Positions 1-64,000 of a stretch of DNA of 64,000 nt are shown here, one piece after another. This DNA comes from a virus (lineage: Duplodnaviria > Heunggongvirae > Uroviricota > Caudoviricetes). The stretch lies in the IMG/VR virus record IMGVR_UViG_3300020429_000539, positions 268,263 through 332,262 of that record. One strand, given 5' to 3'. Within the stretch, counting starts at the first letter, position 1; every line of letters begins with the position of its first letter. Both the position numbers and the translations under genes were made by a program. Below the pieces are notes generated by a model that worked only from the letters and a program-made list of their open reading frames with translations, ran no database searches and had not been told where the DNA came from.

Positions 1-335
1 GCAATACTCTCTATATTCAATACAGGACAGGATTGTCTATAGCTCCGCCACCTGGATACCATACTGAGATATTCCCGAGGTCAAGTATTAGCAAGACTCA
101 TTTAATGCTTGCAAATAGCATCGGACTAATAGATGAAGGGTATAGAGGGGAAATTCTTGTAAGATTCAAGGTTATTCCATCGAATATGGGAGCATCGCTA
201 GTGAAGCGATATCAAGCTGGCGATCGGATAGCACAGTTAGTTATTCGCAAAACTGAGAAAGCCAGCTTTGAACTCGTAGAAGAACTCGATGATACATCAA
301 GAGGAGATGGAGGCTTCGGTTCTTCAGGAACATAA
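1..335 (+). CDS. dut: dUTPase (trimeric), 5'-truncated by the window edge
   Basis: Frame open from position 3 (NTLYIQYRTGLSIAPPPGY). Motifs PRSS, GLIDEGYRGE, GDRIAQL and C-terminal RGDGGFGSSG. Confidence 0.96.
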   Translation, partial: NTLYIQYRTGLSIAPPPGYHTEIFPRSSISKTHLMLANSIGLIDEGYRGEILVRFKVIPSNMGASLVKRYQAGDRIAQLVIRKTEKASFELVEELDDTSRGDGGFGSSGT

Positions 336-347
336 TGAGCTTTGTAA

Positions 348-2126
348 ATGGCGGATTTTGGACCAGAACATATAATCGTTGTATATAGAGATACTGACAG
401 CGAAAGCTTAGAGTTTGCAGAGCGGTATCAAGAAATACACGGGTTAGCTGACGAGCAGTTGGTTGCTGTACCATGCTCAAGTCGAGAAGTTCTTGATACG
501 TATACGGATTTTCAGACTGAAGTAGAGAATCCGCTCAAGAGCGCTTTGTCGGATTCTGGTTCAGACCTTCTTGATAGAACTGTCTATGCGTTTGTCTTGA
601 TGCCTCGTGTTCCTGGTGGCTTTAGGGCAAATGATGAGGTTATATCTTCTACTTCTAGGTTATCAAGGCTTTATAGCTCATTTGAACCTGGTCTAAATAA
701 TCCGCTTTATGATCCAAAAGTGTTTCGTCGGTATCAAGAATCAGATAACGATATCGCATATATTTGTTCGCGCTTTGACACTCCACAGGCCGCAATAACT
801 AGAAACTGGTTTGATAATACACAGAGAGCTATTGACCAACTGTTTGTATCTGGTAAGTTTTTCATGGACTCGTATGCCGCTATTTTTGCCAGCGGAGCCG
901 AACAATACGAGCAAGAGCTTGTAAGTTTTGAAACGGGCTTCATGAATAGGCTGGGTATTGATACAAGAACAACAGTTAGAGTTGATCCCTACGTAGACCC
1001 TATCATACCAAAACTTGATGATGATTCATTTTACTGGGGCTGGGGAACCGAAGAGGGCAGCCTTACATTCTTCGGGACATCTACAAACATACGAGGCTTC
1101 TTTTATAACGCTGATTTTACCGGCGCAGAGACTATGCGAAATATTGATGCTCGTAACTGGCCCTTACTTGCTATTCGGCAGGGGTATGTTGCTACCGCAG
1201 GCGCTATGTCAAATATGAGTATCGATGCCTTTTTAAGACCATTCCCTCTATTCAATGCGCTGTTCAGAGGCGCACGGATGGGAGAGGCTATGTTATATGC
1301 TCAACCTAAGTTTGACACTCCTATGGCTATGTTTGGCGACCCTTTGCTTCAGTATACCTTTCCTCTTGCGGTCGAAAGCACTACTTTTGTTGATGAAGAT
1401 GTTGCATGGATGAGAGCCGCAGACTGTTGCGCTCAATCTGTAATAACAATGTTCCGTAAGAGCAATATCCTTATGGATATGCGCAACGATTTTCTCTCAG
1501 GAGACGACGTAGATGTTCAGCTTGAGCTAAGCCGACTTGCAAATAGGCTCGGCAAGACATACGAAGACCCGAGTTGGCGAAATGACTATATCAACCTCGT
1601 GAGAGCATTTTTTGATATTGTCGTTCAAAGAAACAAGACGTTCTACCCCGCACATTATCCTACTCTAAATGATTATCTAGATGAAACCGATGGTGTTATA
1701 CCTGAAATTATACTTGATGTTTTGAATGATGAGATTTTCAAAGCAACCATTTCAGAAGAGCATCTATATGAAGAAGGAACATGGGAGTTTGAGTTCGATC
1801 TTGAGCATCCTAACGAAGAAGACTTTGCTTTTTATCAGTTTGAGTTAGATATTTCTACTGACATCGATTTTGATGAAAGCGATATTGTATTGAGCAAAAG
1901 AAGCGAGGATTCTGTTCGCGGCTGGTTCCGTCAAAACGAAGATGATGTCTATGAGCAAATGAATATCAATGGTGTGACATCCAATTTTGTTGGTAAAAAT
2001 GTAAAATATGTAAACCAGCCAGGCGAAAAACTTGAAAGGGGAAAGTTCTATTATTTTCGAATAAGACAGAAAGACCAGTTGACGACGTATGATTATAGAA
2101 CTTTCAGAGAAGTCATATACAGATGA
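348..2126 (+). CDS. TIGR03790-like protein with C-terminal beta-rich extension
   Basis: N-terminus PEHIIVVYRDTDSESLEFAERYQEIHGL and GARMGEAMLYAQP...FGDPL resemble the TIGR03790 family, recognised by eye. Confidence 0.65.
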   Translation: MADFGPEHIIVVYRDTDSESLEFAERYQEIHGLADEQLVAVPCSSREVLDTYTDFQTEVENPLKSALSDSGSDLLDRTVYAFVLMPRVPGGFRANDEVISSTSRLSRLYSSFEPGLNNPLYDPKVFRRYQESDNDIAYICSRFDTPQAAITRNWFDNTQRAIDQLFVSGKFFMDSYAAIFASGAEQYEQELVSFETGFMNRLGIDTRTTVRVDPYVDPIIPKLDDDSFYWGWGTEEGSLTFFGTSTNIRGFFYNADFTGAETMRNIDARNWPLLAIRQGYVATAGAMSNMSIDAFLRPFPLFNALFRGARMGEAMLYAQPKFDTPMAMFGDPLLQYTFPLAVESTTFVDEDVAWMRAADCCAQSVITMFRKSNILMDMRNDFLSGDDVDVQLELSRLANRLGKTYEDPSWRNDYINLVRAFFDIVVQRNKTFYPAHYPTLNDYLDETDGVIPEIILDVLNDEIFKATISEEHLYEEGTWEFEFDLEHPNEEDFAFYQFELDISTDIDFDESDIVLSKRSEDSVRGWFRQNEDDVYEQMNINGVTSNFVGKNVKYVNQPGEKLERGKFYYFRIRQKDQLTTYDYRTFREVIYR

Positions 2127-2590
2127 TAGGCACAAAGAACTACAGGACAGTATCGGAAACCATTTCTGAATCGCAAGATTTAGCAGGAGATGCTCTAGAC
2201 AAGCTTTTATGCATGAGAGGTCATATTGTTTCTTCAGAAATTAACCAATACAATCAGTATAGAAGACGGTTGCTAAATACATTAGACGGCACGTATAATT
2301 ACATAGCTGCTAGACACTTCAACCTAAGCCGACAAGTGCAAAACTTTGTAAAAGGTTTGCAACAACACGTTTTGGATAAATATGGTACAGAGTTTGGATA
2401 CTCCACGCTAGATGAGTTTTTGCAAGGACAGTATATCCAGGTTCCACAAACATTTGCAACCATATCTAACTTTTTGGGATACCCGATTACGGAAGTTGGA
2501 GACAAGGCAGCAAACTGGGAAGATTTAGACAACGTGGATTGGAACGAGCTTGATTTGCGATGGGACCGAATAGGATGGGACAATTTATGA
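2123..2590 (+). CDS. Hypothetical virion protein, paralogue of 55127..55498
   Basis: 155-aa ORF with ATGA overlap. Shares NYxT, HV, YxTLDxxL, VPQxxAT and GYxI with the 55127 product. Confidence 0.7.
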   Translation: MIGTKNYRTVSETISESQDLAGDALDKLLCMRGHIVSSEINQYNQYRRRLLNTLDGTYNYIAARHFNLSRQVQNFVKGLQQHVLDKYGTEFGYSTLDEFLQGQYIQVPQTFATISNFLGYPITEVGDKAANWEDLDNVDWNELDLRWDRIGWDNL

Positions 2591-2602
2591 TGGAGACTGC
2601 AT

Positions 2603-3142
2603 ATGCCCGCTGATATTTCAGAAAGTACGCCAGCAGAGACTTATAAGGATTTGCTGCACCTAAACAATAGCGGCAATGGCGCTGATACGACGTTGCGCGC
2701 ATTATATGATGGCGACGGAAACGCTACTCCATTGCAGCTATCAACAAACAAGGTTGCCTTCGACGCAGGCGATGGCGTTCTTGATAATGTAGTTCTGACA
2801 GATGTAAAGCAGACCTATAACGACAAAGGTGGCATCAATACGGCAACAGTCGATTTTGATCTGAGCGAAGGTAATGTCCAGAAGATGACTATAGACACAA
2901 ACATTACTAGTATCACCTTTTCAGGCACTCCAACTTCCGGAGACGCCTATGAACTAACCCTAATCGTGGAACAAGGCTCAGGTGGCGCGAATACAATAAC
3001 ATGGGGCGGCTCTATTCTTTGGAGCGGAGGAAGTTCCCCAACCGTGACAGCCAGTCTTGGTGCTATTGACATTTTCAAGATGTTCTCTACTGATGGTGGC
3101 ACTACCTGGTACGCATGGACGTTAGGACAGGATTTTAGCTAA
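2603..3142 (+). CDS. Putative virion structural / fibre-tip-like beta protein
   Basis: GGAG RBS. G/S/T-rich. C-terminal ELTLIVEQGSGGANTITW...DIFKMFSTDGGTTWY module is typical of phage fibre ends. Confidence 0.6.
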   Translation: MPADISESTPAETYKDLLHLNNSGNGADTTLRALYDGDGNATPLQLSTNKVAFDAGDGVLDNVVLTDVKQTYNDKGGINTATVDFDLSEGNVQKMTIDTNITSITFSGTPTSGDAYELTLIVEQGSGGANTITWGGSILWSGGSSPTVTASLGAIDIFKMFSTDGGTTWYAWTLGQDFS

Positions 3143-5073
3143 TGCCACCTAGGAAAAAAGATACTAAGTCGAAGCAATCTGATTTTACAGAGCTTTTACG
3201 GACTCTCAAGAATGAAGTCAAGGCAGATAATGTTCGTCGTAAGTTTGGCGGCAAACTACCTGATATTATTGAGTTCGTAGAAGGCGAAAAATGGCTAGGT
3301 TTTCCTTTTTATACAAACCCAATTTATCTCTATCCTATGCAGAAGATTCTGCTTAAATGCTTTTATCGGGGTTCTCCTGGTAATGAAAACCTAAAGCTAA
3401 CCGAAGAAGAAACTCGTCTTATCAAAGACTATGGATTGACGGATATTGAGAACGGAAATCTGCTCGAAAAGTGGAATAATAATGAAACATTCCGCGAACT
3501 CGTGCTTGTTTGGGGTCGTCGTAGTGGAAAAGACTTCATCGTGTCTATTATGGCCCTTTACGAGGCTATGAGGCTGCTTGAGACGCCTGGTGGAAATCCG
3601 TATGCCACATACAATCTTGGTCAAGCTGCTCCGATTACGATTCTAACAATCGCTAATGCCATGCAGCAGGCGAAAATTCTCTTCCGTGAGATGAAAGAGA
3701 AGATTCAGATGAGTCCCTACTTTGAAGATAAAGTAGGCAAGATTACTGATGACAGAATCTACCTCCTTACTCCGCATGATAAAGAAGGTAACAAAAAACA
3801 GGCCGAAAGAGGCCTTCCCATGCATCACGGTTCGATTCAGATCGTGGCGGGCCACTCAAACTCAAACTCGCTAGTTGGTCTTTCGTGTTTTGCTATTCTG
3901 TTCGACGAGATTGGTACATACAAAAATACCGCAGGTTCGTCGGGCGGCGACCAGCTTTATCACAACCTTGTTCCCGCAACAAAGACTTACGTCCGTAGAG
4001 AGCCAGTTCTTGATGAAAACGGTAACGAGAAAAAGAACGCCAAGGGCGAGATTGAGATGAAATCGGTTATCGATGGCCGCGTTATCTGCATATCGACGCC
4101 CCGTGGTAAGGAAGGCATTTTCTATGAGCTATACAAGAACGCCGAGAACGTAGACCACCGTTTCATGATGCGGGCACCGACATGGGTTGTCAATCCAAAC
4201 CTTCCTAAGCATCTTTTGCTCGCCGAATCTCCTGACATGAACGATATGAAGTTTGCGATGGAGTATGGTGGCGAGTTCTTTGGCACGGCTGGCGAATCAT
4301 TCTTCAGCCCCGATGACGTAGACCGTGTATTCCGTAATCATCATTTGCCATTCGTAAACCATGGTGTGCCGGGCATAACCTACTTTGCTCACTTAGATCC
4401 TGCTACATCGAGTCACAACTATGCTCTCGTCATAACTCATCAAGAGCAAAGACTTGATAGAGAGACAAATAAAAGAGACTATGTTGTTATTGTGGACCAT
4501 ATTATGTATTGGTCTCCAACGCCTGATAAGATGATTGTCGTCGATGAGGTTGATGAATATGTCATCGAACTCAACAAGAGATTCCACTTTGGCGAGGTTA
4601 CGTATGACCACTGGAACAGTAAGGCAAGTATACAAAAACTTAGAAAACATGGTATACCTGCACGTATGACCCCCTATACAAGACAGTATAAGCAAGAAAT
4701 ATATGATAACTTATTTCAGCTAACTATTTCAAAAAGGCTATTGTGTCCAAGACATAAGCTTCTAGAGACAGAAATGAAAAACTTGCAGAGAAAATGGCAG
4801 GGTAATAGCTTTAAAGTCATGCCAAAACCAGATGGCGATTGCACTACTGATGATATTGTTGATGCTCTTGCTGGCGCATGTTTTAATGTCCGAGGTAAGG
4901 CTACACAGGGTTTACCACAAGGAAAATTGATATCAATGCCAGTATCACCACAAGGAAACAATATTGCATGGAGGTCAATGCAAGGCACGCCTTATGGGGT
5001 AGGCTCAGGCCAGCATGTGATGAATGAATTAGGTAAGAAAACGAGGGTTCACCCCCTATGGCATAGGAAATAA
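3142..5073 (+). CDS. terL: Terminase large subunit
   Basis: Q-motif LYPMQK, Walker A WGRRSGKD, Walker B ILFDEIG, coupling motif ISTPRG, RNase H-like nuclease HLDPATS ... DDIVDALAG. Confidence 0.93.
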   Translation: MPPRKKDTKSKQSDFTELLRTLKNEVKADNVRRKFGGKLPDIIEFVEGEKWLGFPFYTNPIYLYPMQKILLKCFYRGSPGNENLKLTEEETRLIKDYGLTDIENGNLLEKWNNNETFRELVLVWGRRSGKDFIVSIMALYEAMRLLETPGGNPYATYNLGQAAPITILTIANAMQQAKILFREMKEKIQMSPYFEDKVGKITDDRIYLLTPHDKEGNKKQAERGLPMHHGSIQIVAGHSNSNSLVGLSCFAILFDEIGTYKNTAGSSGGDQLYHNLVPATKTYVRREPVLDENGNEKKNAKGEIEMKSVIDGRVICISTPRGKEGIFYELYKNAENVDHRFMMRAPTWVVNPNLPKHLLLAESPDMNDMKFAMEYGGEFFGTAGESFFSPDDVDRVFRNHHLPFVNHGVPGITYFAHLDPATSSHNYALVITHQEQRLDRETNKRDYVVIVDHIMYWSPTPDKMIVVDEVDEYVIELNKRFHFGEVTYDHWNSKASIQKLRKHGIPARMTPYTRQYKQEIYDNLFQLTISKRLLCPRHKLLETEMKNLQRKWQGNSFKVMPKPDGDCTTDDIVDALAGACFNVRGKATQGLPQGKLISMPVSPQGNNIAWRSMQGTPYGVGSGQHVMNELGKKTRVHPLWHRK

Positions 5074-5082
5074 GGAGCAGTC

Positions 5083-5841
5083 ATGTCTTTCAACCTGAAA
5101 AATAACAAGAAAGTTGCTCAGAACAAGCCTTACCCAAAAAGACTTGTCGATCAACAGGAAGAACTGGGTGAATCCATAGGCTCAGATACGGATTCATACC
5201 AAGGAATACTAGGAGACACGCGAGGCGAAGGGCAGGGGGAGAATCTTGATATCGTCATGGAGGGACAGATGTCTTCGAATGCTCTTGGTTCTCATACAAA
5301 CGACAATTCTCAGCCTGTAACAACCGAGGGACAGATGTCGGCTGCGAAAGATAGTTACATCCCTCATAGAGATCCAAACGTGGACGACCATGTTATGAAG
5401 CCCATGGATGCACTTGCGGAGGCCCATCATCAGAAATATCGACAGGCTTATTTAGCAATAGACGATGATGGCGAGACTGAGTTCTGGGATAAACAGCTTG
5501 GTGTTCAGCAGCATCGCGATTATCCAAAGAAGACTACTGCCGATCCTGCTGCTGCAAGCCAGCTTTCAAATCGCCCAGAAAGATTTGAGAGCCTAGCCTC
5601 TCAGCCAACAGAGGTTGATGTGGATACAAACGCCGCGAACGCGGACAAAAAGGATAAAGTGAAGAAACTACAAGCAGCATCTATCAAAGACATCGACAAG
5701 GCTTTGTTCGATATCTTCTACAAAGCTGCCTCGGAAGAGCGAGAGCTTACGGATGACGAAGCGGACGATGTTATCGAGATGTCGCATGTCAAGGCATCAA
5801 TGCTGTCAGAAATTCAGAAAATATCAGAAAAGGAAGAATGA
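5083..5841 (+). CDS. Hypothetical acidic head-associated protein
   Basis: TAAGGAG RBS. Starts MSFNLKNNKKVAQ. EGQM repeated twice. Confidence 0.75.
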   Translation: MSFNLKNNKKVAQNKPYPKRLVDQQEELGESIGSDTDSYQGILGDTRGEGQGENLDIVMEGQMSSNALGSHTNDNSQPVTTEGQMSAAKDSYIPHRDPNVDDHVMKPMDALAEAHHQKYRQAYLAIDDDGETEFWDKQLGVQQHRDYPKKTTADPAAASQLSNRPERFESLASQPTEVDVDTNAANADKKDKVKKLQAASIKDIDKALFDIFYKAASEERELTDDEADDVIEMSHVKASMLSEIQKISEKEE

Positions 5842-6431
5842 ATTTCAACCTAAGCCATTACAAGGAAGCTCGTAGAGGCTCGGAGCCTCCGCAGGTTTTT
5901 ACGCGCCCATACTTTCGTCAAGAGAGAGACGTATACGATACGGTTCATTCTCCAAACGACGGGAAAGGCGACAAGTTAACAACTCCTGGTAGCGAAGGAT
6001 TGCCCGGACAACCAGGAGATATGTCTGCTCCTGCATTTGGGACAAGGGGGCGTGATGGGTCTCCTGAGCCTGATGATTTTTCTGAGTTTAGTTCTCGCAA
6101 CGACAGAGACACTCGCGATCCTAATAAGAAGCTTCCCAGAGATACGGACCCTCCCAATCCGTTTGCTTCTGATTTTCTTGGCAGTCAAGATACCCAATAT
6201 GGACAAGGCCAGGACACTGACTATGGGCAGGCGCAACACGACGGAACGAACCGGGTTAGATCCGACTCGGCTCTGAGCATGGAAAACACCGTGCAGAGGC
6301 AACTTGGAGAGTCAGGAGAGCTTGACCGAAAGCCTTCAATTACAAACATGCCATCGAACGGAAGTTATAACTCGTTGCTAGAAAATGACGATACACCACT
6401 AGGACGCATCCGAAGAATTCAGAGGAGATAA
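5838..6431 (+). CDS. Hypothetical disordered head-associated protein
   Basis: Starts MNFNLSHYKEARR. P/G/D/Q-rich. Confidence 0.7.
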   Translation: MNFNLSHYKEARRGSEPPQVFTRPYFRQERDVYDTVHSPNDGKGDKLTTPGSEGLPGQPGDMSAPAFGTRGRDGSPEPDDFSEFSSRNDRDTRDPNKKLPRDTDPPNPFASDFLGSQDTQYGQGQDTDYGQAQHDGTNRVRSDSALSMENTVQRQLGESGELDRKPSITNMPSNGSYNSLLENDDTPLGRIRRIQRR

Positions 6432-6433
6432 AT

Positions 6434-7270
6434 ATGAAGCTCAAAGTTACAAAAAAAGCAGGTGGCGAACTGTTTATTCGTGCAGTTGGACGAACCTACA
6501 AGGTTGGTGCCACCATTAAGATGACCTCCGAACAGTATCTTGATTCAACCACTCAAGCCGCTATTCGTAATGGTTTTTTGGAGTTGCTCGAAGGTCAAAC
6601 AGAAAAGAAACCAGATGGAGTTTTCTATGTGAATGTTCATCGCAACGAACTATCTTTTCAGTCTCTTGAGATAACTGTCCCCAAGGGAGCCCGTTTCTTT
6701 GTCCCAACAGAACACGTAGAGGACATGGAAATCGTGATTGCTCATGGCAACGGTCATATTGAGCTAGCCGAAGAAATTGATGCCAAGATTGCTGAAGCAG
6801 AAAAGGCAAGAGAGCAGTCAAAAGCCGACGCCGAAGAACCTAAGAAAACCACAAAGAGAGTAACTAAGAAAAAGTCAACCAAGAAGGCTTCTAAGAAAAC
6901 AACTAATAAAGAAGCTTCTGCAAAGAAAACTAAGACAATCAAACGGTTGTCAGAAGAAGCTCCACAGTCTATTGACCCCAATGAGGGGCAGTCCGAGACT
7001 CATCTGCCAGAAGCAAAGAAAGTAGAAGCGCCAGAGGGAATGTATGCTCATGACCCAACCGGCGAAGGTATGACTGTAAGAACGTCAGAGAAGCCAAAGT
7101 CTAGCCCTAAGACTGAGATGAAGAAATCGCAAGAGGGCTTTGATGATTTGTTCGTAGATGATTCTCAAGAAAATCTTGAACCAGTTACTTTTGTGGACCA
7201 AGAACAGGACCGAGAGAGGTATGCTCAGCTTCGTGGCGAAGAGATGCCTAATAACGATGAGGTCAGCTAA
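6434..7270 (+). CDS. Hypothetical protein with two N-terminal beta modules and a Lys-rich linker
   Basis: GAGGAG RBS. KKTTKRVTKKKSTKK basic tract and acidic tail. Confidence 0.75.
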   Translation: MKLKVTKKAGGELFIRAVGRTYKVGATIKMTSEQYLDSTTQAAIRNGFLELLEGQTEKKPDGVFYVNVHRNELSFQSLEITVPKGARFFVPTEHVEDMEIVIAHGNGHIELAEEIDAKIAEAEKAREQSKADAEEPKKTTKRVTKKKSTKKASKKTTNKEASAKKTKTIKRLSEEAPQSIDPNEGQSETHLPEAKKVEAPEGMYAHDPTGEGMTVRTSEKPKSSPKTEMKKSQEGFDDLFVDDSQENLEPVTFVDQEQDRERYAQLRGEEMPNNDEVS

Positions 7271-7272
7271 CC

Positions 7273-8001
7273 ATGTTAGATGTTATCCTGAAAGAACTTG
7301 CAGTGTTTGGTATAACCGTTCAAGACGGAACCTATACTATGCGCGGCAAGTCTATGCAGGGTAAAGAACTTATCGAGACTCTAGAAAGCAAAATCAAGAG
7401 AAATAAGAAACTGCTCTGGGCCATGTGGCACGAAGTTTGTTCTGAACTTCGAAGCGAGACTGAAAACTCGATGCCTGCTGATTCTTTGAGGAACTTATTC
7501 GTTCCTGCCATAAGAAGTTTGTATGAGATATGTTGTTATTTTGATGAACTTGATTCAAATGGCGTAGCCAAAAAGCTTAGGGAGTCTTTGGATAGGGATG
7601 TTGAATCATTTTCAGGTTTAACAATGTCTCGCATCATTGATTATTCCATAGGCATTCAGTGGCTAACTCATCTTGTCCGTAGGGATATGTATATTTCGCA
7701 TCTTGTTCTTAGACTACAAGAACCTAAGAAGGCTGTTGCGGTCGGCGTTTCCGGTCCTTGGTCTAGAACGGATATTCCTATGAGAGAAAGAGTCTTTCAG
7801 TGGTCAGAGATTGCGGAGGAAACGGCTGGTCGAAGTCGTGATAAGCGACATCAGCGGAGATATCGCATGGGTCTAGAACAATATAAAGACCCATGGCCCA
7901 ATGAAGGTTTTTATTGGAGAGAGATACGTAACGAGCCGTTTAGCTTTAGCGATAGTTCCGCAAACCCATACCCACACCGAAACGTACTTTGGAGGTCATA
8001 A
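7273..8001 (+). CDS. Hypothetical protein
   Basis: 242-aa ORF packed between neighbours. Confidence 0.7.
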   Translation: MLDVILKELAVFGITVQDGTYTMRGKSMQGKELIETLESKIKRNKKLLWAMWHEVCSELRSETENSMPADSLRNLFVPAIRSLYEICCYFDELDSNGVAKKLRESLDRDVESFSGLTMSRIIDYSIGIQWLTHLVRRDMYISHLVLRLQEPKKAVAVGVSGPWSRTDIPMRERVFQWSEIAEETAGRSRDKRHQRRYRMGLEQYKDPWPNEGFYWREIRNEPFSFSDSSANPYPHRNVLWRS

Positions 8002-8510
8002 TGACTAAGCAAATAACAAAAGAGGCGCAGCAATCTTTATTCGATTTTCTTGTTGACCTCATGCCAGATTTACAAATCACAAGGATAAGACAGGGGCCTT
8101 CTGCTGAAGAGAAGAAACTCTTCTCCGTTTGGTCTGATACTGCGAATAAGATTACCGGCAAGAAGTTCCACCGCCCGCCGACGATGAGCGAAGTTGAGGT
8201 AGCTAAGCTTGAGAATGCTGGGCTTATTCAGGTTCAGGGTCGCAGCCTTCGCGTAACAGATAAGGGCGCTAAGGCTATACAGCAGATTATCCTCTCGGAA
8301 GAGAAATCAGTATTTGAGAAGTCATCTTCTCGCTCGGGTCATATTAAGACTGCATCATACCAAACAATGACCGATGAAGAACGGGAAGAAAGAGAAGAGG
8401 AGCTTGCTGACCATACGCCAAGCTTTGCCGAGTATGTCAACTCGCAGCATGACAATAAAGGCAAGAATCGTAAGGCATCTAATTGGTATCAGCATTTGAA
8501 AAACCAATGA
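8001..8510 (+). CDS. Hypothetical protein with possible winged-helix segment
   Basis: GGAGG RBS before ATG 8001. EVAKLENAGLIQVQGRSLRVTDKG is winged-helix-like. Contains IKTAS. Confidence 0.65.
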   Translation: MTKQITKEAQQSLFDFLVDLMPDLQITRIRQGPSAEEKKLFSVWSDTANKITGKKFHRPPTMSEVEVAKLENAGLIQVQGRSLRVTDKGAKAIQQIILSEEKSVFEKSSSRSGHIKTASYQTMTDEEREEREEELADHTPSFAEYVNSQHDNKGKNRKASNWYQHLKNQ

Positions 8511-8917
8511 AAACATATCTGATTGAGTTTACTGAAACAACTAAGCGAGTCAAAAATAGAGTTCTCAATAGACTGTATTGGTATGATTCGGTCGGTAAAA
8601 AGATGTATACCATCCTTGGTGACCAGCTTCGTTTTGAATGGAAGCCTGACTTGGGTAGGTCGGTTCCTGCTGCCGAGTGGTCGAATGAACATCAGTCATA
8701 CGTGATGAAAGAAGAAGTCTTTGGTATAGGTTACCAGCGTTCAGACAACAAAGATGATGTAAAGGAGTGGGTTGAGAATGTTGGTAAGAGATTTGGTATA
8801 GAAATCGACCAAACTGAATCGGATAACAAGGGACTTGCCATCGAGGTAGATGATTCAGTTGCTTATCAGGTCGAATACGCAATGGAGAGGCAAAACTTTA
8901 GGTTTACAGAGCTATGA
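8507..8917 (+). CDS. Hypothetical protein
   Basis: ATG 8507 overlaps the upstream stop (ATGA). Confidence 0.65.
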   Translation: MKTYLIEFTETTKRVKNRVLNRLYWYDSVGKKMYTILGDQLRFEWKPDLGRSVPAAEWSNEHQSYVMKEEVFGIGYQRSDNKDDVKEWVENVGKRFGIEIDQTESDNKGLAIEVDDSVAYQVEYAMERQNFRFTEL

Positions 8918-9132
8918 AGATAATCAAATCAAAGAGCTATGAAGACAAAATCAGAGGAGGACTTGCTGACGAGAAGAAGCCATCTGATTTTGATTCGATT
9001 GAGCTAGAGAAGGGTATCAAAGTTGAAATGGAACATACTGATAGTCGCTCAGTTGCTAAAGAGATTGCTATGGACCATTTGACTGAAGACCCTAACTACT
9101 ACAAGAAGCTGAAGAAAATAGAGAAACATTGA
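8914..9132 (+). CDS. DUF5661-like small phage protein
   Basis: GIKVEMEHT...AKEIAMDHLTEDPNYYKKL signature. Confidence 0.75.
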   Translation: MKIIKSKSYEDKIRGGLADEKKPSDFDSIELEKGIKVEMEHTDSRSVAKEIAMDHLTEDPNYYKKLKKIEKH

Positions 9133-10079
9133 TGCTCAATGACCCTCCCAAGCTATTTGTTGATGTTGCTGATACCCCTTACAAACAAGCTCAGGGGTTG
9201 ATGTTCATTAACAAACTACCTGAAAATGAGGGAATGCTTTTTGATTTTGCAAGGCAAAAAATCCTCTCTTTTTGGGGAGAGAATACCTATATACCGTTGG
9301 ATATTGCTTTTGCGGATACTGAGGGCACGATTCACGAGATTACCAATATCAAACCACTCAACCGCAAACCCGTAAGAAGCAGTGTACCATGCCGTTATGC
9401 GATAGAAGCAAATACAGGATATTTTAGAGAGAATCGCATTGATATTGGCGACAAAATTGTCATAGAAGAAGACCCTGTGAGAGGGAAGTATGTATGTTTT
9501 GCTAAAAAAAGAAGGAATGAGAAGTCAGGAGAAGGAAAAGCTAAACGGACGCAAGTCTCACAGCTACTTAGCTCGGACCCGTCTGGACAATTAGGAGATG
9601 CATACCAGCCACAGGCAGACGAAGAACAGGCACGGTCACAATATGAGTCGCTTCCGAAGTTGACGCCGCAAGACATCGGGATGGCCCTTGAGGATAACCT
9701 CGAAGAGCCTCCTCTCGAAGTTCAGCCGCCCTCAGAAGCTCCTCCACCTGACATGCCAGTCGAGCTTCCGGAGATTCCGGACAGCCCGATAGATGAAGTT
9801 CCTGATTTTGAAAACGCCTTTGACGCGACTGAATGGTCAAAGCCAACGGCACAGAATCAGTTTACCGGACACTTGATGAGGATTAGTTACACGACAAAGA
9901 GCGGAAAGAACATTATCAGAGATGTTGAGCCTCACGGAACTTTTCACGCTGAAACGACGGGTAATGAAATAATGGTAACGTTCGATAGAACTGTAGGAGA
10001 CATTCGGGCTTTTATAATCAGCAACATCACAGCTTATGCTGTTGCCGATGAAGAATTTGAACCGAAGTTTAGGGTTTAA
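9132..10079 (+). CDS. DUF192-domain protein fused to a C-terminal WYL-like domain
   Basis: N-terminal VADTPYKQAQGLMF...GMLFDF...FWGENTYIPLDIAF...YAIEANTG is DUF192. C-terminal RISYTTKSG...RDVEPHG...FDRTVGDIRAFIISNI is WYL-like. Confidence 0.75.
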   Translation: MLNDPPKLFVDVADTPYKQAQGLMFINKLPENEGMLFDFARQKILSFWGENTYIPLDIAFADTEGTIHEITNIKPLNRKPVRSSVPCRYAIEANTGYFRENRIDIGDKIVIEEDPVRGKYVCFAKKRRNEKSGEGKAKRTQVSQLLSSDPSGQLGDAYQPQADEEQARSQYESLPKLTPQDIGMALEDNLEEPPLEVQPPSEAPPPDMPVELPEIPDSPIDEVPDFENAFDATEWSKPTAQNQFTGHLMRISYTTKSGKNIIRDVEPHGTFHAETTGNEIMVTFDRTVGDIRAFIISNITAYAVADEEFEPKFRV

Positions 10080-10084
10080 TACTT

Positions 10085-11314
10085 ATGGACAATCATGTCA
10101 ATCAACTTGTGAAGATTGCTGGTAGCCTTGATAAGGCTGGTGGCGATAAGTTCGCTTCGCGGCTGGATGCAATATCCGACAAGCTTCTTGGCGTGAAGGT
10201 CGCTCAGTATGTTGGCTTGCAAGGTTATTGGATTCGCAATACACGCTGTTGGTCGAATTGTTACCGTCAAAAGAGAGCAGGCAATCCTGATATGCCAGCC
10301 CAAGAGGTCTGGGGCAAGTGTCATGAAGAGTATCTTGCTTCAATAAATAATGATGGCAGCAAGTGGGATAAATATGCCGAAAGCGAAGAGGGTCGAATCA
10401 AGGTAGCATCCGCGAAGGCTGAGCTAGATGCGAAGCTCGCCAAAGCAATCGAAAGAAATAAGAAAGAAGGCATGTCTCTTGGCAATGCCATTTTTGCTGG
10501 TATTGAAGAAATGCAGGGCGATAACTCTCAAGAGTTCATTCGAATCGCTACTGATTTATTCGAGTTGGCATCGGATGCCTTCGAGAAGTATCCATCCGAG
10601 TCTGTGACTCTTGCTAAGGTCGCTGAGCAACTAACCAAAGAGGCTCAGAGCAGCATCGGCAATTTCTTCAGAGGTATCGGCAATATGGGCCGTGGTATCG
10701 GTAATGCGGTTGGCGATGTGGCAAGCGGCGTCAAGCAGAACATAACCATTAATACTCAGCTTAGCGCGATGGACCGTGCGGTGCAGCAGATTATGGCTGA
10801 GGTTACTCGTCTTAATGAGGCAAAGAATGGTCTTGTTCAGTTTTTGAGCAACAATCCTGGTCGCACGCCAAATCAGGTTCAGAACTCGCAGCAAGTTCTT
10901 GCGGCTCTTCAGCAGCTTATGCCCGGAGATGCAAGACAAGTGGGTCAGAAGTGGCAGAATATTAGACAGCAGATACAACAGAATTTCCAAGGCCAATCGC
11001 AACAGCAACAGGCGCAGCCAGCGGCTCCCGCAGCACAACAAGCTCAGCAGCCGGCTCCCGCAGCATCGCCTGTGACAAATGCGGAGCAAGCTATGCAGGC
11101 AATGAGCAACCTCGACCCGACAACGGCTCTTGAGGTTGCTCGCAGGTTAGAACAGGCAGCAAATGCAGCAGGCATTGGTGGACAGATGTCAGGAGCCCGC
11201 GTGGGCGATTACTTGAGCGGAGATCAGACCGCTCTTGCTAAATCAATGAAGACAGTTAAGCTCGGAGGTTATAACCGAGCTAGGCAAAAGGTTCAAAATA
11301 TTGGAGGAGCCTAA
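10085..11314 (+). CDS. Putative internal head protein, Gln/Ala-rich
   Basis: LVKIAG, VKVAQ, IKVAS and TKEAQS motifs. CWSNC...C cysteine cluster. Confidence 0.7.
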   Translation: MDNHVNQLVKIAGSLDKAGGDKFASRLDAISDKLLGVKVAQYVGLQGYWIRNTRCWSNCYRQKRAGNPDMPAQEVWGKCHEEYLASINNDGSKWDKYAESEEGRIKVASAKAELDAKLAKAIERNKKEGMSLGNAIFAGIEEMQGDNSQEFIRIATDLFELASDAFEKYPSESVTLAKVAEQLTKEAQSSIGNFFRGIGNMGRGIGNAVGDVASGVKQNITINTQLSAMDRAVQQIMAEVTRLNEAKNGLVQFLSNNPGRTPNQVQNSQQVLAALQQLMPGDARQVGQKWQNIRQQIQQNFQGQSQQQQAQPAAPAAQQAQQPAPAASPVTNAEQAMQAMSNLDPTTALEVARRLEQAANAAGIGGQMSGARVGDYLSGDQTALAKSMKTVKLGGYNRARQKVQNIGGA

Positions 11315-11317
11315 GTT

Positions 11318-12064
11318 ATGAAGTTTTACACAAACAAAATCTCAACCAACAAAACTGGTAGTTTCTCAGAGCTAATTAAGACGGCCCTGGGCAACGAGCA
11401 GCAGGTTAAGACTGCTTCCTCGGAGGCAAAGCTTAGCAAGACTGCACAAGAAGCTGGCATCAATGATGACGGCGAAGGTAAGCGTGAGGGCAAGCATTGG
11501 ATCGAAGGTTCGCCTTCTGATGACAATGGCGAACCCGAAGCTGATGGAGAAGTTAAGACCGTTGAGCCAGCAGGCCTCGACTCGGGCAAAGAGACCATGA
11601 GCGAAGCCGAAGGCGAGACCAAACTTGCTTCTGACGAGGGCGATTCTGGTCCTGCTAAGGGCGATGGTCCTGGCGATGATGACGACCTCGAAGGCAAGAA
11701 CGAGGGTCGTTTTCCCGAGCCCGACCGTGAGTCGAGCGACTGCTACACGCAGGAAGCCGAGGACGATGGCAAAGCTGAAGTTAAGGCCTCTGCTAAGAAG
11801 CAGAAGAAAGAGGCTGGTGAACTACCTGACGCCCTCAAGGAGCATCAGTTCAAGTCCAAGGACTCGAAGGATGACGATGACGGACACGACGATGCAGACG
11901 GTAAGGAAGACGATGCTGACAAGGAGGCATGCAACGCTTCTGCTAAGGTTTCTAGCCTTGAGAAGATTGCTAACCTTTCGCCAAAGGCTAAGGCTCGTTT
12001 GAAGTCTTACTGGAACATGGTTTATCCCGAAGCATACGCTGACGCGATGACCCAGGATAAGTAA
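11318..12064 (+). CDS. Acidic disordered head-associated protein
   Basis: GGAGGAG RBS. VKTASS, SKTAQ, KKEAG and EKIAN motifs. Strong codon bias as in highly expressed genes. Confidence 0.78.
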   Translation: MKFYTNKISTNKTGSFSELIKTALGNEQQVKTASSEAKLSKTAQEAGINDDGEGKREGKHWIEGSPSDDNGEPEADGEVKTVEPAGLDSGKETMSEAEGETKLASDEGDSGPAKGDGPGDDDDLEGKNEGRFPEPDRESSDCYTQEAEDDGKAEVKASAKKQKKEAGELPDALKEHQFKSKDSKDDDDGHDDADGKEDDADKEACNASAKVSSLEKIANLSPKAKARLKSYWNMVYPEAYADAMTQDK

Positions 12065-12094
12065 TCAGTCTGCCAAGGCTAAAAGGAGTCAGTT

Positions 12095-12811
12095 ATGAGT
12101 TTAGTTCCATCAGGTCGGCGTAGGGTCCAAGTTGCGCAAAGTTTCTCTTCTCAGTCCACGGGGCTGGGTGGCGATGATGTTGCGCAGGATTCATTCTATG
12201 CCGACCCGCAACAGCAGCAAGGGCAGCAGGAGGCCCCGGCCTTCGATTTTAATGCTCTACAGCAAAACATGGAACAAGACCAAGCTGCTCCACAGCCTTC
12301 GGCAGAGGATATTGACGGCGCAGTAAACGGAGAGCAAGGCGGAGATTCCGACCTTGCCGGAAACTTGGAAAGCTTCATTATACAGAGGCTTGTTTCACTG
12401 GGTGTCCCCGAGCGAATGTTCGGAGGCAAGGATGGGGTTGACCCGTTCTTCCAATGGGATGAGGATTTGGATAGCGAGACAAGCTCAGGTTTCTATCTGA
12501 TTCCATCGTTTACGGCGACTCAAAAAATTGGCCGAGACGAGGCCAAACAGCTAGCTACTGAGATTGGTCAGAAGTTCAACCTTTCTCAGAAAATCACCAA
12601 AGAAGGCCGAAACTACAAAGTTAAGTTTCAGACCAAAATCGCAGAGCCCGAGGCTGCTCAGTTTGGAACCTCATTGGATGATGTTATCAAGCCAGGAACT
12701 TTTCAGCAAGGAGATTCCAAGGCGGCTTCGAGTAGGCATCCATACATTACAGGTTCCAAAGATAGCGTCTTGGCAAGTATTCAAAAGCAACTCGATAGGA
12801 GAGTAAAATAA
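12095..12811 (+). CDS. Hypothetical head-associated protein
   Basis: AAGGAG RBS. RRRVQVAQS near the N-terminus. Confidence 0.75.
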   Translation: MSLVPSGRRRVQVAQSFSSQSTGLGGDDVAQDSFYADPQQQQGQQEAPAFDFNALQQNMEQDQAAPQPSAEDIDGAVNGEQGGDSDLAGNLESFIIQRLVSLGVPERMFGGKDGVDPFFQWDEDLDSETSSGFYLIPSFTATQKIGRDEAKQLATEIGQKFNLSQKITKEGRNYKVKFQTKIAEPEAAQFGTSLDDVIKPGTFQQGDSKAASSRHPYITGSKDSVLASIQKQLDRRVK

Positions 12812-13593
12812 TGGGCAGACTTCAGAAAACATCTGATCAAGTAAACTTGAGCATCTTTGATACGCTCGCTCAGGAACACATCAACATTGAGGATCGTGAG
12901 CCTGAGATGAAGTCGCGTGCAGAGAGGCAGTCGGCCTTTGATCGCTCATTTGAAGAAATGGCCGACTCTCCTAAGTTGTCGCATAACAGCATCGATGAAT
13001 TCGACCTTGTTCGAGGTCGTCACAGCATTCGCTCGGCTGCCTGTGGCAATATTAGCGACGAAGGCTCCTCCAATAATGCTTACGGAGTCGCTGGTAAGAA
13101 TAGTGTTTTTGATCCCAACTTGTTAGACCGTATGGGCAAAGCTTCGTCAAACCGCGAACGAACAGCAGCAGAGAAGGCCTCTTCTCATGCTATCCGTGCT
13201 GCGAAGCAGTCTGAGTATCGTAATCAGATGTCGCCACAAGTAGGCGAGTCTGATGAGTCATACATCGGTCGTCATGCATCTTCGGTAGTTTCTAACTCGC
13301 AAACAGCACACCGTCATGGTTGGGTTCCAAATGGTTCTATCAGTATCTTTGATAACGAAGATTTTGAGAGAGTCAAGCCAACGCAGGGCGAATCTATGGA
13401 AAAGAAAGCTGCCACCGATGATAAGTCGTGGCAGCAGATCAAGAAGGCAAGCACAACCAAGGAAGCTGCCTCTGGTCTTTTTGATAAGCTAGCAGCGGAA
13501 GATGATTCTGCGAACTACAAAAATACGCAGAAAGAATCAACAGACCGTCTGTTCGATATTCTTCAGTCCCGCATGGGTACTGAGGGGGAGTAA
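12811..13593 (+). CDS. Hypothetical protein
   Basis: TAATG overlap with the upstream gene. 260 aa. Confidence 0.72.
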   Translation: MGRLQKTSDQVNLSIFDTLAQEHINIEDREPEMKSRAERQSAFDRSFEEMADSPKLSHNSIDEFDLVRGRHSIRSAACGNISDEGSSNNAYGVAGKNSVFDPNLLDRMGKASSNRERTAAEKASSHAIRAAKQSEYRNQMSPQVGESDESYIGRHASSVVSNSQTAHRHGWVPNGSISIFDNEDFERVKPTQGESMEKKAATDDKSWQQIKKASTTKEAASGLFDKLAAEDDSANYKNTQKESTDRLFDILQSRMGTEGE

Positions 13594-13596
13594 TGA

Positions 13597-14826
13597 ATGG
13601 CCTTGCCTCCGAGCGCAGTAGATGCGTTGAATACAAGTCAGATGGCGATTGACGATTTGGTCAATAATAACCTTGGGCAAATACCCGAAGGTTTGTCGCC
13701 TGATGAAGTAACGGAATACATGGCAAGGCAGAGGACAATGCTTGAACAAGCGATGAATACTATCCAAGTTTTGAATAACACTCAGAATCAAGTGGGCGAA
13801 ATAGTGGAAGACGCCGAATCAGCGCTTCCAGCTATGGCTTCGTCTTACTTTAACTTGGAGAGACTAGCTCAGGGTATGGGTATTGAAACACCTTTAACAG
13901 AGGAACCTCCTGTCGATGATGCAATGGAGGTTCCTACGCAAGATACAAGCCTCGACCCGAGCCAGAGCCTCTCCTTTGGTTCGCACGTTGATTTATTCAA
14001 CTGGATGGAAGACCAAGTTCAGGCAGGGGCAGATTCTACAGCCCTTAGACAGCAGCTTATTTCTGCTGTTGGCGACAATGAAATCATAACCTCAGACGGT
14101 CTACCTATAGAACCGGCAGAGGTAATTGCTGATATTGTGCCGAAATATGTAGAAGCCTTTGGGCCTGACCCCAGTGATACTGAGATGAGGGCTCAACTAG
14201 CAGAGAGGATTTTTAGAGTTATGCCACAGCAAGATTCAGGTTCGAATGAAATTTCGGTTGTTGAGCGAACTGTGGCCGAGACCAACGCCACGATTCGTCG
14301 AGCAGCTATAGAGTATGCCGCCCACCAGAAAAAGGCAAAGGGAGAGTCTTTCAATCTCAAGAAGACTGCTCAGCACAAGGCTCTAGAGAACGTTATTGTT
14401 CATGGACCAGGTGGTAATCGTATTGATCCATTTACGGGTTATTTGATTAGCGATTGGCACGTATACGAGCGCAACAAGGGTTGGGGCATTCGTCCAGGCG
14501 ATGCTCCGTTTGTTGATTACGAAGCCATCTGGCGAGATACGGTCATGGACAAATATAGCCGTCCATTCCGTGATAAGGACGGCAACTGGGTTGGTGGTTA
14601 CATTCAGAAGCGATTCGAAGTTGATAAGTGGATTCCTGAAACAAACAATCTTCAGTTGAAGCCCGGTCAGCGTCGTAAGCCATATCTTGCCGAGTATCGT
14701 TCGCACGAGGCAAGGCTACAGGATCTTCGTTCTAAAGAAGACTCCCGTGGTCGTGAGTTTAACGATACGAGTAAGCCCTTTAACTGGAAAGAAGCCCAAA
14801 GCGCTAAAAAAAAAGTAACGGGCTGA
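13597..14826 (+). CDS. Hypothetical head protein, short form of a probable frameshifted gene
   Basis: 409 aa with FNLERLAQ, FNLKKTAQ and FNWKEAQ motifs. Ends just after an A9 run. Confidence 0.8.
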   Translation: MALPPSAVDALNTSQMAIDDLVNNNLGQIPEGLSPDEVTEYMARQRTMLEQAMNTIQVLNNTQNQVGEIVEDAESALPAMASSYFNLERLAQGMGIETPLTEEPPVDDAMEVPTQDTSLDPSQSLSFGSHVDLFNWMEDQVQAGADSTALRQQLISAVGDNEIITSDGLPIEPAEVIADIVPKYVEAFGPDPSDTEMRAQLAERIFRVMPQQDSGSNEISVVERTVAETNATIRRAAIEYAAHQKKAKGESFNLKKTAQHKALENVIVHGPGGNRIDPFTGYLISDWHVYERNKGWGIRPGDAPFVDYEAIWRDTVMDKYSRPFRDKDGNWVGGYIQKRFEVDKWIPETNNLQLKPGQRRKPYLAEYRSHEARLQDLRSKEDSRGREFNDTSKPFNWKEAQSAKKKVTG

Positions 14827-15254
14827 AAACTACCAGTATTTTGCAAAACTCAAAAACCGCACAAGGCCGTCCTATGACGGACCCTTTTGTCATGCCCGAA
14901 ATTGGCGAGACACAGGGCGAGGCGCAGAGGCGAAACTCTCCTGCTTTGCAAAAGACATGCCCTGTGTGCCAGTCTACTAACGCGCCAGAGGCAACCAATT
15001 GCGCAAACTGTGGCTCGTCTCTAGAGACGCCGTACATGGTTCCTAGGCAGCAGAAGCAAAAGATGGCTCAGATTGGTAGCTACATGGTTAATCCACCTGC
15101 CAATCGTAATGTCATGAAGCCAACTACTGAAACGTTTGAAAGACGGGTTAAGAGGCCGATTCAGCAAAACTTGTCTGATGAGCATGCCGATATAACTGAC
15201 GAAGACCACATAATCCAGGTTGGCGAGTCAGCCAACGCTCTTGGTTTAGAGTAA
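14808..15254 (+). CDS. -1 frame extension carrying a zinc ribbon (CPVC...CANC)
   Basis: The -1 frame opens right after TAA 14805-14807, inside the A9 run, and reads KKSNGLKTTSILQNSKTAQG... without a stop to 15254. Confidence 0.65.
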   Translation, partial: KKSNGLKTTSILQNSKTAQGRPMTDPFVMPEIGETQGEAQRRNSPALQKTCPVCQSTNAPEATNCANCGSSLETPYMVPRQQKQKMAQIGSYMVNPPANRNVMKPTTETFERRVKRPIQQNLSDEHADITDEDHIIQVGESANALGLE

Positions 15255-15268
15255 GGAGATGAAGAACT

Positions 15269-17536
15269 ATGGCCGGTAAAAAGCCTATCAGGATGCAACT
15301 TCCCGATAAAAACACAAAGCGTATTGCTACCGCTGCGAGAACCAAGACTGGCGTAACACCCACACCAAAGAGTGTTTCTCCTGTTGCGGGTCTTGCTGCC
15401 AGCGCAACTGTTTCGATGCCCCTAACCCGTTCTGCTCAGTCAATCGGAGGTTCGGGCGCATTGTTTACGCAGCCTATGTTCTTCTCGCCGCTGCATACTC
15501 CTCAGAACTGGCAAATTGCTAGCAAGAGACAGGAAGTTTATCAATGGGCACGGTTCTACTATGAAAATGAACCCAAGGTGGCCGCAGGCATCGATTTTTA
15601 TTCTCAGTTTCCTATCAACGGATTCAAACTAGAATGCAAGAGCAAGAAGATTCAAGAATTCTTTGATAGACTTTGCGATAAGCTAGATATGTTACGGATG
15701 CTTCGTCTTATATCGCACGAGCGATTTCTGATAGGAGACGTTTTTGTCTTTCTTGAGTTTGATTCTCCGGACACTCGTGGCGAAACCGATGTTCCACCCG
15801 ATGAGTGGAACCACGCAGACGGAACGATATCTCGTATCATTGTTCTGAATCCTGATTGGGTCGAGGTATATACAACTCCGCTTGCTGATGATCCTGAAAT
15901 CGTCATGCTTCCTGATGATGAACTCAAGAAGATTGTTCAAATGAAGCAGCCTCGCTCCATTTATGACCGTCTTCCTGAACAAGTTAAGGAGCTTGTTGCC
16001 GCCGGTCGTCCTATCCGTCTATCTAATCGTGCTGTTAGTCACATCAAGCATGGCGGCGCTCCGTATGGTGTTTATGGAGAATCTTTGCTTCGTCGTTTGT
16101 TTACTATTTTGGCATACAAGACAAAATTGATGACAGCAAACTGGATTGTGGCCGAGCGCCTTGTTCTTCCTGTTCGTGTTGTTAAGATTGGCGATGAGAA
16201 GCGTCCTGCGGGCGAGGATGATATTGCAGATGTTCAGCAGCAGTTGGGCGCGGTTGCAAACGACCCCAATCTAACCTTAGTCACTCACCATGCATTCGAT
16301 TATGAGTGGTATGGAGCTACAGGCAAGATTCATAATATCACGAACGAAGTAGAGCTAATCGGCAAGGAACTCCTTGACGGCATGATGCTCAACCAGGCGT
16401 TGCTTAATGGTGAGATGGCAGCATATTCATCGGCTCAGGTTGGTGTCGAAATGCTTATTCGTCGCCTTGAGTCTTGGAGAAATGAACTTGCGGATTGGGT
16501 AGAGAAAAACGTTTTCTTGACCGTCGCAAAGATGCAGGGCTTTATCGATGAAGAGGCTACAAAGCAGAGCGGCGAAAAATGCTACATCTATCCAAAGATT
16601 AAGTGGGATGACCTCAAGCTTCGTGACCCATCCAATCGTATACAGCAGGCTATACAGTTGAATCAGAATGGTATCATTTCAAACCAGACATTGCTTGAAA
16701 TGTTTGATCTTGACTATGACCAGGAAGTTCAACGTTTGCGAGAAGAGCAAATTATGGCCGGACCCGCTGGCGATGTCATGGGTGGCGGCATGGGTGGCGG
16801 CGGCATGCCTGGTGGCGGCATGGGTGGCGGCGCAGGCGGCATGCCCGGTGGTGACCCGATGGGCGGCGGTATGGGCGGACCTATGGGCGACCCGATGGGC
16901 GGTGGCATGGGCGGAGCGCCCGGCGGAGGAATGGGAGGAGCCCCGATGGGCGGAGCGCCTGGCGGAATGGGTGCGGCGGCCGGTTCTGCCCCTCAGAGGG
17001 TATACAAGAAAGGCAAAGCGCCTAAAGCGAAAGAACCTTCTCCTGAAGAGCAGATGATGTACCAGCCAAAAACTTTGCAGCTAACCAAGCCAGAAGCAAA
17101 AACTTATAGAATATTGAACGACATCAATCCTCCTCATCAGCTATTTGCTCAGTTCAAAGTTCAGGTTCCTGGCGAATCACAGCCATTTGCTCTCGATTTT
17201 GCCTATCCTGAGATTGGTCTCAACATTGAGGCAGATGGCGAGAAGTGGCACACAAGCGTTGAAGACAAGCAGTCTGACAACCAAAGAGACGTAAAACTTG
17301 CAAATATGGGCTGGACTGTTATCCGTATCAGCGAGTCTGCCTTAAATGAGAATGCAGATGAAGTTAAGAGGCTCTTATTCGATAGTATCAAAGAAGCTGC
17401 TGCTTTAAGAAGGAAACATGGTAAATCTTCAACAAATAAACAAGGAAGGTATGTCCAGGCTTCCTATGAAGAGTTTTCAAGTCCTGGACTAATCAGTATT
17501 AGCAAGGCCAAGTTCTTGCCTGAGGAGCAGCCGTGA
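15269..17536 (+). CDS. Portal protein with Gly/Met-rich linker and C-terminal DUF559/Vsr-like endonuclease domain
   Basis: Portal-like core (WARFYYENEPKVAAGIDFYS, IIVLNPDWV, YGVYGESLL, GIISNQTLLEMFDLDYDQEVQR) between TerL and the protease. C-terminal FALDFAYP...IEADGEKWH...DNQRD..LANMGWTVIRISES. Confidence 0.82.
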   Translation: MAGKKPIRMQLPDKNTKRIATAARTKTGVTPTPKSVSPVAGLAASATVSMPLTRSAQSIGGSGALFTQPMFFSPLHTPQNWQIASKRQEVYQWARFYYENEPKVAAGIDFYSQFPINGFKLECKSKKIQEFFDRLCDKLDMLRMLRLISHERFLIGDVFVFLEFDSPDTRGETDVPPDEWNHADGTISRIIVLNPDWVEVYTTPLADDPEIVMLPDDELKKIVQMKQPRSIYDRLPEQVKELVAAGRPIRLSNRAVSHIKHGGAPYGVYGESLLRRLFTILAYKTKLMTANWIVAERLVLPVRVVKIGDEKRPAGEDDIADVQQQLGAVANDPNLTLVTHHAFDYEWYGATGKIHNITNEVELIGKELLDGMMLNQALLNGEMAAYSSAQVGVEMLIRRLESWRNELADWVEKNVFLTVAKMQGFIDEEATKQSGEKCYIYPKIKWDDLKLRDPSNRIQQAIQLNQNGIISNQTLLEMFDLDYDQEVQRLREEQIMAGPAGDVMGGGMGGGGMPGGGMGGGAGGMPGGDPMGGGMGGPMGDPMGGGMGGAPGGGMGGAPMGGAPGGMGAAAGSAPQRVYKKGKAPKAKEPSPEEQMMYQPKTLQLTKPEAKTYRILNDINPPHQLFAQFKVQVPGESQPFALDFAYPEIGLNIEADGEKWHTSVEDKQSDNQRDVKLANMGWTVIRISESALNENADEVKRLLFDSIKEAAALRRKHGKSSTNKQGRYVQASYEEFSSPGLISISKAKFLPEEQP
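16778..16975 (+). repeat. Low-complexity GGM/PMGG coding repeat inside the portal gene
   Basis: Imperfect tandem units such as atgggtggcggc, atgggcggcggt and gacccgatgggc. Confidence 0.9.
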
Positions 17537-17973
17537 CCCTAGTTTTTGAACTCATCAAGAAAGCCGAGCATACCGGCGGTCGCAAGCCCATTAAGGAGAG
17601 GGGCATCAAGTGGGAGGAGTCGTATCACGACAAGTCTCTTTCTCTCAAGAAGAAGTTTGATAAGCAGCTTGGTCCAGGCGGGTATTTTAGGTGGGGTGGT
17701 CACGACTCAACCACGAACTCGGATTACTATGTTGTTGTGGGGCCTTCGGTTCACAAGAAGCAGGGCAAGGTATTTTTCTCGGGCATTAAAAAGATGCCTC
17801 CTCTTGCAGATCAGAAGACCAAAACATATTCGCCGTATGGAGAGTATTTTCGTACAATGAAAGCTGCTCTTGCTTATGCAAATGACAAGTGGGGTGTTCC
17901 TACACCAAAAGGTACACCAAACTATACAAAAGAGCAGCTTGAGCCTGTGGATATTCCTCAGCACGTTAACTAA
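17533..17973 (+). CDS. Hypothetical basic protein
   Basis: GAGGAG RBS, GTG start. LIKKAE motif. Confidence 0.7.
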   Translation: MTLVFELIKKAEHTGGRKPIKERGIKWEESYHDKSLSLKKKFDKQLGPGGYFRWGGHDSTTNSDYYVVVGPSVHKKQGKVFFSGIKKMPPLADQKTKTYSPYGEYFRTMKAALAYANDKWGVPTPKGTPNYTKEQLEPVDIPQHVN

Positions 17974-17982
17974 GGGGTTATT

Positions 17983-19842
17983 ATGTCTCGCAACGAGCTA
18001 AAAACACTATACAATAAACTTGTTCGCTTTGCGGATTTCCCTATGTACGAGAACCAGGGAGCAGCCGCAGGCGATGAAGCAGAAAAAGCTCGTGTTTCTT
18101 GGAAGAGATTCAACGCGGGCGCTCAATCAAACCTTGTTCAGGGCGGTCCTTTGCCGCCTGAGATTGCCGAACGTCTCAAGAACAAGATGGACGAGTTTCG
18201 TAGCGAGTTTGAGCAGTTCGCCACGAACGATGCCACACAGCAAGCGTTGTCTAAGTATGCAGGTTTGATTTTTGCTTACTATGCGCCTGACTTTATCGGT
18301 AATGACTTTCCGAGTAAGACAAGGAAGCTACCAGATTATCTCAAGCAGACTCTTGAGTTTGTTCGCAGTAACAATATACAGTTACCAACTCTCGGTCAGG
18401 GCGGAGATAAGGGTATAGGCTCTGCTCACTTCATGAGTCACAACGGTCACGCATGGGCCGAATACGCTCAACAGAAACAGCTTGGTGGCCTTGGTCGTGC
18501 GCGTGGTTCGCAGAACCGCGAAGTTATGATGGTAACAAATCCTGCTATTGCAGAACGAAATGGCTGGTCCTATGGTTCGTTTGCTGTTCAAGATGGAGCA
18601 TCGGGCGCTGGTTTGTTCATAGACACTTCAGGCACTACTGGCGAGGGTTTGCAGCCTATTCTTTCGTTGCAAACAGGCGCAGACGCTCGTAAGAAGTTTT
18701 TCCAGCAAGGCTTGGACCCCAAAGGCAGCACGATTGTTCTTCCTCAAGGACCAAACGGTAACACTGCTGAGCCAGCGAAGAAATCTCAGATTGGTCGTTA
18801 TGTAGAGTTCAATGGTCGCGAGATTGCTCAAGACGCAGCAGGTAATCCTGTATGGAAACCAGGCCTAACTCCTGGTCAACAACGAAAAGCACAAGATGCT
18901 TGGGAGCGATATCAGCAGAACATGGAAGCAATGGAGAATGGGACGCTGTATCAAATGCGACTGCAAGAAGATGGCAGTATTATGCTTCGCAATATACAGA
19001 GCAACGAAACCTATCCAATGACTTCATCGCAGCTTCAGTCCTTGTTGAAGCCAGGATATTTAAGACCCGGTGTAACGCTTGCTCTCAAGCCCGCTGAAAC
19101 AGCGGAAGGACAGACCGAGGAAACAGGTAGATTTGGTACTTTTCGTCCATCCGAAGAGCTTATGGCTGACCTTTCTGCGGAAGATGGTCAAGGCTATTTC
19201 CGTATTGAGCAAGCCATAGGCCCCGGTCGTGGACCTAACCGTAATCCGTACAGTTTTGAGTCACTACGAGAGCTTCAGCATTATATTGGCGGTGGACGAG
19301 TATCTTTGAACGCATATCGCTTAGCTGTAATTGGGCCTCAGTTCTCAACTGCTACCAATCTTGGCGAGGGACAGGGTGTTGCGGCTAATCCGTTCATGAT
19401 GAGCCCTGAGCATGCGGTAGACCCTGCTGTCGATTCGCTCGCTGTCGATAGAGGCGTTCAGTGGGGTGTTTACATGACCACTGCTGCTCCTCAAAAGATA
19501 GAGGCTCAGGGTGTTAGAGGTTCTACTCCTTGGCGAAAAATAGCTCTTACAGATACCATCGAGGAAGCATTTAACTCTCTTGCGAGCGAGGCTGCAAAGG
19601 CAGATCCAAATGCAGACTTGGCTGCAATCGGTCAAGACGCTCAAAGGATTGCGCAGCAGGCTCTTGGTAAGGCTAGGGATATGCCTGCCGACGCTCAGTT
19701 GCCCGCGCCTGCGCCCGCTCCTGCTACCACACCTGCACAGCCACCAAACGTTAATGTCCAGAATGACGATAGAGGTATTGTTCAACCTGGAAATAGTACA
19801 ATGGCTTCGTTGCATCGTTTGATGCGGAAACTTAGCAAATAA
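17983..19842 (+). CDS. Putative internal head protein
   Basis: 619 aa, G/Q/A-rich. LVRFAD near the N-terminus. Lies between portal and protease. Confidence 0.7.
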   Translation: MSRNELKTLYNKLVRFADFPMYENQGAAAGDEAEKARVSWKRFNAGAQSNLVQGGPLPPEIAERLKNKMDEFRSEFEQFATNDATQQALSKYAGLIFAYYAPDFIGNDFPSKTRKLPDYLKQTLEFVRSNNIQLPTLGQGGDKGIGSAHFMSHNGHAWAEYAQQKQLGGLGRARGSQNREVMMVTNPAIAERNGWSYGSFAVQDGASGAGLFIDTSGTTGEGLQPILSLQTGADARKKFFQQGLDPKGSTIVLPQGPNGNTAEPAKKSQIGRYVEFNGREIAQDAAGNPVWKPGLTPGQQRKAQDAWERYQQNMEAMENGTLYQMRLQEDGSIMLRNIQSNETYPMTSSQLQSLLKPGYLRPGVTLALKPAETAEGQTEETGRFGTFRPSEELMADLSAEDGQGYFRIEQAIGPGRGPNRNPYSFESLRELQHYIGGGRVSLNAYRLAVIGPQFSTATNLGEGQGVAANPFMMSPEHAVDPAVDSLAVDRGVQWGVYMTTAAPQKIEAQGVRGSTPWRKIALTDTIEEAFNSLASEAAKADPNADLAAIGQDAQRIAQQALGKARDMPADAQLPAPAPAPATTPAQPPNVNVQNDDRGIVQPGNSTMASLHRLMRKLSK

Positions 19843-19844
19843 TA

Positions 19845-19879
19845 GAGGATTTTTCTATCACACATGCGTAGTTAGAAGG
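19845..19879 (+). promoter_or_regulatory. Putative class-A (late-type) promoter
   Basis: GAGG-N19-GTA followed by GTTAGAAG. A variant of the AAGG-N18/19-GAA motif found at other operon starts. Confidence 0.45.
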
Positions 19880-19904
19880 ACCGCAAACAATAAGAGGAAT
19901 ACTT

Positions 19905-22900
19905 ATGGGTTTTACGAAACGAGCATCAAGCACTGGTCGCCCCCTTCATCTAGAGGCACTTAACGTACCTCAGGGTAAAGAGTGGGACTTGATCAACAAG
20001 GATTCGCTAATCAAGACTGCTTCATTGTCGAAAGACAAAGCTGTCGATTTGAATGGTTTTAATCTTGAAGCCGCTATCAAAGAAAGCCCAGACCATCTTT
20101 TTGTTAAGGTTTTTGCAATCAAACAAGATGAGGTCAACGATAATGGCGATGCATTTTCTGCTAGCGAGCTTAAGAAGGCTACAAGCACGTTTATTGGTTG
20201 TCCAGTATTCGTTAACCATCAGAATGATGATGTTGAAAAAGCTCGCGGCATGGTCGTCCACGCATGGTTCGACGATGAAGCCGGTGGTATCTACTGTATC
20301 AACAAGGTAGATAAGACAGCCTATCCTCAGCTTGCTCGCGGTATCGAAGAGGGTTACATTATAGGAACATCGATGGGCGCTCAGGTCGGTCATTCGGTGT
20401 GTTCAATCTGTCACAATAAGGCTCACACTGCTGACGAGTTCTGTACACATATCAGAAATCAGAAGACTCGTAAGTTTCAGATGAGGGCTCATGATTGTAA
20501 ATACCACGAGAGCGCTGGCAAGCCCAGCGATGATTGCCCTGTGTGCGGTTGCCGTCCCGGAGAGAAGCGAGCTAACGCTACCGAGGGCCTCAAGGTCTTT
20601 GAGTGGAACTATGATATCAACTTTATTGAAGATAGCTTTGTTGTAAACCCAGCATGTCACGATTGCTTGGTTTGCGATATCCTAAATGTTCCTGCTATTG
20701 AGAGTCGTCTTGCATCGAAAGTTGCTGAGCTAGAGAAGCTTGCATCTTCATACGAAGAGGGAATGTCTTCGGGCAAGATGGAAAAAGTTGCAGGTAATAT
20801 GGAAGTTCAGGCCCTAAACGATGCGATGAACCTTATTGAAAAGGTTACTCGTTCGATTATGGCGCAGAAACAACAGATTGATATGGAATACGCGAGTGAC
20901 CTCATCGAGGTTCTTGCAAATATTCAAAGCACGACTGACGAACTCATCGAAATGGGTTACAGTCAACTTCCCTCGCCCTCGGAGAGCGAGGTTATGTTTG
21001 GTTCCAATACTTCTGCTTCGCCTGTTGAGGACACAGGAGCGACTCAGGTTGATGACCCCAATATGCTTGGCGCTCAGCAACCTGCTGCTCCGACACAGCC
21101 AGGTGGGGTAGAAACCGGAAACTATGGAAATCAAATTGGTACAGTTACCCGTCCAACGTTTTCCTCCAATAATTCCAGTTCTAGGGAGGAATTTTTGAAG
21201 AGAGCGGAGAACATTATAGAGAATCTAGACAGATTGCGCTCTATCGTTGTCGATCAGGAGCAGCAGGAAGTTGCGGGTATGAGTTCGAAAGAAAACAATA
21301 AGGAGTCAAGTTCTATGGCTAAGCCTAAAGATAATGAGACCAAGACTGCGGCGGGTCAGGGTGTTACGCCAGAACAGGCAGAGGTCATCACTCAGAAGCA
21401 GTTTGATTCTGCCGACCTTCCTTTGCATGGTCGTCAGGAAGACCACTATAATACGATTACGGAAGGTGATGAGCAGATTGGTGGTTCTGAAAGAGTAAAC
21501 GACACTACAACAGCCTCGCCACAAGTTCGCCTTGACAACCCCTACGAGTTTATTACACAGGCTCAGTTGGCGGAAATTCAGGACGGATATATCGTTCGTT
21601 GGGAGTCATACCCAGAGGTAGTTACTGAAAAGCAGTGGGACGAGATTAGCCGAGAGGTTAGCGGTCGTCTTCCTGAGGACTACACGGAAGAAATTACGCA
21701 GGCTCAGCTAAGAAGCTTGCTTTCGACACACCGTTGGGAAGACCCAGCAGTTATTACGCAACAGCAGCTTGCTGACCAGGGCTCCACCATGCCGCACGGT
21801 GGAGATACTTCGCGATGGAAGGCTGCTTATACATTTGACCCCAAGGCTCTTGTTAAGTCTGCTACGAACGCCGTAGCTGACGCTATTGCTAATTACGGTC
21901 TATCTCCAAGCGATATTCAGAAATCTATCGTTGCTATGACGATTACGCCACAGTCTCATATGAAGGCAGCCTACTTGACTCTTGTCAACGCTTTGCCTCA
22001 GAAGATTGAAGACCGTGCTGCTGCTCGTAACCGTAACGCATACTTCAGCCGTGTAGCTGGTTCAAAAACAAACGACAAGCCAATCAACGGTTTCCTCGGT
22101 GCGCTTGCTGATAACATCGGCTATGCAAAGGCTGAGGACTTTATTGATGCTGTAAAGTTTGTTGTAAACGATAAAAACGTATTTGCTTCTGCTGAGCAGC
22201 TTGCTCACAAGAAGCTCGCTTCTGCATCGACGCCTGAAGAGATTCTCGATAAGAATGCCCGCTTCGCTGAGGCTTTCTCCGAGCTTTATGTAGACAAAAA
22301 TGACGGTATCTACAAGCTTTGTGGAACCATTAGGGATGACCTAGAAGGCGCTGATCCACAAGATCAGCCAGTCTTTTTGGAAACTGTTGTAGCGTATTCG
22401 GAGAAGACGGTTGGCAAGCCAATCATTCTCGCCTCGCTTGATATCGATGAAGAGAACAAGACTTTCGAGGCTATTGTTAAGGAAGAGTCTGTTGCTTCTG
22501 ATGAAGAGATGAAGGCTTTTGCTTCGCTCAAGAAGAACAACTTCAAGTCTGCTGAGCATCAGTTTGGCGGTCCTGAGGAAGAGGACTGGGATGAGCAAGG
22601 CGCAGAGAATGCAGCCGATGAAGCCGCCCGCAAAGCAGAGGAAGACGAGAAGCAGCAGCGAGCCGCTTCGCGTAACAAGAAAATGGAGAGAGCCGCTCAA
22701 ATGATGGGCGGACAGATGCCAACAGGACTCGGCGATGGTATGGGTGGCGGCGCTTCGCTTCCAACCCCGCCTGATGCTGCTGGCGCTCAGCCTGGTCTTG
22801 AGAGCATGGATAACGGCGGCATGATGGAGGGCGAGTCTGATTTTGCAGACGGCGACCTTGACCCTGCCCCTCCCGGCTCGAAGTGCCCTGTCTGTGGTTC

Positions 22901-25577
22901 TGAAGATGTTGATATTATGGGCGGACAGGGCAAGTGTAACAACTGTGGCTCTGAGTTCGTCTTCAAGGTTGACATCGAAGTTACCAAGTGGGCGGACCTC
23001 ACCCCTGATGAAGAGGGCGGAGACGACATGGAGGGCGAAGGTTTCGCAGTCGATGATGAGGCTGGCTTCGAAGAGGATATTCCTGTCGCGGCATTTACTC
23101 GCATTACTGACAAGGCTCTCAAGAAGATTGCTGAGTCTGGGACCAAGCTTGGTTCGGTCAGCCCCTACAACGGAACGACCAATACGGTTCGAGTTTCTGA
23201 TAACGAATACCACTGTCTCAGCACTGGCCGTCGTTATTCTATCGCGCAGGCTATGAAGGGCGATGATTGGTACATGCAGTGGACATGGACACCGCCTGTT
23301 GTTGATAGTTGTCCGACTTGCCGTCGCTTGAAGAAAACATTTGCAAGCGCTCTTGAGCAGTTTGGCATGAACGACAAGGAGTTTGAGTCACTGTCCCTTG
23401 AGGACCGTGGTAAAGTCATCATCTCGATGAACAACAAGGGTCTCTTGAACCGCGTCAAGACCGCAAGCAATCAATCGGTATTGGCTGATTTCAAGAAAAC
23501 TGCTTCTCTTGGTGTTGGCGTTGATTTCCCTGTAGAGAACTGCCGCGAGCTTCTTGCTCGTCGTTTCGGCGAGAACGCGATTGCTCTCAGCGGTCCCGAT
23601 GAGGGAGAGAACCTTGTAAACTCTGTATGCAAGCGTCTTGCTAAGGCAAACATCTACAGCGATAAGATTGCTGTCAAGGTTGCAGAGATATGGTCCGAGC
23701 CGGATGCATGTATCGAATGTCTCGAAGATTTCATTCGTAGCGGATTCTCCGCTAAGCAGGCGTCGTTTGTTTGCGACCAACTCAAGACCAAGTATGCTCA
23801 GGTTGTTGAAATGCTTGCAGACGAAATTGAGTCTGACCCATTTGATGATATCGCTCCTGAAGGCGACATGGGCGGAGGATTGGATGATGTTGTCGAGGAC
23901 GTAACTAGCGTGTTCGATGATGTTGACCCGTTCTCACCTGGCGCTGAAGATGCCGGTGTTGTCCAAGTAGAGATTCCTCTTGATGTTCTAGAGAACTTTG
24001 ATGAGGCAATCGACAAGGCTCTTGGTGAAGACCCTGCCCTTGAGGAGCATCACGATGAGCGAGAGCTACCCGAGGGCGAAGCGGAGATTTCGCTTCCAAC
24101 CGACGCAGTAGACGCTATTGATGAAGTTGCGGACGATGCTCTTGACTCTGCTATTGAGGAAGAGCCCGCAACTGAGGAACCCATCGGCGACGACGACAAT
24201 GGTGACGACGACGATGGTGACGACGATGGACCCGATGGTGGCGGCGCTCCTACAAGCGAGATGGGCTACCCCGATGGTAAGGAAGAGGAAGATGGCACTC
24301 AAGTAGTTGAGGGCATGGATTCCGAGCCAAAAGCACCAGGAATGGGGGCCTATGCGAAAAATTCTCAGGGGATTAAGAAGGAATCTTCACAGGAAGTTTT
24401 GAATCCCATACAAGAGGAAACTCAGGAGCAAGTTATGCGTAACTCAGATGCTTTCAAGCGAGGCAAAATTAGCAAGTCCCACAAGGTTACTCTTGACTTG
24501 AACGCTGTTCAGTCATTGCTTGCTAAGCATGCCGGCGAAAGCACAGTGAAGCAGGTAAACGTGCAAGACAAGCCTGAGATTGAGCCCATTTCTAATGTAG
24601 GCAAGTCACAGATGGGCCATGAAGAGAAGCTTTCTCTCGAAGACCCAACAGCCCCTTCAGTAGGAACTGGCGCAACTATGGGCAAGGAGCCCAACGACAT
24701 TGTTCCAACTGATTCGCCAACTGTTCCTCATGGCAGCGGCGAGATGGGTCACGAGTCAGAACAAGGCTACACTTCCGAGGGTGGCAATGAGATGACTGGT
24801 GGAGATAAAGGTGCTGGTAACTCGAAGGCTGCCAAGCTTGATAAGCAAACAGTAAAAACAAGCGGTATGGTCAATGACCTTGCTAACCGCATCATCAAGA
24901 GTGCCGAAAAGGTAAACGAGGCTAAGCCAGTTGCGGACGATGAGGACGTTGCTCCTATCTCCAAGAACGAGGACCATCCTCATACACCTGAAGGCAGCAA
25001 GATAAAGCCATTTGAGTCGTCTGACCATGCTGAAACGGACAGCGTTCCAGAGGCAGGCTCCGGCGCTTACATGGGTCACGAAGAGGAGAGCATTGGCGCT
25101 GTGCCCAAGGCACCCGAGCATCAGCCTGATATCCCATCTGGCGGTGGCTCCAATGCTAACTATGATAAGAATGACAAGTATTCTCCTGAAAAGCAGGAGA
25201 ACATCAAAGGCACGGTCATCGCTGGTGGCGATGAGGAGTCTTTGGCAACCCGCAGGGCCGAAGCTATCAAGGTAGCGGCTCGTATGCTCCAAGCTCAGAT
25301 GATCAAGGCGGACGCTATGCCCGCTAAGGTTGCTGAACTAGAGCGCTACGAGGTTCCGCAAATCCAAGACTTCGAAAGAGCTATGTTTGGGGTTGTCGAG
25401 AAGGGACTCGACACCGTGGCGCGGGGGACAGAAAAGCCCCTGGTTATCTCGGAAAGCAGCAACAGACGGGATGCCGGTATGGAGCTAACTGCTCAAATCC
25501 AGAGCCTCTTTAGGCTCGACGGCGAGAACCGCCTTGCTGCTGAAGATGAGATTGCCCAAATGAGGCGTCTACGGTAA
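19905..25577 (+). CDS. Prohead protease-scaffold fusion protein (1890 aa)
   Basis: N-terminal assemblin/HK97-type protease-like domain (NDNGDAF, PVFVNHQ, GTSMG, EDSFVVNPA) with Cys/His Zn-binding insertions. ITQxQ repeats, a CPVC..CNNC ribbon and a long acidic C-terminus. Upstream of the cement and capsid genes. Confidence 0.8.
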   Translation: MGFTKRASSTGRPLHLEALNVPQGKEWDLINKDSLIKTASLSKDKAVDLNGFNLEAAIKESPDHLFVKVFAIKQDEVNDNGDAFSASELKKATSTFIGCPVFVNHQNDDVEKARGMVVHAWFDDEAGGIYCINKVDKTAYPQLARGIEEGYIIGTSMGAQVGHSVCSICHNKAHTADEFCTHIRNQKTRKFQMRAHDCKYHESAGKPSDDCPVCGCRPGEKRANATEGLKVFEWNYDINFIEDSFVVNPACHDCLVCDILNVPAIESRLASKVAELEKLASSYEEGMSSGKMEKVAGNMEVQALNDAMNLIEKVTRSIMAQKQQIDMEYASDLIEVLANIQSTTDELIEMGYSQLPSPSESEVMFGSNTSASPVEDTGATQVDDPNMLGAQQPAAPTQPGGVETGNYGNQIGTVTRPTFSSNNSSSREEFLKRAENIIENLDRLRSIVVDQEQQEVAGMSSKENNKESSSMAKPKDNETKTAAGQGVTPEQAEVITQKQFDSADLPLHGRQEDHYNTITEGDEQIGGSERVNDTTTASPQVRLDNPYEFITQAQLAEIQDGYIVRWESYPEVVTEKQWDEISREVSGRLPEDYTEEITQAQLRSLLSTHRWEDPAVITQQQLADQGSTMPHGGDTSRWKAAYTFDPKALVKSATNAVADAIANYGLSPSDIQKSIVAMTITPQSHMKAAYLTLVNALPQKIEDRAAARNRNAYFSRVAGSKTNDKPINGFLGALADNIGYAKAEDFIDAVKFVVNDKNVFASAEQLAHKKLASASTPEEILDKNARFAEAFSELYVDKNDGIYKLCGTIRDDLEGADPQDQPVFLETVVAYSEKTVGKPIILASLDIDEENKTFEAIVKEESVASDEEMKAFASLKKNNFKSAEHQFGGPEEEDWDEQGAENAADEAARKAEEDEKQQRAASRNKKMERAAQMMGGQMPTGLGDGMGGGASLPTPPDAAGAQPGLESMDNGGMMEGESDFADGDLDPAPPGSKCPVCGSEDVDIMGGQGKCNNCGSEFVFKVDIEVTKWADLTPDEEGGDDMEGEGFAVDDEAGFEEDIPVAAFTRITDKALKKIAESGTKLGSVSPYNGTTNTVRVSDNEYHCLSTGRRYSIAQAMKGDDWYMQWTWTPPVVDSCPTCRRLKKTFASALEQFGMNDKEFESLSLEDRGKVIISMNNKGLLNRVKTASNQSVLADFKKTASLGVGVDFPVENCRELLARRFGENAIALSGPDEGENLVNSVCKRLAKANIYSDKIAVKVAEIWSEPDACIECLEDFIRSGFSAKQASFVCDQLKTKYAQVVEMLADEIESDPFDDIAPEGDMGGGLDDVVEDVTSVFDDVDPFSPGAEDAGVVQVEIPLDVLENFDEAIDKALGEDPALEEHHDERELPEGEAEISLPTDAVDAIDEVADDALDSAIEEEPATEEPIGDDDNGDDDDGDDDGPDGGGAPTSEMGYPDGKEEEDGTQVVEGMDSEPKAPGMGAYAKNSQGIKKESSQEVLNPIQEETQEQVMRNSDAFKRGKISKSHKVTLDLNAVQSLLAKHAGESTVKQVNVQDKPEIEPISNVGKSQMGHEEKLSLEDPTAPSVGTGATMGKEPNDIVPTDSPTVPHGSGEMGHESEQGYTSEGGNEMTGGDKGAGNSKAAKLDKQTVKTSGMVNDLANRIIKSAEKVNEAKPVADDEDVAPISKNEDHPHTPEGSKIKPFESSDHAETDSVPEAGSGAYMGHEEESIGAVPKAPEHQPDIPSGGGSNANYDKNDKYSPEKQENIKGTVIAGGDEESLATRRAEAIKVAARMLQAQMIKADAMPAKVAELERYEVPQIQDFERAMFGVVEKGLDTVARGTEKPLVISESSNRRDAGMELTAQIQSLFRLDGENRLAAEDEIAQMRRLR

Positions 25578-25606
25578 AGAACCCATAGCCTTAAGGAGAA
25601 TTGCAA

Positions 25607-26158
25607 ATGGCTCTTATTGAAGTATTTCACGTTGTTGCGTCTAACTATGACGTTGACCCAAACCATGATGCAGTGGGACACCCCATTGTTGAAGGTCAGT
25701 TCGTTGCCTTGAACAGTGACGCTTACGTCACTCAGTCCAACGGTAACTCTGAAATCACACAGCGTCCTATCGGTCTCGCTGGCGACACAATCGCTACCGA
25801 TCAGGGCTACACGCCTTACGCTGCTGACATCGTAATCAGCGGCTCTGGTTCGACTCGTTCGACCTCTAACCGCGTCTCTGACTTCTTCGATGAGACTCGT
25901 GGTTCGAGCAAGATCACCGTTTACCACGGTGGCGGCGAGTTCTGGACTGACCAGTACGCTACTGGTCAGAACTGGGAGAAGGGTGGCAACTGCTATGTAG
26001 ATTCGACTGGTCTTTTGACCATGACGAACCCCGGCTCAGGCCGTATAGTTGGTCGCTGCATTACTGGTCCATCCGATTACCCAAGTGGTGTTCCTGGCGT
26101 TGATGTAGAGGGTTCTATCTCTCTTGGTCAGTTCGTTAGGTTCCAGTTGGTTCTCTAA
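25607..26158 (+). CDS. Capsid cement / decoration protein
   Basis: TAAGGAG RBS before ATG 25607. Beta-rich 183 aa directly upstream of the capsid gene. Strong codon bias. Confidence 0.7.
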   Translation: MALIEVFHVVASNYDVDPNHDAVGHPIVEGQFVALNSDAYVTQSNGNSEITQRPIGLAGDTIATDQGYTPYAADIVISGSGSTRSTSNRVSDFFDETRGSSKITVYHGGGEFWTDQYATGQNWEKGGNCYVDSTGLLTMTNPGSGRIVGRCITGPSDYPSGVPGVDVEGSISLGQFVRFQLVL

Positions 26159-26246
26159 TCCCTAGGTGAGATTAGGAATCTGAGGCTAACTAGCCTAACA
26201 ATTAACTTGGTCTCTATACGGGACTAATGTAAGGAGAAAGAATCAA

Positions 26247-27131
26247 ATGGCTTACACCAAAAACAACCTTTCTGATGAGCAGAAGGAAATGATCATTGCA
26301 CAGGCTCTTGAGACTGAGGAGGGTCGCACGGCTCTCGCTCAGGCCATGGTCGAGCCTATCCGTCGTTCGCTTGAGTACCAGGCTGTTGGTCGCAAGCTTC
26401 TCATGGTTGATGAGTTGCCTCAGGGCGCTCTCGCTCGCTACGAGCGTGACCTCGCAGCCATTGCGCACGTTGTTGCCCGTCGCGGCGCTGTTCCTGACCA
26501 GATTCAGGAAGGCGAGGAAATCCTCGTTCCCACTTGGGAAATCGCCGCTAACCCAACGATTCGCCTTTCCGAGATCAAGGCTCGCCGTTTCTACATCGTA
26601 GACCGCGCGCAGATCAAGGCTAAGGAAGCAATCCAGAAGGAAGAGGACACCCAGATTTTCAACGCTCTCATTGCTGCTGCCGACAACCGTGCGGCTGCTG
26701 GCTCTGCTCAGATCGTTACAGACATGGGCTCGCTCTCGACCACTGCTCTTAACAGCGCATTCCGCTACATCGAGCAGCATGACCTCGTGGCAACTAAGAT
26801 TGTTGTCCACGCTAACCGCTACGCAGATATCCGTACCTTTGGTAAGGACTTCTACGATGAGGCAACCGTTCGTGAAATCCTCACGACTGGTCTCTACGGC
26901 CACCTTTGGACCGCAGACATCCACGTTTCCTCGCGTATGCCAACCAACACCGTTCTCGTTGTTGCTTCGCCCGACACTGTTGGCGCGTTCCCAATCCGCC
27001 AGGACATTACCGTCCTGCCCGCAGACGACCCCAAGAAGCTCCGCCTCGGCTGGGTTATCTACGAGGAAGTCGGCATTGCGGTCATCAACGATTACGCAAT
27101 CTCGAAGATTGAGGTCTCTGAGGCCAGCTAA
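26247..27131 (+). CDS. Major capsid protein (HK97 fold, encapsulin-like size)
   Basis: TAAGGAG RBS. LAQAMVEPIRRSLEYQAVGRKLLMVDELPQG, AIQKEED, GWVIYEEVGIAVIN. Strong codon bias, followed by a terminator hairpin. Confidence 0.9.
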   Translation: MAYTKNNLSDEQKEMIIAQALETEEGRTALAQAMVEPIRRSLEYQAVGRKLLMVDELPQGALARYERDLAAIAHVVARRGAVPDQIQEGEEILVPTWEIAANPTIRLSEIKARRFYIVDRAQIKAKEAIQKEEDTQIFNALIAAADNRAAAGSAQIVTDMGSLSTTALNSAFRYIEQHDLVATKIVVHANRYADIRTFGKDFYDEATVREILTTGLYGHLWTADIHVSSRMPTNTVLVVASPDTVGAFPIRQDITVLPADDPKKLRLGWVIYEEVGIAVINDYAISKIEVSEAS

Positions 27132-27169
27132 TCTCTTAGCTGAAATCTTCTAGCCTCTAAAGCTTCTAT

Positions 27170-27205
27170 GAAGGGCGGGTCCATTGGGCTCGCCCTTCTC
27201 TATTT
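27170..27205 (+). terminator. Rho-independent terminator after the capsid gene
   Basis: GAAGGGCGGGTCC-ATT-GGGCTCGCCCTTC hairpin followed by TCTATTT. Confidence 0.75.
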
Positions 27206-27216
27206 AAGTCCATTTT

Positions 27217-27223
27217 GCCGATA
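27217..27223 (+). promoter_or_regulatory. Class-B promoter-like motif GCCGATA
   Basis: GNCGATA also occurs at 28889, 44491, 46118, 53741 and 56678, at or next to gene boundaries. Confidence 0.5.
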
Positions 27224-27294
27224 GAATAGAGTGACTGAATAGAGTTCAAAACTGTCCTAGTCGATGAAGAAGAGGCGCATGCCAAGGAGATACA

Positions 27295-27717
27295 ATGGAA
27301 TTTGAGATTACTTATCGTGAGCTAGCTGAAATGTCTACGAGCCTGAACAGGTTGGTGCAGGTTAATATGCCCGCGAAGTATGCATTTCGTTTGCAGAAAA
27401 CCATGAAAACTCTTCAGCAAGAGTTAAAAGATTTGAACGAGCATAAAGAAACACTTATCAAGAAGTATGGCGAAGAAGTAGATAACGAAAAAGGTCGCAG
27501 CATACAGGTTAAGACCGAGCATGCTGAAACTTTCTGGAATGAATGGAACGAGATTCTTGAAGATACCATTACGATTACGGCTAATCCAATTCCGCTAAGT
27601 CTCATCGAAGATTCAGAGGTTACTATTGCAGATATGGCTTTGCTAGAGCGATTTATAGATGATGATTTATCTAATGATTCAGAGCCGGTGAAAGAAGTTA
27701 CTGAAACTGCAAGCTAA
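27295..27717 (+). CDS. DUF1617-like phage protein
   Basis: AAGGAG RBS. LNRLVQVNMPAKYAFRLQKTMKTL...ETLIKKYG pattern. Confidence 0.6.
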   Translation: MEFEITYRELAEMSTSLNRLVQVNMPAKYAFRLQKTMKTLQQELKDLNEHKETLIKKYGEEVDNEKGRSIQVKTEHAETFWNEWNEILEDTITITANPIPLSLIEDSEVTIADMALLERFIDDDLSNDSEPVKEVTETAS

Positions 27718-27756
27718 AGCGAAAGGTATTTGAACTCATGACCTTGAATATGTAGG

Positions 27757-28156
27757 TGAGCCTTTTATTCAAGGGGTCTTTCGATGATATTATTCGAGAG
27801 CGAGTCCTATAGCTTTTGCAAGGCTAACTCAAATAAAACAAAAGATACCCTGACCCTTGAGCATGCTGTGCGTGCAGTAACGTTTAATAGGGAAAGGCCT
27901 GTCTATGCGCGATGCATGATTTTATGCAGTCGCGCCTGTTCCATAAGGAGGTTTTAAACTATGTATAGAACAAATATTACATTGCGGTCAGACTTGGAGA
28001 AGCTAAATGGCAATGGAGATTGCCAGATTCTCTAATCTGATCCGAACCCTGCCTGGGAACAGGCGCGCCGCCTTCGGGCGGCGAGGTACACGGGGTCTCG
28101 ACGGCGAGGCCAACATTGTTGGTAAGAGGGTTCGACTCCCTAGCCCGTGTCTTTTT
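27757..28156 (+). ncRNA. Putative structured RNA with 3' tRNA-like module
   Basis: Preceded by AAGG-N19-GAA (27723-27748). At least 10 hairpins, including GGAA and UUCG tetraloops. A 12-bp long-range helix, a T-arm AGGG-TTCGACT-CCCT, and a terminal T-run. Confidence 0.6.
27961..28035 (+). CDS. 24-aa small ORF inside the structured RNA
   Basis: TAAGGAGG at 27944-27951, ATG 27961, MYRTNITLRSDLEKLNGNGDCQIL, then TAA. Confidence 0.5.
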   Translation: MYRTNITLRSDLEKLNGNGDCQIL

Positions 28157-28170
28157 ATCTGGAGAACACT

Positions 28171-28836
28171 ATGCAAGAAATCAAGAGTCCTTCGTTTAGC
28201 GTCATAGCAAAGAAATCGCCTGCCTGGCAAAGAGAGGAAGGCAAAAGCGATAAAGGTGGCCTCAATGAGAAAGGTCGCAAGTCTTACGAACGCGAAAATC
28301 CAGGAAGCGACCTAAAAGCTCCTGTTACAGAAGACAAGCCTAAAGGCGAGCGCAAGAAGCGACAAGATTCGTATTGCGCTCGAAGCAAAGGGCAGATGGA
28401 CGACCATAATATCAACTGTTCAGAAGAACCAGATAAGCCTATCTGCAAGTCACGCCGTCGTTGGAACTGCTCTAGCAAAGAGTTGTCTGGTCTGCTCAGG
28501 GTAATGAAGAGCGAGTCTTATCTGAAGGTTGCAGAGGACGAGCTAGCAGATGCTTGCTGGGAAGGCTACGAGGCTGTTGGAACTAAAATGAAGGACGGTA
28601 AGGAAGTCCCTAACTGTGTTCCAAAGGGTAAGAAGAAAAAGAAAGCTTCTTTCTCGGTCTTGCCCGACATTGATAGGGATCGTCATCCTGAGAGGGCGGG
28701 ACTTGAGGGTCCGTTTAGGCAGCCGAGTGGTCATGTTCTTTACTATGACCCAAAAGAGGGTAAGTATTACGACGCTTCACGAGATATGTATATCGAAGCA
28801 GATGAATACGAGGCCATGCAGCGACCTCGTTCATGA
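28171..28836 (+). CDS. Modular head-associated protein (DUF6321-like plus two small phage modules)
   Basis: GGAG RBS. SPAWQREEGK..GGLNEKGRKSY...SYCARSKG...RRRWNC, then CWEGYEAVGTKMKDGKEVPNCVP, then GLEGPF...VLYYDPKEGKYYD. Confidence 0.7.
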   Translation: MQEIKSPSFSVIAKKSPAWQREEGKSDKGGLNEKGRKSYERENPGSDLKAPVTEDKPKGERKKRQDSYCARSKGQMDDHNINCSEEPDKPICKSRRRWNCSSKELSGLLRVMKSESYLKVAEDELADACWEGYEAVGTKMKDGKEVPNCVPKGKKKKKASFSVLPDIDRDRHPERAGLEGPFRQPSGHVLYYDPKEGKYYDASRDMYIEADEYEAMQRPRS

Positions 28837-28856
28837 GGTATTCAAGATATTGAATT

Positions 28857-28886
28857 CAACACGGCCCTTGTGCCGTGTTGTTTTTT
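28857..28886 (+). terminator. Rho-independent terminator
   Basis: CAACACGGC-CCTTGT-GCCGTGTTG followed by TTTTTT. Confidence 0.88.
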
Positions 28887-28903
28887 AAGCCGATATGCTT
28901 TGT

Positions 28904-30304
28904 ATGAAGTTCCTAAACGTAACACAAAACTCGGTATACCTTGAAGACATTGATATGCACATACCCTTCGAGGATGGGAAGGTTATCGAAATTGACACCG
29001 ATGATGTCAAAAAGAGCCGTGCCTTTCAGAATTTGATTGTTCTGGGAGCCTTCGAAATTGTTGAAGCCAACGACGAGCGAATCGAACAAAACCTGCTTCG
29101 ATTGCAACCAAAAGATGACGATTCAAAAGATGAGGAGGAAGACCGCGAAACAAGCGGAGAGGCTCCCGAGGTTATCATCAAAGGCCACTTCTATGAAGCT
29201 GGTGGATATGCGAAGACGAATCGGAATCTTGCGATTTGTCTTGCCGCAAAAGGTTGCAAGGTTGAGGCTGATGTAACTTCAACTCGAAAGAGCGATTTGA
29301 ATGAGCTTGAGGCCAGAATGATGGCTTCTTTCAAGCAGAAGGTGGGTCGCCAGGCAATACGTATAGACAGCATAATCCCAAGTTTTTCTCAGATTAGCCC
29401 CAAGATGCCTTATCGTATACTTTATACGACAATTGAGGCCTCTTCTATGCCAAAACAAACGGTAGACATCTGTAACTCATACGATGAGGTATGGGTTACG
29501 GCTGACTACTGCAAAGAAGTTATGCAGAAAGAAGGGGTTGCACGACCAATCTATGTTATGCCTAACGCGATACAGACGAAGATGTTTCATGAGCATTATG
29601 AGCCTCATGAGTTTCGTCCGTCGTTGAACTCGTTTGTGTTTTGCAGTCTTTTTGGCTGGGCATACCGTAAGGGGTGGGACGCATTACTGAAGGCCTACTT
29701 TAGGGCTTTTGATGGCAATGATGATGTATCGCTGCTCATTGTTAGCAGGTATCAATATTCATCTGAACGAAGTGGCGTCATCAAGCAAGATATTGACAAA
29801 TATCTCAAGCAATATGGCGGGGCTAATCCCCCTCATGTATGCCGTTGTAGTAGAATTATTCCTGAGTTTGAACTACCTCGCATATATAAGGCCTGCGATG
29901 CATTCGTTCTCCCTTCTCGCGGAGAGGGATTCGGACTTCCTTACGCCGAGGCATCGCTGTGTGGTTTACCCGTTATAGCAACCAATCACAGTGGTCACAC
30001 TATGTTCTTGAATAAAGACAATGCAGAGCTTGTTGATATTGATTCGCTAGAGCCGGTGCCTCGCGGTTCTAGTCATGTTCATTACTGGGACGGACAGCTT
30101 ATGGCTAATCTAAAATCAGAAGACTTTATAGATAGACTGTCTGCATCTATGAGGCGTGTATATGAGAACCATGAAGAGGCAAAGAAAAGGAATAAGCTGC
30201 TGCAACAAGAAATAGCTAATAGCTACTCTTTTCAAAATGCTGCTAATAGGTATTCTGAAAGGATTAGCGAGATATGGAAAAACATTAAGGAGAAGCAGCA
30301 ATGA
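28904..30304 (+). CDS. Glycosyltransferase family 4 (GT-B) with N-terminal accessory module
   Basis: AGGYAK, YRKGWDALL, and DAFVLPSRGEGFGLPYAEASLCGLPVIAT (EX7E motif). Start placed at ATG 28904. Confidence 0.9.
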   Translation: MKFLNVTQNSVYLEDIDMHIPFEDGKVIEIDTDDVKKSRAFQNLIVLGAFEIVEANDERIEQNLLRLQPKDDDSKDEEEDRETSGEAPEVIIKGHFYEAGGYAKTNRNLAICLAAKGCKVEADVTSTRKSDLNELEARMMASFKQKVGRQAIRIDSIIPSFSQISPKMPYRILYTTIEASSMPKQTVDICNSYDEVWVTADYCKEVMQKEGVARPIYVMPNAIQTKMFHEHYEPHEFRPSLNSFVFCSLFGWAYRKGWDALLKAYFRAFDGNDDVSLLIVSRYQYSSERSGVIKQDIDKYLKQYGGANPPHVCRCSRIIPEFELPRIYKACDAFVLPSRGEGFGLPYAEASLCGLPVIATNHSGHTMFLNKDNAELVDIDSLEPVPRGSSHVHYWDGQLMANLKSEDFIDRLSASMRRVYENHEEAKKRNKLLQQEIANSYSFQNAANRYSERISEIWKNIKEKQQ

Positions 30305-30993
30305 TAATCGTATTTATAGATGCAGAAAATGCTGCGGTTACAATCGTAAACAGCGAACGCGAATCGGTAAAGACATATCCTTGGAATGATTTGAAATCAA
30401 TAGTTCCTCGATTGGGGTCGGATGAGGTATACTATGTCACCGCAGCCGAGTTTGTTCCAGCAGATAATGTTGCAGAGTTACTTGCTTCGCTCACTGGTGA
30501 AGAAATAACCGAAGAAATCAGGCCAACAGGACGTAAGTTTATTCGCTCTACTGTTCCGGGGAAACTCATTGTTCATGGCAATAGCGGCGAACCTCTTGAG
30601 TTTGATAGTCCCGTTGATTTTAAGCCTCTTGATGCTTTGCCGACAAATCTAGAAAGCGAATATCCGAGTCTTTCTATATACATGAATCAAGGCAAAATTG
30701 CTATAGTAGATGAATATGATATCGCTGACATACGAAATAGTTATCAAGCAAAAATGAGCGGCTTCAGAAAGAAGCTCGAAAGCAATAGGGATGAGGCTTT
30801 AGATAAGATGCTCGTCAAGGGAAGCGTTGATGATTTCCTTGATCATATGGATGATGATGCCGATACATCTGATACAATAGAGATAGGTCAAAATGACCTA
30901 AGAGGTAATGCCAGAGAATCTCAAGAGTTCTTTAATACAATAAGACAGTCAGGCATAGAAGTTACTGAACAGGACATAGAAGCAATCGAATAA
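30301..30993 (+). CDS. Hypothetical protein
   Basis: TAAGGAG RBS, ATGA overlap. 230 aa. Confidence 0.72.
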   Translation: MIIVFIDAENAAVTIVNSERESVKTYPWNDLKSIVPRLGSDEVYYVTAAEFVPADNVAELLASLTGEEITEEIRPTGRKFIRSTVPGKLIVHGNSGEPLEFDSPVDFKPLDALPTNLESEYPSLSIYMNQGKIAIVDEYDIADIRNSYQAKMSGFRKKLESNRDEALDKMLVKGSVDDFLDHMDDDADTSDTIEIGQNDLRGNARESQEFFNTIRQSGIEVTEQDIEAIE

Positions 30994-31754
30994 TGACAAA
31001 CCTCAAACACCAAGTTCATTCTCCTTCTGCCAGAGCTATCGTGCTACACTATGGCCCTAGCTGGGAGGCTCTTGCGGCTACGTCTCTTATCAAGAGACTT
31101 GTGCAGGAGTATGATGGGAAACTTCGTCTTGATTGGGCAACAACGAATGAAAGTTATCCTTTGTTTAAATACAACTCTAGGATAGAAAACTTGTTTATCG
31201 GTGAGCCCACTTCAAGCGATACATATGATGTAATCTATGATTTGAGCAGAAACGAGCAATCAAGAAAAGTTTGCGAATCCCTAAAAGGAGGCGCTTGCTC
31301 TGTTAAAGATTCGTATTGTTTTGCCTATTTAGCAGGCGAGCGAGTTGACAGTCACGTTCTCCAGGTTTTATTCAAGCTGGCCGGACTTTCTTGGAGAGGA
31401 GAAGGCTATGACTTGGCATATTATCCCAAGAACAAAGTAAAGAAAGGAAAAACAGGTGTTGCTATATCTGGAGACGATTTGAGGGCATATGTTAAGGATA
31501 ACCTAAATCTGTCTCTATCAGAACTTTGGCACATACCACTTCGCAAGAACTTGCTAAAAAGAATAGATGAAATAAATCGTTGCAAACGTATTGTAACAGA
31601 CGACCTATTTACGGCGCATGCCGCTATCGCGCTAAGAAAGCATGTGGAGTTTTTGGATAAGGACGGCTTTCATGCAGAAATTGAGTTCTTTGGTAAGGGC
31701 AATCATTTGCGTTTAAACGATGATAGATGGAAACTTCAAATGTCCGAAACCTAA
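30993..31754 (+). CDS. Divergent GT9 (heptosyltransferase-like) GT-B protein
   Basis: ALAATSLIKRL...LDWAT...LFKYNSRIE and INRCKRIVTDDLFTAHAAIALRK mirror GT9 N- and C-terminal motifs, but the protein is short and degenerate. Confidence 0.55.
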   Translation: MTNLKHQVHSPSARAIVLHYGPSWEALAATSLIKRLVQEYDGKLRLDWATTNESYPLFKYNSRIENLFIGEPTSSDTYDVIYDLSRNEQSRKVCESLKGGACSVKDSYCFAYLAGERVDSHVLQVLFKLAGLSWRGEGYDLAYYPKNKVKKGKTGVAISGDDLRAYVKDNLNLSLSELWHIPLRKNLLKRIDEINRCKRIVTDDLFTAHAAIALRKHVEFLDKDGFHAEIEFFGKGNHLRLNDDRWKLQMSET

Positions 31755-32520
31755 CTCTCGATACGCCGTCGATAGAGTTAAAAAACCTGTTGAGTATAAT
31801 CCCAAATATTTTGGGATATCTGACCTCAAGGGAAGCGGCCTAGGCGTGTCTATCTGTGTGATAGACACGGGTTATCCTAAGCATAAGGATATACCATGCG
31901 TTATGGACCAGGTTATTGACTTTACTGGCTCGCCTCATGGAGCTTTAGATGTTCATGGTCATGCAACTGGTGTCGCTGGAGTGCTGAAGGGTCATAGAGA
32001 TATAACGGGTATCGTTCCGTCTGCAAGTATCTTTTATGCAAAGGCTATCAACGACCAAGGTCAAGGCAACCATGGAGCGGTTCAGGCATCGATACTATAT
32101 GCTATTGTTCAGCAAGTAGATATTATCGTGATGGCCTTTGGTTCAGATACTCGCCATCCTTTGCTTCAAGATGCTATCAAAAAGGCCTACAACAGCGGTA
32201 TCTGCATGTTTGCGGCGTCTGGCAATGTTAGCTCAAAAAGTAGAGATATGCTGTTTCCTGCTAAGTTTGAGCATGTTATATCAGTTGGATACTCTGGCTC
32301 AAAAACTATAGAGAAAATCAAAGAAGATGCTCCGGGTATTGCGTTTCCTTTCAAGAGTTTAGATACTACTTTCAAGGGCGACAAATACATTAAGATGTCG
32401 GGTACGAGTATTGCTACTCCTGTAGCAGCGGGCATGGCTGCTTTGATTATACAAAATAGTAAAAAAAGACCCGAGCCTAAAGAGGTTTACAGAAAGATAA
32501 TGGCATATTGCAAATCTTGA
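31720..32520 (+). CDS. Subtilisin-like S8 serine peptidase
   Basis: Catalytic triad motifs VIDTG, HGHATGVAG and SGTSIATP. Oxyanion motif AASGN. Confidence 0.92.
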   Translation: MIDGNFKCPKPNSRYAVDRVKKPVEYNPKYFGISDLKGSGLGVSICVIDTGYPKHKDIPCVMDQVIDFTGSPHGALDVHGHATGVAGVLKGHRDITGIVPSASIFYAKAINDQGQGNHGAVQASILYAIVQQVDIIVMAFGSDTRHPLLQDAIKKAYNSGICMFAASGNVSSKSRDMLFPAKFEHVISVGYSGSKTIEKIKEDAPGIAFPFKSLDTTFKGDKYIKMSGTSIATPVAAGMAALIIQNSKKRPEPKEVYRKIMAYCKS

Positions 32521-32560
32521 ATATCAAGGATTTTTAGCCTTTATCGAGAAATACTAGAAG
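32521..32560 (+). promoter_or_regulatory. Class-A promoter before the fibre operon
   Basis: ATATCAAGG-N18-GAAATACTAGAAG, with the same flanks as 58275-58315. Confidence 0.65.
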
Positions 32561-32587
32561 GCGATTTGCTTGATGGAGAATGTCTAA

Positions 32588-34348
32588 ATGCCGCATGTCC
32601 CACGTAATAAATCTAGCGCAGGCGATGTCGATGCGGCTGATGTTACATATGCGCCAGCAGACAATGCGGATTTTGGCGGCTCGGACCCCGGTAACGTAGA
32701 TGACGCTCTTGACTACATTGCCGATTGCTGTGCAGGCAACTCTGATTTGCTTGATGAGCTTCTCCCGGCAGCGGCCCCTGACCTTAGTAGTATGTCTGCT
32801 TCGACTGGTGTCACGGGCAATCTATCATTTGGGCCTTCTGCCGGCTCGAATCCCGCAGGATATACAAACCATCCTACTCTTGATATCGGCGATACAATTA
32901 ATACGACCTCGCCGAACCGAGGTATTATATCTGCTACAACAGACCCGACAGGCACCCTCGCAGACAATGTTACGGCTGATCCAAATGACTCGTATCCGGC
33001 GAATGCTTTTGGGCCGGGAGACTCTGGTACACTGAGTTTACTTGTTAATGGCTCATCTGTTCATAGCGTAGACTTGTCTTCGTTTGGTTCTGGCGCGAGC
33101 GTCAACGGCAATGGAAGCGGTTTTACGTTGTCCGCTGCCACATCGGTTCAGTTTCCTAATGGCAACCCATTTGCGACTCGCAAATACAGAACAGGCACTT
33201 GGGTTGTAGATAATGCCGATCTGCGAACAGGATACAACACTATTCAAGTTCAGCATGCAGAGACAACGACCAATACGACACAGACTTTTGTCTACATCGT
33301 AGATGATGATACCACGGCAACTACCATATCAGGACAGGAGTTTGTAAGCCTCAGCGCAAGCGGCAGTAAGTATATATCTGGAGTTGAATATCATACGTCT
33401 GCTTCGGCTACCTTTAGGGCCGATATTAGCAATGCGTATCGCAATACGTATTCTAGTTCGTCTTCGGCTGTATCATATCCAACTCCAAATAACTGCTCTA
33501 TCAGCAGCCAAGCCTTGACAACTCCAACAGAGTATACGGATACGTTGACAAACTTTGGACAGACCGCGACTCTTAACGCAAGTCGAATCATTACAAATCT
33601 TACCACATACGATGGCTTTAGGGCACGGACCCGTGTTCTTAGGACTATACAAAGCACCGTAACCGCAAGCTACGTTGAGGGCTTCAATCTGTTGATTGAT
33701 ACCGTTTCAGATAATGCAACAGACCTCAATGACAATATGATTGGCGAAAGTTATCGCATTCCAAGCAACGCAGACTTTGATACCGACTTATCTTCGACTT
33801 GGGATGAAACTATATCTCTTGTCTCTGCGACGGCTGGTTATTCTGATGGTTTGCAGGTTATCAATGGGACTCTTGATTATCCGTCGCTTGACTTTACAGC
33901 GGCGACGGATGGTCCTGCGGGTAATCCTGATTATTCATCTGCTTCTGGTACAAGATATTGGTATAGATACTTCACAAATGCTACGGGAGCAGGAAACTTT
34001 AGACTAATACTTGAAGGTAATGCCTCGGTTATTGCTGAATCAGCTAGTTTTACAGGTGGCTCTCATACTCAAGTTAAGATATCTGTCAAGTTTCCTCAAG
34101 GCGATGGGTCGGGAACAGGATGGCTTGATATTACTCAAAACTTTGTTCCTGGTTCTTGGAGTGACGGAGATGGCTGTTATGCATCTTCGTTCGGTAACGA
34201 CACAATACTTCCAACTTCTAACTGGGGCATATCGATAGGAACAAGAAACTCTGCCGATGCATATGATAAGATGTATGTAAGAGTTACGACTGACGCCAAT
34301 TTTACTGGCGATTTGACACGTTTTGGAGTTGAGTGGGCAGTAACATAA
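32588..34348 (+). CDS. Virion structural protein (S/T/G-rich, beta)
   Basis: 586 aa, composition typical of fibre or appendage proteins. Confidence 0.7.
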   Translation: MPHVPRNKSSAGDVDAADVTYAPADNADFGGSDPGNVDDALDYIADCCAGNSDLLDELLPAAAPDLSSMSASTGVTGNLSFGPSAGSNPAGYTNHPTLDIGDTINTTSPNRGIISATTDPTGTLADNVTADPNDSYPANAFGPGDSGTLSLLVNGSSVHSVDLSSFGSGASVNGNGSGFTLSAATSVQFPNGNPFATRKYRTGTWVVDNADLRTGYNTIQVQHAETTTNTTQTFVYIVDDDTTATTISGQEFVSLSASGSKYISGVEYHTSASATFRADISNAYRNTYSSSSSAVSYPTPNNCSISSQALTTPTEYTDTLTNFGQTATLNASRIITNLTTYDGFRARTRVLRTIQSTVTASYVEGFNLLIDTVSDNATDLNDNMIGESYRIPSNADFDTDLSSTWDETISLVSATAGYSDGLQVINGTLDYPSLDFTAATDGPAGNPDYSSASGTRYWYRYFTNATGAGNFRLILEGNASVIAESASFTGGSHTQVKISVKFPQGDGSGTGWLDITQNFVPGSWSDGDGCYASSFGNDTILPTSNWGISIGTRNSADAYDKMYVRVTTDANFTGDLTRFGVEWAVT

Positions 34349-34349
34349 T

Positions 34350-35303
34350 ATGGCCTTCGAAGCAGCAACAGAAAGAAATATCGCGCTCAAAAAGCTGTTG
34401 GCGAAAGCTCATACGACCAATAACAAAGGCGTCAACAACGAGGCTATCGCTTCGCAGATTTCTATTGCTGCAAACCAAATTATAGGCGAAGTTATTCCGT
34501 CAGACCCCGCAACGGCCTACCATCTGGGTCTTGTTGAGTTCGTAGAGGCAGAGCTTGAGCTAGATAATACCTCAAGCGGCAAGAGCTATCGTTTAAAGTT
34601 TCCTGACGATTATGGCGGAGATTTTGGTTCGGGTTCGCAAGGGCTCTACATAGGCGATGTCACGTTTGCGGTTCCGTTTTTCTACAACGATAATCCTGTA
34701 CAGAGCGATGACAGCGGAGGGTATCAGCCTCGTCTGTTTGATAATGGCGTAGAAGTGCCTCTACTTGACGCGAGCGATTGGTTTTTTGACTATTTTGCAT
34801 GCCTATTGACATCAGAGGATGACTTGAGTCTTGGTTCTACTGGAACAGTTCAGTTGTATATCTATACAGGAACGACGGTTCAGGACCATATCGATGATAC
34901 AGCCAATCCTCACAACGTTGTACCCTCGCAGGTCGGTGGCATCGCTCTTTGGCAGCCGTTTACAGAATACTCATCTGGCTCCTTTGTCTACTATGATTTG
35001 TCAAGTTCTTTGGGAGATAGCAATTTTTCGAATGGAATCTATGTTGCGACAAGTTCGCATACGTCTAGCGCAGCTTTTTCTTCAGATCAAGCAAACTGGA
35101 AGGCATTAAACTCATCTTTTCAGTATGATCAAGGAGTGGGAGCCTCAACTTGGACTATAGACCATAATTTGAATAGATATCCCACTATTACCGTTTTGAG
35201 TTCTTCTGGTTTTCAAATTGAGCCAGAGGTAGAATACGTTAATCTCAATAGAGTAACATTAAGGTTCTCTCCTGCTGCTAGTGGGACAGCGTACATGAAT
35301 TAG
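34350..35303 (+). CDS. Virion structural protein with carbohydrate-binding-like and WTIDHNL modules
   Basis: WQPFTEYSSGSFVYY...YVATSSHTS is CBM5/12-like. STWTIDHNLNRYP is a common fibre module. Confidence 0.65.
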   Translation: MAFEAATERNIALKKLLAKAHTTNNKGVNNEAIASQISIAANQIIGEVIPSDPATAYHLGLVEFVEAELELDNTSSGKSYRLKFPDDYGGDFGSGSQGLYIGDVTFAVPFFYNDNPVQSDDSGGYQPRLFDNGVEVPLLDASDWFFDYFACLLTSEDDLSLGSTGTVQLYIYTGTTVQDHIDDTANPHNVVPSQVGGIALWQPFTEYSSGSFVYYDLSSSLGDSNFSNGIYVATSSHTSSAAFSSDQANWKALNSSFQYDQGVGASTWTIDHNLNRYPTITVLSSSGFQIEPEVEYVNLNRVTLRFSPAASGTAYMN

Positions 35304-35310
35304 GTGATTT

Positions 35311-38300
35311 ATGGCCCGTGAGTTTTTTACAGATATTGACCTCAATCAAAACGAGATGCAGTTTATGGTTATGCATCCGCTCGCCGCCGCTCCGAGTAGT
35401 GGAACCGAGGTTGAAGGTCAGATGTATTATGATACCATCGCTCAGCAGCCTTTCTTCTGGAACGGAGCGTCATGGACTTCGATGTCTTCCGGCGCGGCAT
35501 CTAGTGTTCCGTTCGGTGGTATCACAGGCGGCACCAATACTTCCGCAACAATGTTTGTGGGTACGGGCGCTTCTCTTTCATTTACGGGCCTTGGAACCAT
35601 TAATGCCAACTTGCTCGATGGCCGTGTTGTTGATGCTCCTGCCGCTCAAGATGGCGAGTTTCTTATCTTTACAGGAGGCTCCGTTAATGCATGGCAGTCT
35701 CGCAAGATTGTTGCTTCAGATTTTCCCGAACTAGAACTCAATGACCTTGTTGATGTTGATATAAATGCAGCTAATGATGGAGATTTACTTCAATACATCG
35801 GTGGTTCTATTAATGCATGGGCAACAGTTCCCGCGAGCGCTATAACTGCTGACCTTGGCGATGCAGTTATTCTCAATCCTGCGAGCAGCACACGCAACGT
35901 TATTAGCAACACGGATGGCTCCGCGCACACGTTGCTGACTATAGAAGCTGGTAGCGCTAGCACTTATGACTTATTTGTAGTTAACAATAGCTCTAGCAGC
36001 GATATATTTACAATCTCTAGCGATGGCGACGTTGTTGTTCGTGGAACTATACAGGGCGGCGGTTCTGCTGGTGCAGCAGATTCTACGGCATTTATCCTTG
36101 ACAATAGTGGTATCGGCGGTGGCCCTCGCACGTTCACCTTTCCAAATGCTAGCGGCGAGATTATTACCGACAATAGTACTCAAGATATTACAGGTAGAAA
36201 AACATTTGATTCAGGAGATTTGAGACTTGAAGGCGTAGTTGCCACTCATGGCTGGGCTTTCTCGGCCAACAAAAGCAGCGGTGGTTTTGATACTCTTCAT
36301 ATTCCTCAGCCAACGTCTGATGTCGATGTTACCATGCTCATCACGGAGGACACTCTTACTGCGGCTGGTAACTTTGCAGTAGCAGTAAATACGACTGAGG
36401 GTCTTGTTACTTTCCGAGATATACAAAACTCTGACATAGCTAATATTCTTGCTCTTGGCGATTTGACAGATGTTGACTACAGTGGTGGCGGTCCCTCTGA
36501 TGGCGACTTACTTGTTTATCTTGGCGGTTCTGTCGATGCATGGGTCCATCGCAGCCCAGAATCTATACTAACTGACCTGTCATACCTCAAGGGCGGCGGC
36601 TCAGCGAATCAGGTTGCATATTGGGATGGAGCCGACTCGCTTACGGGTGAGTCTGAATTTACATACAATGGAACCGATCTAACACTTTCTGCAACAGGCT
36701 CATCGCTTCATCTTACAAGCTCAACTTCTGGCGTTACTATCGGTTCTAGCTCGGTCGCTCATGCTTCTGATGAAGCAATATTGATTATTAGCGATGGCGG
36801 AAGCGATGATGTTACCTTTAGGACTGCAAACAACTCGGCTGATGCTGCTTCTGCTCTAGAGTTTCAAAAAGCCAGGGACACGATTGCTTCGCCTGATGCT
36901 GTAATCAACAACGACATACAAGGCGAAATTAGATGGTTTGCGCATAATGGTTCTGCTTATGTAGAAACAGCAACTATTGTTGCTCAATCTACTGAAAATG
37001 CTAGCGTCAGCGGAGTAGGAACTCGTCTTGTATTTTCTACCATTAACGATGCGTCACCGGGCTCGCCTACAACTAAACTCATACTCGACGATGACGGCGT
37101 AAAAGCACAAGATAACTTCTATGTCATTGCTGCTTCTTCTGAAGTTACTACTCAGACTCTTTTCCGTAACAACGGAACGGGTGAAATCACGGTCGGCGAC
37201 TACTCGTTGGCGAATCTTTCTGATGTTGAGATTACTGGACCTGGTCCAACGGAAGGCGACATACTTGTTTATCTTGCGGGTTCTGTCGATGCCTGGGTTC
37301 CAAGAGACCCCAACTCGTTCTTGGATGAGTTGCCATACGTAAATGGTAGTGGAAATGTCAATCAGGTTGCTTATTGGGAAGATAGCGATACGCTGACCGG
37401 CGAGGCCGCGTTCGCATACGACCCAAGCTCAAATGCTCTAAGCGTAACCTCGGGAACGGTAACGAGCGGCGCATTTATAACAGGCGCTGGCTCTGTTTCT
37501 AGTCCATCTCTAAGATTTAGCGGCGATGCTAACACAGGAATATACCAGGTAGGGGCGGATTCTGTTGGTATATCCGCTGGCGGAGTGAATGGCATAACGG
37601 TAGCAGAAAGCCTCTCTACTATCAATGTTACTGTTAGAGATAATCTAAGGCTTAGTAACGGGACAAACTATGTTGGTTTTGGTCTTCCTTCTCTCGCCGG
37701 AGACACGAATTATACGTTGCCTGCGACTGCTTCTTCAAGCGATGGTCAGGTTTTGTCATCCACTACAGCCGGTATTTTGGGCTGGGTTTCTATCGGTTCT
37801 ATACATGGTTCTGATACGGACTTTGCATCACAATATGTATTCAATCAGCCAGCGACAGCAACAAGAAATAATGTAACCTCGCAAGGAGCCACGGTTGTTC
37901 CTTTGCGTCTTATTGGAGCTTCTGGACAAACAGCTAACCTATTCGAGATAGAGGACAACTCAAACACTAACTTGTTTGTTGTTGATGCAAGCGGTAACGT
38001 TACCATCACGGGCGACTTGACCATCAACGGAACAACAACAACTGTTGATACAACAAACTTGATTGTTGAAGACAACTTTATTGTTGTCAACTCGGCTGGC
38101 ATTGTTCAGGATGCCGGTATTGAAGTTGAGCGAGGCGGCGCGGGCAGCGGCGATAACGCTTTCTTGCGATTCAGCGAAAGCACTAATGAGTGGTATGTCG
38201 ATAACGGTACTGTCTCGCATTTGATGGCGAGAAAGTACGTTGAAGAGATTACCGGCGATGATTCGACGACAACGTTCAACATATTGCACGACATGGGTTC

Positions 38301-38448
38301 GCTCTATGTGTTGGTTCAAGTCTTTGATTCAAGCACAGGAAAGCAAGTAGAAATAGACGTAGACGTATTTAGCTCTGACCGAGTAGACCTCAACTTCAAG
38401 GCTGCTCCCGCTGGCGGTCAAAGCTACCGCGTCATCGTAGTGGGTTGA
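35311..38448 (+). CDS. Long fibre protein with LxDLxDV-GD repeats
   Basis: Four xGDxLxYxxGSxxAW repeats, two NQVAYW..D.LTGE repeats, and a GDLTINGTTTTVDTTNLIVEDN module. Confidence 0.8.
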   Translation: MAREFFTDIDLNQNEMQFMVMHPLAAAPSSGTEVEGQMYYDTIAQQPFFWNGASWTSMSSGAASSVPFGGITGGTNTSATMFVGTGASLSFTGLGTINANLLDGRVVDAPAAQDGEFLIFTGGSVNAWQSRKIVASDFPELELNDLVDVDINAANDGDLLQYIGGSINAWATVPASAITADLGDAVILNPASSTRNVISNTDGSAHTLLTIEAGSASTYDLFVVNNSSSSDIFTISSDGDVVVRGTIQGGGSAGAADSTAFILDNSGIGGGPRTFTFPNASGEIITDNSTQDITGRKTFDSGDLRLEGVVATHGWAFSANKSSGGFDTLHIPQPTSDVDVTMLITEDTLTAAGNFAVAVNTTEGLVTFRDIQNSDIANILALGDLTDVDYSGGGPSDGDLLVYLGGSVDAWVHRSPESILTDLSYLKGGGSANQVAYWDGADSLTGESEFTYNGTDLTLSATGSSLHLTSSTSGVTIGSSSVAHASDEAILIISDGGSDDVTFRTANNSADAASALEFQKARDTIASPDAVINNDIQGEIRWFAHNGSAYVETATIVAQSTENASVSGVGTRLVFSTINDASPGSPTTKLILDDDGVKAQDNFYVIAASSEVTTQTLFRNNGTGEITVGDYSLANLSDVEITGPGPTEGDILVYLAGSVDAWVPRDPNSFLDELPYVNGSGNVNQVAYWEDSDTLTGEAAFAYDPSSNALSVTSGTVTSGAFITGAGSVSSPSLRFSGDANTGIYQVGADSVGISAGGVNGITVAESLSTINVTVRDNLRLSNGTNYVGFGLPSLAGDTNYTLPATASSSDGQVLSSTTAGILGWVSIGSIHGSDTDFASQYVFNQPATATRNNVTSQGATVVPLRLIGASGQTANLFEIEDNSNTNLFVVDASGNVTITGDLTINGTTTTVDTTNLIVEDNFIVVNSAGIVQDAGIEVERGGAGSGDNAFLRFSESTNEWYVDNGTVSHLMARKYVEEITGDDSTTTFNILHDMGSLYVLVQVFDSSTGKQVEIDVDVFSSDRVDLNFKAAPAGGQSYRVIVVG

Positions 38449-38451
38449 TAA

Positions 38452-40833
38452 ATGGCCGAACGACGTTTCTTTACAGACCTAATTTTAGGCTCTGACAACA
38501 TGCAGATAGGCTTTGGGACAGGAAACCCCGAAAGCTCTGTAACTGCTGATGTCGGTTCGTTGTATCTTAGAAGCGATGCCACCGATGCTGGCAATTCCCT
38601 TTGGGTAAAGAATTCAGGCACGGGCGATACGGGTTGGCTTCAAGTCGGAACCATGCCTAATGGTTCAACAAGTGGTGATATACTGTTTGTTGGTCCTGAT
38701 GGAAACTTGCAGCATGACGGAAATACTGATTTTATTTGGGATTCTAGTAATAATAGATTAGGAATCAATACAGCAAGCCCAGATGCGGCCATCCATGCTT
38801 TTGATAACGGTTCAGCAACTTCTAGATTGATATTTGAAACAACAGATGTTACTAATTTTCCTGGTGTTCAGTTACAGTGGGATAGTACTGGAACAAGAAG
38901 CGTCTTGATGCGTGGCGCTGCGACAACATCGCTAGCGACAACGGGCGCAGGAAATGCTACAGAAATACAGTTCTATACTAGAGACTCTGGTGGAACTCTC
39001 GCTCAGAACATTATTTTTGACCAAGATGGTCATATCAATATCAATACGGGAAACGAGCTTCGGCTTTGGAACTCAACAGGGTGGACAGGCGGTAATTACA
39101 TTGGCCTCTCTGCTTCTGGAGCAACGGGAACACAGACTTACATTCTGCCTAATTCCGTAGGTTCAAGTGGTCAGTATCTTGAGCTTGACAATGCAGGCAC
39201 CGGACAACTGGTTTGGTCAACACCTGCCGGTGGCGGAGGCGGCGCAACGACTCTTGATGAGTTAGACGATGTAGATGCTGACCCTGCCCAAGATGGAGAT
39301 ATTCTACAGTTTATCGCTGGCTCTGTTAACGAGTGGCATCCTACTGATCATGTAGACTTATCTTTTGTTGAATCTCCAATAAGATCAACTACAGGCGTTG
39401 CTCCTTTTGTAATACCTGATTTTGATGGCAAGCTTATTACAACAAATCCTTTGAATAGTAGTCCTGATTCCTATGCCTATATTGGTCATCCTACTACCAC
39501 TAATGGCGGCGCTATTCTTCTTGGTGCTGGCAATAGCGCGGCTTCTTTGACGCTTACAGGGACAAATATAGGAGGAAGCGCTTTCTTTCAAGAACTTGCT
39601 GGCGGTGCGATTTTATGGCAATCTTTTAATCTATCTGGAGACCTTACTAGTCCCACAGCCGTTGCAGACGCTCCCGGCGTGTTTGCTGTATATCAGGATT
39701 CTGATGGCACAGGACAAGCTCAATCATTTGGTTATTTCCAAGCAAGCGGATATAACGGTTCTTCTTATGCAAATTCATGTGTCCTCGGCGCGTTTTATGA
39801 CAAGGATGGTCCTTCCATTAGTGAACTCGGTGCTGGCATGCCGGGTAAATGGATGTTTTGTACTTCTAATGGTGTCAATGAAGCATTCCCTCAGCCAGCG
39901 TTTTCTGTATTTTCTGATAAAGCCGTCGAGGTTGTGCGAGGAACTTTTCGTATCCGCCTTGGCAATGAGATGCAGCTATGGAATGCAGATAATGATGCAT
40001 ATGTTTCTCTTCGTGCGCCAGAGTCGCCGTCGAATGGTAGCGACAATGAAGTAAACTTCATACTACCTGATAGCACCGGCCAAGATGGTCAAGTCTTGAC
40101 TACAGATGGCACGGGAGCGATGTTTTGGAAAGATGGAGGCGCGACACAGTTTGAGATTAGTCAGGCTGTTTCTTTGGACCTTTTAGATGCTGTTTATTAT
40201 GATGGCAGTGATTGGCAAAAAGCACAGGCAGATGCAGCAAGCACGCTTGGTACCCATATAGTTACCGAGGTAAACGGAGACTATTACACTCTTACGCAAG
40301 CAGGTCGCATATTCTCCACGGGCCACGGCTTGACGCCAGGTGAATACTATTTCGTTTCGGATAGCGTTGCAGGCGGTCTAACCTCAACCGAGCCTTCAAC
40401 ATATAGTAATCCTTTGGTATTCGTAGAAGATGAGAACATTATCCATGTTCTACCTTTTAGGCCATCTATAAATAGTGCGTATAGCGATGTTCCGTTTATT
40501 AAGGGCATTGGCATTGAAAGTCCTGGTGGCTCTGAAGATATTACGATGTTCTTCACGGATGATGCCATAACCATAACGCAGATGAACGCGGTGCTTCGAG
40601 GCTCTTCCACTCCATCGGTGACATGGACGGTGCGTCATGGGTCAGACCGAAGCGCAACAGGTACAGAGGTTGTTACAAGCGGAACAACCACGACAAGCAC
40701 GACTTCTGGCTCAGAGGTTACGTCGTTCAATGATGCAACTATTCCTGCTGGTTCTTGGGTCTGGCTGGAGACTACCGCACAGAGCGGAACAGTCGATGAG
40801 ATAAACGTAACTATAGAATACACAAGGGATTGA
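38452..40833 (+). CDS. Fibre protein
   Basis: GNPESSVTADVGSLYLR, NNRLGINTASP, one LDELDDVD repeat, and GQVLTTDGTG...W segments. Confidence 0.78.
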   Translation: MAERRFFTDLILGSDNMQIGFGTGNPESSVTADVGSLYLRSDATDAGNSLWVKNSGTGDTGWLQVGTMPNGSTSGDILFVGPDGNLQHDGNTDFIWDSSNNRLGINTASPDAAIHAFDNGSATSRLIFETTDVTNFPGVQLQWDSTGTRSVLMRGAATTSLATTGAGNATEIQFYTRDSGGTLAQNIIFDQDGHININTGNELRLWNSTGWTGGNYIGLSASGATGTQTYILPNSVGSSGQYLELDNAGTGQLVWSTPAGGGGGATTLDELDDVDADPAQDGDILQFIAGSVNEWHPTDHVDLSFVESPIRSTTGVAPFVIPDFDGKLITTNPLNSSPDSYAYIGHPTTTNGGAILLGAGNSAASLTLTGTNIGGSAFFQELAGGAILWQSFNLSGDLTSPTAVADAPGVFAVYQDSDGTGQAQSFGYFQASGYNGSSYANSCVLGAFYDKDGPSISELGAGMPGKWMFCTSNGVNEAFPQPAFSVFSDKAVEVVRGTFRIRLGNEMQLWNADNDAYVSLRAPESPSNGSDNEVNFILPDSTGQDGQVLTTDGTGAMFWKDGGATQFEISQAVSLDLLDAVYYDGSDWQKAQADAASTLGTHIVTEVNGDYYTLTQAGRIFSTGHGLTPGEYYFVSDSVAGGLTSTEPSTYSNPLVFVEDENIIHVLPFRPSINSAYSDVPFIKGIGIESPGGSEDITMFFTDDAITITQMNAVLRGSSTPSVTWTVRHGSDRSATGTEVVTSGTTTTSTTSGSEVTSFNDATIPAGSWVWLETTAQSGTVDEINVTIEYTRD

Positions 40834-40834
40834 T

Positions 40835-42043
40835 ATGCCTGATACGTTCCGAGTTACAACATATGAATTAGAAGCAAATACGTTTACCGGAACAACATAT
40901 GATCTGACTCTAAACAATGATTTAGAGGCAAACTATTTTGTCATGGTAAATGGCGGAGCCGAAGGCAACATAACTAGAAATGCCGGAGATAATCATTGTA
41001 GAGTGACCGCAGACCCTTTTGGCACGGGCTTTTTGTCTACTTCTTCTGGGGCAGACGTTATAACTCTTTCAAGGGGGCTTAGCAATGATGCCTGGATAGG
41101 CACAGTCACGGTTATTGAGTGCTTAGGCGATGCTTCTGCAAGCGGGTTTACGTTGCTCGATGTAGTTAACCTTCAGTATGTTACTGCATCTGATACTATA
41201 TCGACGGCAACATCTGCGGCGTGGTCAGATATAAACCAGGTTGGATTGTATGGGGGCTTTAGAGGAGGAGGTAGTTCTGGCGTAGGAAGTTCGACGGCAA
41301 ACGGAGCCCATGATTGTAAGATATATCCCAGTGGAACTACCACTGTTAATGGCTTAAGAGATTTGACAGGCAAATCTGTATCATCGGTTGATTTTACGGT
41401 TTATGTTGTTGAATGGGGCTCTGAATGGAATATCCAAAGAGTTAATGTATCAGGCAATGCCGGTGGCGATGGAGCTAATGTTACAGGAGAATATGTAACA
41501 GCAGCTATATCATCTGTAACTAGAGACAATACTTTTGTTTTAGGATATGGAGTTACCGATGACGGCGGTATCGGCGACTCTTTCGGAGGCCGATTAGTTG
41601 TACTTGGCGATGGAGTAAACCAGAATGCAAGCGAAACATCTGTTGCTTGCGGTGGAGAGTATCCTGACAATATTGATGTTGAAGTATATGTTCATGAACA
41701 CACTGGCTTGGCTGTAGATTATAGATTCAAGGCAGACGGCGACTCAACTATAACAACTTATGACCACACAGTCGATGCTGCCCTTAGTTCAGAGACATAT
41801 AATACAACTTCTACAGTTTCTACAACAGAGGGCTATCGAGCGGCTATACAGTATAACGGATGCAATGGTACCGGAAATGCTTTTCCAAGACCTTATTTTG
41901 GTGCCAGACCGACAGCCTCTACGACAATAAATGTTATGAGAGGCTACAACGGTCAAAACTGGCCTGCGTGGGTTCAGTCTGTTGATATGAGCGGTATAAC
42001 CTATACAGCAGGAGGCGCTCGTAGGATTTTTCATGTTTTATAG
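40835..42043 (+). CDS. Virion structural / receptor-binding-like protein
   Basis: 402 aa, beta-rich, in the fibre cluster. Confidence 0.65.
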   Translation: MPDTFRVTTYELEANTFTGTTYDLTLNNDLEANYFVMVNGGAEGNITRNAGDNHCRVTADPFGTGFLSTSSGADVITLSRGLSNDAWIGTVTVIECLGDASASGFTLLDVVNLQYVTASDTISTATSAAWSDINQVGLYGGFRGGGSSGVGSSTANGAHDCKIYPSGTTTVNGLRDLTGKSVSSVDFTVYVVEWGSEWNIQRVNVSGNAGGDGANVTGEYVTAAISSVTRDNTFVLGYGVTDDGGIGDSFGGRLVVLGDGVNQNASETSVACGGEYPDNIDVEVYVHEHTGLAVDYRFKADGDSTITTYDHTVDAALSSETYNTTSTVSTTEGYRAAIQYNGCNGTGNAFPRPYFGARPTASTTINVMRGYNGQNWPAWVQSVDMSGITYTAGGARRIFHVL

Positions 42044-42059
42044 ATATTGAGGTTTATTT

Positions 42060-42485
42060 ATGGCTAACAACGCTCTGTCAAATGTAGCAGGCATTCCATC
42101 AGGCGGTAATCAGGGAGATGTTCTAACCAAAGATTCTGGCTCTGATTATGATACTATTTGGAGTCCAAACTCAAATAAAGTATGTTTGCAGTATACGATT
42201 CCTGACCCTGAAAATAGAACGTACAAACTTTTTCAGTATGTTCCCGTGGCTTTTACGCTTGAAGATATTTACTATGACCTTGATGTCGGAACATGCTCTC
42301 TCAACGTGAGATTGGAAGCTGTAAGCGTTGGCGGTTGGAGTTCTCTTTCTGCCACAACTACCGAGGGAACTGCATCGGCAACAAGCAATGACAGTGTGGC
42401 CGTGGGCGACACTTTGGATCTCGTGGTTTCTTCTGTCTCTAGTGCCGATATGCTCAGTATCACTATAGTTGGAACTGAATCATAA
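42060..42485 (+). CDS. Small fibre-associated protein
   Basis: GIPSGGNQGDVLTKDSGSDYDTIW trimeric-fibre-type motif. Confidence 0.65.
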   Translation: MANNALSNVAGIPSGGNQGDVLTKDSGSDYDTIWSPNSNKVCLQYTIPDPENRTYKLFQYVPVAFTLEDIYYDLDVGTCSLNVRLEAVSVGGWSSLSATTTEGTASATSNDSVAVGDTLDLVVSSVSSADMLSITIVGTES

Positions 42486-42734
42486 ATGGGATTTTGGCAT
42501 TCAGCAATCATAGCAAACGCGGGGGCTCCACCTCCTACTGTTGCTCCTACTGTTGCTCCTACTTCGCCACCTTCGCCGCCTTTTGTACCTGGACCTGGAC
42601 CCGTTCCCTTTGCTCCTGGTCCTACTCCTGGTCCTGTTCCGGTGGCTTTTGGTGCGGGAGGAGTTGAGACTAGAACATTCACGCCAGATGTATTTGGAAC
42701 AAAGGAAGACAGTCACGGAATTGAGAATCTGTAG
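42486..42734 (+). CDS. Pro-rich low-complexity small protein
   Basis: PPPTVAPTVAPTSPPSPPFVPGPGP. Fills the gap between neighbours exactly. Confidence 0.55.
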   Translation: MGFWHSAIIANAGAPPPTVAPTVAPTSPPSPPFVPGPGPVPFAPGPTPGPVPVAFGAGGVETRTFTPDVFGTKEDSHGIENL

Positions 42735-42746
42735 TAGAGGTCTAAT

Positions 42747-43442
42747 ATGTCTTTACCTATAGAGTTTAATGACAGAACTGGAGAAACAATATACGCTAAT
42801 CTGTTTAGCGCAACAGATAGGCGTAAAGCTTTTAATCCGACCACATCAGACTTTGTGACTCTATCCGCAAGCAATGAGGCAGATGTGGCGATTATCTTAG
42901 AAGAAGATTCAGTTCGTGTTGGTCATTACAAGTATACTATTTCAACAGTTACTAATATACCTGCTACGAGCGATGGCTCTTTTTATCTTATAGAGGTTTA
43001 CAGGGCTTTGGGAACGTCTTTTGACCGCTCATCTGATACGCTTATGGGGACTCTAGCCTTCTATTGGGACGGAGAAAGCGAGGTTAATGTCTGTGGTTGC
43101 GAATCTGCTTCATCGCCTGCGCCAAGTCCAGGCAACTCGCTAACCGCCCAAGAAGTCTGGGAATACAGCCAGCGGACTTTGACTCAAGATATTCAAGCTC
43201 CCGATATCTATGTTGACATAGAGAATCCTGACTCTCTAACTGATATAGAGATACCTGAGTGTCCAGATAACTCAGAAGAGATTGAGGCTCTCAAAGCGAT
43301 AATCGAGCAACAGTTTCAGACCATTAATGCTTTGCTGGAAGAAATAAAAGCAAATCAGTCAAGAAGGATTGGTACGCCAACCACACAGACACCTCGCATC
43401 GGTCGCAGTTCGGGCGGCTCATCTGATATCCGTGTCACCTAA
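42747..43442 (+). CDS. Hypothetical structural protein
   Basis: GAGG RBS. TAQEVWEYSQRTLT motif and C-terminal coiled coil. Confidence 0.68.
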   Translation: MSLPIEFNDRTGETIYANLFSATDRRKAFNPTTSDFVTLSASNEADVAIILEEDSVRVGHYKYTISTVTNIPATSDGSFYLIEVYRALGTSFDRSSDTLMGTLAFYWDGESEVNVCGCESASSPAPSPGNSLTAQEVWEYSQRTLTQDIQAPDIYVDIENPDSLTDIEIPECPDNSEEIEALKAIIEQQFQTINALLEEIKANQSRRIGTPTTQTPRIGRSSGGSSDIRVT

Positions 43443-43466
43443 AGGATAACGCTTGGTTCTTGAGAA
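43442..43466 (+). promoter_or_regulatory. Class-A promoter
   Basis: AAGG(43442)-N18-GAA(43464). Confidence 0.45.
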
Positions 43467-43475
43467 AAGGTAGTT

Positions 43476-44489
43476 ATGGTTCAAGCTATTGCAGATTATA
43501 GAGGCACTTTTGAACAAGGCGCAAGGACGACGCTGTTCTTGAAGATTACTGATTTTCAAGGCGACGCGGTTGACCCTTCGGCTATAGCTATTTCTATTGA
43601 GGACGCGGACGGCGACGAGGTAGACTCAGGCACGCCTGAAAAGATAACCGATGGTTTCTATATTTTTGATTGGAATATTGCAAACGATCAAACTGTAGGC
43701 GAATATACAGTTACCTGGACATACGATTTAGACAGTGATAATGTCACTACCGTCCAAAGCGTTATTGTCGCTGGCGACGGGGCGGTTGGCGCAGCATCTC
43801 AGTATTCTGATATGATTGCAGGTCTTAGAGCTTCGCTTGACATGCATCTTGGTTGTGCCCAGGCTATCCCTGTTCATGATGAGCAAGGTTCAATATGTGA
43901 TGACATGCAGACAGTTCGATTTACCTTTAACAAGTGGAATCAGAACAAGTTCACGAGAATATATCGCAATCAAAAAGAAGTAACTTCTGGCGTAACAATT
44001 AACTACTTCAAGGGCGAAGTCATTTTTGATGAACCGCTTACAGAGTTTGATACTGTCAACGGTAGTTACAACTTCAGATGGTTTAGCGATACGGAGCTAG
44101 ATAGATTCTTACAAAATGCTGTGCATATCCTCAACGTCTATCCTCCCGCGACTCGTGTATCTTTGCAGACGCTTGGCAATGGCGACAACCTCAAATACAT
44201 CCCTCTTGTTCTCTATGGGGCTGCGAAAGATGCTATTCGCGAACTCCTTATGTGTCTTCAGTTTCAGCAGCCGCAAGAAGTATTTGGTGGTCCCGACGCT
44301 GCGCGTCAGGCTTTTCAGAACCTTGAAACTCTAAAGAAGAACTATGAAGGCGATTTCAACCTTCTTCTAGAGCAAAAGAAGTATGGCTCGTATGTTGGGC
44401 TTACGAAAACTGTTGTTACGCCTGAATACACTTTGCCTGGCGGTCGTTCTCGCTGGTTCCGCTATCTTATGGGTGGTTTCTCTCTATAA
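43476..44489 (+). CDS. Putative neck / head-completion protein with N-terminal Ig-like domain
   Basis: N-terminal Ig-like segment (GFYIFDW...GEYTVTWTY). WFSDTELDRFLQNA helix as in head-tail connectors. Confidence 0.55.
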   Translation: MVQAIADYRGTFEQGARTTLFLKITDFQGDAVDPSAIAISIEDADGDEVDSGTPEKITDGFYIFDWNIANDQTVGEYTVTWTYDLDSDNVTTVQSVIVAGDGAVGAASQYSDMIAGLRASLDMHLGCAQAIPVHDEQGSICDDMQTVRFTFNKWNQNKFTRIYRNQKEVTSGVTINYFKGEVIFDEPLTEFDTVNGSYNFRWFSDTELDRFLQNAVHILNVYPPATRVSLQTLGNGDNLKYIPLVLYGAAKDAIRELLMCLQFQQPQEVFGGPDAARQAFQNLETLKKNYEGDFNLLLEQKKYGSYVGLTKTVVTPEYTLPGGRSRWFRYLMGGFSL

Positions 44490-44516
44490 TGACGATACAC
44501 GTATGGAGGTAGTATT

Positions 44517-44819
44517 ATGCAAGAGAAGTTTCCCGAAATGGATTCGCAACAAAAGCAGAAGCTTTACAATGCAATCAAAGACGAGTCTGTATCGTTCGTA
44601 TTTTTTCCTAGTGTCGAACTAAGAGACAAGATTGCAAAAGGAAGCGATGAGCTTCTAAATCAGCTTCCTGAAGGTATGCCTGGTATCATACTAGGCTGCC
44701 CCCGTGACTCGGGTATTCGACTGGATGCCGACCTGGTTATGAAGGTTATTGAGGGCACCGTTGATGCAAAAAACGCGCATCTTCTTGCGCACGGAGATAT
44801 ACGGGTCATTGGTTTCTAA
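44517..44819 (+). CDS. Hypothetical protein
   Basis: GGAGG RBS, preceded by GACGATA. Confidence 0.7.
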   Translation: MQEKFPEMDSQQKQKLYNAIKDESVSFVFFPSVELRDKIAKGSDELLNQLPEGMPGIILGCPRDSGIRLDADLVMKVIEGTVDAKNAHLLAHGDIRVIGF

Positions 44820-44892
44820 GCACTTCAATGTATCCTGTCTTGTGTCTAAATAAGCCTGTATTTACAGAGGTCTAAAAGGCAACCTATCAGTA

Positions 44893-45321
44893 ATGATAGT
44901 TGTTCCTTTTGGAGCGCACATGATGGATAAGAAAGTCTTTCAAAACTTTGAAGAGTTTGTGTCTCTAACGAGACCGCTTACGGTTGATCAGCGAAAAAAA
45001 CTGGTTGAATATCTGCCCAAGTCAGAAAAGCAAGCATTGCTAGAAACTTGGCAGTCACAGGGTTGGGAAGACTTATTTATACGCAACGAAATTGATCAAG
45101 TTGTTGACTTCATTCGAACTAGGTTCAATGAAGACATAATTTCATTGCGCATACAAGTCAAATCAGGCAATATCTGTAAGGTCAAACGCTCTTTTTGGGA
45201 CAGCGTATTGGTTATGTTTGAACCATACTCTGATGAGCAAAAACGGTATGTGTTGGAGGGCATAGAAACTGAAGACTTAGGACAAGAGTGGGTTCTTTTG
45301 GTTCCATCTAAACGGAGATAA
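44893..45321 (+). CDS. Hypothetical protein (start may be 44920 or 44923)
   Basis: GGAG lies upstream of the ATGATG at 44920. Confidence 0.65.
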   Translation: MIVVPFGAHMMDKKVFQNFEEFVSLTRPLTVDQRKKLVEYLPKSEKQALLETWQSQGWEDLFIRNEIDQVVDFIRTRFNEDIISLRIQVKSGNICKVKRSFWDSVLVMFEPYSDEQKRYVLEGIETEDLGQEWVLLVPSKRR

Positions 45322-45329
45322 ATACTCTA

Positions 45330-46115
45330 ATGTCAAGAAAGCATAAAACGTCAAACGGTAGCACGGCTACAGGGGGCAACGCCATGAGCGGAAAAGAAAA
45401 GATAAAGATACCAGTTGTTACGGCTAAGAACGAGGGACAGAAGAAAGCTCTTCGTACAATTAGCGAGCATAAAGTATCTATCATTTCAGGTGTTCCCGGA
45501 ACAGGTAAGACCCATGTAGCGGTTGGTTGGGGTCTTCAAGAAATGCAGAAAGGAAGATTTGAGAAGCTAGTTCTTACTCGACCTGTTATGGAGGCAGGCG
45601 AGAATCTAGGATATTTGCCAGGCACCGCCGAGGATAAGATTGCTCCATACATGATGCCCATGTATGATATTTTGAACCAATACCTATCTCTTGAGCAAAT
45701 CAAGAAATATGAAGCTGAGAAGAAGCTAGTTATTATGCCTATAGCGTATATGCGAGGTATTACTTTTAACAATGCCTATGTTGTTGCTGATGAATGCCAA
45801 AATGCAACCATAAAACAGATGCATATGATTCTAACCCGTCTCGGAGAGGAATCAAAGATTGTTATGACAGGCGACGTTCATCAGAGCGATATTCGCTCTG
45901 GCCCTCTTGGTCGTGGTGTGGTTGTAAACGGTCTTGAAGATGCTATCAAGAGACTTGAAGACATTCAAGAAGTTGGTTATGTTGAACTTGGTTACGAATA
46001 CTGTGTTCGTGACCCACTAGTTAACCTAATCGATGAGAGATACCGTGACCCAAGTTCATACCCTCCAATTCGCCATCAAGCGAGGTCGGTAGACTGGGAA
46101 AGCTTTTCCTCCTAA
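45330..46115 (+). CDS. phoH: PhoH-family ATPase
   Basis: GVPGTGKT, LTRPVMEAGENLGYLPG, YMRGITF, DECQN, LTRLGE and GDVHQSD. Confidence 0.96.
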   Translation: MSRKHKTSNGSTATGGNAMSGKEKIKIPVVTAKNEGQKKALRTISEHKVSIISGVPGTGKTHVAVGWGLQEMQKGRFEKLVLTRPVMEAGENLGYLPGTAEDKIAPYMMPMYDILNQYLSLEQIKKYEAEKKLVIMPIAYMRGITFNNAYVVADECQNATIKQMHMILTRLGEESKIVMTGDVHQSDIRSGPLGRGVVVNGLEDAIKRLEDIQEVGYVELGYEYCVRDPLVNLIDERYRDPSSYPPIRHQARSVDWESFSS

Positions 46116-46134
46116 ATGTCGATATAGATAGAAA

Positions 46135-46164
46135 ATAGACCCGTTCCAGCGAGCGGGTCTGTTT
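46135..46164 (+). terminator. Terminator-like hairpin after phoH
   Basis: ATAGACCCGTTC-CAGC-GAGCGGGTCTGT followed by TT. Confidence 0.65.
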
Positions 46165-46185
46165 ATGTGAAAACATGAATAGAGC

Positions 46186-46210
46186 AAGGATTCTGTCTCA
46201 GTTCATAGAA
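46186..46210 (+). promoter_or_regulatory. Class-A promoter
   Basis: AAGG(46186)-N18-GAA(46208). Confidence 0.5.
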
Positions 46211-46268
46211 AAGAATAAGCAGATAGATATTTGTATAGCAAATATTATAAACTAAATGGAGACAGCGG

Positions 46269-48962
46269 ATGAACTTCTTCCGAAAAATCATCAACTCGGT
46301 TGCTAAAAGACAAGTCATTGCAGATATGTATGACGAGCCCAGTCAACCGATGCAGCCAAGAGTAGTTGCGCCACAAATGCCTGCGCCTGAGACCGAAGTG
46401 CCACAAGACGTTCAGCCTGAGCAAGCTGTCCAGCCTAAGCCTACCTATACTCGTGATAAGAGTCGTCGTCAGCGTATGCAGCGTATGCGAGACATGGACC
46501 AAAGTCGAGGCATGGAAAAAGAAGAGGGCTATCTTGGTTATACAGCCAAGGAGTTTACAACTGTTCTTCCGATGATGATGGACAATCTCAAGATGTTCTT
46601 TACTCCTGGCATGAGTATTGCAGAAGTCTATGACCTGCATGAAATTAGTCCTGATTTTCAGAGTCTTTTTCCGGAAGAGTTTCTTGATGACTATTGGGCT
46701 CCATTACTTAACGAGGCTCTTATCCGTCTTGATAAACAGTCTTCTCAGCAGCAGCAAGAGCCGCAAGATGTTCCTTCGGTTGTAGAGCCGGGCGATGCTT
46801 CAAGGTTGCAGCAACCACAGCAGCTTAAGATATATGATGAAACTGAGATGAAGGCTTGGATTGAGACGAACATGGTCTCGTCTCGTGAAGTTCCTGCCGA
46901 GATTCGCGAAGTTCCCGAGAACTGGGCTATGTTTCAGCAGGTCTCGAAGGCTATCGAGATGGAGCGAGTCGATGCTGTCCGCTCAGAAGAGCAGAAGCGA
47001 GTTGAAGAAGAGATGGCAATGCTTCGGGGCAACTCTCCAACAGAGATTGCTGATGCTGTCATTAACCAGCTTATTATGTCAAATCCAGAATACATGAAGC
47101 AGCTAGCTAGCGACCCAAGATTCGGTAAGAACACTGATGACTGGACGCTTGACCTTGCTGACTATGTATTTAAAGGCGTTCCAGATGGCGTTAGTAATAC
47201 AGGAGCGAAAGATTTCCGTATTCGCTTCTTTTTAGAGCCCAAGGGAGGTCAAGGCGGGGGCAAGGTGAAGGAGGTCTCTGTTGACCAGTCCAATCTTGAC
47301 CTTGCTCCCCCTCATGTCCGTGAGTGGATGGAAGCTAACTATCCGACTTATAATCTTGACAGCAGCGATGTTTATAGGGCTTTATATGATAACTTCATTG
47401 AAGACCTCAGTTATCAGTTGTTAGAAATTATCGACCCCAATCAGGCTGTATACGATGAATATGGTGAGATTGATGAGGAAGGCAAAGCTCGCCAGCATGA
47501 CCGAATCTGGAACTTTATTGCACGCAAGCTGCAATCAAAGACCAAAGAGCGTCGCATGAAGGAGCGTGGCGAAGCCGAACAGCAGGGTACGGGCGAGGAA
47601 AGCGCACCGTCTCTTGAACAAACTATTGAACAAGAGCAGCCTAGGGCCGATGCCGCGAAGATGTCGGAAGAAGACCGTGTAAAATACATGGAGAGTATCT
47701 TTGGCAACCTTGCGAGCATGGGCGACATGGTTAAGGATTTGTCTCGCGAAGTTAGAGATCACATCTTTGATAAATATGGCATGGATGAGGTTGTAACTGC
47801 TCCGAATGGCAAGCAGTCAACAAACTCGGCTTTCTATGCTGCTATTGCTGCCGACGCCGCAGGCGACCTAGCAGCCAAGGCGCTGCACGGTTGGCACGAG
47901 CAGATTGGTAATCAGAGTCTATCGCCAGCCGAAATCAAAAAACTAACCGAAGGTAAGCCGGTTACAAGGCGTCCGAAGCGCCGTCCGGCTGATATGACTG
48001 ATGAGGAGTTTGCTGAACGCGCAAGACTCGGAAACTTGGTATTTGACCCAAGCGCTGAAAACGATTGGTCTTCTATAAACTGGTATAAACTTGTTCCCAA
48101 CTCATTAATGTATGAGCAGATGCAAGCCGCAAGGTCGGGCTCCCTAGAGCCAGACCCAGATGACCCAAACAGCTATCGCAATCTAATACCAAAGCTTAAT
48201 AGCTGGAGAGGCCGTGATTTTGAAAGCATGACAGGCGAGCTAAAAGACCAAAGTCTTTTTGGTTATGCTGCGCAAAGTATCGCGGAGACTGTGGAAGAGT
48301 TCGTGATGGACGAGGCTTTTAAGAAGTATCCCAAGAATGTTATCTTGGCTTTCTTAGATGCAAATAAAGCATATTCAGGTTTGCAGAGCGCGGCTCGCTA
48401 TACTGTATTCAACGAGCAAGGCGATAGAGACCGCCGAGAGTTGTTAACTCACATGCTGTCGGGCGAGGGGTATGAGATGCCCGAAGACAGCATGAAGCGG
48501 CTTAATCAGTATCTTGAGCAAAAAGGGCTTCAAGGCGCAGTAAATCCTGAGATTGTTAATACATTGCCTTCTGATGTCGTCAATCATATTGTGCAACCTG
48601 AAGTTGCGCGTCTCAAGAAACAAGATTTTGATCGTCGTGTAGGCATGGGGCTGTGGGACTCTGTTGCCAATATCTTGTCTCTACCGGGAGAGTATGATGA
48701 TGAGTCTCCTGTTGGAACTAAAGAACAGCGCGAAGAGTGGAATCGTATGAGAAGAGAGTATCTTGGAACCAAGGCTCCTCGCCGTCGTCGTGCATCTATC
48801 GCATACGAGATTATCAAGATTGCTCTTACTCGCCTCGAAGATTTGCAGCGGCTCAAGACAAGCATGTCGAAGTTTGCTGATACGAGCATGGTCGATGCTG
48901 ATATCGCTAGAACTAGGCTACAGGCCAAGATTGCTCTACGTATCTTGAAGGAAGAGTTATGA
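46269..48962 (+). CDS. Large acidic protein, candidate internal/ejected head protein
   Basis: 897 aa. Basic termini (RRRAS, IKIAL, SKFAD) flank an acidic core. Confidence 0.7.
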   Translation: MNFFRKIINSVAKRQVIADMYDEPSQPMQPRVVAPQMPAPETEVPQDVQPEQAVQPKPTYTRDKSRRQRMQRMRDMDQSRGMEKEEGYLGYTAKEFTTVLPMMMDNLKMFFTPGMSIAEVYDLHEISPDFQSLFPEEFLDDYWAPLLNEALIRLDKQSSQQQQEPQDVPSVVEPGDASRLQQPQQLKIYDETEMKAWIETNMVSSREVPAEIREVPENWAMFQQVSKAIEMERVDAVRSEEQKRVEEEMAMLRGNSPTEIADAVINQLIMSNPEYMKQLASDPRFGKNTDDWTLDLADYVFKGVPDGVSNTGAKDFRIRFFLEPKGGQGGGKVKEVSVDQSNLDLAPPHVREWMEANYPTYNLDSSDVYRALYDNFIEDLSYQLLEIIDPNQAVYDEYGEIDEEGKARQHDRIWNFIARKLQSKTKERRMKERGEAEQQGTGEESAPSLEQTIEQEQPRADAAKMSEEDRVKYMESIFGNLASMGDMVKDLSREVRDHIFDKYGMDEVVTAPNGKQSTNSAFYAAIAADAAGDLAAKALHGWHEQIGNQSLSPAEIKKLTEGKPVTRRPKRRPADMTDEEFAERARLGNLVFDPSAENDWSSINWYKLVPNSLMYEQMQAARSGSLEPDPDDPNSYRNLIPKLNSWRGRDFESMTGELKDQSLFGYAAQSIAETVEEFVMDEAFKKYPKNVILAFLDANKAYSGLQSAARYTVFNEQGDRDRRELLTHMLSGEGYEMPEDSMKRLNQYLEQKGLQGAVNPEIVNTLPSDVVNHIVQPEVARLKKQDFDRRVGMGLWDSVANILSLPGEYDDESPVGTKEQREEWNRMRREYLGTKAPRRRRASIAYEIIKIALTRLEDLQRLKTSMSKFADTSMVDADIARTRLQAKIALRILKEEL

Positions 48963-49132
48963 ATGTTACCTGTGTTTGCGATAAATGCAGGCATCACGAA
49001 TCTGAGCCTGTTATAGAAATCAACTTTGCTGAGGGCAAGATATTTTGGTATTGTCCTGAATGCAAGAAGATGAACGAAATAGCTATAGAAGCAAAGCCGC
49101 AACCTTTGCCAAGGATAAGAACAAGACGATGA
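48959..49132 (+). CDS. 57-aa zinc-ribbon protein (missing from the ORF track)
   Basis: MNVTCVCDKCRHH...WYCPECKKMNE...RTRR. ATGA overlaps at both ends. Confidence 0.75.
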   Translation: MNVTCVCDKCRHHESEPVIEINFAEGKIFWYCPECKKMNEIAIEAKPQPLPRIRTRR

Positions 49133-49728
49133 CGTTTATTGTCAAAAATACGACGAGACACGAAATATCTCTAGGCGACCTTAGAGCAGCTATTCAGCCA
49201 GGCAAAACAGAGGACTTGGATAGGCTTGCCTCTAGGCATGTTATTGACCAGTCAAACGATTTGCGGATAGCCGTTCGTCGTGGCGCTCTAAAGGTTCTAA
49301 AAAAGGACGAGCCCGGCGCTCCTACAGCCTTGAGACAGCAAGCAATCGAAGTCCATAAAGAACAGACGAATGAAGAAGTTCTTAAGCAAATGCAAGAGAT
49401 GGAGAAGCGGCTGACTGCCAGAATGAATGCCCAAGTAAGCAAGCATCTTGATAGTCCGCAGGGTCAAGGAATGGACCCGGAAGCAATACAGCAGCTAAAC
49501 TCTGCAATACAGGCGTTGCAGAGCATTACAGGAGGCATAGTTCCTCAGCAACAGAAGACCGTTGCTGATAATGTAGAGACAGAAATTCCGGATGATACTT
49601 CTGTTGAAATACACAGTCGCACGATTGATAGGTTGACTAAGGGCTCTAAGGGTCAAATCAAGCAAGATAAAATCAAGGGTTCCTCAAACGTCGATAAGAA
49701 TATTGATGAACTTGAAGGTTTTCTATGA
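49129..49728 (+). CDS. Beta-module plus coiled-coil protein, possible adaptor of the actin-like ATPase
   Basis: Start ATG 49129 (MTFIVKNTT). Coiled coil EEVLKQMQEMEKRL. Confidence 0.7.
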   Translation: MTFIVKNTTRHEISLGDLRAAIQPGKTEDLDRLASRHVIDQSNDLRIAVRRGALKVLKKDEPGAPTALRQQAIEVHKEQTNEEVLKQMQEMEKRLTARMNAQVSKHLDSPQGQGMDPEAIQQLNSAIQALQSITGGIVPQQQKTVADNVETEIPDDTSVEIHSRTIDRLTKGSKGQIKQDKIKGSSNVDKNIDELEGFL

Positions 49729-49736
49729 GGAGGTAG

Positions 49737-50774
49737 ATGATGAGCAGAGCAGTGGGAGTGGACTGTGGGACAATGTTTTTCCAAGTCGCAGAAAAAGATG
49801 GAGATGACCTTTCTTTCAAGGTGGTTCGCAATGCCTTCGTGGAGCTTCCTGCATCTGAGGATGCAGAGGATATTCTCTCGCGCAATGGATGGCAGTATGT
49901 CAAGGATGGTAACTCGTATTATGTCATCGGCGATGATGCAATGCAGGTTGCCAATATCTTTCCTGGCAAAGCCGAAGTAAGACGACCCTTGCAGGATGGC
50001 GTTCTCAATAAGAACGAAGACAAAAAGTTGCTTGTGCTTGCTGAGATTATTCGACAAGCTGTTGGAGAAGGCGATGGCGACAACTCATGGGTATGCACTT
50101 GTGTATCGTCGGCGTCTGTTGATGGCTCTGCTGACAGCGTATTTCATAGGCAGCGGTTAGAAGCGTTATTCAAAAGGCTTGGTTGGAATGTCAAAATCCT
50201 TGAAGAGGGCCATGCGGTTATTCTGTCGGAACGACCAGTGGTTGTGGAAGATGGCGAAGAGATTGCCTATAGCGGCATAGGCGTAAGCTTCGGCGCTGGA
50301 CGAGCAAACTGTGTTCTAGCTTATCGCGGCCTTCCTGTCATCGGAATGAGTGTCGCCAGGAGCGGTGATTGGGTAGATAAAATGGTTTCTGAGCAGACAG
50401 GCGTTCCATTGTCTCAAGTCATTGCCACCAAGGAAAAGAAGCTAGATTTCGAGAATATAGACTTTGATGATGATGTTCAGTTTGCTCTAGATGCGTATTA
50501 TGACCAGCTTATTCGCCATGTATTTACGCATTTTGGCAAGAAGTTTTCTTCAGAAAAAAGCCAGTTCAATGCGCCGCTTGATATTGTAGTTGCAGGCGGA
50601 ACCTCGATGCCCAATGGTTTTACCAAGAAGGTTGAAAAGGTAGTCAGAGGGCTTGACCTTCCTTTTGAAATTAAGGAGGTTAGAGGGGCCGCGAGTCCGC
50701 GAACTGCTGTTGTAGAGGGTTTATATGCGTCCGCTGTAGTCGCACAGAAAAAGGCCGCTAAAGAGACTGATTGA
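49737..50774 (+). CDS. Actin-like ATPase (ParM/MreB/MamK superfamily)
   Basis: Phosphate-1 VGVDCGT, YYVIGDDA, RRPLQDGV, connect EEGHAV, phosphate-2 GVSFGAG, adenosine VVAGGTS. Confidence 0.85.
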   Translation: MMSRAVGVDCGTMFFQVAEKDGDDLSFKVVRNAFVELPASEDAEDILSRNGWQYVKDGNSYYVIGDDAMQVANIFPGKAEVRRPLQDGVLNKNEDKKLLVLAEIIRQAVGEGDGDNSWVCTCVSSASVDGSADSVFHRQRLEALFKRLGWNVKILEEGHAVILSERPVVVEDGEEIAYSGIGVSFGAGRANCVLAYRGLPVIGMSVARSGDWVDKMVSEQTGVPLSQVIATKEKKLDFENIDFDDDVQFALDAYYDQLIRHVFTHFGKKFSSEKSQFNAPLDIVVAGGTSMPNGFTKKVEKVVRGLDLPFEIKEVRGAASPRTAVVEGLYASAVVAQKKAAKETD

Positions 50775-50782
50775 GAGAGTAA

Positions 50783-51508
50783 ATGGGTTACGCAACACAA
50801 CAACTAGTTACAGATATACTTGCTCAAGCCCTAACCTCTGCCACAAGCAGCGTGGTTAATGGCAATGCTGTGTCGTTGAATTCTATTGGAAGTGTTACAA
50901 ACCCGAATGCTATTTCGTCTGATACTATCAATCAATACATAACTTGGGCAGATGAAGAAGTAGATGGCGTATTGAGCGAAATGTATGCCGTCCCGCTGTG
51001 CGAGAAGGCAGACCTCGAAATGAGGCTCATTTTTGATGTCAATGAATATAACTCAGATATTGAATTAACTAAGGCTTTGAATCTTGTTCCTGGTGATGTC
51101 CTTGTATTTATTGATGCCTCACAAGAAGAACGTCATACGGTTGAGACCGTTGTTAATAATACGACGGTCGAGCTATCAAGTACACTTGTTGGTATGTATG
51201 ATGCAAGCGAGACTCGCGTTCTTCGTGTCAAATATCCTGCACCTATCGCTTTAATATCTGCCCGTCTTGCAGCAGCTAACATTTACGATAAGTACTTCTC
51301 AGCAGAGGTCTCGCCTAATCAAAGCGAATACGGCAAGCATTTGCGGGCGATGGCGCGTAGAGATTTTAACAACATACTCAATGGCCGCACTGTTCTTCAT
51401 GGTCAAAGGCGAATCGGGCACCGCTTCTTCAATCCCAATTTGCGAGACCGCTATAGATTACCTGGTGCTGATTCTGATGGTAGCCGAGATATCGGAGAAA
51501 CATCATGA
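50783..51508 (+). CDS. Head-tail adaptor (Mu gp36/DUF1320-like) with inserted beta domain
   Basis: MGYAT start, INQYITWADEEVDGVL..Y.VPL, PAPIALISARLAAANIY. Confidence 0.7.
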   Translation: MGYATQQLVTDILAQALTSATSSVVNGNAVSLNSIGSVTNPNAISSDTINQYITWADEEVDGVLSEMYAVPLCEKADLEMRLIFDVNEYNSDIELTKALNLVPGDVLVFIDASQEERHTVETVVNNTTVELSSTLVGMYDASETRVLRVKYPAPIALISARLAAANIYDKYFSAEVSPNQSEYGKHLRAMARRDFNNILNGRTVLHGQRRIGHRFFNPNLRDRYRLPGADSDGSRDIGETS

Positions 51509-51777
51509 ATAATGACGGTAAGGGTCAATGGGATAAGTTTACCGAACAGATTCGTCGCATCAAGATGCTCAATGGCACAGAAATAAAAGCTGGTAGTGTG
51601 ATGACTCCTGCCGGTGTTAAACTTAGCAAAACACGGGAAGAGGCAGTTCGTCAAGGTCGCGTAGATTCGCTCAAACGAGGAGAAGGCTTCAAGCTTCAGC
51701 GAGGAGAAGATATTGACAGAGCGACCGAGCAGCTTGCCCAAGATTACGTGGATGATTTATTGAATAGACTGATATGA
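51505..51777 (+). CDS. Hypothetical protein
   Basis: 90 aa with ATGA overlaps. Confidence 0.6.
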   Translation: MNNDGKGQWDKFTEQIRRIKMLNGTEIKAGSVMTPAGVKLSKTREEAVRQGRVDSLKRGEGFKLQRGEDIDRATEQLAQDYVDDLLNRLI

Positions 51778-52703
51778 GCAATAAGAAACCAACAATAGAG
51801 CTTCTCGAATCTATCCGACGAATTGTGTATCGCTGGGTCAATACGCAGACTCCGCTTACTGCCGATGTCGCGTTTGGAGCTACGACGCTTTATGTTGAAT
51901 CCACGAAGCGATGGGCTAAGGGAGATCAGCTTGCAATTATTGATTACGAGCGAGAGGTTCATGAGCCTTTTCTCGTGGTTGATGAAGTAGTTGATGATAC
52001 CACTCTAACCCTTTCGACGCCTATTCAAGTCAATGCAGGTTGGACGGTAGCGAACAACTCGGTTATCCGCAAGACTCACAATGGTAAGCTTATGGAAGGA
52101 ATCTACATCGGAGACCCTGCCGTGATTCCGCAGTATCCTGCAATCACCATTATGGAGCAGAGCCGTTCTTCAAACTTTGAAGCTCTTAATTTGACTAAGG
52201 AAAATCATAGCATACAGATTGCCTCGTTCACACAGGCGACCAATAATGAAGATAGCTACCGTTTTCTTTTAAGCATCACAGATAATATCGAGAGAGGTCT
52301 AAAGAACAACTTTTATCCTTTTGTGGGTTCTTATGAGCAAACTCAAATAACCGCAGATATCGCGGCAGGAGACCGCGTTATCAAGGTTGCCGATTCGAGC
52401 ATTTTTGAGCCAGGCCGCCATGTTCTACTTGACAGTCTGCACAGGTCCGAAGAAAGCGCAGTCAAATGCATTATTGATGCAACAACTATTGAGCTTCATG
52501 CTCCATTTATGAATGCATATACTTCAAGTAGCAGTTTACAACTTATTGCTATGACTCGTTTTTTCTATAACTCTTGGCCTGCCGATATTGATTATGGATT
52601 TATTCATAAAGGTTCGCTTTTGCATGCGTCTACAATAAGTTACTTCGCATGGGAGGCCGAGATTCAGGAACAGGGTGGCTGGCTTGACCCCGTATTGAGC
52701 TAA
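51774..52703 (+). CDS. Putative tail terminator / completion protein with two inserted beta domains
   Basis: GDPAVIPQYPAITI core. TPLTADVAFGATTLYVES and TQITADIAAGDRVIKVADS repeats. Confidence 0.6.
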   Translation: MSNKKPTIELLESIRRIVYRWVNTQTPLTADVAFGATTLYVESTKRWAKGDQLAIIDYEREVHEPFLVVDEVVDDTTLTLSTPIQVNAGWTVANNSVIRKTHNGKLMEGIYIGDPAVIPQYPAITIMEQSRSSNFEALNLTKENHSIQIASFTQATNNEDSYRFLLSITDNIERGLKNNFYPFVGSYEQTQITADIAAGDRVIKVADSSIFEPGRHVLLDSLHRSEESAVKCIIDATTIELHAPFMNAYTSSSSLQLIAMTRFFYNSWPADIDYGFIHKGSLLHASTISYFAWEAEIQEQGGWLDPVLS

Positions 52704-52713
52704 GGATACAACG

Positions 52714-53742
52714 ATGGCTATAGAGACACAGACAAGGGCTCCAGGGCAGGTTACTCAATCAGGTGGCGAAGTTGACTGGACAAATATCAACAACACTCTA
52801 ACTTATCCTGCCGGTTTTGCGGCGGGCAGCATTAACTCATCCCCATCCATAGATACCACTCAATACCTTGTATGGACAAATTTTGGCTTTTCATTTGACC
52901 CGCTTTCTACTCTTGAAGGTATAGAAATTGAGTATGGCTTGGTTCATGCAAATACCACAATCGCTTTTTCTGTTAGTGCGAACATACGACTCAATGATTC
53001 AAGCACATCTACTGTATCTACTTCTTCCACGGCTTCTCCATCGGGCACAAACGTATCAAAGACAGCAGGAGGAGTAGGTAGCTTTTTATCAGGTCTTTCA
53101 ACAAAAGACATATTCAATCCGACCTTTGGTTTCCGTCAGCAGTGTAGACTTGTCACAGGCTTGGGGACTGTTCAGTTTAGGCATTACGGCATGGAGATGA
53201 CAATTTATTATTCTCCTCCAACCGGAACCGTTCTGTCTAGTAGCGCCAGACCTGTTCGCATAGGCAACTCTCCGATACGGGCAATACAGTCTTCTTCAGG
53301 AGCATATAGGCCTGGCTTTGATGTTGCATCAAACTATAACACTCGTTCATCTTCTAAGTTGCTTATTGGTGGAGTACCAATTTCTGTATACGAGTCTTCC
53401 TCAGGTTCGCGAGCCTTAGCTGTTTACGATGTCGATGGCTCTCTTGACGGAGCCCTGTCTTTGTCAAGTAACAGCTTTGTATATCAAGGTACGAGATTTT
53501 CTTACTTAGAAAACGGAACTCATAGAGTCATGCATGCGACGCTCGGCGGCGAAAGAAGTGTTGATACCACGACATACTCTATATGGCAAGGTATCCCCAT
53601 CGCAACAAATGCTTTCGGCGACCTTGTTTGCAAGAAACTGAGCGGAACCGTGACTCAGACTCGACGATTTTCTCTTGGTGGAACACCCCTGACGGCTGTG
53701 CTTGTTGGCGACGATTGGGCGATTGCTGTCTCTGATGTATGA
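52714..53742 (+). CDS. Structural protein (S/T-rich)
   Basis: 342 aa, beta-rich. TNFGFS..LEGIEIE motif. Confidence 0.6.
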   Translation: MAIETQTRAPGQVTQSGGEVDWTNINNTLTYPAGFAAGSINSSPSIDTTQYLVWTNFGFSFDPLSTLEGIEIEYGLVHANTTIAFSVSANIRLNDSSTSTVSTSSTASPSGTNVSKTAGGVGSFLSGLSTKDIFNPTFGFRQQCRLVTGLGTVQFRHYGMEMTIYYSPPTGTVLSSSARPVRIGNSPIRAIQSSSGAYRPGFDVASNYNTRSSSKLLIGGVPISVYESSSGSRALAVYDVDGSLDGALSLSSNSFVYQGTRFSYLENGTHRVMHATLGGERSVDTTTYSIWQGIPIATNAFGDLVCKKLSGTVTQTRRFSLGGTPLTAVLVGDDWAIAVSDV

Positions 53743-53767
53743 CGATATCCTCTATAGGAGGTCTGAG

Positions 53768-54979
53768 ATGAAGATACTAACTGTTAGCGCGTCCCCGTAT
53801 TTGCTTGTTCGTAATGGGCGAATGAATGCTGCTGTTATTGAGGAACTCAAAGCAGAAGGCCATGAGGTCTCTACGGCAGCGTGGCATCACGATGAGGGTT
53901 TTTTCTTGCCCGAGGAAGGTGGCGCTCATTGGTATGAGATTAACGGAGAAAACGCTGTTCCTATTATTCCTTTCGAGCCACAAGCTCAGGGTTCGGGCGC
54001 TCTTTACGAAATCATGAAACAAGTCCATCCCGATGTTGTTATTTCGATAGGCGATTACAAGGAAACTGACTTCATTTGGGATATCAAGGCGATGTATCCG
54101 AATTTATTCAAATGGATTGCTGTAATCTGCGTGGACTGCCTTTATGTTAACGAGCAGCACAAGTCAAATATAGAGTATGCCGACAAGGTAATTTCAGTCA
54201 ATGATTTTGGATTGGCAACCCTGACTGGGTTGTGTAATATTGATGCAGAGATGATTCCATTCGGTATCAAGCAAGATATATTTACTGATGAGGGACGAGA
54301 ATCCCGTGATGAGACAGTTGTAATTTGCTCTGCTAAGAATGCGCAGGCGAGTAACATAGCCGCTTTTATTGCGGCGATGGGACAACTTCAGGGGTTGCTG
54401 GAGCTTACGGAACAAGAGGGAGAGTTGGTAGGAAAACTTCACACCAACCTCTATGATCCTGGGGATTATGAGCTTGAACTATTGATTGAGAGATACGGAG
54501 CTAGCAATGTATCTCTACCAAACAAGTTTGTTTCTGTCAAGGATAGTATCAGCGATGAGGAGATGGCGGACGAATATCGTTCTGCTGATTTCTTTGTAGA
54601 TTGCTCTGTAAAATGCGCAACTGCTTTGGGAATGCTCGAAGCCATGGCTTGCGGCTGTGTGCCTATTGGTATGGATATTGGGCGCGTAGGCGAGATATTG
54701 CAAGAAATGCCAGAGGAATATCGATTGGTTGTTCCTCATACAACTTTTATAGGAGCGGCAGAAGAGGAATTTTCTGTTATCTCAATAGAGGGTCTGAGAG
54801 ATGTTTTGCTGAATATTAGAGAGAGGTCCGTCAAAGACCCAGTATGGCTTCAGTCTGCTCAAGAGGCAGCCAAGGAGATTTCCCAAAAATACACAGAAGA
54901 AGCATTTGTTGACCGCCTTGTTGGGGTCATCGAGGAAGTCAAGGCTGTTGGCGATAAAATAGCTGTTGAGTCTTTCTGA
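53768..54979 (+). CDS. Glycosyltransferase family 4-like (GT-B)
   Basis: GGAGG RBS before ATG 53768 (MKILTVS). HPDVVI, and YRSADFFVD...LGMLEAMACGCVPI. Confidence 0.82.
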   Translation: MKILTVSASPYLLVRNGRMNAAVIEELKAEGHEVSTAAWHHDEGFFLPEEGGAHWYEINGENAVPIIPFEPQAQGSGALYEIMKQVHPDVVISIGDYKETDFIWDIKAMYPNLFKWIAVICVDCLYVNEQHKSNIEYADKVISVNDFGLATLTGLCNIDAEMIPFGIKQDIFTDEGRESRDETVVICSAKNAQASNIAAFIAAMGQLQGLLELTEQEGELVGKLHTNLYDPGDYELELLIERYGASNVSLPNKFVSVKDSISDEEMADEYRSADFFVDCSVKCATALGMLEAMACGCVPIGMDIGRVGEILQEMPEEYRLVVPHTTFIGAAEEEFSVISIEGLRDVLLNIRERSVKDPVWLQSAQEAAKEISQKYTEEAFVDRLVGVIEEVKAVGDKIAVESF

Positions 54980-54997
54980 AATTTTTGCTCCTCTGAG

Positions 54998-55076
54998 AAG
55001 GAGTTTCCTAGTTGAGCCTGAATTCATAGAAAGCCGGTAAGGGCTAAAAGAAGGGTTTTAGGACAAGAATCTAGAA
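54998..55076 (+). promoter_or_regulatory. Two tandem class-A promoter matches before the tail operon
   Basis: AAGG(54998)-N18-GAA(55020) and AAGG(55051)-N19-GAA(55074). Confidence 0.45.
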
Positions 55077-55126
55077 CTCTCAATAACAAGGATTTGGGGT
55101 CACGGAACTTTTGAGGAGAAATACTT

Positions 55127-55498
55127 ATGGCAGCAGTGATTTCTGTAAGCAACTATGAAACAATCGCTACGCAGTACGCGAATGCCAGAACATCAGTCCT
55201 CGCATCAGTAGATTATCTGTTTGACGCGGTTTACACAATCGTCCAGCTTGATGAAATTGAGCCAGAGGTAGACCTCTTGACTGAGTTCTGGAACAGCTAC
55301 CAGATTAACTCGGACTTGTTCCGAAATCCGGTTAGTTTTCTTTCTGCGGTTAGACGTATCAATAATCACGTCATCAACCGCTCATCGTATACAACCCTTG
55401 ATGCATGGCTAGCGGGCGAAGCAGGCACAGTTCCCCAGGCTTGGGCGACTCTCAGCGCTGCCGCAGGCTACACGATTGATGCATCGAGGATCGTCTAA
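55127..55498 (+). CDS. Hypothetical tail-associated protein, paralogue of 2123..2590
   Basis: GAGGAG RBS. Directly upstream of the tail tube gene. Confidence 0.75.
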   Translation: MAAVISVSNYETIATQYANARTSVLASVDYLFDAVYTIVQLDEIEPEVDLLTEFWNSYQINSDLFRNPVSFLSAVRRINNHVINRSSYTTLDAWLAGEAGTVPQAWATLSAAAGYTIDASRIV

Positions 55499-55564
55499 TC
55501 CACCATGAGCGCTTTGGCATGTGGATTCAGAATGTCTCTAGGAGTTAATGAGGAGTTGGTATAA

Positions 55565-56629
55565 ATGCCTAATCCACAAGCAAAAATGGGATACGTTGGT
55601 AGTGTTACCCTCCTGGGTACTACTGCTGGTAACCTACGACTAAGAGCTACTAACTGTGATGTTAGGGCTATGCAGAACATAGATTACCCTGACGTTGTGG
55701 ATGGCAAGATTGATAGGACTCTCTATCAGTTAGGTCCGCGTATCGTGGAAGGCAACATTGCTTTCCCGCTTGTTCATGAAGGCATTACAGCGATTAACTC
55801 AGGCCGCGATTGTGACCAGCTTACAAATCAGACGCTCGGCGAGGCCATGTGGAGAATCGCCTCTCAGCGTGATTCGTTTGGTCGTCTCATCAACCAGTTT
55901 GATACGCAGGTTCGTTATACAGACGACACACATTTCAAGTATCCAACTTGTATTGTTAACTCTTATACGATGTCTGTTACTCAGTCTGACATGGTAAATG
56001 TTAGCATGGACATCATTGGCGGCGCTGACTCAAGCGACCAGGTTCGTTTGCCTTCTGATAACATTGAGCCCGAGTTTCTTTCGCCCGCTCGCGTTGTTAC
56101 GTGGAACGATTTTTTGGTTCGTATATACGGCGATAATTTGCAGACCGAACCTATTCGAGGCGATTACTTGCGAGAGTTTGAAGTAACAATCAACAACAAC
56201 GCTGAGCGATTCTTCACGTTGAATAACAAGCTTGCCCCGCAGGATATCACGGCTCGTAAGCGAGAAATAAACGGTCGCATGGTCCTCATGGGCCGTAACA
56301 CTGCTTTGTCTGAGTTGGCGTATAACAACCAGGACCGATTTACCTCAACGGCTCGAATCGCGTTTGGCTACTCGCTTGGTGGCGCTGGTACTGTTGCATT
56401 CATCACGGCCCTTCATGGCGTTGTCTTCGAGATTGAAGAAATTGCTATCACGAACGACCTTGTTCAGACGACTGTTCCGTTTACAGCCCTCGCTGACTGT
56501 GACAATGGTTACGAGGCTACTGAGCTTGGAACTTCGGGCACCGACCTTCCAAGCGGTAACACCTTTACTCCAGGTATTTTTGGTGGACGAACATCCACCG
56601 GCTTCCCTAACTGGAATCCTGACGACTAA
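55565..56629 (+). CDS. Major tail (tube) protein
   Basis: GPRIVEGNIAFP, CIVNSYTMSVTQSDMVNVSMDIIG, EFEVTINNN, KREINGRM. Upstream of the chaperones and tape measure. Confidence 0.78.
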   Translation: MPNPQAKMGYVGSVTLLGTTAGNLRLRATNCDVRAMQNIDYPDVVDGKIDRTLYQLGPRIVEGNIAFPLVHEGITAINSGRDCDQLTNQTLGEAMWRIASQRDSFGRLINQFDTQVRYTDDTHFKYPTCIVNSYTMSVTQSDMVNVSMDIIGGADSSDQVRLPSDNIEPEFLSPARVVTWNDFLVRIYGDNLQTEPIRGDYLREFEVTINNNAERFFTLNNKLAPQDITARKREINGRMVLMGRNTALSELAYNNQDRFTSTARIAFGYSLGGAGTVAFITALHGVVFEIEEIAITNDLVQTTVPFTALADCDNGYEATELGTSGTDLPSGNTFTPGIFGGRTSTGFPNWNPDD

Positions 56630-56694
56630 TCGATAGCTTCTGTGACCCCAGCTAGCTATTCGTAAACGGCATAATATGCCGATACCTTACAAGG

Positions 56695-56740
56695 CAATCA
56701 TGGCGAAGTTTCTCTGTTCGTAGGAGCTTTGCCATGATTG
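56695..56740 (+). terminator. Long hairpin between the tube and chaperone genes
   Basis: CAATCATGGCGAAGTTTCT pairs with AGGAGCTTTGCCATGATTG, followed by TGTTT. Confidence 0.6.
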
Positions 56741-56771
56741 TGTTTGTGCGAAGCTTTAGAAGGAGAAACTG

Positions 56772-57215
56772 ATGCCATCTAATTTGTTGATTGACGGTCA
56801 AGAAGACCTTATCGAAATCAAGCTGTTTTACCGCGTAAAAAAGAATAACGCAGGTGTTCGACAGTTCGTGGTCCTCGACGAAGAAAAAGGCAAGAAAGCC
56901 ATTGAGGACGGCGATGATTCGGTGGATTGCCTAGTGACAAAGTGGTCGCCTCAGACTTGGCAGATGAACAACAACCTGCTCAAGCAATCGATGACCTACA
57001 ACAAGATTTCCGGCAATAACGAGGTAGACTTTTCTCGTTATCAGGACAATGTTTTCCGTTACTGCTTGAAAGAATGGGATGTAACCGACAAGGATGGGTC
57101 TCCGATTCCTCCTACGCCCGAGAATGTAGGTCAGCTACCGGCTGCTGTTGCGCAGGCTCTTATCCGCCTTTATGACTCCACGATTACGGTAGACCAAGAA
57201 GAAAAAAAAGAATAG
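56772..57215 (+). CDS. Tail assembly chaperone (gpG-like)
   Basis: AAGGAG RBS. LKEWDVTDKDGSPIP motif. Ends GAA AAA AAA GAA TAG. Confidence 0.82.
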   Translation: MPSNLLIDGQEDLIEIKLFYRVKKNNAGVRQFVVLDEEKGKKAIEDGDDSVDCLVTKWSPQTWQMNNNLLKQSMTYNKISGNNEVDFSRYQDNVFRYCLKEWDVTDKDGSPIPPTPENVGQLPAAVAQALIRLYDSTITVDQEEKKE

Positions 57216-57442
57216 TCCGGGTGGCCGCTGACCTTTACTCAGGGGCCTTGATTGATTCTAGTGACCTCCCGGACGCAATAGTGGAACATCTTTTTGCCTA
57301 CAACTATGGCTACTCGCTTGAGTACATTCGCCGACTTCCGCCGAAAGAATACAAAGAGCATGTAGAAATTCTATTGCTCAAGCACAGGCTCAGCGCAGCG
57401 GCTTCAGGCTTGCTTGGCGCTGCCAAGGTTTCCGAGGATTGA
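57203..57442 (+). CDS. Tail assembly chaperone -1 frameshift extension (gpGT-like)
   Basis: Slippery A AAA AAA at 57203-57209. The -1 frame reads RIVRVAADLYSG...YGYSLEYIRRLP. Fused product about 223 aa. Confidence 0.8.
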   Translation, partial: KKRIVRVAADLYSGALIDSSDLPDAIVEHLFAYNYGYSLEYIRRLPPKEYKEHVEILLLKHRLSAAASGLLGAAKVSED

Positions 57443-57445
57443 TGC

Positions 57446-57901
57446 ATGACAAGCAACCTGTTTATTTCAGAAGATGAGACCGTAGAAGTCAAGCTCAAGA
57501 TTGCCACCAGAGATGGTAAGCTGATTTGTTGGTCAGATGACGAAGTGCCTGATGGTGTAAAAGATTTCGAGACGTATTCAGCCAAGTTCCGTCGTCCAAA
57601 CTACAGGGACACCACTCGCCTGATGGATGCTGCGCTTCAGGTTGGTAGCAACGGGGAGTTTGCGATGTCTGTCAGCGAGGTCAGGTATCGCAGAATCGTA
57701 CAACTACTTGTAGAGTGGGATTTCAAGGATTCAGCAGGTAAGGTCATGCCTGCGACTGAAGCAAGCGTCAATACGCTCAATCCTCAAGTGGCCCTTGCTC
57801 TTGCAGACGGTCTTGAAACGGCACTGGGGCTGTTCGAGGGGCTTACAGACGAGATTTTGGAAGAAGCTGAGGCAATGAAGGCTCAGGTTGACCAATCATA
57901 G
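57446..57901 (+). CDS. Second tail assembly chaperone paralogue
   Basis: MTSNLFI vs MPSNLLI. LVEWDFKDSAG...VNTLNPQVALAL vs LKEWDVTDKDG...VGQLPAAVAQAL. Confidence 0.72.
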   Translation: MTSNLFISEDETVEVKLKIATRDGKLICWSDDEVPDGVKDFETYSAKFRRPNYRDTTRLMDAALQVGSNGEFAMSVSEVRYRRIVQLLVEWDFKDSAGKVMPATEASVNTLNPQVALALADGLETALGLFEGLTDEILEEAEAMKAQVDQS

Positions 57902-57977
57902 ACCGAACAGCAGTTGAAACCTAGTGAGCAGCCACATACGATGTCTTGTTGACCACGTAGGTCAAAGGAGACTCAAT

Positions 57978-58244
57978 ATGTCTGATGAACAGCAAGGTTG
58001 TTTGACTTTTTTCGATATGGCTATTGCCGTTTTCTTTTGTATCTGTGTGCTGAACTACATGGAGCCTTACACAGGGATTGGACAGGTCAACGCTGTTGTG
58101 CCTCGTTCGGACTTCGCTCGAATGATGACTGACTGGATTTCTTGGTTTTTCTGCATCGTCGCTTTCGTTATTGGCTATGCCTTCACACGGGTCGGCTTCA
58201 TCTGGGCTGTCTTGACAATGTGGGTCATCTGTCTGATTTGGTGA
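57978..58244 (+). CDS. Small integral membrane protein (about 3 TM helices)
   Basis: AAGGAG RBS before ATG 57978. Hydrophobic segments MAIAVFFCICVL, WISWFFCIVAFVIGYAF and VGFIWAVLTMWVICLIW. Confidence 0.72.
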   Translation: MSDEQQGCLTFFDMAIAVFFCICVLNYMEPYTGIGQVNAVVPRSDFARMMTDWISWFFCIVAFVIGYAFTRVGFIWAVLTMWVICLIW

Positions 58245-58274
58245 TTTCACGCTTTTGCTGTCAAATCTGACGTA

Positions 58275-58315
58275 ATATCAAGGGGAATACCCCCTTTCTG
58301 CCGAAATACTAGAAG
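58275..58315 (+). promoter_or_regulatory. Class-A promoter before the tape measure gene
   Basis: ATATCAAGG-N19-GAAATACTAGAAG. Confidence 0.65.
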
Positions 58316-58360
58316 CGAGCAGCACCTATATGGTGTTTTTGTACCTTTTGGTATTTCTCT

Positions 58361-61300
58361 ATGGCAGAACAATCCGCATCAGAACTTATACGTCGCATGC
58401 TGGTCGTCTCCCTTGGCGTCGAGGGAGCCGAGGAGGTTATACGCGCGCTTGGTGGCGTTGATAATGCTGCACAACAAGTCCAACGTCAAGCGACCAGAAC
58501 TACTGGCGTTCTCAAGGGTTTAGGCAAAGATTTCTCAAATGCTTCTAAGCTTGTTGCCGCTGCTGGCGCAGGTATTAGTTCTTTTGGTCTTGCTATCAGG
58601 CAATTAGGTTTGTCGGGAGTCCGAGATGAACTCTTTCAGTACAATAAGCAGCTTATAGCTTCTCGGACTATCTTTGCGCGTCTCGGGGAAGGCGTACAGC
58701 AGACTGAGCAGCGTATCATTGAACTGCGGAATAGGTTTGCTTTTACTCGTGATGAGTTGTTGCAGCTTCAAAGACAGGTTCAGCTTGGTTTCAATACGAT
58801 AACTGTTGAACAGATGGGCGACTATATGCAGTTGCTCGCTGATGCTGTTGGTGAGAGCGTAGATGAGATGATGCGTCTAGACAACGTTCTTCAGAGCGTT
58901 GCTGCGAAGATGCCTATATTCCAAGAACTGCTCAAGGGTCCGCGATCAGGACTGGAGACTGTCGGTCGCGACATGCTTGAAGCCGCCGTGCTTCTTGGCG
59001 ACATCGACATGGCTACCTTTAAGGAAGCTAGCGGTTTTATAACTGCGCAAGAAAATAGAAGACTCGCAGGTACGGGCGCGAGTGGAGGAATGAGAGACGC
59101 TGACCGGCAGCGAGAGGATGTATCTCGTAGTCAGATGCAGGCTATCCGTCAGCTAAACGTGACTCAAGACGAACTGAAGATGGCTGTTGCTGAAAGAATG
59201 ATGCCGATTACTCAGTCGATAGCAGATTTCACCGAAAGAAACTTCAATGAACTTATAAGAATAGGCTCATTGCTTGGTATAGTTGCAGCAGGTGTGAGTG
59301 CTATGGGTGCGCTTGGCGCGGCACGAGGCGCACTCAATGTTATTGGAGGTTCAGCGGGTGGAGGTTTAATAAGCCGCATTTTGACGGGACGAGTTGGTGC
59401 GGCAGTAGGTGGCGCAGCGGCGACGGGTGGGGTCGCAGCAGCAGGTGGTAGCGCAGCAGCAGGCGGTGGCGCAGCGGCAGGCGGTGGCGCAGTAGCAGCA
59501 GGTAGCGTTATAGGCGGTGCCTTTATCGCAGCGGCAGCGGCAGGCGGTGTAACGGTTGGCGAAAAGATAGGCCAGCACATCGATTGGACGGGTGATGGAG
59601 CGCTAAGCGAAGCTATTAACGACTTAGAGAACGCGATGGACAGTCAGCTAGCGAAGGCTATGAAGATAGCTTCTACGCAGTTTGCTGGGCTTGAAGGCGG
59701 CGATAAACTTATTGACCGTGCTAAAGAAATCGCAGACCTTGAGAAACAGATATTCGATAAGCAAAAAGAAAACATGGGTGGCCCTATTGATTCTATAATG
59801 AATCTTTGGAGCGATCCAGTGGAGCGAGCAAACAGGGAAGTTGATGACCTTGTAAAGAGGCTCGACGATTTACGCGCTATACAGTCACGAGACGCAACTC
59901 GGGCCAAGGGGCAAGCAGCGATAGCTCAAGACCTGCAAAATGCAGAAACAAAAAGAGCGATTCAGGCCGAACGTGTTGCGACGTTGCAGAAGATTATTAG
60001 AGAGAGCATCGAGACTCAAAGCAAGCTCCTTGACGCTGTTGTGAGTAAATATGAAACTACATTAGATTTACTTTCTAAGTTTGGCGGAGCTAATCCATTC
60101 GGCAATGATATAGGGGCAGAGCTTGGCACTATCATTGACCAAACAACAAGGCTTATCAGCGCTCAGGGTATCGCCGTAAGCAATATCGATTCAGCCATTG
60201 CTAATGTTCGTGAGACGGGGGATACGGGCGGCTACGAAGCAATACTTAACGCGTTGACACGAGCGAGAGAAAATGGCGCTGATATTAGCGATGATGTTTT
60301 TGAAGCCTTACGCAACCAGGTTGCTCCTCTGGAAGTTATAGCTCGCCTTGAGACTGAGCGGCTTAGGTTGCAAAACGCTCAGAGGCAGCAGTTTGGGAAG
60401 ATATCTGATTCGCTGAATGATGTAACCAAGGCTCGTGAGGGCGAGTTGCGTCGTGCGTCTGCTATGAGCAGCTTGATGGCTACTCAGGTATCTTTGGCCG
60501 ATAACCTTGCCATGGGTGTTGGGGCTTCTGCTCAGATGAGATTTGAGCAGGTTGATGCCTTACAGCGCGAAATCGAAATCATGCGTGAGCAGCAGTCGAT
60601 GCTGATACAGCGTGAGCAACAGGTAGCTGAGGAGCTTCGCGCGCGAGGCGCGAGCGAGGAAGACGTTCGGGCAGCAATCTATCAGGCACAGACTCAGAGG
60701 CTTGAGATTGAAGACAAGATACTTCAGAAGCAGCAACAGCAGGCCTCTGTTACTCGTGTGATTCGTGATGGCTGGGTGTCTGCTATCTCGGCTATGATGA
60801 CCGGCAATGGCATGTTTACGAAGATTGTCATTGACCAAAACAAGCGAGTAGGCACAATGATGTCCGCGACAGAAAACGCTACAACAGGCCTAAGAACAGG
60901 TTTTGCAGGTAGAGGCTTTACTGAATCGCAGAGATACACACCAGGAGGTATCAGCGGTTCCAATGATGGAGTTACCGATGCCTGGGGCAATGCCATGACA
61001 ACAGGTAATCCTTTATCTGGTTTTAATGGAGGCAAGAACGCTGCCGATGTAGCGAAGGCGTGGTCTCAGTGGCAGGAAAGTATAGGTCGCAATATGGGAA
61101 CAAGTGCGGCAGGCGCAGGCAATGTCAGATACGGAACTTCTGAGTTGCTTGAGCGAATTAACGATAGCGTGCAGCGACCTGTTATATTACAAACCGAAGG
61201 ACCACCTTTACCTGTTCAAGTAACTAATGCTGCGCAAAAGATAGAAGTTTCTGTAACCCCACAAGATATGAAGACAATGGTTGCAGAACTTATCAAACAG

Positions 61301-61375
61301 TTTACTATGGTAATGAAGACCGTGACCGAAGCAGCCCAAGATAAGGTCATGGAAGAAATGAACACGAGGAGATAA
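58361..61375 (+). CDS. Tape measure protein
   Basis: 1004 aa, Ala/Gln-rich helical and coiled-coil, with a central G/A-rich hydrophobic stretch. Follows the chaperones. Confidence 0.85.
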   Translation: MAEQSASELIRRMLVVSLGVEGAEEVIRALGGVDNAAQQVQRQATRTTGVLKGLGKDFSNASKLVAAAGAGISSFGLAIRQLGLSGVRDELFQYNKQLIASRTIFARLGEGVQQTEQRIIELRNRFAFTRDELLQLQRQVQLGFNTITVEQMGDYMQLLADAVGESVDEMMRLDNVLQSVAAKMPIFQELLKGPRSGLETVGRDMLEAAVLLGDIDMATFKEASGFITAQENRRLAGTGASGGMRDADRQREDVSRSQMQAIRQLNVTQDELKMAVAERMMPITQSIADFTERNFNELIRIGSLLGIVAAGVSAMGALGAARGALNVIGGSAGGGLISRILTGRVGAAVGGAAATGGVAAAGGSAAAGGGAAAGGGAVAAGSVIGGAFIAAAAAGGVTVGEKIGQHIDWTGDGALSEAINDLENAMDSQLAKAMKIASTQFAGLEGGDKLIDRAKEIADLEKQIFDKQKENMGGPIDSIMNLWSDPVERANREVDDLVKRLDDLRAIQSRDATRAKGQAAIAQDLQNAETKRAIQAERVATLQKIIRESIETQSKLLDAVVSKYETTLDLLSKFGGANPFGNDIGAELGTIIDQTTRLISAQGIAVSNIDSAIANVRETGDTGGYEAILNALTRARENGADISDDVFEALRNQVAPLEVIARLETERLRLQNAQRQQFGKISDSLNDVTKAREGELRRASAMSSLMATQVSLADNLAMGVGASAQMRFEQVDALQREIEIMREQQSMLIQREQQVAEELRARGASEEDVRAAIYQAQTQRLEIEDKILQKQQQQASVTRVIRDGWVSAISAMMTGNGMFTKIVIDQNKRVGTMMSATENATTGLRTGFAGRGFTESQRYTPGGISGSNDGVTDAWGNAMTTGNPLSGFNGGKNAADVAKAWSQWQESIGRNMGTSAAGAGNVRYGTSELLERINDSVQRPVILQTEGPPLPVQVTNAAQKIEVSVTPQDMKTMVAELIKQFTMVMKTVTEAAQDKVMEEMNTRR

Positions 61376-61376
61376 G

Positions 61377-64000
61377 ATGAGTCGATGCGCTCCTTTTGTC
61401 CAAGGCGCATTAGCTTTTGGCGCTCAAGACCTTATCTCGAATGGTTTCATCCCGGAAGTGGGAACTGTTCGAGAAGAAGAGATTCGTCTACTCCCTTCGA
61501 ATCGCATCAGCGCTGAGTTTCAGTATAGCGTTCGTTCGGACATATCAGGCACAAGCTTGAATGACCTTTCGCCAGGCGGCAATACAGGTTTTATCTTTGG
61601 CGGCCTCGGCGGTGGAGCAGGTTTTGGTATTGGCTCTGCTTTGGGTTGTTCTTTATTGGGCGACTTCGAACCAACTGTTTCGCGTTTCATATGGCACTTC
61701 GCTGATATGGAAACTCGTATCAATCGAAGTATAATCATAACTCAAGAACATTTAGATGAAGCAAATTCGAATGAGGAAAAGACGTTTACCTACAAACTAC
61801 CCGTCGCAACGGCTGGAGTATTAGGCGTAACACAATCTCCCATCGAGTTTACAGAAGAAGAGGAAGAGAGCTTAGGGACAACCTCTGGACGGACTCGTGG
61901 GCATCGCATTAGCTCCGAAGGTCAAATCGAAGCCAGTTTTACAAACTTCAATTCTGGAGGCGAAGAAAACCTTTTCGTGCAAATTCTTCGGGATGAAAGA
62001 AAATATGACTATCGTGCAGATAATGATGCAGACCGTTTTGAGTCAAACTGCTTTACAAACAATGGTGGCGACGACCTTGTTGACCGAGTTATACAGATTA
62101 GGCTAACCGACCAGATACTCAACGGCACACCAGCAACCGACGATGCTGATGAGGTTCCTGGACTACAACCAGGTGACCGACTTTATATTACCTATTCAGG
62201 CGTAATCAATGATGAGTTGCGGCACGCTATCGAAGCACGAAGCTTCTTCTTTTTGTTTCCTGGCTTTCAGGTAGAACGTATTGGTATCGATCAGGTAAAG
62301 GCTTATAACTTCAAGCCGTTTACTTTCAAAGCCCATAAAGAACATGGACTCGATGCCTCTCGTAACTTCATACGTGCTGACCTCGTAGACCTTCTCGAAG
62401 ATGAGGAGATTTTGTCTAATCCTGATTTGACGTTTGAGGAGAGGCTTGAGCAAACAACGCTAAGCGACTTGACTTGTCAAAGGCTCATAGAAGTTCTTAA
62501 CGATACAAAAAATCAAGTACCGTTTATCAATGGTATCTACTTTGCAGATTTTCGAGGCATTTTGTCATGGAACGCAAGAGAGCCAACACAGCCGCCCGAG
62601 CTTCTGATAGCAGCCGAAGACATTCGTGACCAGGATTGGTGGAACTCGTTTATAACTAGCTATGTTGATTTTGGTCCTGGTTTTAATGATGATGGCGAGC
62701 TTGATCCAAGCGCTGACGGTTCAAATCGTAAGTTGCGAGGCTTTCTGTTCGACATCAGCGACCATGTAAATACTGCCGTTTTTGACAACGAGAAGTTTGG
62801 TTATCAGCGAGACCTCGCGGAAGCCTTGGCCAGTGTCTCGCGTTATGATCCAGAGGTTGAAGGAACGGGTATTGGTTTTCCTAACCTCGATCTCATCAAG
62901 AACAGAGTTTCAGGTCGCAACAGCTTTGACTTAGGGACAGCCAAGTTTGAGAAGATACAGATGTCTTCCATTGAGGGCGGGGCATACTTTGTCCGCAGTT
63001 GTAACGAATTGTTCACATACGACCAACAGTTCTGTTCAAGCGGCACGATTCAGGCAGATATGTTTGTTCGCACGCCATTCTTCTTCTTCCCTCTTACCAA
63101 ACGGGGACGGATCTTTGTCGAGAGATTCACGCCACAGTTTGCATTAGACCCAGATGGCGGTATATGGGTGTTTACGAATCCGGTTGGCGGAGAGACAATG
63201 ACCATTGCCGTTCATCCGTATCGTGAGCAAGCCTTTGTTGTTTTCTCTGATTCCTCAACTGGCGAGACTACGCTTCGTTATTTTCCTGTGCGTGATTCGC
63301 AGATACAGTCTCAGTTGCAGAAAGTCTCGTATGATTCAGAAGATGCCAGCCGTAATCATAGTAATCAAGACATAGACAACTTGCAAGAGTCTGATACGCG
63401 AGTTCTTGGCTTTGACAAGGTTATAGGCAATCAACCAGGTCACAGCAGGGGGTTGCAAATTGTTCTAGATGCAGGCCAAGTGGCTCGCGGTCTAAAGAGC
63501 GTATCTGAAATATACGAAAAGTTTGAACCGGCTTTTAATCACAACAAAGACCGAGGCGAGATTGTGATTACTGGCTTACAAGAGCGGAGACTCCGTAACT
63601 TGAAGATTAGTTATGAAGTATCCGACCCTGGGTTCTATGATATTTCGGATAGAAGGATTGCCGCTGTTTTCCCTAACTCGCGTAGCGTTATAGATAACAT
63701 AGGCGTCGTCTTCCCTGGCGGAGCAAATAGTAATAAGAAGAAAAACTTCATCATTCTTGATACGAGGTATTATACAGATGATTCAATCAGGTTACAAGGA
63801 GAAGCGTTAGGTTTTATTGATGTCATCAAGATAGAGATGATTGCTTTGACTGAAGAGGCCTATGAGGAACTGAATGTTGCTCCTGGTCAGTTTTCTTCGT
63901 GCTTTGATGCTGCCGGTAACTGGTACATATTCTATGAGGATTCTCGTGCGGAGGCCGGCGAATACGGAGACCAGCCTGGAACAGGTGCTTTGTCTACAGG
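61377..64000 (+). CDS. Large tail-tip/baseplate-like protein, 3'-truncated (missing from the ORF track)
   Basis: GAGGAG RBS, ATG 61377 (MSRCAPFVQGALAFG...). The same frame reads CFDAAGNWYIFYED near the window end. Over 870 aa. Confidence 0.75.
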   Translation, partial: MSRCAPFVQGALAFGAQDLISNGFIPEVGTVREEEIRLLPSNRISAEFQYSVRSDISGTSLNDLSPGGNTGFIFGGLGGGAGFGIGSALGCSLLGDFEPTVSRFIWHFADMETRINRSIIITQEHLDEANSNEEKTFTYKLPVATAGVLGVTQSPIEFTEEEEESLGTTSGRTRGHRISSEGQIEASFTNFNSGGEENLFVQILRDERKYDYRADNDADRFESNCFTNNGGDDLVDRVIQIRLTDQILNGTPATDDADEVPGLQPGDRLYITYSGVINDELRHAIEARSFFFLFPGFQVERIGIDQVKAYNFKPFTFKAHKEHGLDASRNFIRADLVDLLEDEEILSNPDLTFEERLEQTTLSDLTCQRLIEVLNDTKNQVPFINGIYFADFRGILSWNAREPTQPPELLIAAEDIRDQDWWNSFITSYVDFGPGFNDDGELDPSADGSNRKLRGFLFDISDHVNTAVFDNEKFGYQRDLAEALASVSRYDPEVEGTGIGFPNLDLIKNRVSGRNSFDLGTAKFEKIQMSSIEGGAYFVRSCNELFTYDQQFCSSGTIQADMFVRTPFFFFPLTKRGRIFVERFTPQFALDPDGGIWVFTNPVGGETMTIAVHPYREQAFVVFSDSSTGETTLRYFPVRDSQIQSQLQKVSYDSEDASRNHSNQDIDNLQESDTRVLGFDKVIGNQPGHSRGLQIVLDAGQVARGLKSVSEIYEKFEPAFNHNKDRGEIVITGLQERRLRNLKISYEVSDPGFYDISDRRIAAVFPNSRSVIDNIGVVFPGGANSNKKKNFIILDTRYYTDDSIRLQGEALGFIDVIKIEMIALTEEAYEELNVAPGQFSSCFDAAGNWYIFYEDSRAEAGEYGDQPGTGALST

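Follow-up and report, generated by a model that had tools for sequence, protein, structure and literature searches.

A covarying RNA element with a short reading frame and an anticodon-less tRNA mimic in the head module of one branch of jumbo phages

In tmRNA, the tRNA-like domain carries the G3-U70 alanine identity pair, and the tag reading frame has no start of its own and lies between the halves of this domain, with the acceptor piece located upstream in permuted genes. The C4 antisense RNA of phages has a tRNA-like fold and is encoded beside small ORFs, and its conserved loops are complementary to nearby targets. The substrates of RNase P include phage RNAs other than tRNAs, C4 among them (PMC11143913), and Y RNAs, which are tRNA mimics (PMC4201824); some jumbo phages encode Ro60 (PMC7824862). 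The mascRNA and menRNA of MALAT1 and MEN-beta are vertebrate nuclear RNAs with demonstrated processing by RNase P, RNase Z and CCA addition (PMC11693755), and the t-elements of plant mitochondria are tRNA-like units at mRNA ends that act as cut signals for RNase P or Z (PMC1920247). Here, we describe a phage locus in which a short reading frame is followed by two hairpins and, in most copies, by an anticodon-less tRNA mimic; it is a real RNA family of one jumbo-phage branch, and apparently an undescribed one.

The window, i.e., the whole 64,000-nt stretch of DNA that was analysed, belongs to a complete virus genome of 488,051 bases with direct terminal repeats, and the phage is a relative of Bacillus phage G of jumbo-phage size (488 kb). 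In this genome (G000) the element occupies positions ~296019-296418 on the plus strand, and its features and neighbours are listed in Table 1. Directly upstream of the capsid genes, the window encodes a 1890-aa protein with a head-maturation-protease-like N terminus (19905-25577), and at two related loci large ORFs resembling mobile endonuclease genes are inserted right after the capsid gene (L004:6002-7642 and L006:6021-7010). The gene downstream of the element has a modular make-up: the window has the DUF6321 domain, L008 and L103 lack it, and in the non-carriers L005, L102, L108 and L113 the C-terminal domain alone occupies the spot. A GYCGATA motif precedes many structural genes (at 27217-27223 and 28889-28895 in the window, and also in L001, L002, L003, L005 and L102) and is a candidate late promoter, with 191 occurrences in the genome versus 112 in shuffles, 24 of the former outside ORFs.

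Table 1. Features of the element and its surroundings, in window coordinates
Feature	Position	Strand	Remarks
Major capsid protein gene	26247..27131	+	phrog_2522, E 5e-67; 54% identity to gp27 of Bacillus phage G
140-aa gene, unassigned function	27295..27717	+	phrog_1401; directly 5' of the element site in carriers and non-carriers alike
Candidate promoter	27722..27749	+	AGGTA(A/T)T-N13-15-(G/T)AAT type
AAGG-N19-GAA	27723-27748
5' region	27757..27930	+	only in three close copies (74-77% identity); weak overall fold
Paired motifs of the 5' region	GCCTTT 27760/AAAGGC 27893; TCAAGGG 27769/CCCTTGA 27854; TCTTT 27777/AAAGA 27841
ORF1, 57 codons	27784..27957	+	predicted; RBS 27771-27776; overlooked in the initial annotation
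Covarying hairpin within the 5' region	27864-27879	+	pairs kept through changes in 3/3
Local hairpin GCGCGA..TCGCGC	27907..27935	+	competes for the 5' strand of the long helix
5' arm of the long-range helix (12 bp) plus RBS	27931..27953	+	RBS (27945-27951) pairs with the anti-Shine-Dalgarno stretch downstream
ORF2, 24 codons	27961..28035	+	predicted; RBS AAGGAGG 27945-27951
Long hairpin in the 3' half of ORF2	27990..28038	+	stop codon buried; 35/36 cells paired in two homologs
GAAC(C/U)C motif (AAACCC in L007)	28044..28049	+	able to pair with RBS or T arm
Hairpin 1	28051..28064	+	5-bp stem, invariant G-GGAA-C; 3/5 pairs with two-sided change, 100% paired
3' arm of the 12-bp helix	28056-28067
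Hairpin 2	28066..28083	+	UUCG loop in the window; one base after hairpin 1; 3/7 pairs with two-sided change, 100% paired
tRNA mimic	28088..28150	+	acceptor 28088-28094/28144-28150
D arm of the mimic	28096-28109		GG in the loop
Arm at the anticodon position	28110-28122		5 bp, 3-nt loop
T arm of the mimic	28127-28141
U-rich trailer	28151..28156	+	no encoded CCA; as in own tRNA genes (29/62 TTT, 0/62 CCA)
DUF6321-domain gene	28171..28836	+	own RBS; directly 3' of the element; glycosyltransferase gene further downstream
Terminator-like hairpin after the DUF6321 gene	28857-28880

The initial annotation had proposed a structured RNA of about 400 nt with a two-state switch and a tRNA-like 3' end, and every motif that it named was found again at the same position; the mutual exclusivity of its helices follows directly from the coordinates, because the arms of the 12-bp helix overlap the local hairpins. 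The 400 nt also fold at -150 kcal/mol, better than any of 100 shuffles (z -5.82), and the homologs fold over their whole length modestly better than shuffles (z -1.7 to -2.5). The proposed 5' multibranch domain did not hold up: region 27757-27930 alone yields a z of -0.91, with 39 of 200 shuffles as good, and is confined to the close copies, and the proposed pairing is compatible with both close homologs, yet is not the consensus fold. The upstream AAGG-N19-GAA string cannot alone mark a promoter, because it is common in the genome (126 occurrences versus 64 in shuffles). The candidate promoter at this site has a strict pattern found three times in the genome (twice outside ORFs) versus 0.9 times in shuffles, and a slightly looser form is present in four of the seven copies described below; no sigma-70 promoter was found. 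At the other end, the T-run (28152-28156) resembles the trailer that is usual for the phage's own tRNA genes (29 of 62 with TTT, against a background of 6.6%), and is a normal tRNA-gene trailer, not necessarily a terminator.

No known family had been recognised in the initial annotation, and a covariance search with Rfam agreed, with no match at the gathering score in the window. A search of positions 27100-28300 at E values up to 10 returned no GOLLD, ROOL, OLE or mascRNA/menRNA match, and none was obtained over the element in four homolog loci; the best weak match was tRNA-Sec on 28088-28150, with 22 bits (cut-off 47) and an E value of 0.15. ARAGORN at default reported neither a tRNA nor a tmRNA in the window.

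To place the element among related phages, loci were collected via the capsid protein (80 kept of 115), two flanking proteins and one metagenome scan (12 loci) that was guided by the neighbouring protein, not by the RNA element. The element is present at the same syntenic site in seven distinct phages, with copies of whole length in the window, L008 (84% identical) and L103 and the 3' part only in L001, L002, L003 and L007, and it is absent from this site in L005, L102, L108, L111 and L113. In a midpoint-rooted glycosyltransferase tree, from which a fragment (L113) and two duplicates (L109 and L112) were left out, the seven carriers lie on one side of a 95/95 branch versus four non-carriers; among the carriers, L002 and L003 stand apart from the remaining five, among which L007 and L001 are sisters. 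Model R1, run over 90 sources, returned the seven known copies and one tRNA-Trp, with no further members, and model R2, run over 50 of the viral records behind the loci, returned five known copies and four weak matches, namely two tRNA(CAU) genes, one tRNA-Cys and, from a tRNA interrupted by an ORF, the 3' half; run on the phage's own genome, R2 detected no copy besides the known one. Pattern scans, which require exact matches and can miss distant members, gave 3, 19 and 29 stretches in viral contigs and 37 in bacterial genomes, with only the known copies above 24 bits, and no match better than an E value of 3 was obtained among annotated phages. The reach of the element is narrow, i.e., one branch of uncultured jumbo phages.

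The order of the conserved core is RBS, ORF, AAC(C/U)C, hairpin 1, one purine and hairpin 2, followed by the tRNA-shaped domain in six of the seven copies. The two hairpins, one base apart and with an invariant loop, are the only structure common to all seven, in which the GGAA loop and AAC(C/U)C are likewise invariant. Sixteen of 34 core pairs change on both sides while 93.3% of cells pair in five aligned copies, a level that none of 500 shuffles reaches and that compares with three pairs at most in slid controls; the alignment was fitted to the structure and has five rows from three lineages, the window's own row not included, so that the count errs on the high side. For hairpin 1 and the T stem, the changes can be read directly from the aligned sequences. 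Furthermore, the module is 92-98% identical among the close copies versus 82-84% for the flanking gene. The seven copies and their compensatory changes bear out the proposal of a phage RNA element that includes a small ORF and a tRNA mimic, and show it to be conserved and covarying.

A G-rich RBS followed by an ATG-started ORF of 24-32 codons, corresponding to the predicted ORF2 of the window, is present in all seven copies, and the distance from its stop codon to AAC(C/U)C is 7-8 nt in four copies, 18 nt in two and 3 nt in L008, where one extra base shifts the frame. The seven ORF2 peptides are unrelated across lineages, have no hydrophobic run and match nothing in Pfam or PHROG. ORF1 has equivalents of 44 codons in L008 and 53 codons in L103, but no homologue or atlas match was found for it, nor does it align to a 54-codon ORF of L001. 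Codon-position bias in ORF1 and ORF2 is weak, with approximately 4-5 synonymous to 2-5 non-synonymous codon changes, compared to 42-47 synonymous and 14-17 non-synonymous changes in the flanking gene. The long hairpin in ORF2 shows one two-sided change, and a similar stem is present in L001 and L007. Judged by sequence, the conserved trait of ORF2 looks to be translation as such and not the peptide.

The long-range helix of the window is unusual: a perfect helix of at least 12 bp with arms at least 30 nt apart was obtained in 20 of 5000 dinucleotide shuffles, and the phage's own genome contains one in 7 of 1220 tiles of 400 nt, the element's tile counted. It extends by pairing of the RBS with AACCC and the 5' strand of hairpin 1, and the resulting duplex (-31.8 kcal/mol) is matched by none of 301 other RBS windows. 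The corresponding numbers of equally strong windows are 0 for L008, 0 for L103, 4 for L007, 11 for L001, 242 for L002 and 246 for L003; the duplex is thus strong in four of the seven copies, marginal in L001 and missing from L002 and L003. No covariation is seen in the 12-bp helix, whose sequence does not differ among the three close copies, and the 3' partner of the duplex is nearly invariant, with no compensatory change; it is the local GGAA hairpin, not the 12-bp helix, that covaries in all copies. Ensemble folding, which considers secondary structure without tertiary contacts, predicts the RBS-buried state as the majority in the window, L008 and L007; in folds with the initiation region kept unpaired, the occupancy of hairpin 1 rises from 0.23 to 0.97 in the window, from 0.36 to 1.00 in L008 and from 0.00 to 0.95 in L007. 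Without a ribosome, hairpin 1 is already at 0.99 in L103 and at 0.81 in L001, and it is likewise retained in L002 and L003. A third state is predicted in L008 and L103, in which the motif pairs with the T arm and the mimic unfolds; once a ribosome covers the stop region, the predicted T stem rises from 0.42 to 0.64 in L008 and from 0.00 to 0.89 in L103, whereas this pairing is at 0.00 in the window, L002 and L003 and slight (0.05) in L001. Because both partners of the T-arm pairing are invariant, it cannot show covariation. Of the two-state switch in the initial annotation, a translation-coupled fold is therefore predicted for the window, but the switch is not part of the conserved core, and no equivalent was found in L002 and L003; on these models it is plausible in one sub-branch and does not define the element.

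The tRNA-shaped domain has the acceptor stem, the GG of the D loop and a T arm with UUC(G/A)A of a canonical tRNA, with two adjacent mismatches where acceptor and T stem meet in the three close copies that include the window. A canonical tRNA was rejected, as a 7-nt anticodon loop on a 5-bp stem is replaced by a 3-4-nt loop in all six mimics, on an arm of 4-6 bp that is free in sequence. All five pairs of this anticodon-less arm show compensatory change, and all four arms have been rebuilt in the same way. The acceptor pairs C3-G70, G4-C69 and G5-C68 are invariant in 6/6 mimics, and a C3-G4-G5 start is found in just 6 of 183 distinct tRNAs, three of which are tRNA(CAU); position 73 and the 1:72 pair are variable. 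Since the arm at the anticodon position varies with its 3-4-nt loop while the D-loop GG, the T loop and C3-G4-G5 stay, the shape has been kept and decoding has been lost. In L002 and L003, ~26-28 nt of the mimic (acceptor and D arm) match an intact tRNA(CAU) of the non-carrier phage G050, with scores of 45-47 versus a mean of 15 (sd 3.7) over 183 distinct tRNAs; this tRNA adjoins a second, conventional CAU tRNA. The 5' halves of the window and L001 mimics have diverged beyond recognition (best scores 20-26), but two of the four weak matches of model R2 are likewise tRNA(CAU) genes. By sequence, the mimic can be traced to the phage initiator-type tRNA(CAU) family, where we take the acceptor to be initiator-like from features of tRNA-fMet. 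Two intact CAU tRNAs of this type are encoded elsewhere by the window's phage, so the mimic is a supernumerary copy without an anticodon. In L007, an intrinsic-terminator hairpin with a U-run lies exactly at the mimic's place, and this swap is a single event in one nested lineage.

The genome has ~60-70 tRNA genes by ARAGORN at a lowered threshold (62 at default with the T arm located), and a tandem CAU pair, one conventional and one divergent, is found in G000 and G050 (G000:C1 388-552 and L220:1454-1820, minus strand). An atypical tRNA-like unit lies in the tRNA clusters at G000:C1 177030-177098 (plus), further T arms of such units were located near 176998 (plus) and at 85432, 84314, 80669, 78973 and 76709 (minus), and one unit has a UUCG hairpin in place of the anticodon arm. 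Two tRNA genes with a CUA anticodon (G000:C1 40480-40552 and 46542-46618, minus) are possible amber suppressors. At L145:787-1613, a tRNA gene is split by a 266-aa ORF, possibly a homing endonuclease as we presume from a motif, and its 3' half was missed by ARAGORN.

With respect to expression, four RNA runs of one marine study contain the phage, and three of the four have no contig over the element. One RNA-library contig, at least 99% alike, spans 27846-28230 and so includes the ORF, the mimic, the T-run and the start of the next gene; such contigs give neither strand, ends nor level, and may stem from carried-over DNA. Unless it comes from such DNA, this contig implies RNA that is uncut or reads through at the mimic and the T-run, a point against the cleavage proposed below.

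We tentatively favour, at somewhat less than even confidence and on modelled structures, a reading in which the tRNA-shaped part is an RNase P-type 3'-end signal on a small upstream RNA that consists of a short ORF with a strong RBS and two hairpins. Host RNase P would cut at ~28088/28089, before the acceptor stem, which would give the upstream RNA a 3' end at hairpins 1 and 2 and free a 63-75-nt mimic incapable of decoding. In the window's sub-branch, AACCC and hairpin 1 would double as an anti-Shine-Dalgarno: in the untranslated RNA the predicted fold hides the RBS, and hairpin 1 would re-form once a ribosome occupies the start site. The anticodon-less, varying arm, the tRNA-type trailer and the exchange with a terminator fit a 3'-end signal, and a terminator in place of the mimic in L007 is as expected if both make a 3' end. 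However, no cut is needed to stop the transcript, because in L001, L002 and L003 the mimic is closely followed by a terminator, and a pure shape signal leaves the invariance of the initiator-like acceptor unexplained. That invariance, and the rarity of the C3-G4-G5 start, argue for the main rival, which is compatible with a 3'-end signal and which we regard as possible if on balance doubtful: the released mimic would be the product, an uncharged, anticodon-less initiator-tRNA decoy made with the capsid genes that soaks up host enzymes or defence toxins reading the initiator acceptor or the tRNA elbow, with the ORF and hairpins timing or gating its release. Intact CAU tRNAs elsewhere in the phage make the mimic dispensable for decoding, pairing of GAAC(C/U) with the T arm would, in the folding predictions, keep the mimic of L008 and L103 unfolded as long as no ribosome occupies the stop region, and the sole copy without a mimic (L007) has the first base of this motif changed. 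This same copy speaks against a decoy, as it lost the mimic and kept the ORF and both hairpins; in addition, position 73 and the 1:72 pair vary, and the T-arm pairing is nil or slight in the window, L001, L002 and L003. The two readings could be united in a ribosome-gated device, in which translation of a dummy ORF would flip the anti-Shine-Dalgarno/anti-T-arm stretch and so control the RNase P release of an initiator-tRNA decoy during capsid synthesis; we consider this rather unlikely, but if true, the phage could use it against tRNA-targeting host defences or to steer initiation.

It is unlikely that the locus is simply a tRNA gene in decay that came to lie downstream of one or two small ORFs, with the hairpins as ordinary 3'-UTR stabilisers and the long helix as an incidental inverted repeat. 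The abundance of tRNA genes and the several odd tRNA-like units in this genome, the four sister phages without the element and the lack of covariation in the 12-bp helix are consistent with such decay, but the compensatory rebuilding of all four arms, including 5/5 pairs of the anticodon-less arm, the better conservation of the module compared to the neighbouring gene and the invariance of the GGAA loop and AAC(C/U)C in 7/7 copies are not. Alternatively, hairpins 1 and 2, which may resemble the HK022 put site, could be a protein- or polymerase-binding site of the antitermination or packaging type with the mimic secondary. The hairpin pair with its invariant loop being the only structure kept in 7/7 copies, and a terminator lying downstream in every copy, would suit this, but the terminator and the downstream gene, preceded by a recurring GYCGATA, are shared by non-carriers, Rfam gave no match and no candidate protein travels with the element, which leaves the idea decidedly unlikely. 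Nothing points to a prohead-associated RNA, another option of the initial annotation, and regulation of the downstream gene is unlikely as a general role, as L001, L002, L003 and L007 have a terminator after the element and no DUF6321 gene. We give very little credence to a Y RNA-like partner of the phage's own Ro60, a TROVE/Ro60 gene being encoded at G000 484520-485461 (minus strand) and Y RNAs being RNase P-cut tRNA mimics (PMC4201824): this gene is ~188 kb away on the other strand, GNCGAAN0-1G is absent from 6/7 copies, the D arm precedes the T arm, a different tRNA-like gene lies <1 kb from Ro60, and a non-carrier phage also has Ro60. A two-piece or rearranged tmRNA variant is barely credible; a tRNA-like domain without an anticodon is combined with a short ORF whose stop lies in a hairpin, but C3-G70 is found in 6/6 mimics, the ORF has its own RBS and ATG outside the domain, no tag-like C terminus is present, ARAGORN found no tmRNA in the window, and the phage encodes a separate one-piece tmRNA (G000:C1 50171-50520, minus). 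The suggested tmRNA- or GOLLD-like membership is set aside on the same evidence, i.e., the absence of G3-U70, the ORF's own RBS and ATG, and the lack of any ARAGORN, Rfam or GOLLD covariance match. Taken together, the 3'-end signal remains our preferred reading, and the element is a small, testable case of the roles of phage tRNA-like genes besides decoding, from a class that ARAGORN and Rfam overlook.

Several other known systems were compared and rejected. In a retron, the msr-msd RNA is closed by pairing of inverted repeats and lies next to a reverse transcriptase gene, and no RVT_1 match was obtained in the complete genome (control positive in 3 of 14). A type I toxin mRNA with fold-back inhibition encodes a conserved hydrophobic peptide, and the ORF2 peptides, which have no Pfam or PHROG match, are neither conserved nor hydrophobic. 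A Y RNA of the YrlA type is expected within ~4 kb of Ro60 on the same strand, whereas the distance here is ~188 kb and the strands are opposite; GNCGAAN0-1G, expected near the 5' end, was found in one of seven copies, there inside ORF2, and is lacking in the window; and the expected arm order of T arm, closed acceptor hairpin and D arm contrasts with acceptor, D, short arm, T and acceptor in the element. As a separate observation, a tRNA-like gene with a long structured insert lies <1 kb upstream of the Ro60 gene (G000:C1 ~486150-486340, minus; L147:8150-8385), without an Rfam match at E up to 0.5, and is a candidate Y RNA-type partner; in G050, a tRNA whose anticodon arm is enlarged by a 69-nt insert lies near the Ro60 gene and overlaps a weak YrlA match.

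We found no phage or bacterial element of such a layout described in the literature, and four hairpin-1 strings are absent from six supplementary files of a catalogue of viral candidate RNAs (PMC10690425), whose files 1, 2 and 4, not among these six, could hold the family. The copies display a history in which a tRNA gene was recruited behind a short ORF, the anticodon was removed, the arms were kept, and one lineage swapped in a terminator. The phage initiator-type tRNA(CAU) genes of G050, G025 and G040 share the acceptor, the D arm (in L002 and L003) and the T arm with the mimic, but they belong to tRNA clusters and have retained the 7-nt CAU loop, in place of which the mimic, a solitary unit of the head module, has a loop of 3-4 nt. 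Both tmRNA and the element combine a tRNA-like domain with a short ORF; the element differs by C3-G70 in place of G3-U70, by an ORF outside the tRNA-like domain with its own RBS, and by the absence of a tag. YrlA (Rfam RF02553) is an anticodon-less tRNA mimic of bacteria and phages (PMC4201824), and the window's phage encodes Ro60, but the element carries an RBS and an ORF and is not circularly permuted. The C4 antisense RNA of phages P1 and P7 is an RNase P substrate (PMC11143913) and, like the element, a phage RNA with a tRNA-like fold beside small ORFs; the D and short-arm loops of the mimic change even between close copies, in contrast to the recognition loops of antisense RNAs, and no Rfam C4 match was found. 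A tRNA-shaped unit with a compact anticodon arm at the end of a longer RNA, as in mascRNA and t-elements, is what the predicted fold and covariation indicate here, in a comparison of how the RNAs work and not of lineage, and tRNA-shaped cut signals are already known from vertebrate long RNAs and plant mitochondria. The t-elements share a tRNA-like unit with a T arm, but belong to an organelle system for which the available part of PMC1920247 does not describe the conserved hairpin pair, the ORF spacing or the anti-Shine-Dalgarno switch. With mascRNA and menRNA, as described in PMC11693755, the element shares a compact mimic that ends a longer RNA, with a 7-bp acceptor, a small D arm with GG, an arm with a compact loop and a normal T arm; it differs in being a phage RNA with predicted processing, in which the mimic, visibly derived from tRNA(CAU), stands behind a translated-looking ORF and two hairpins.
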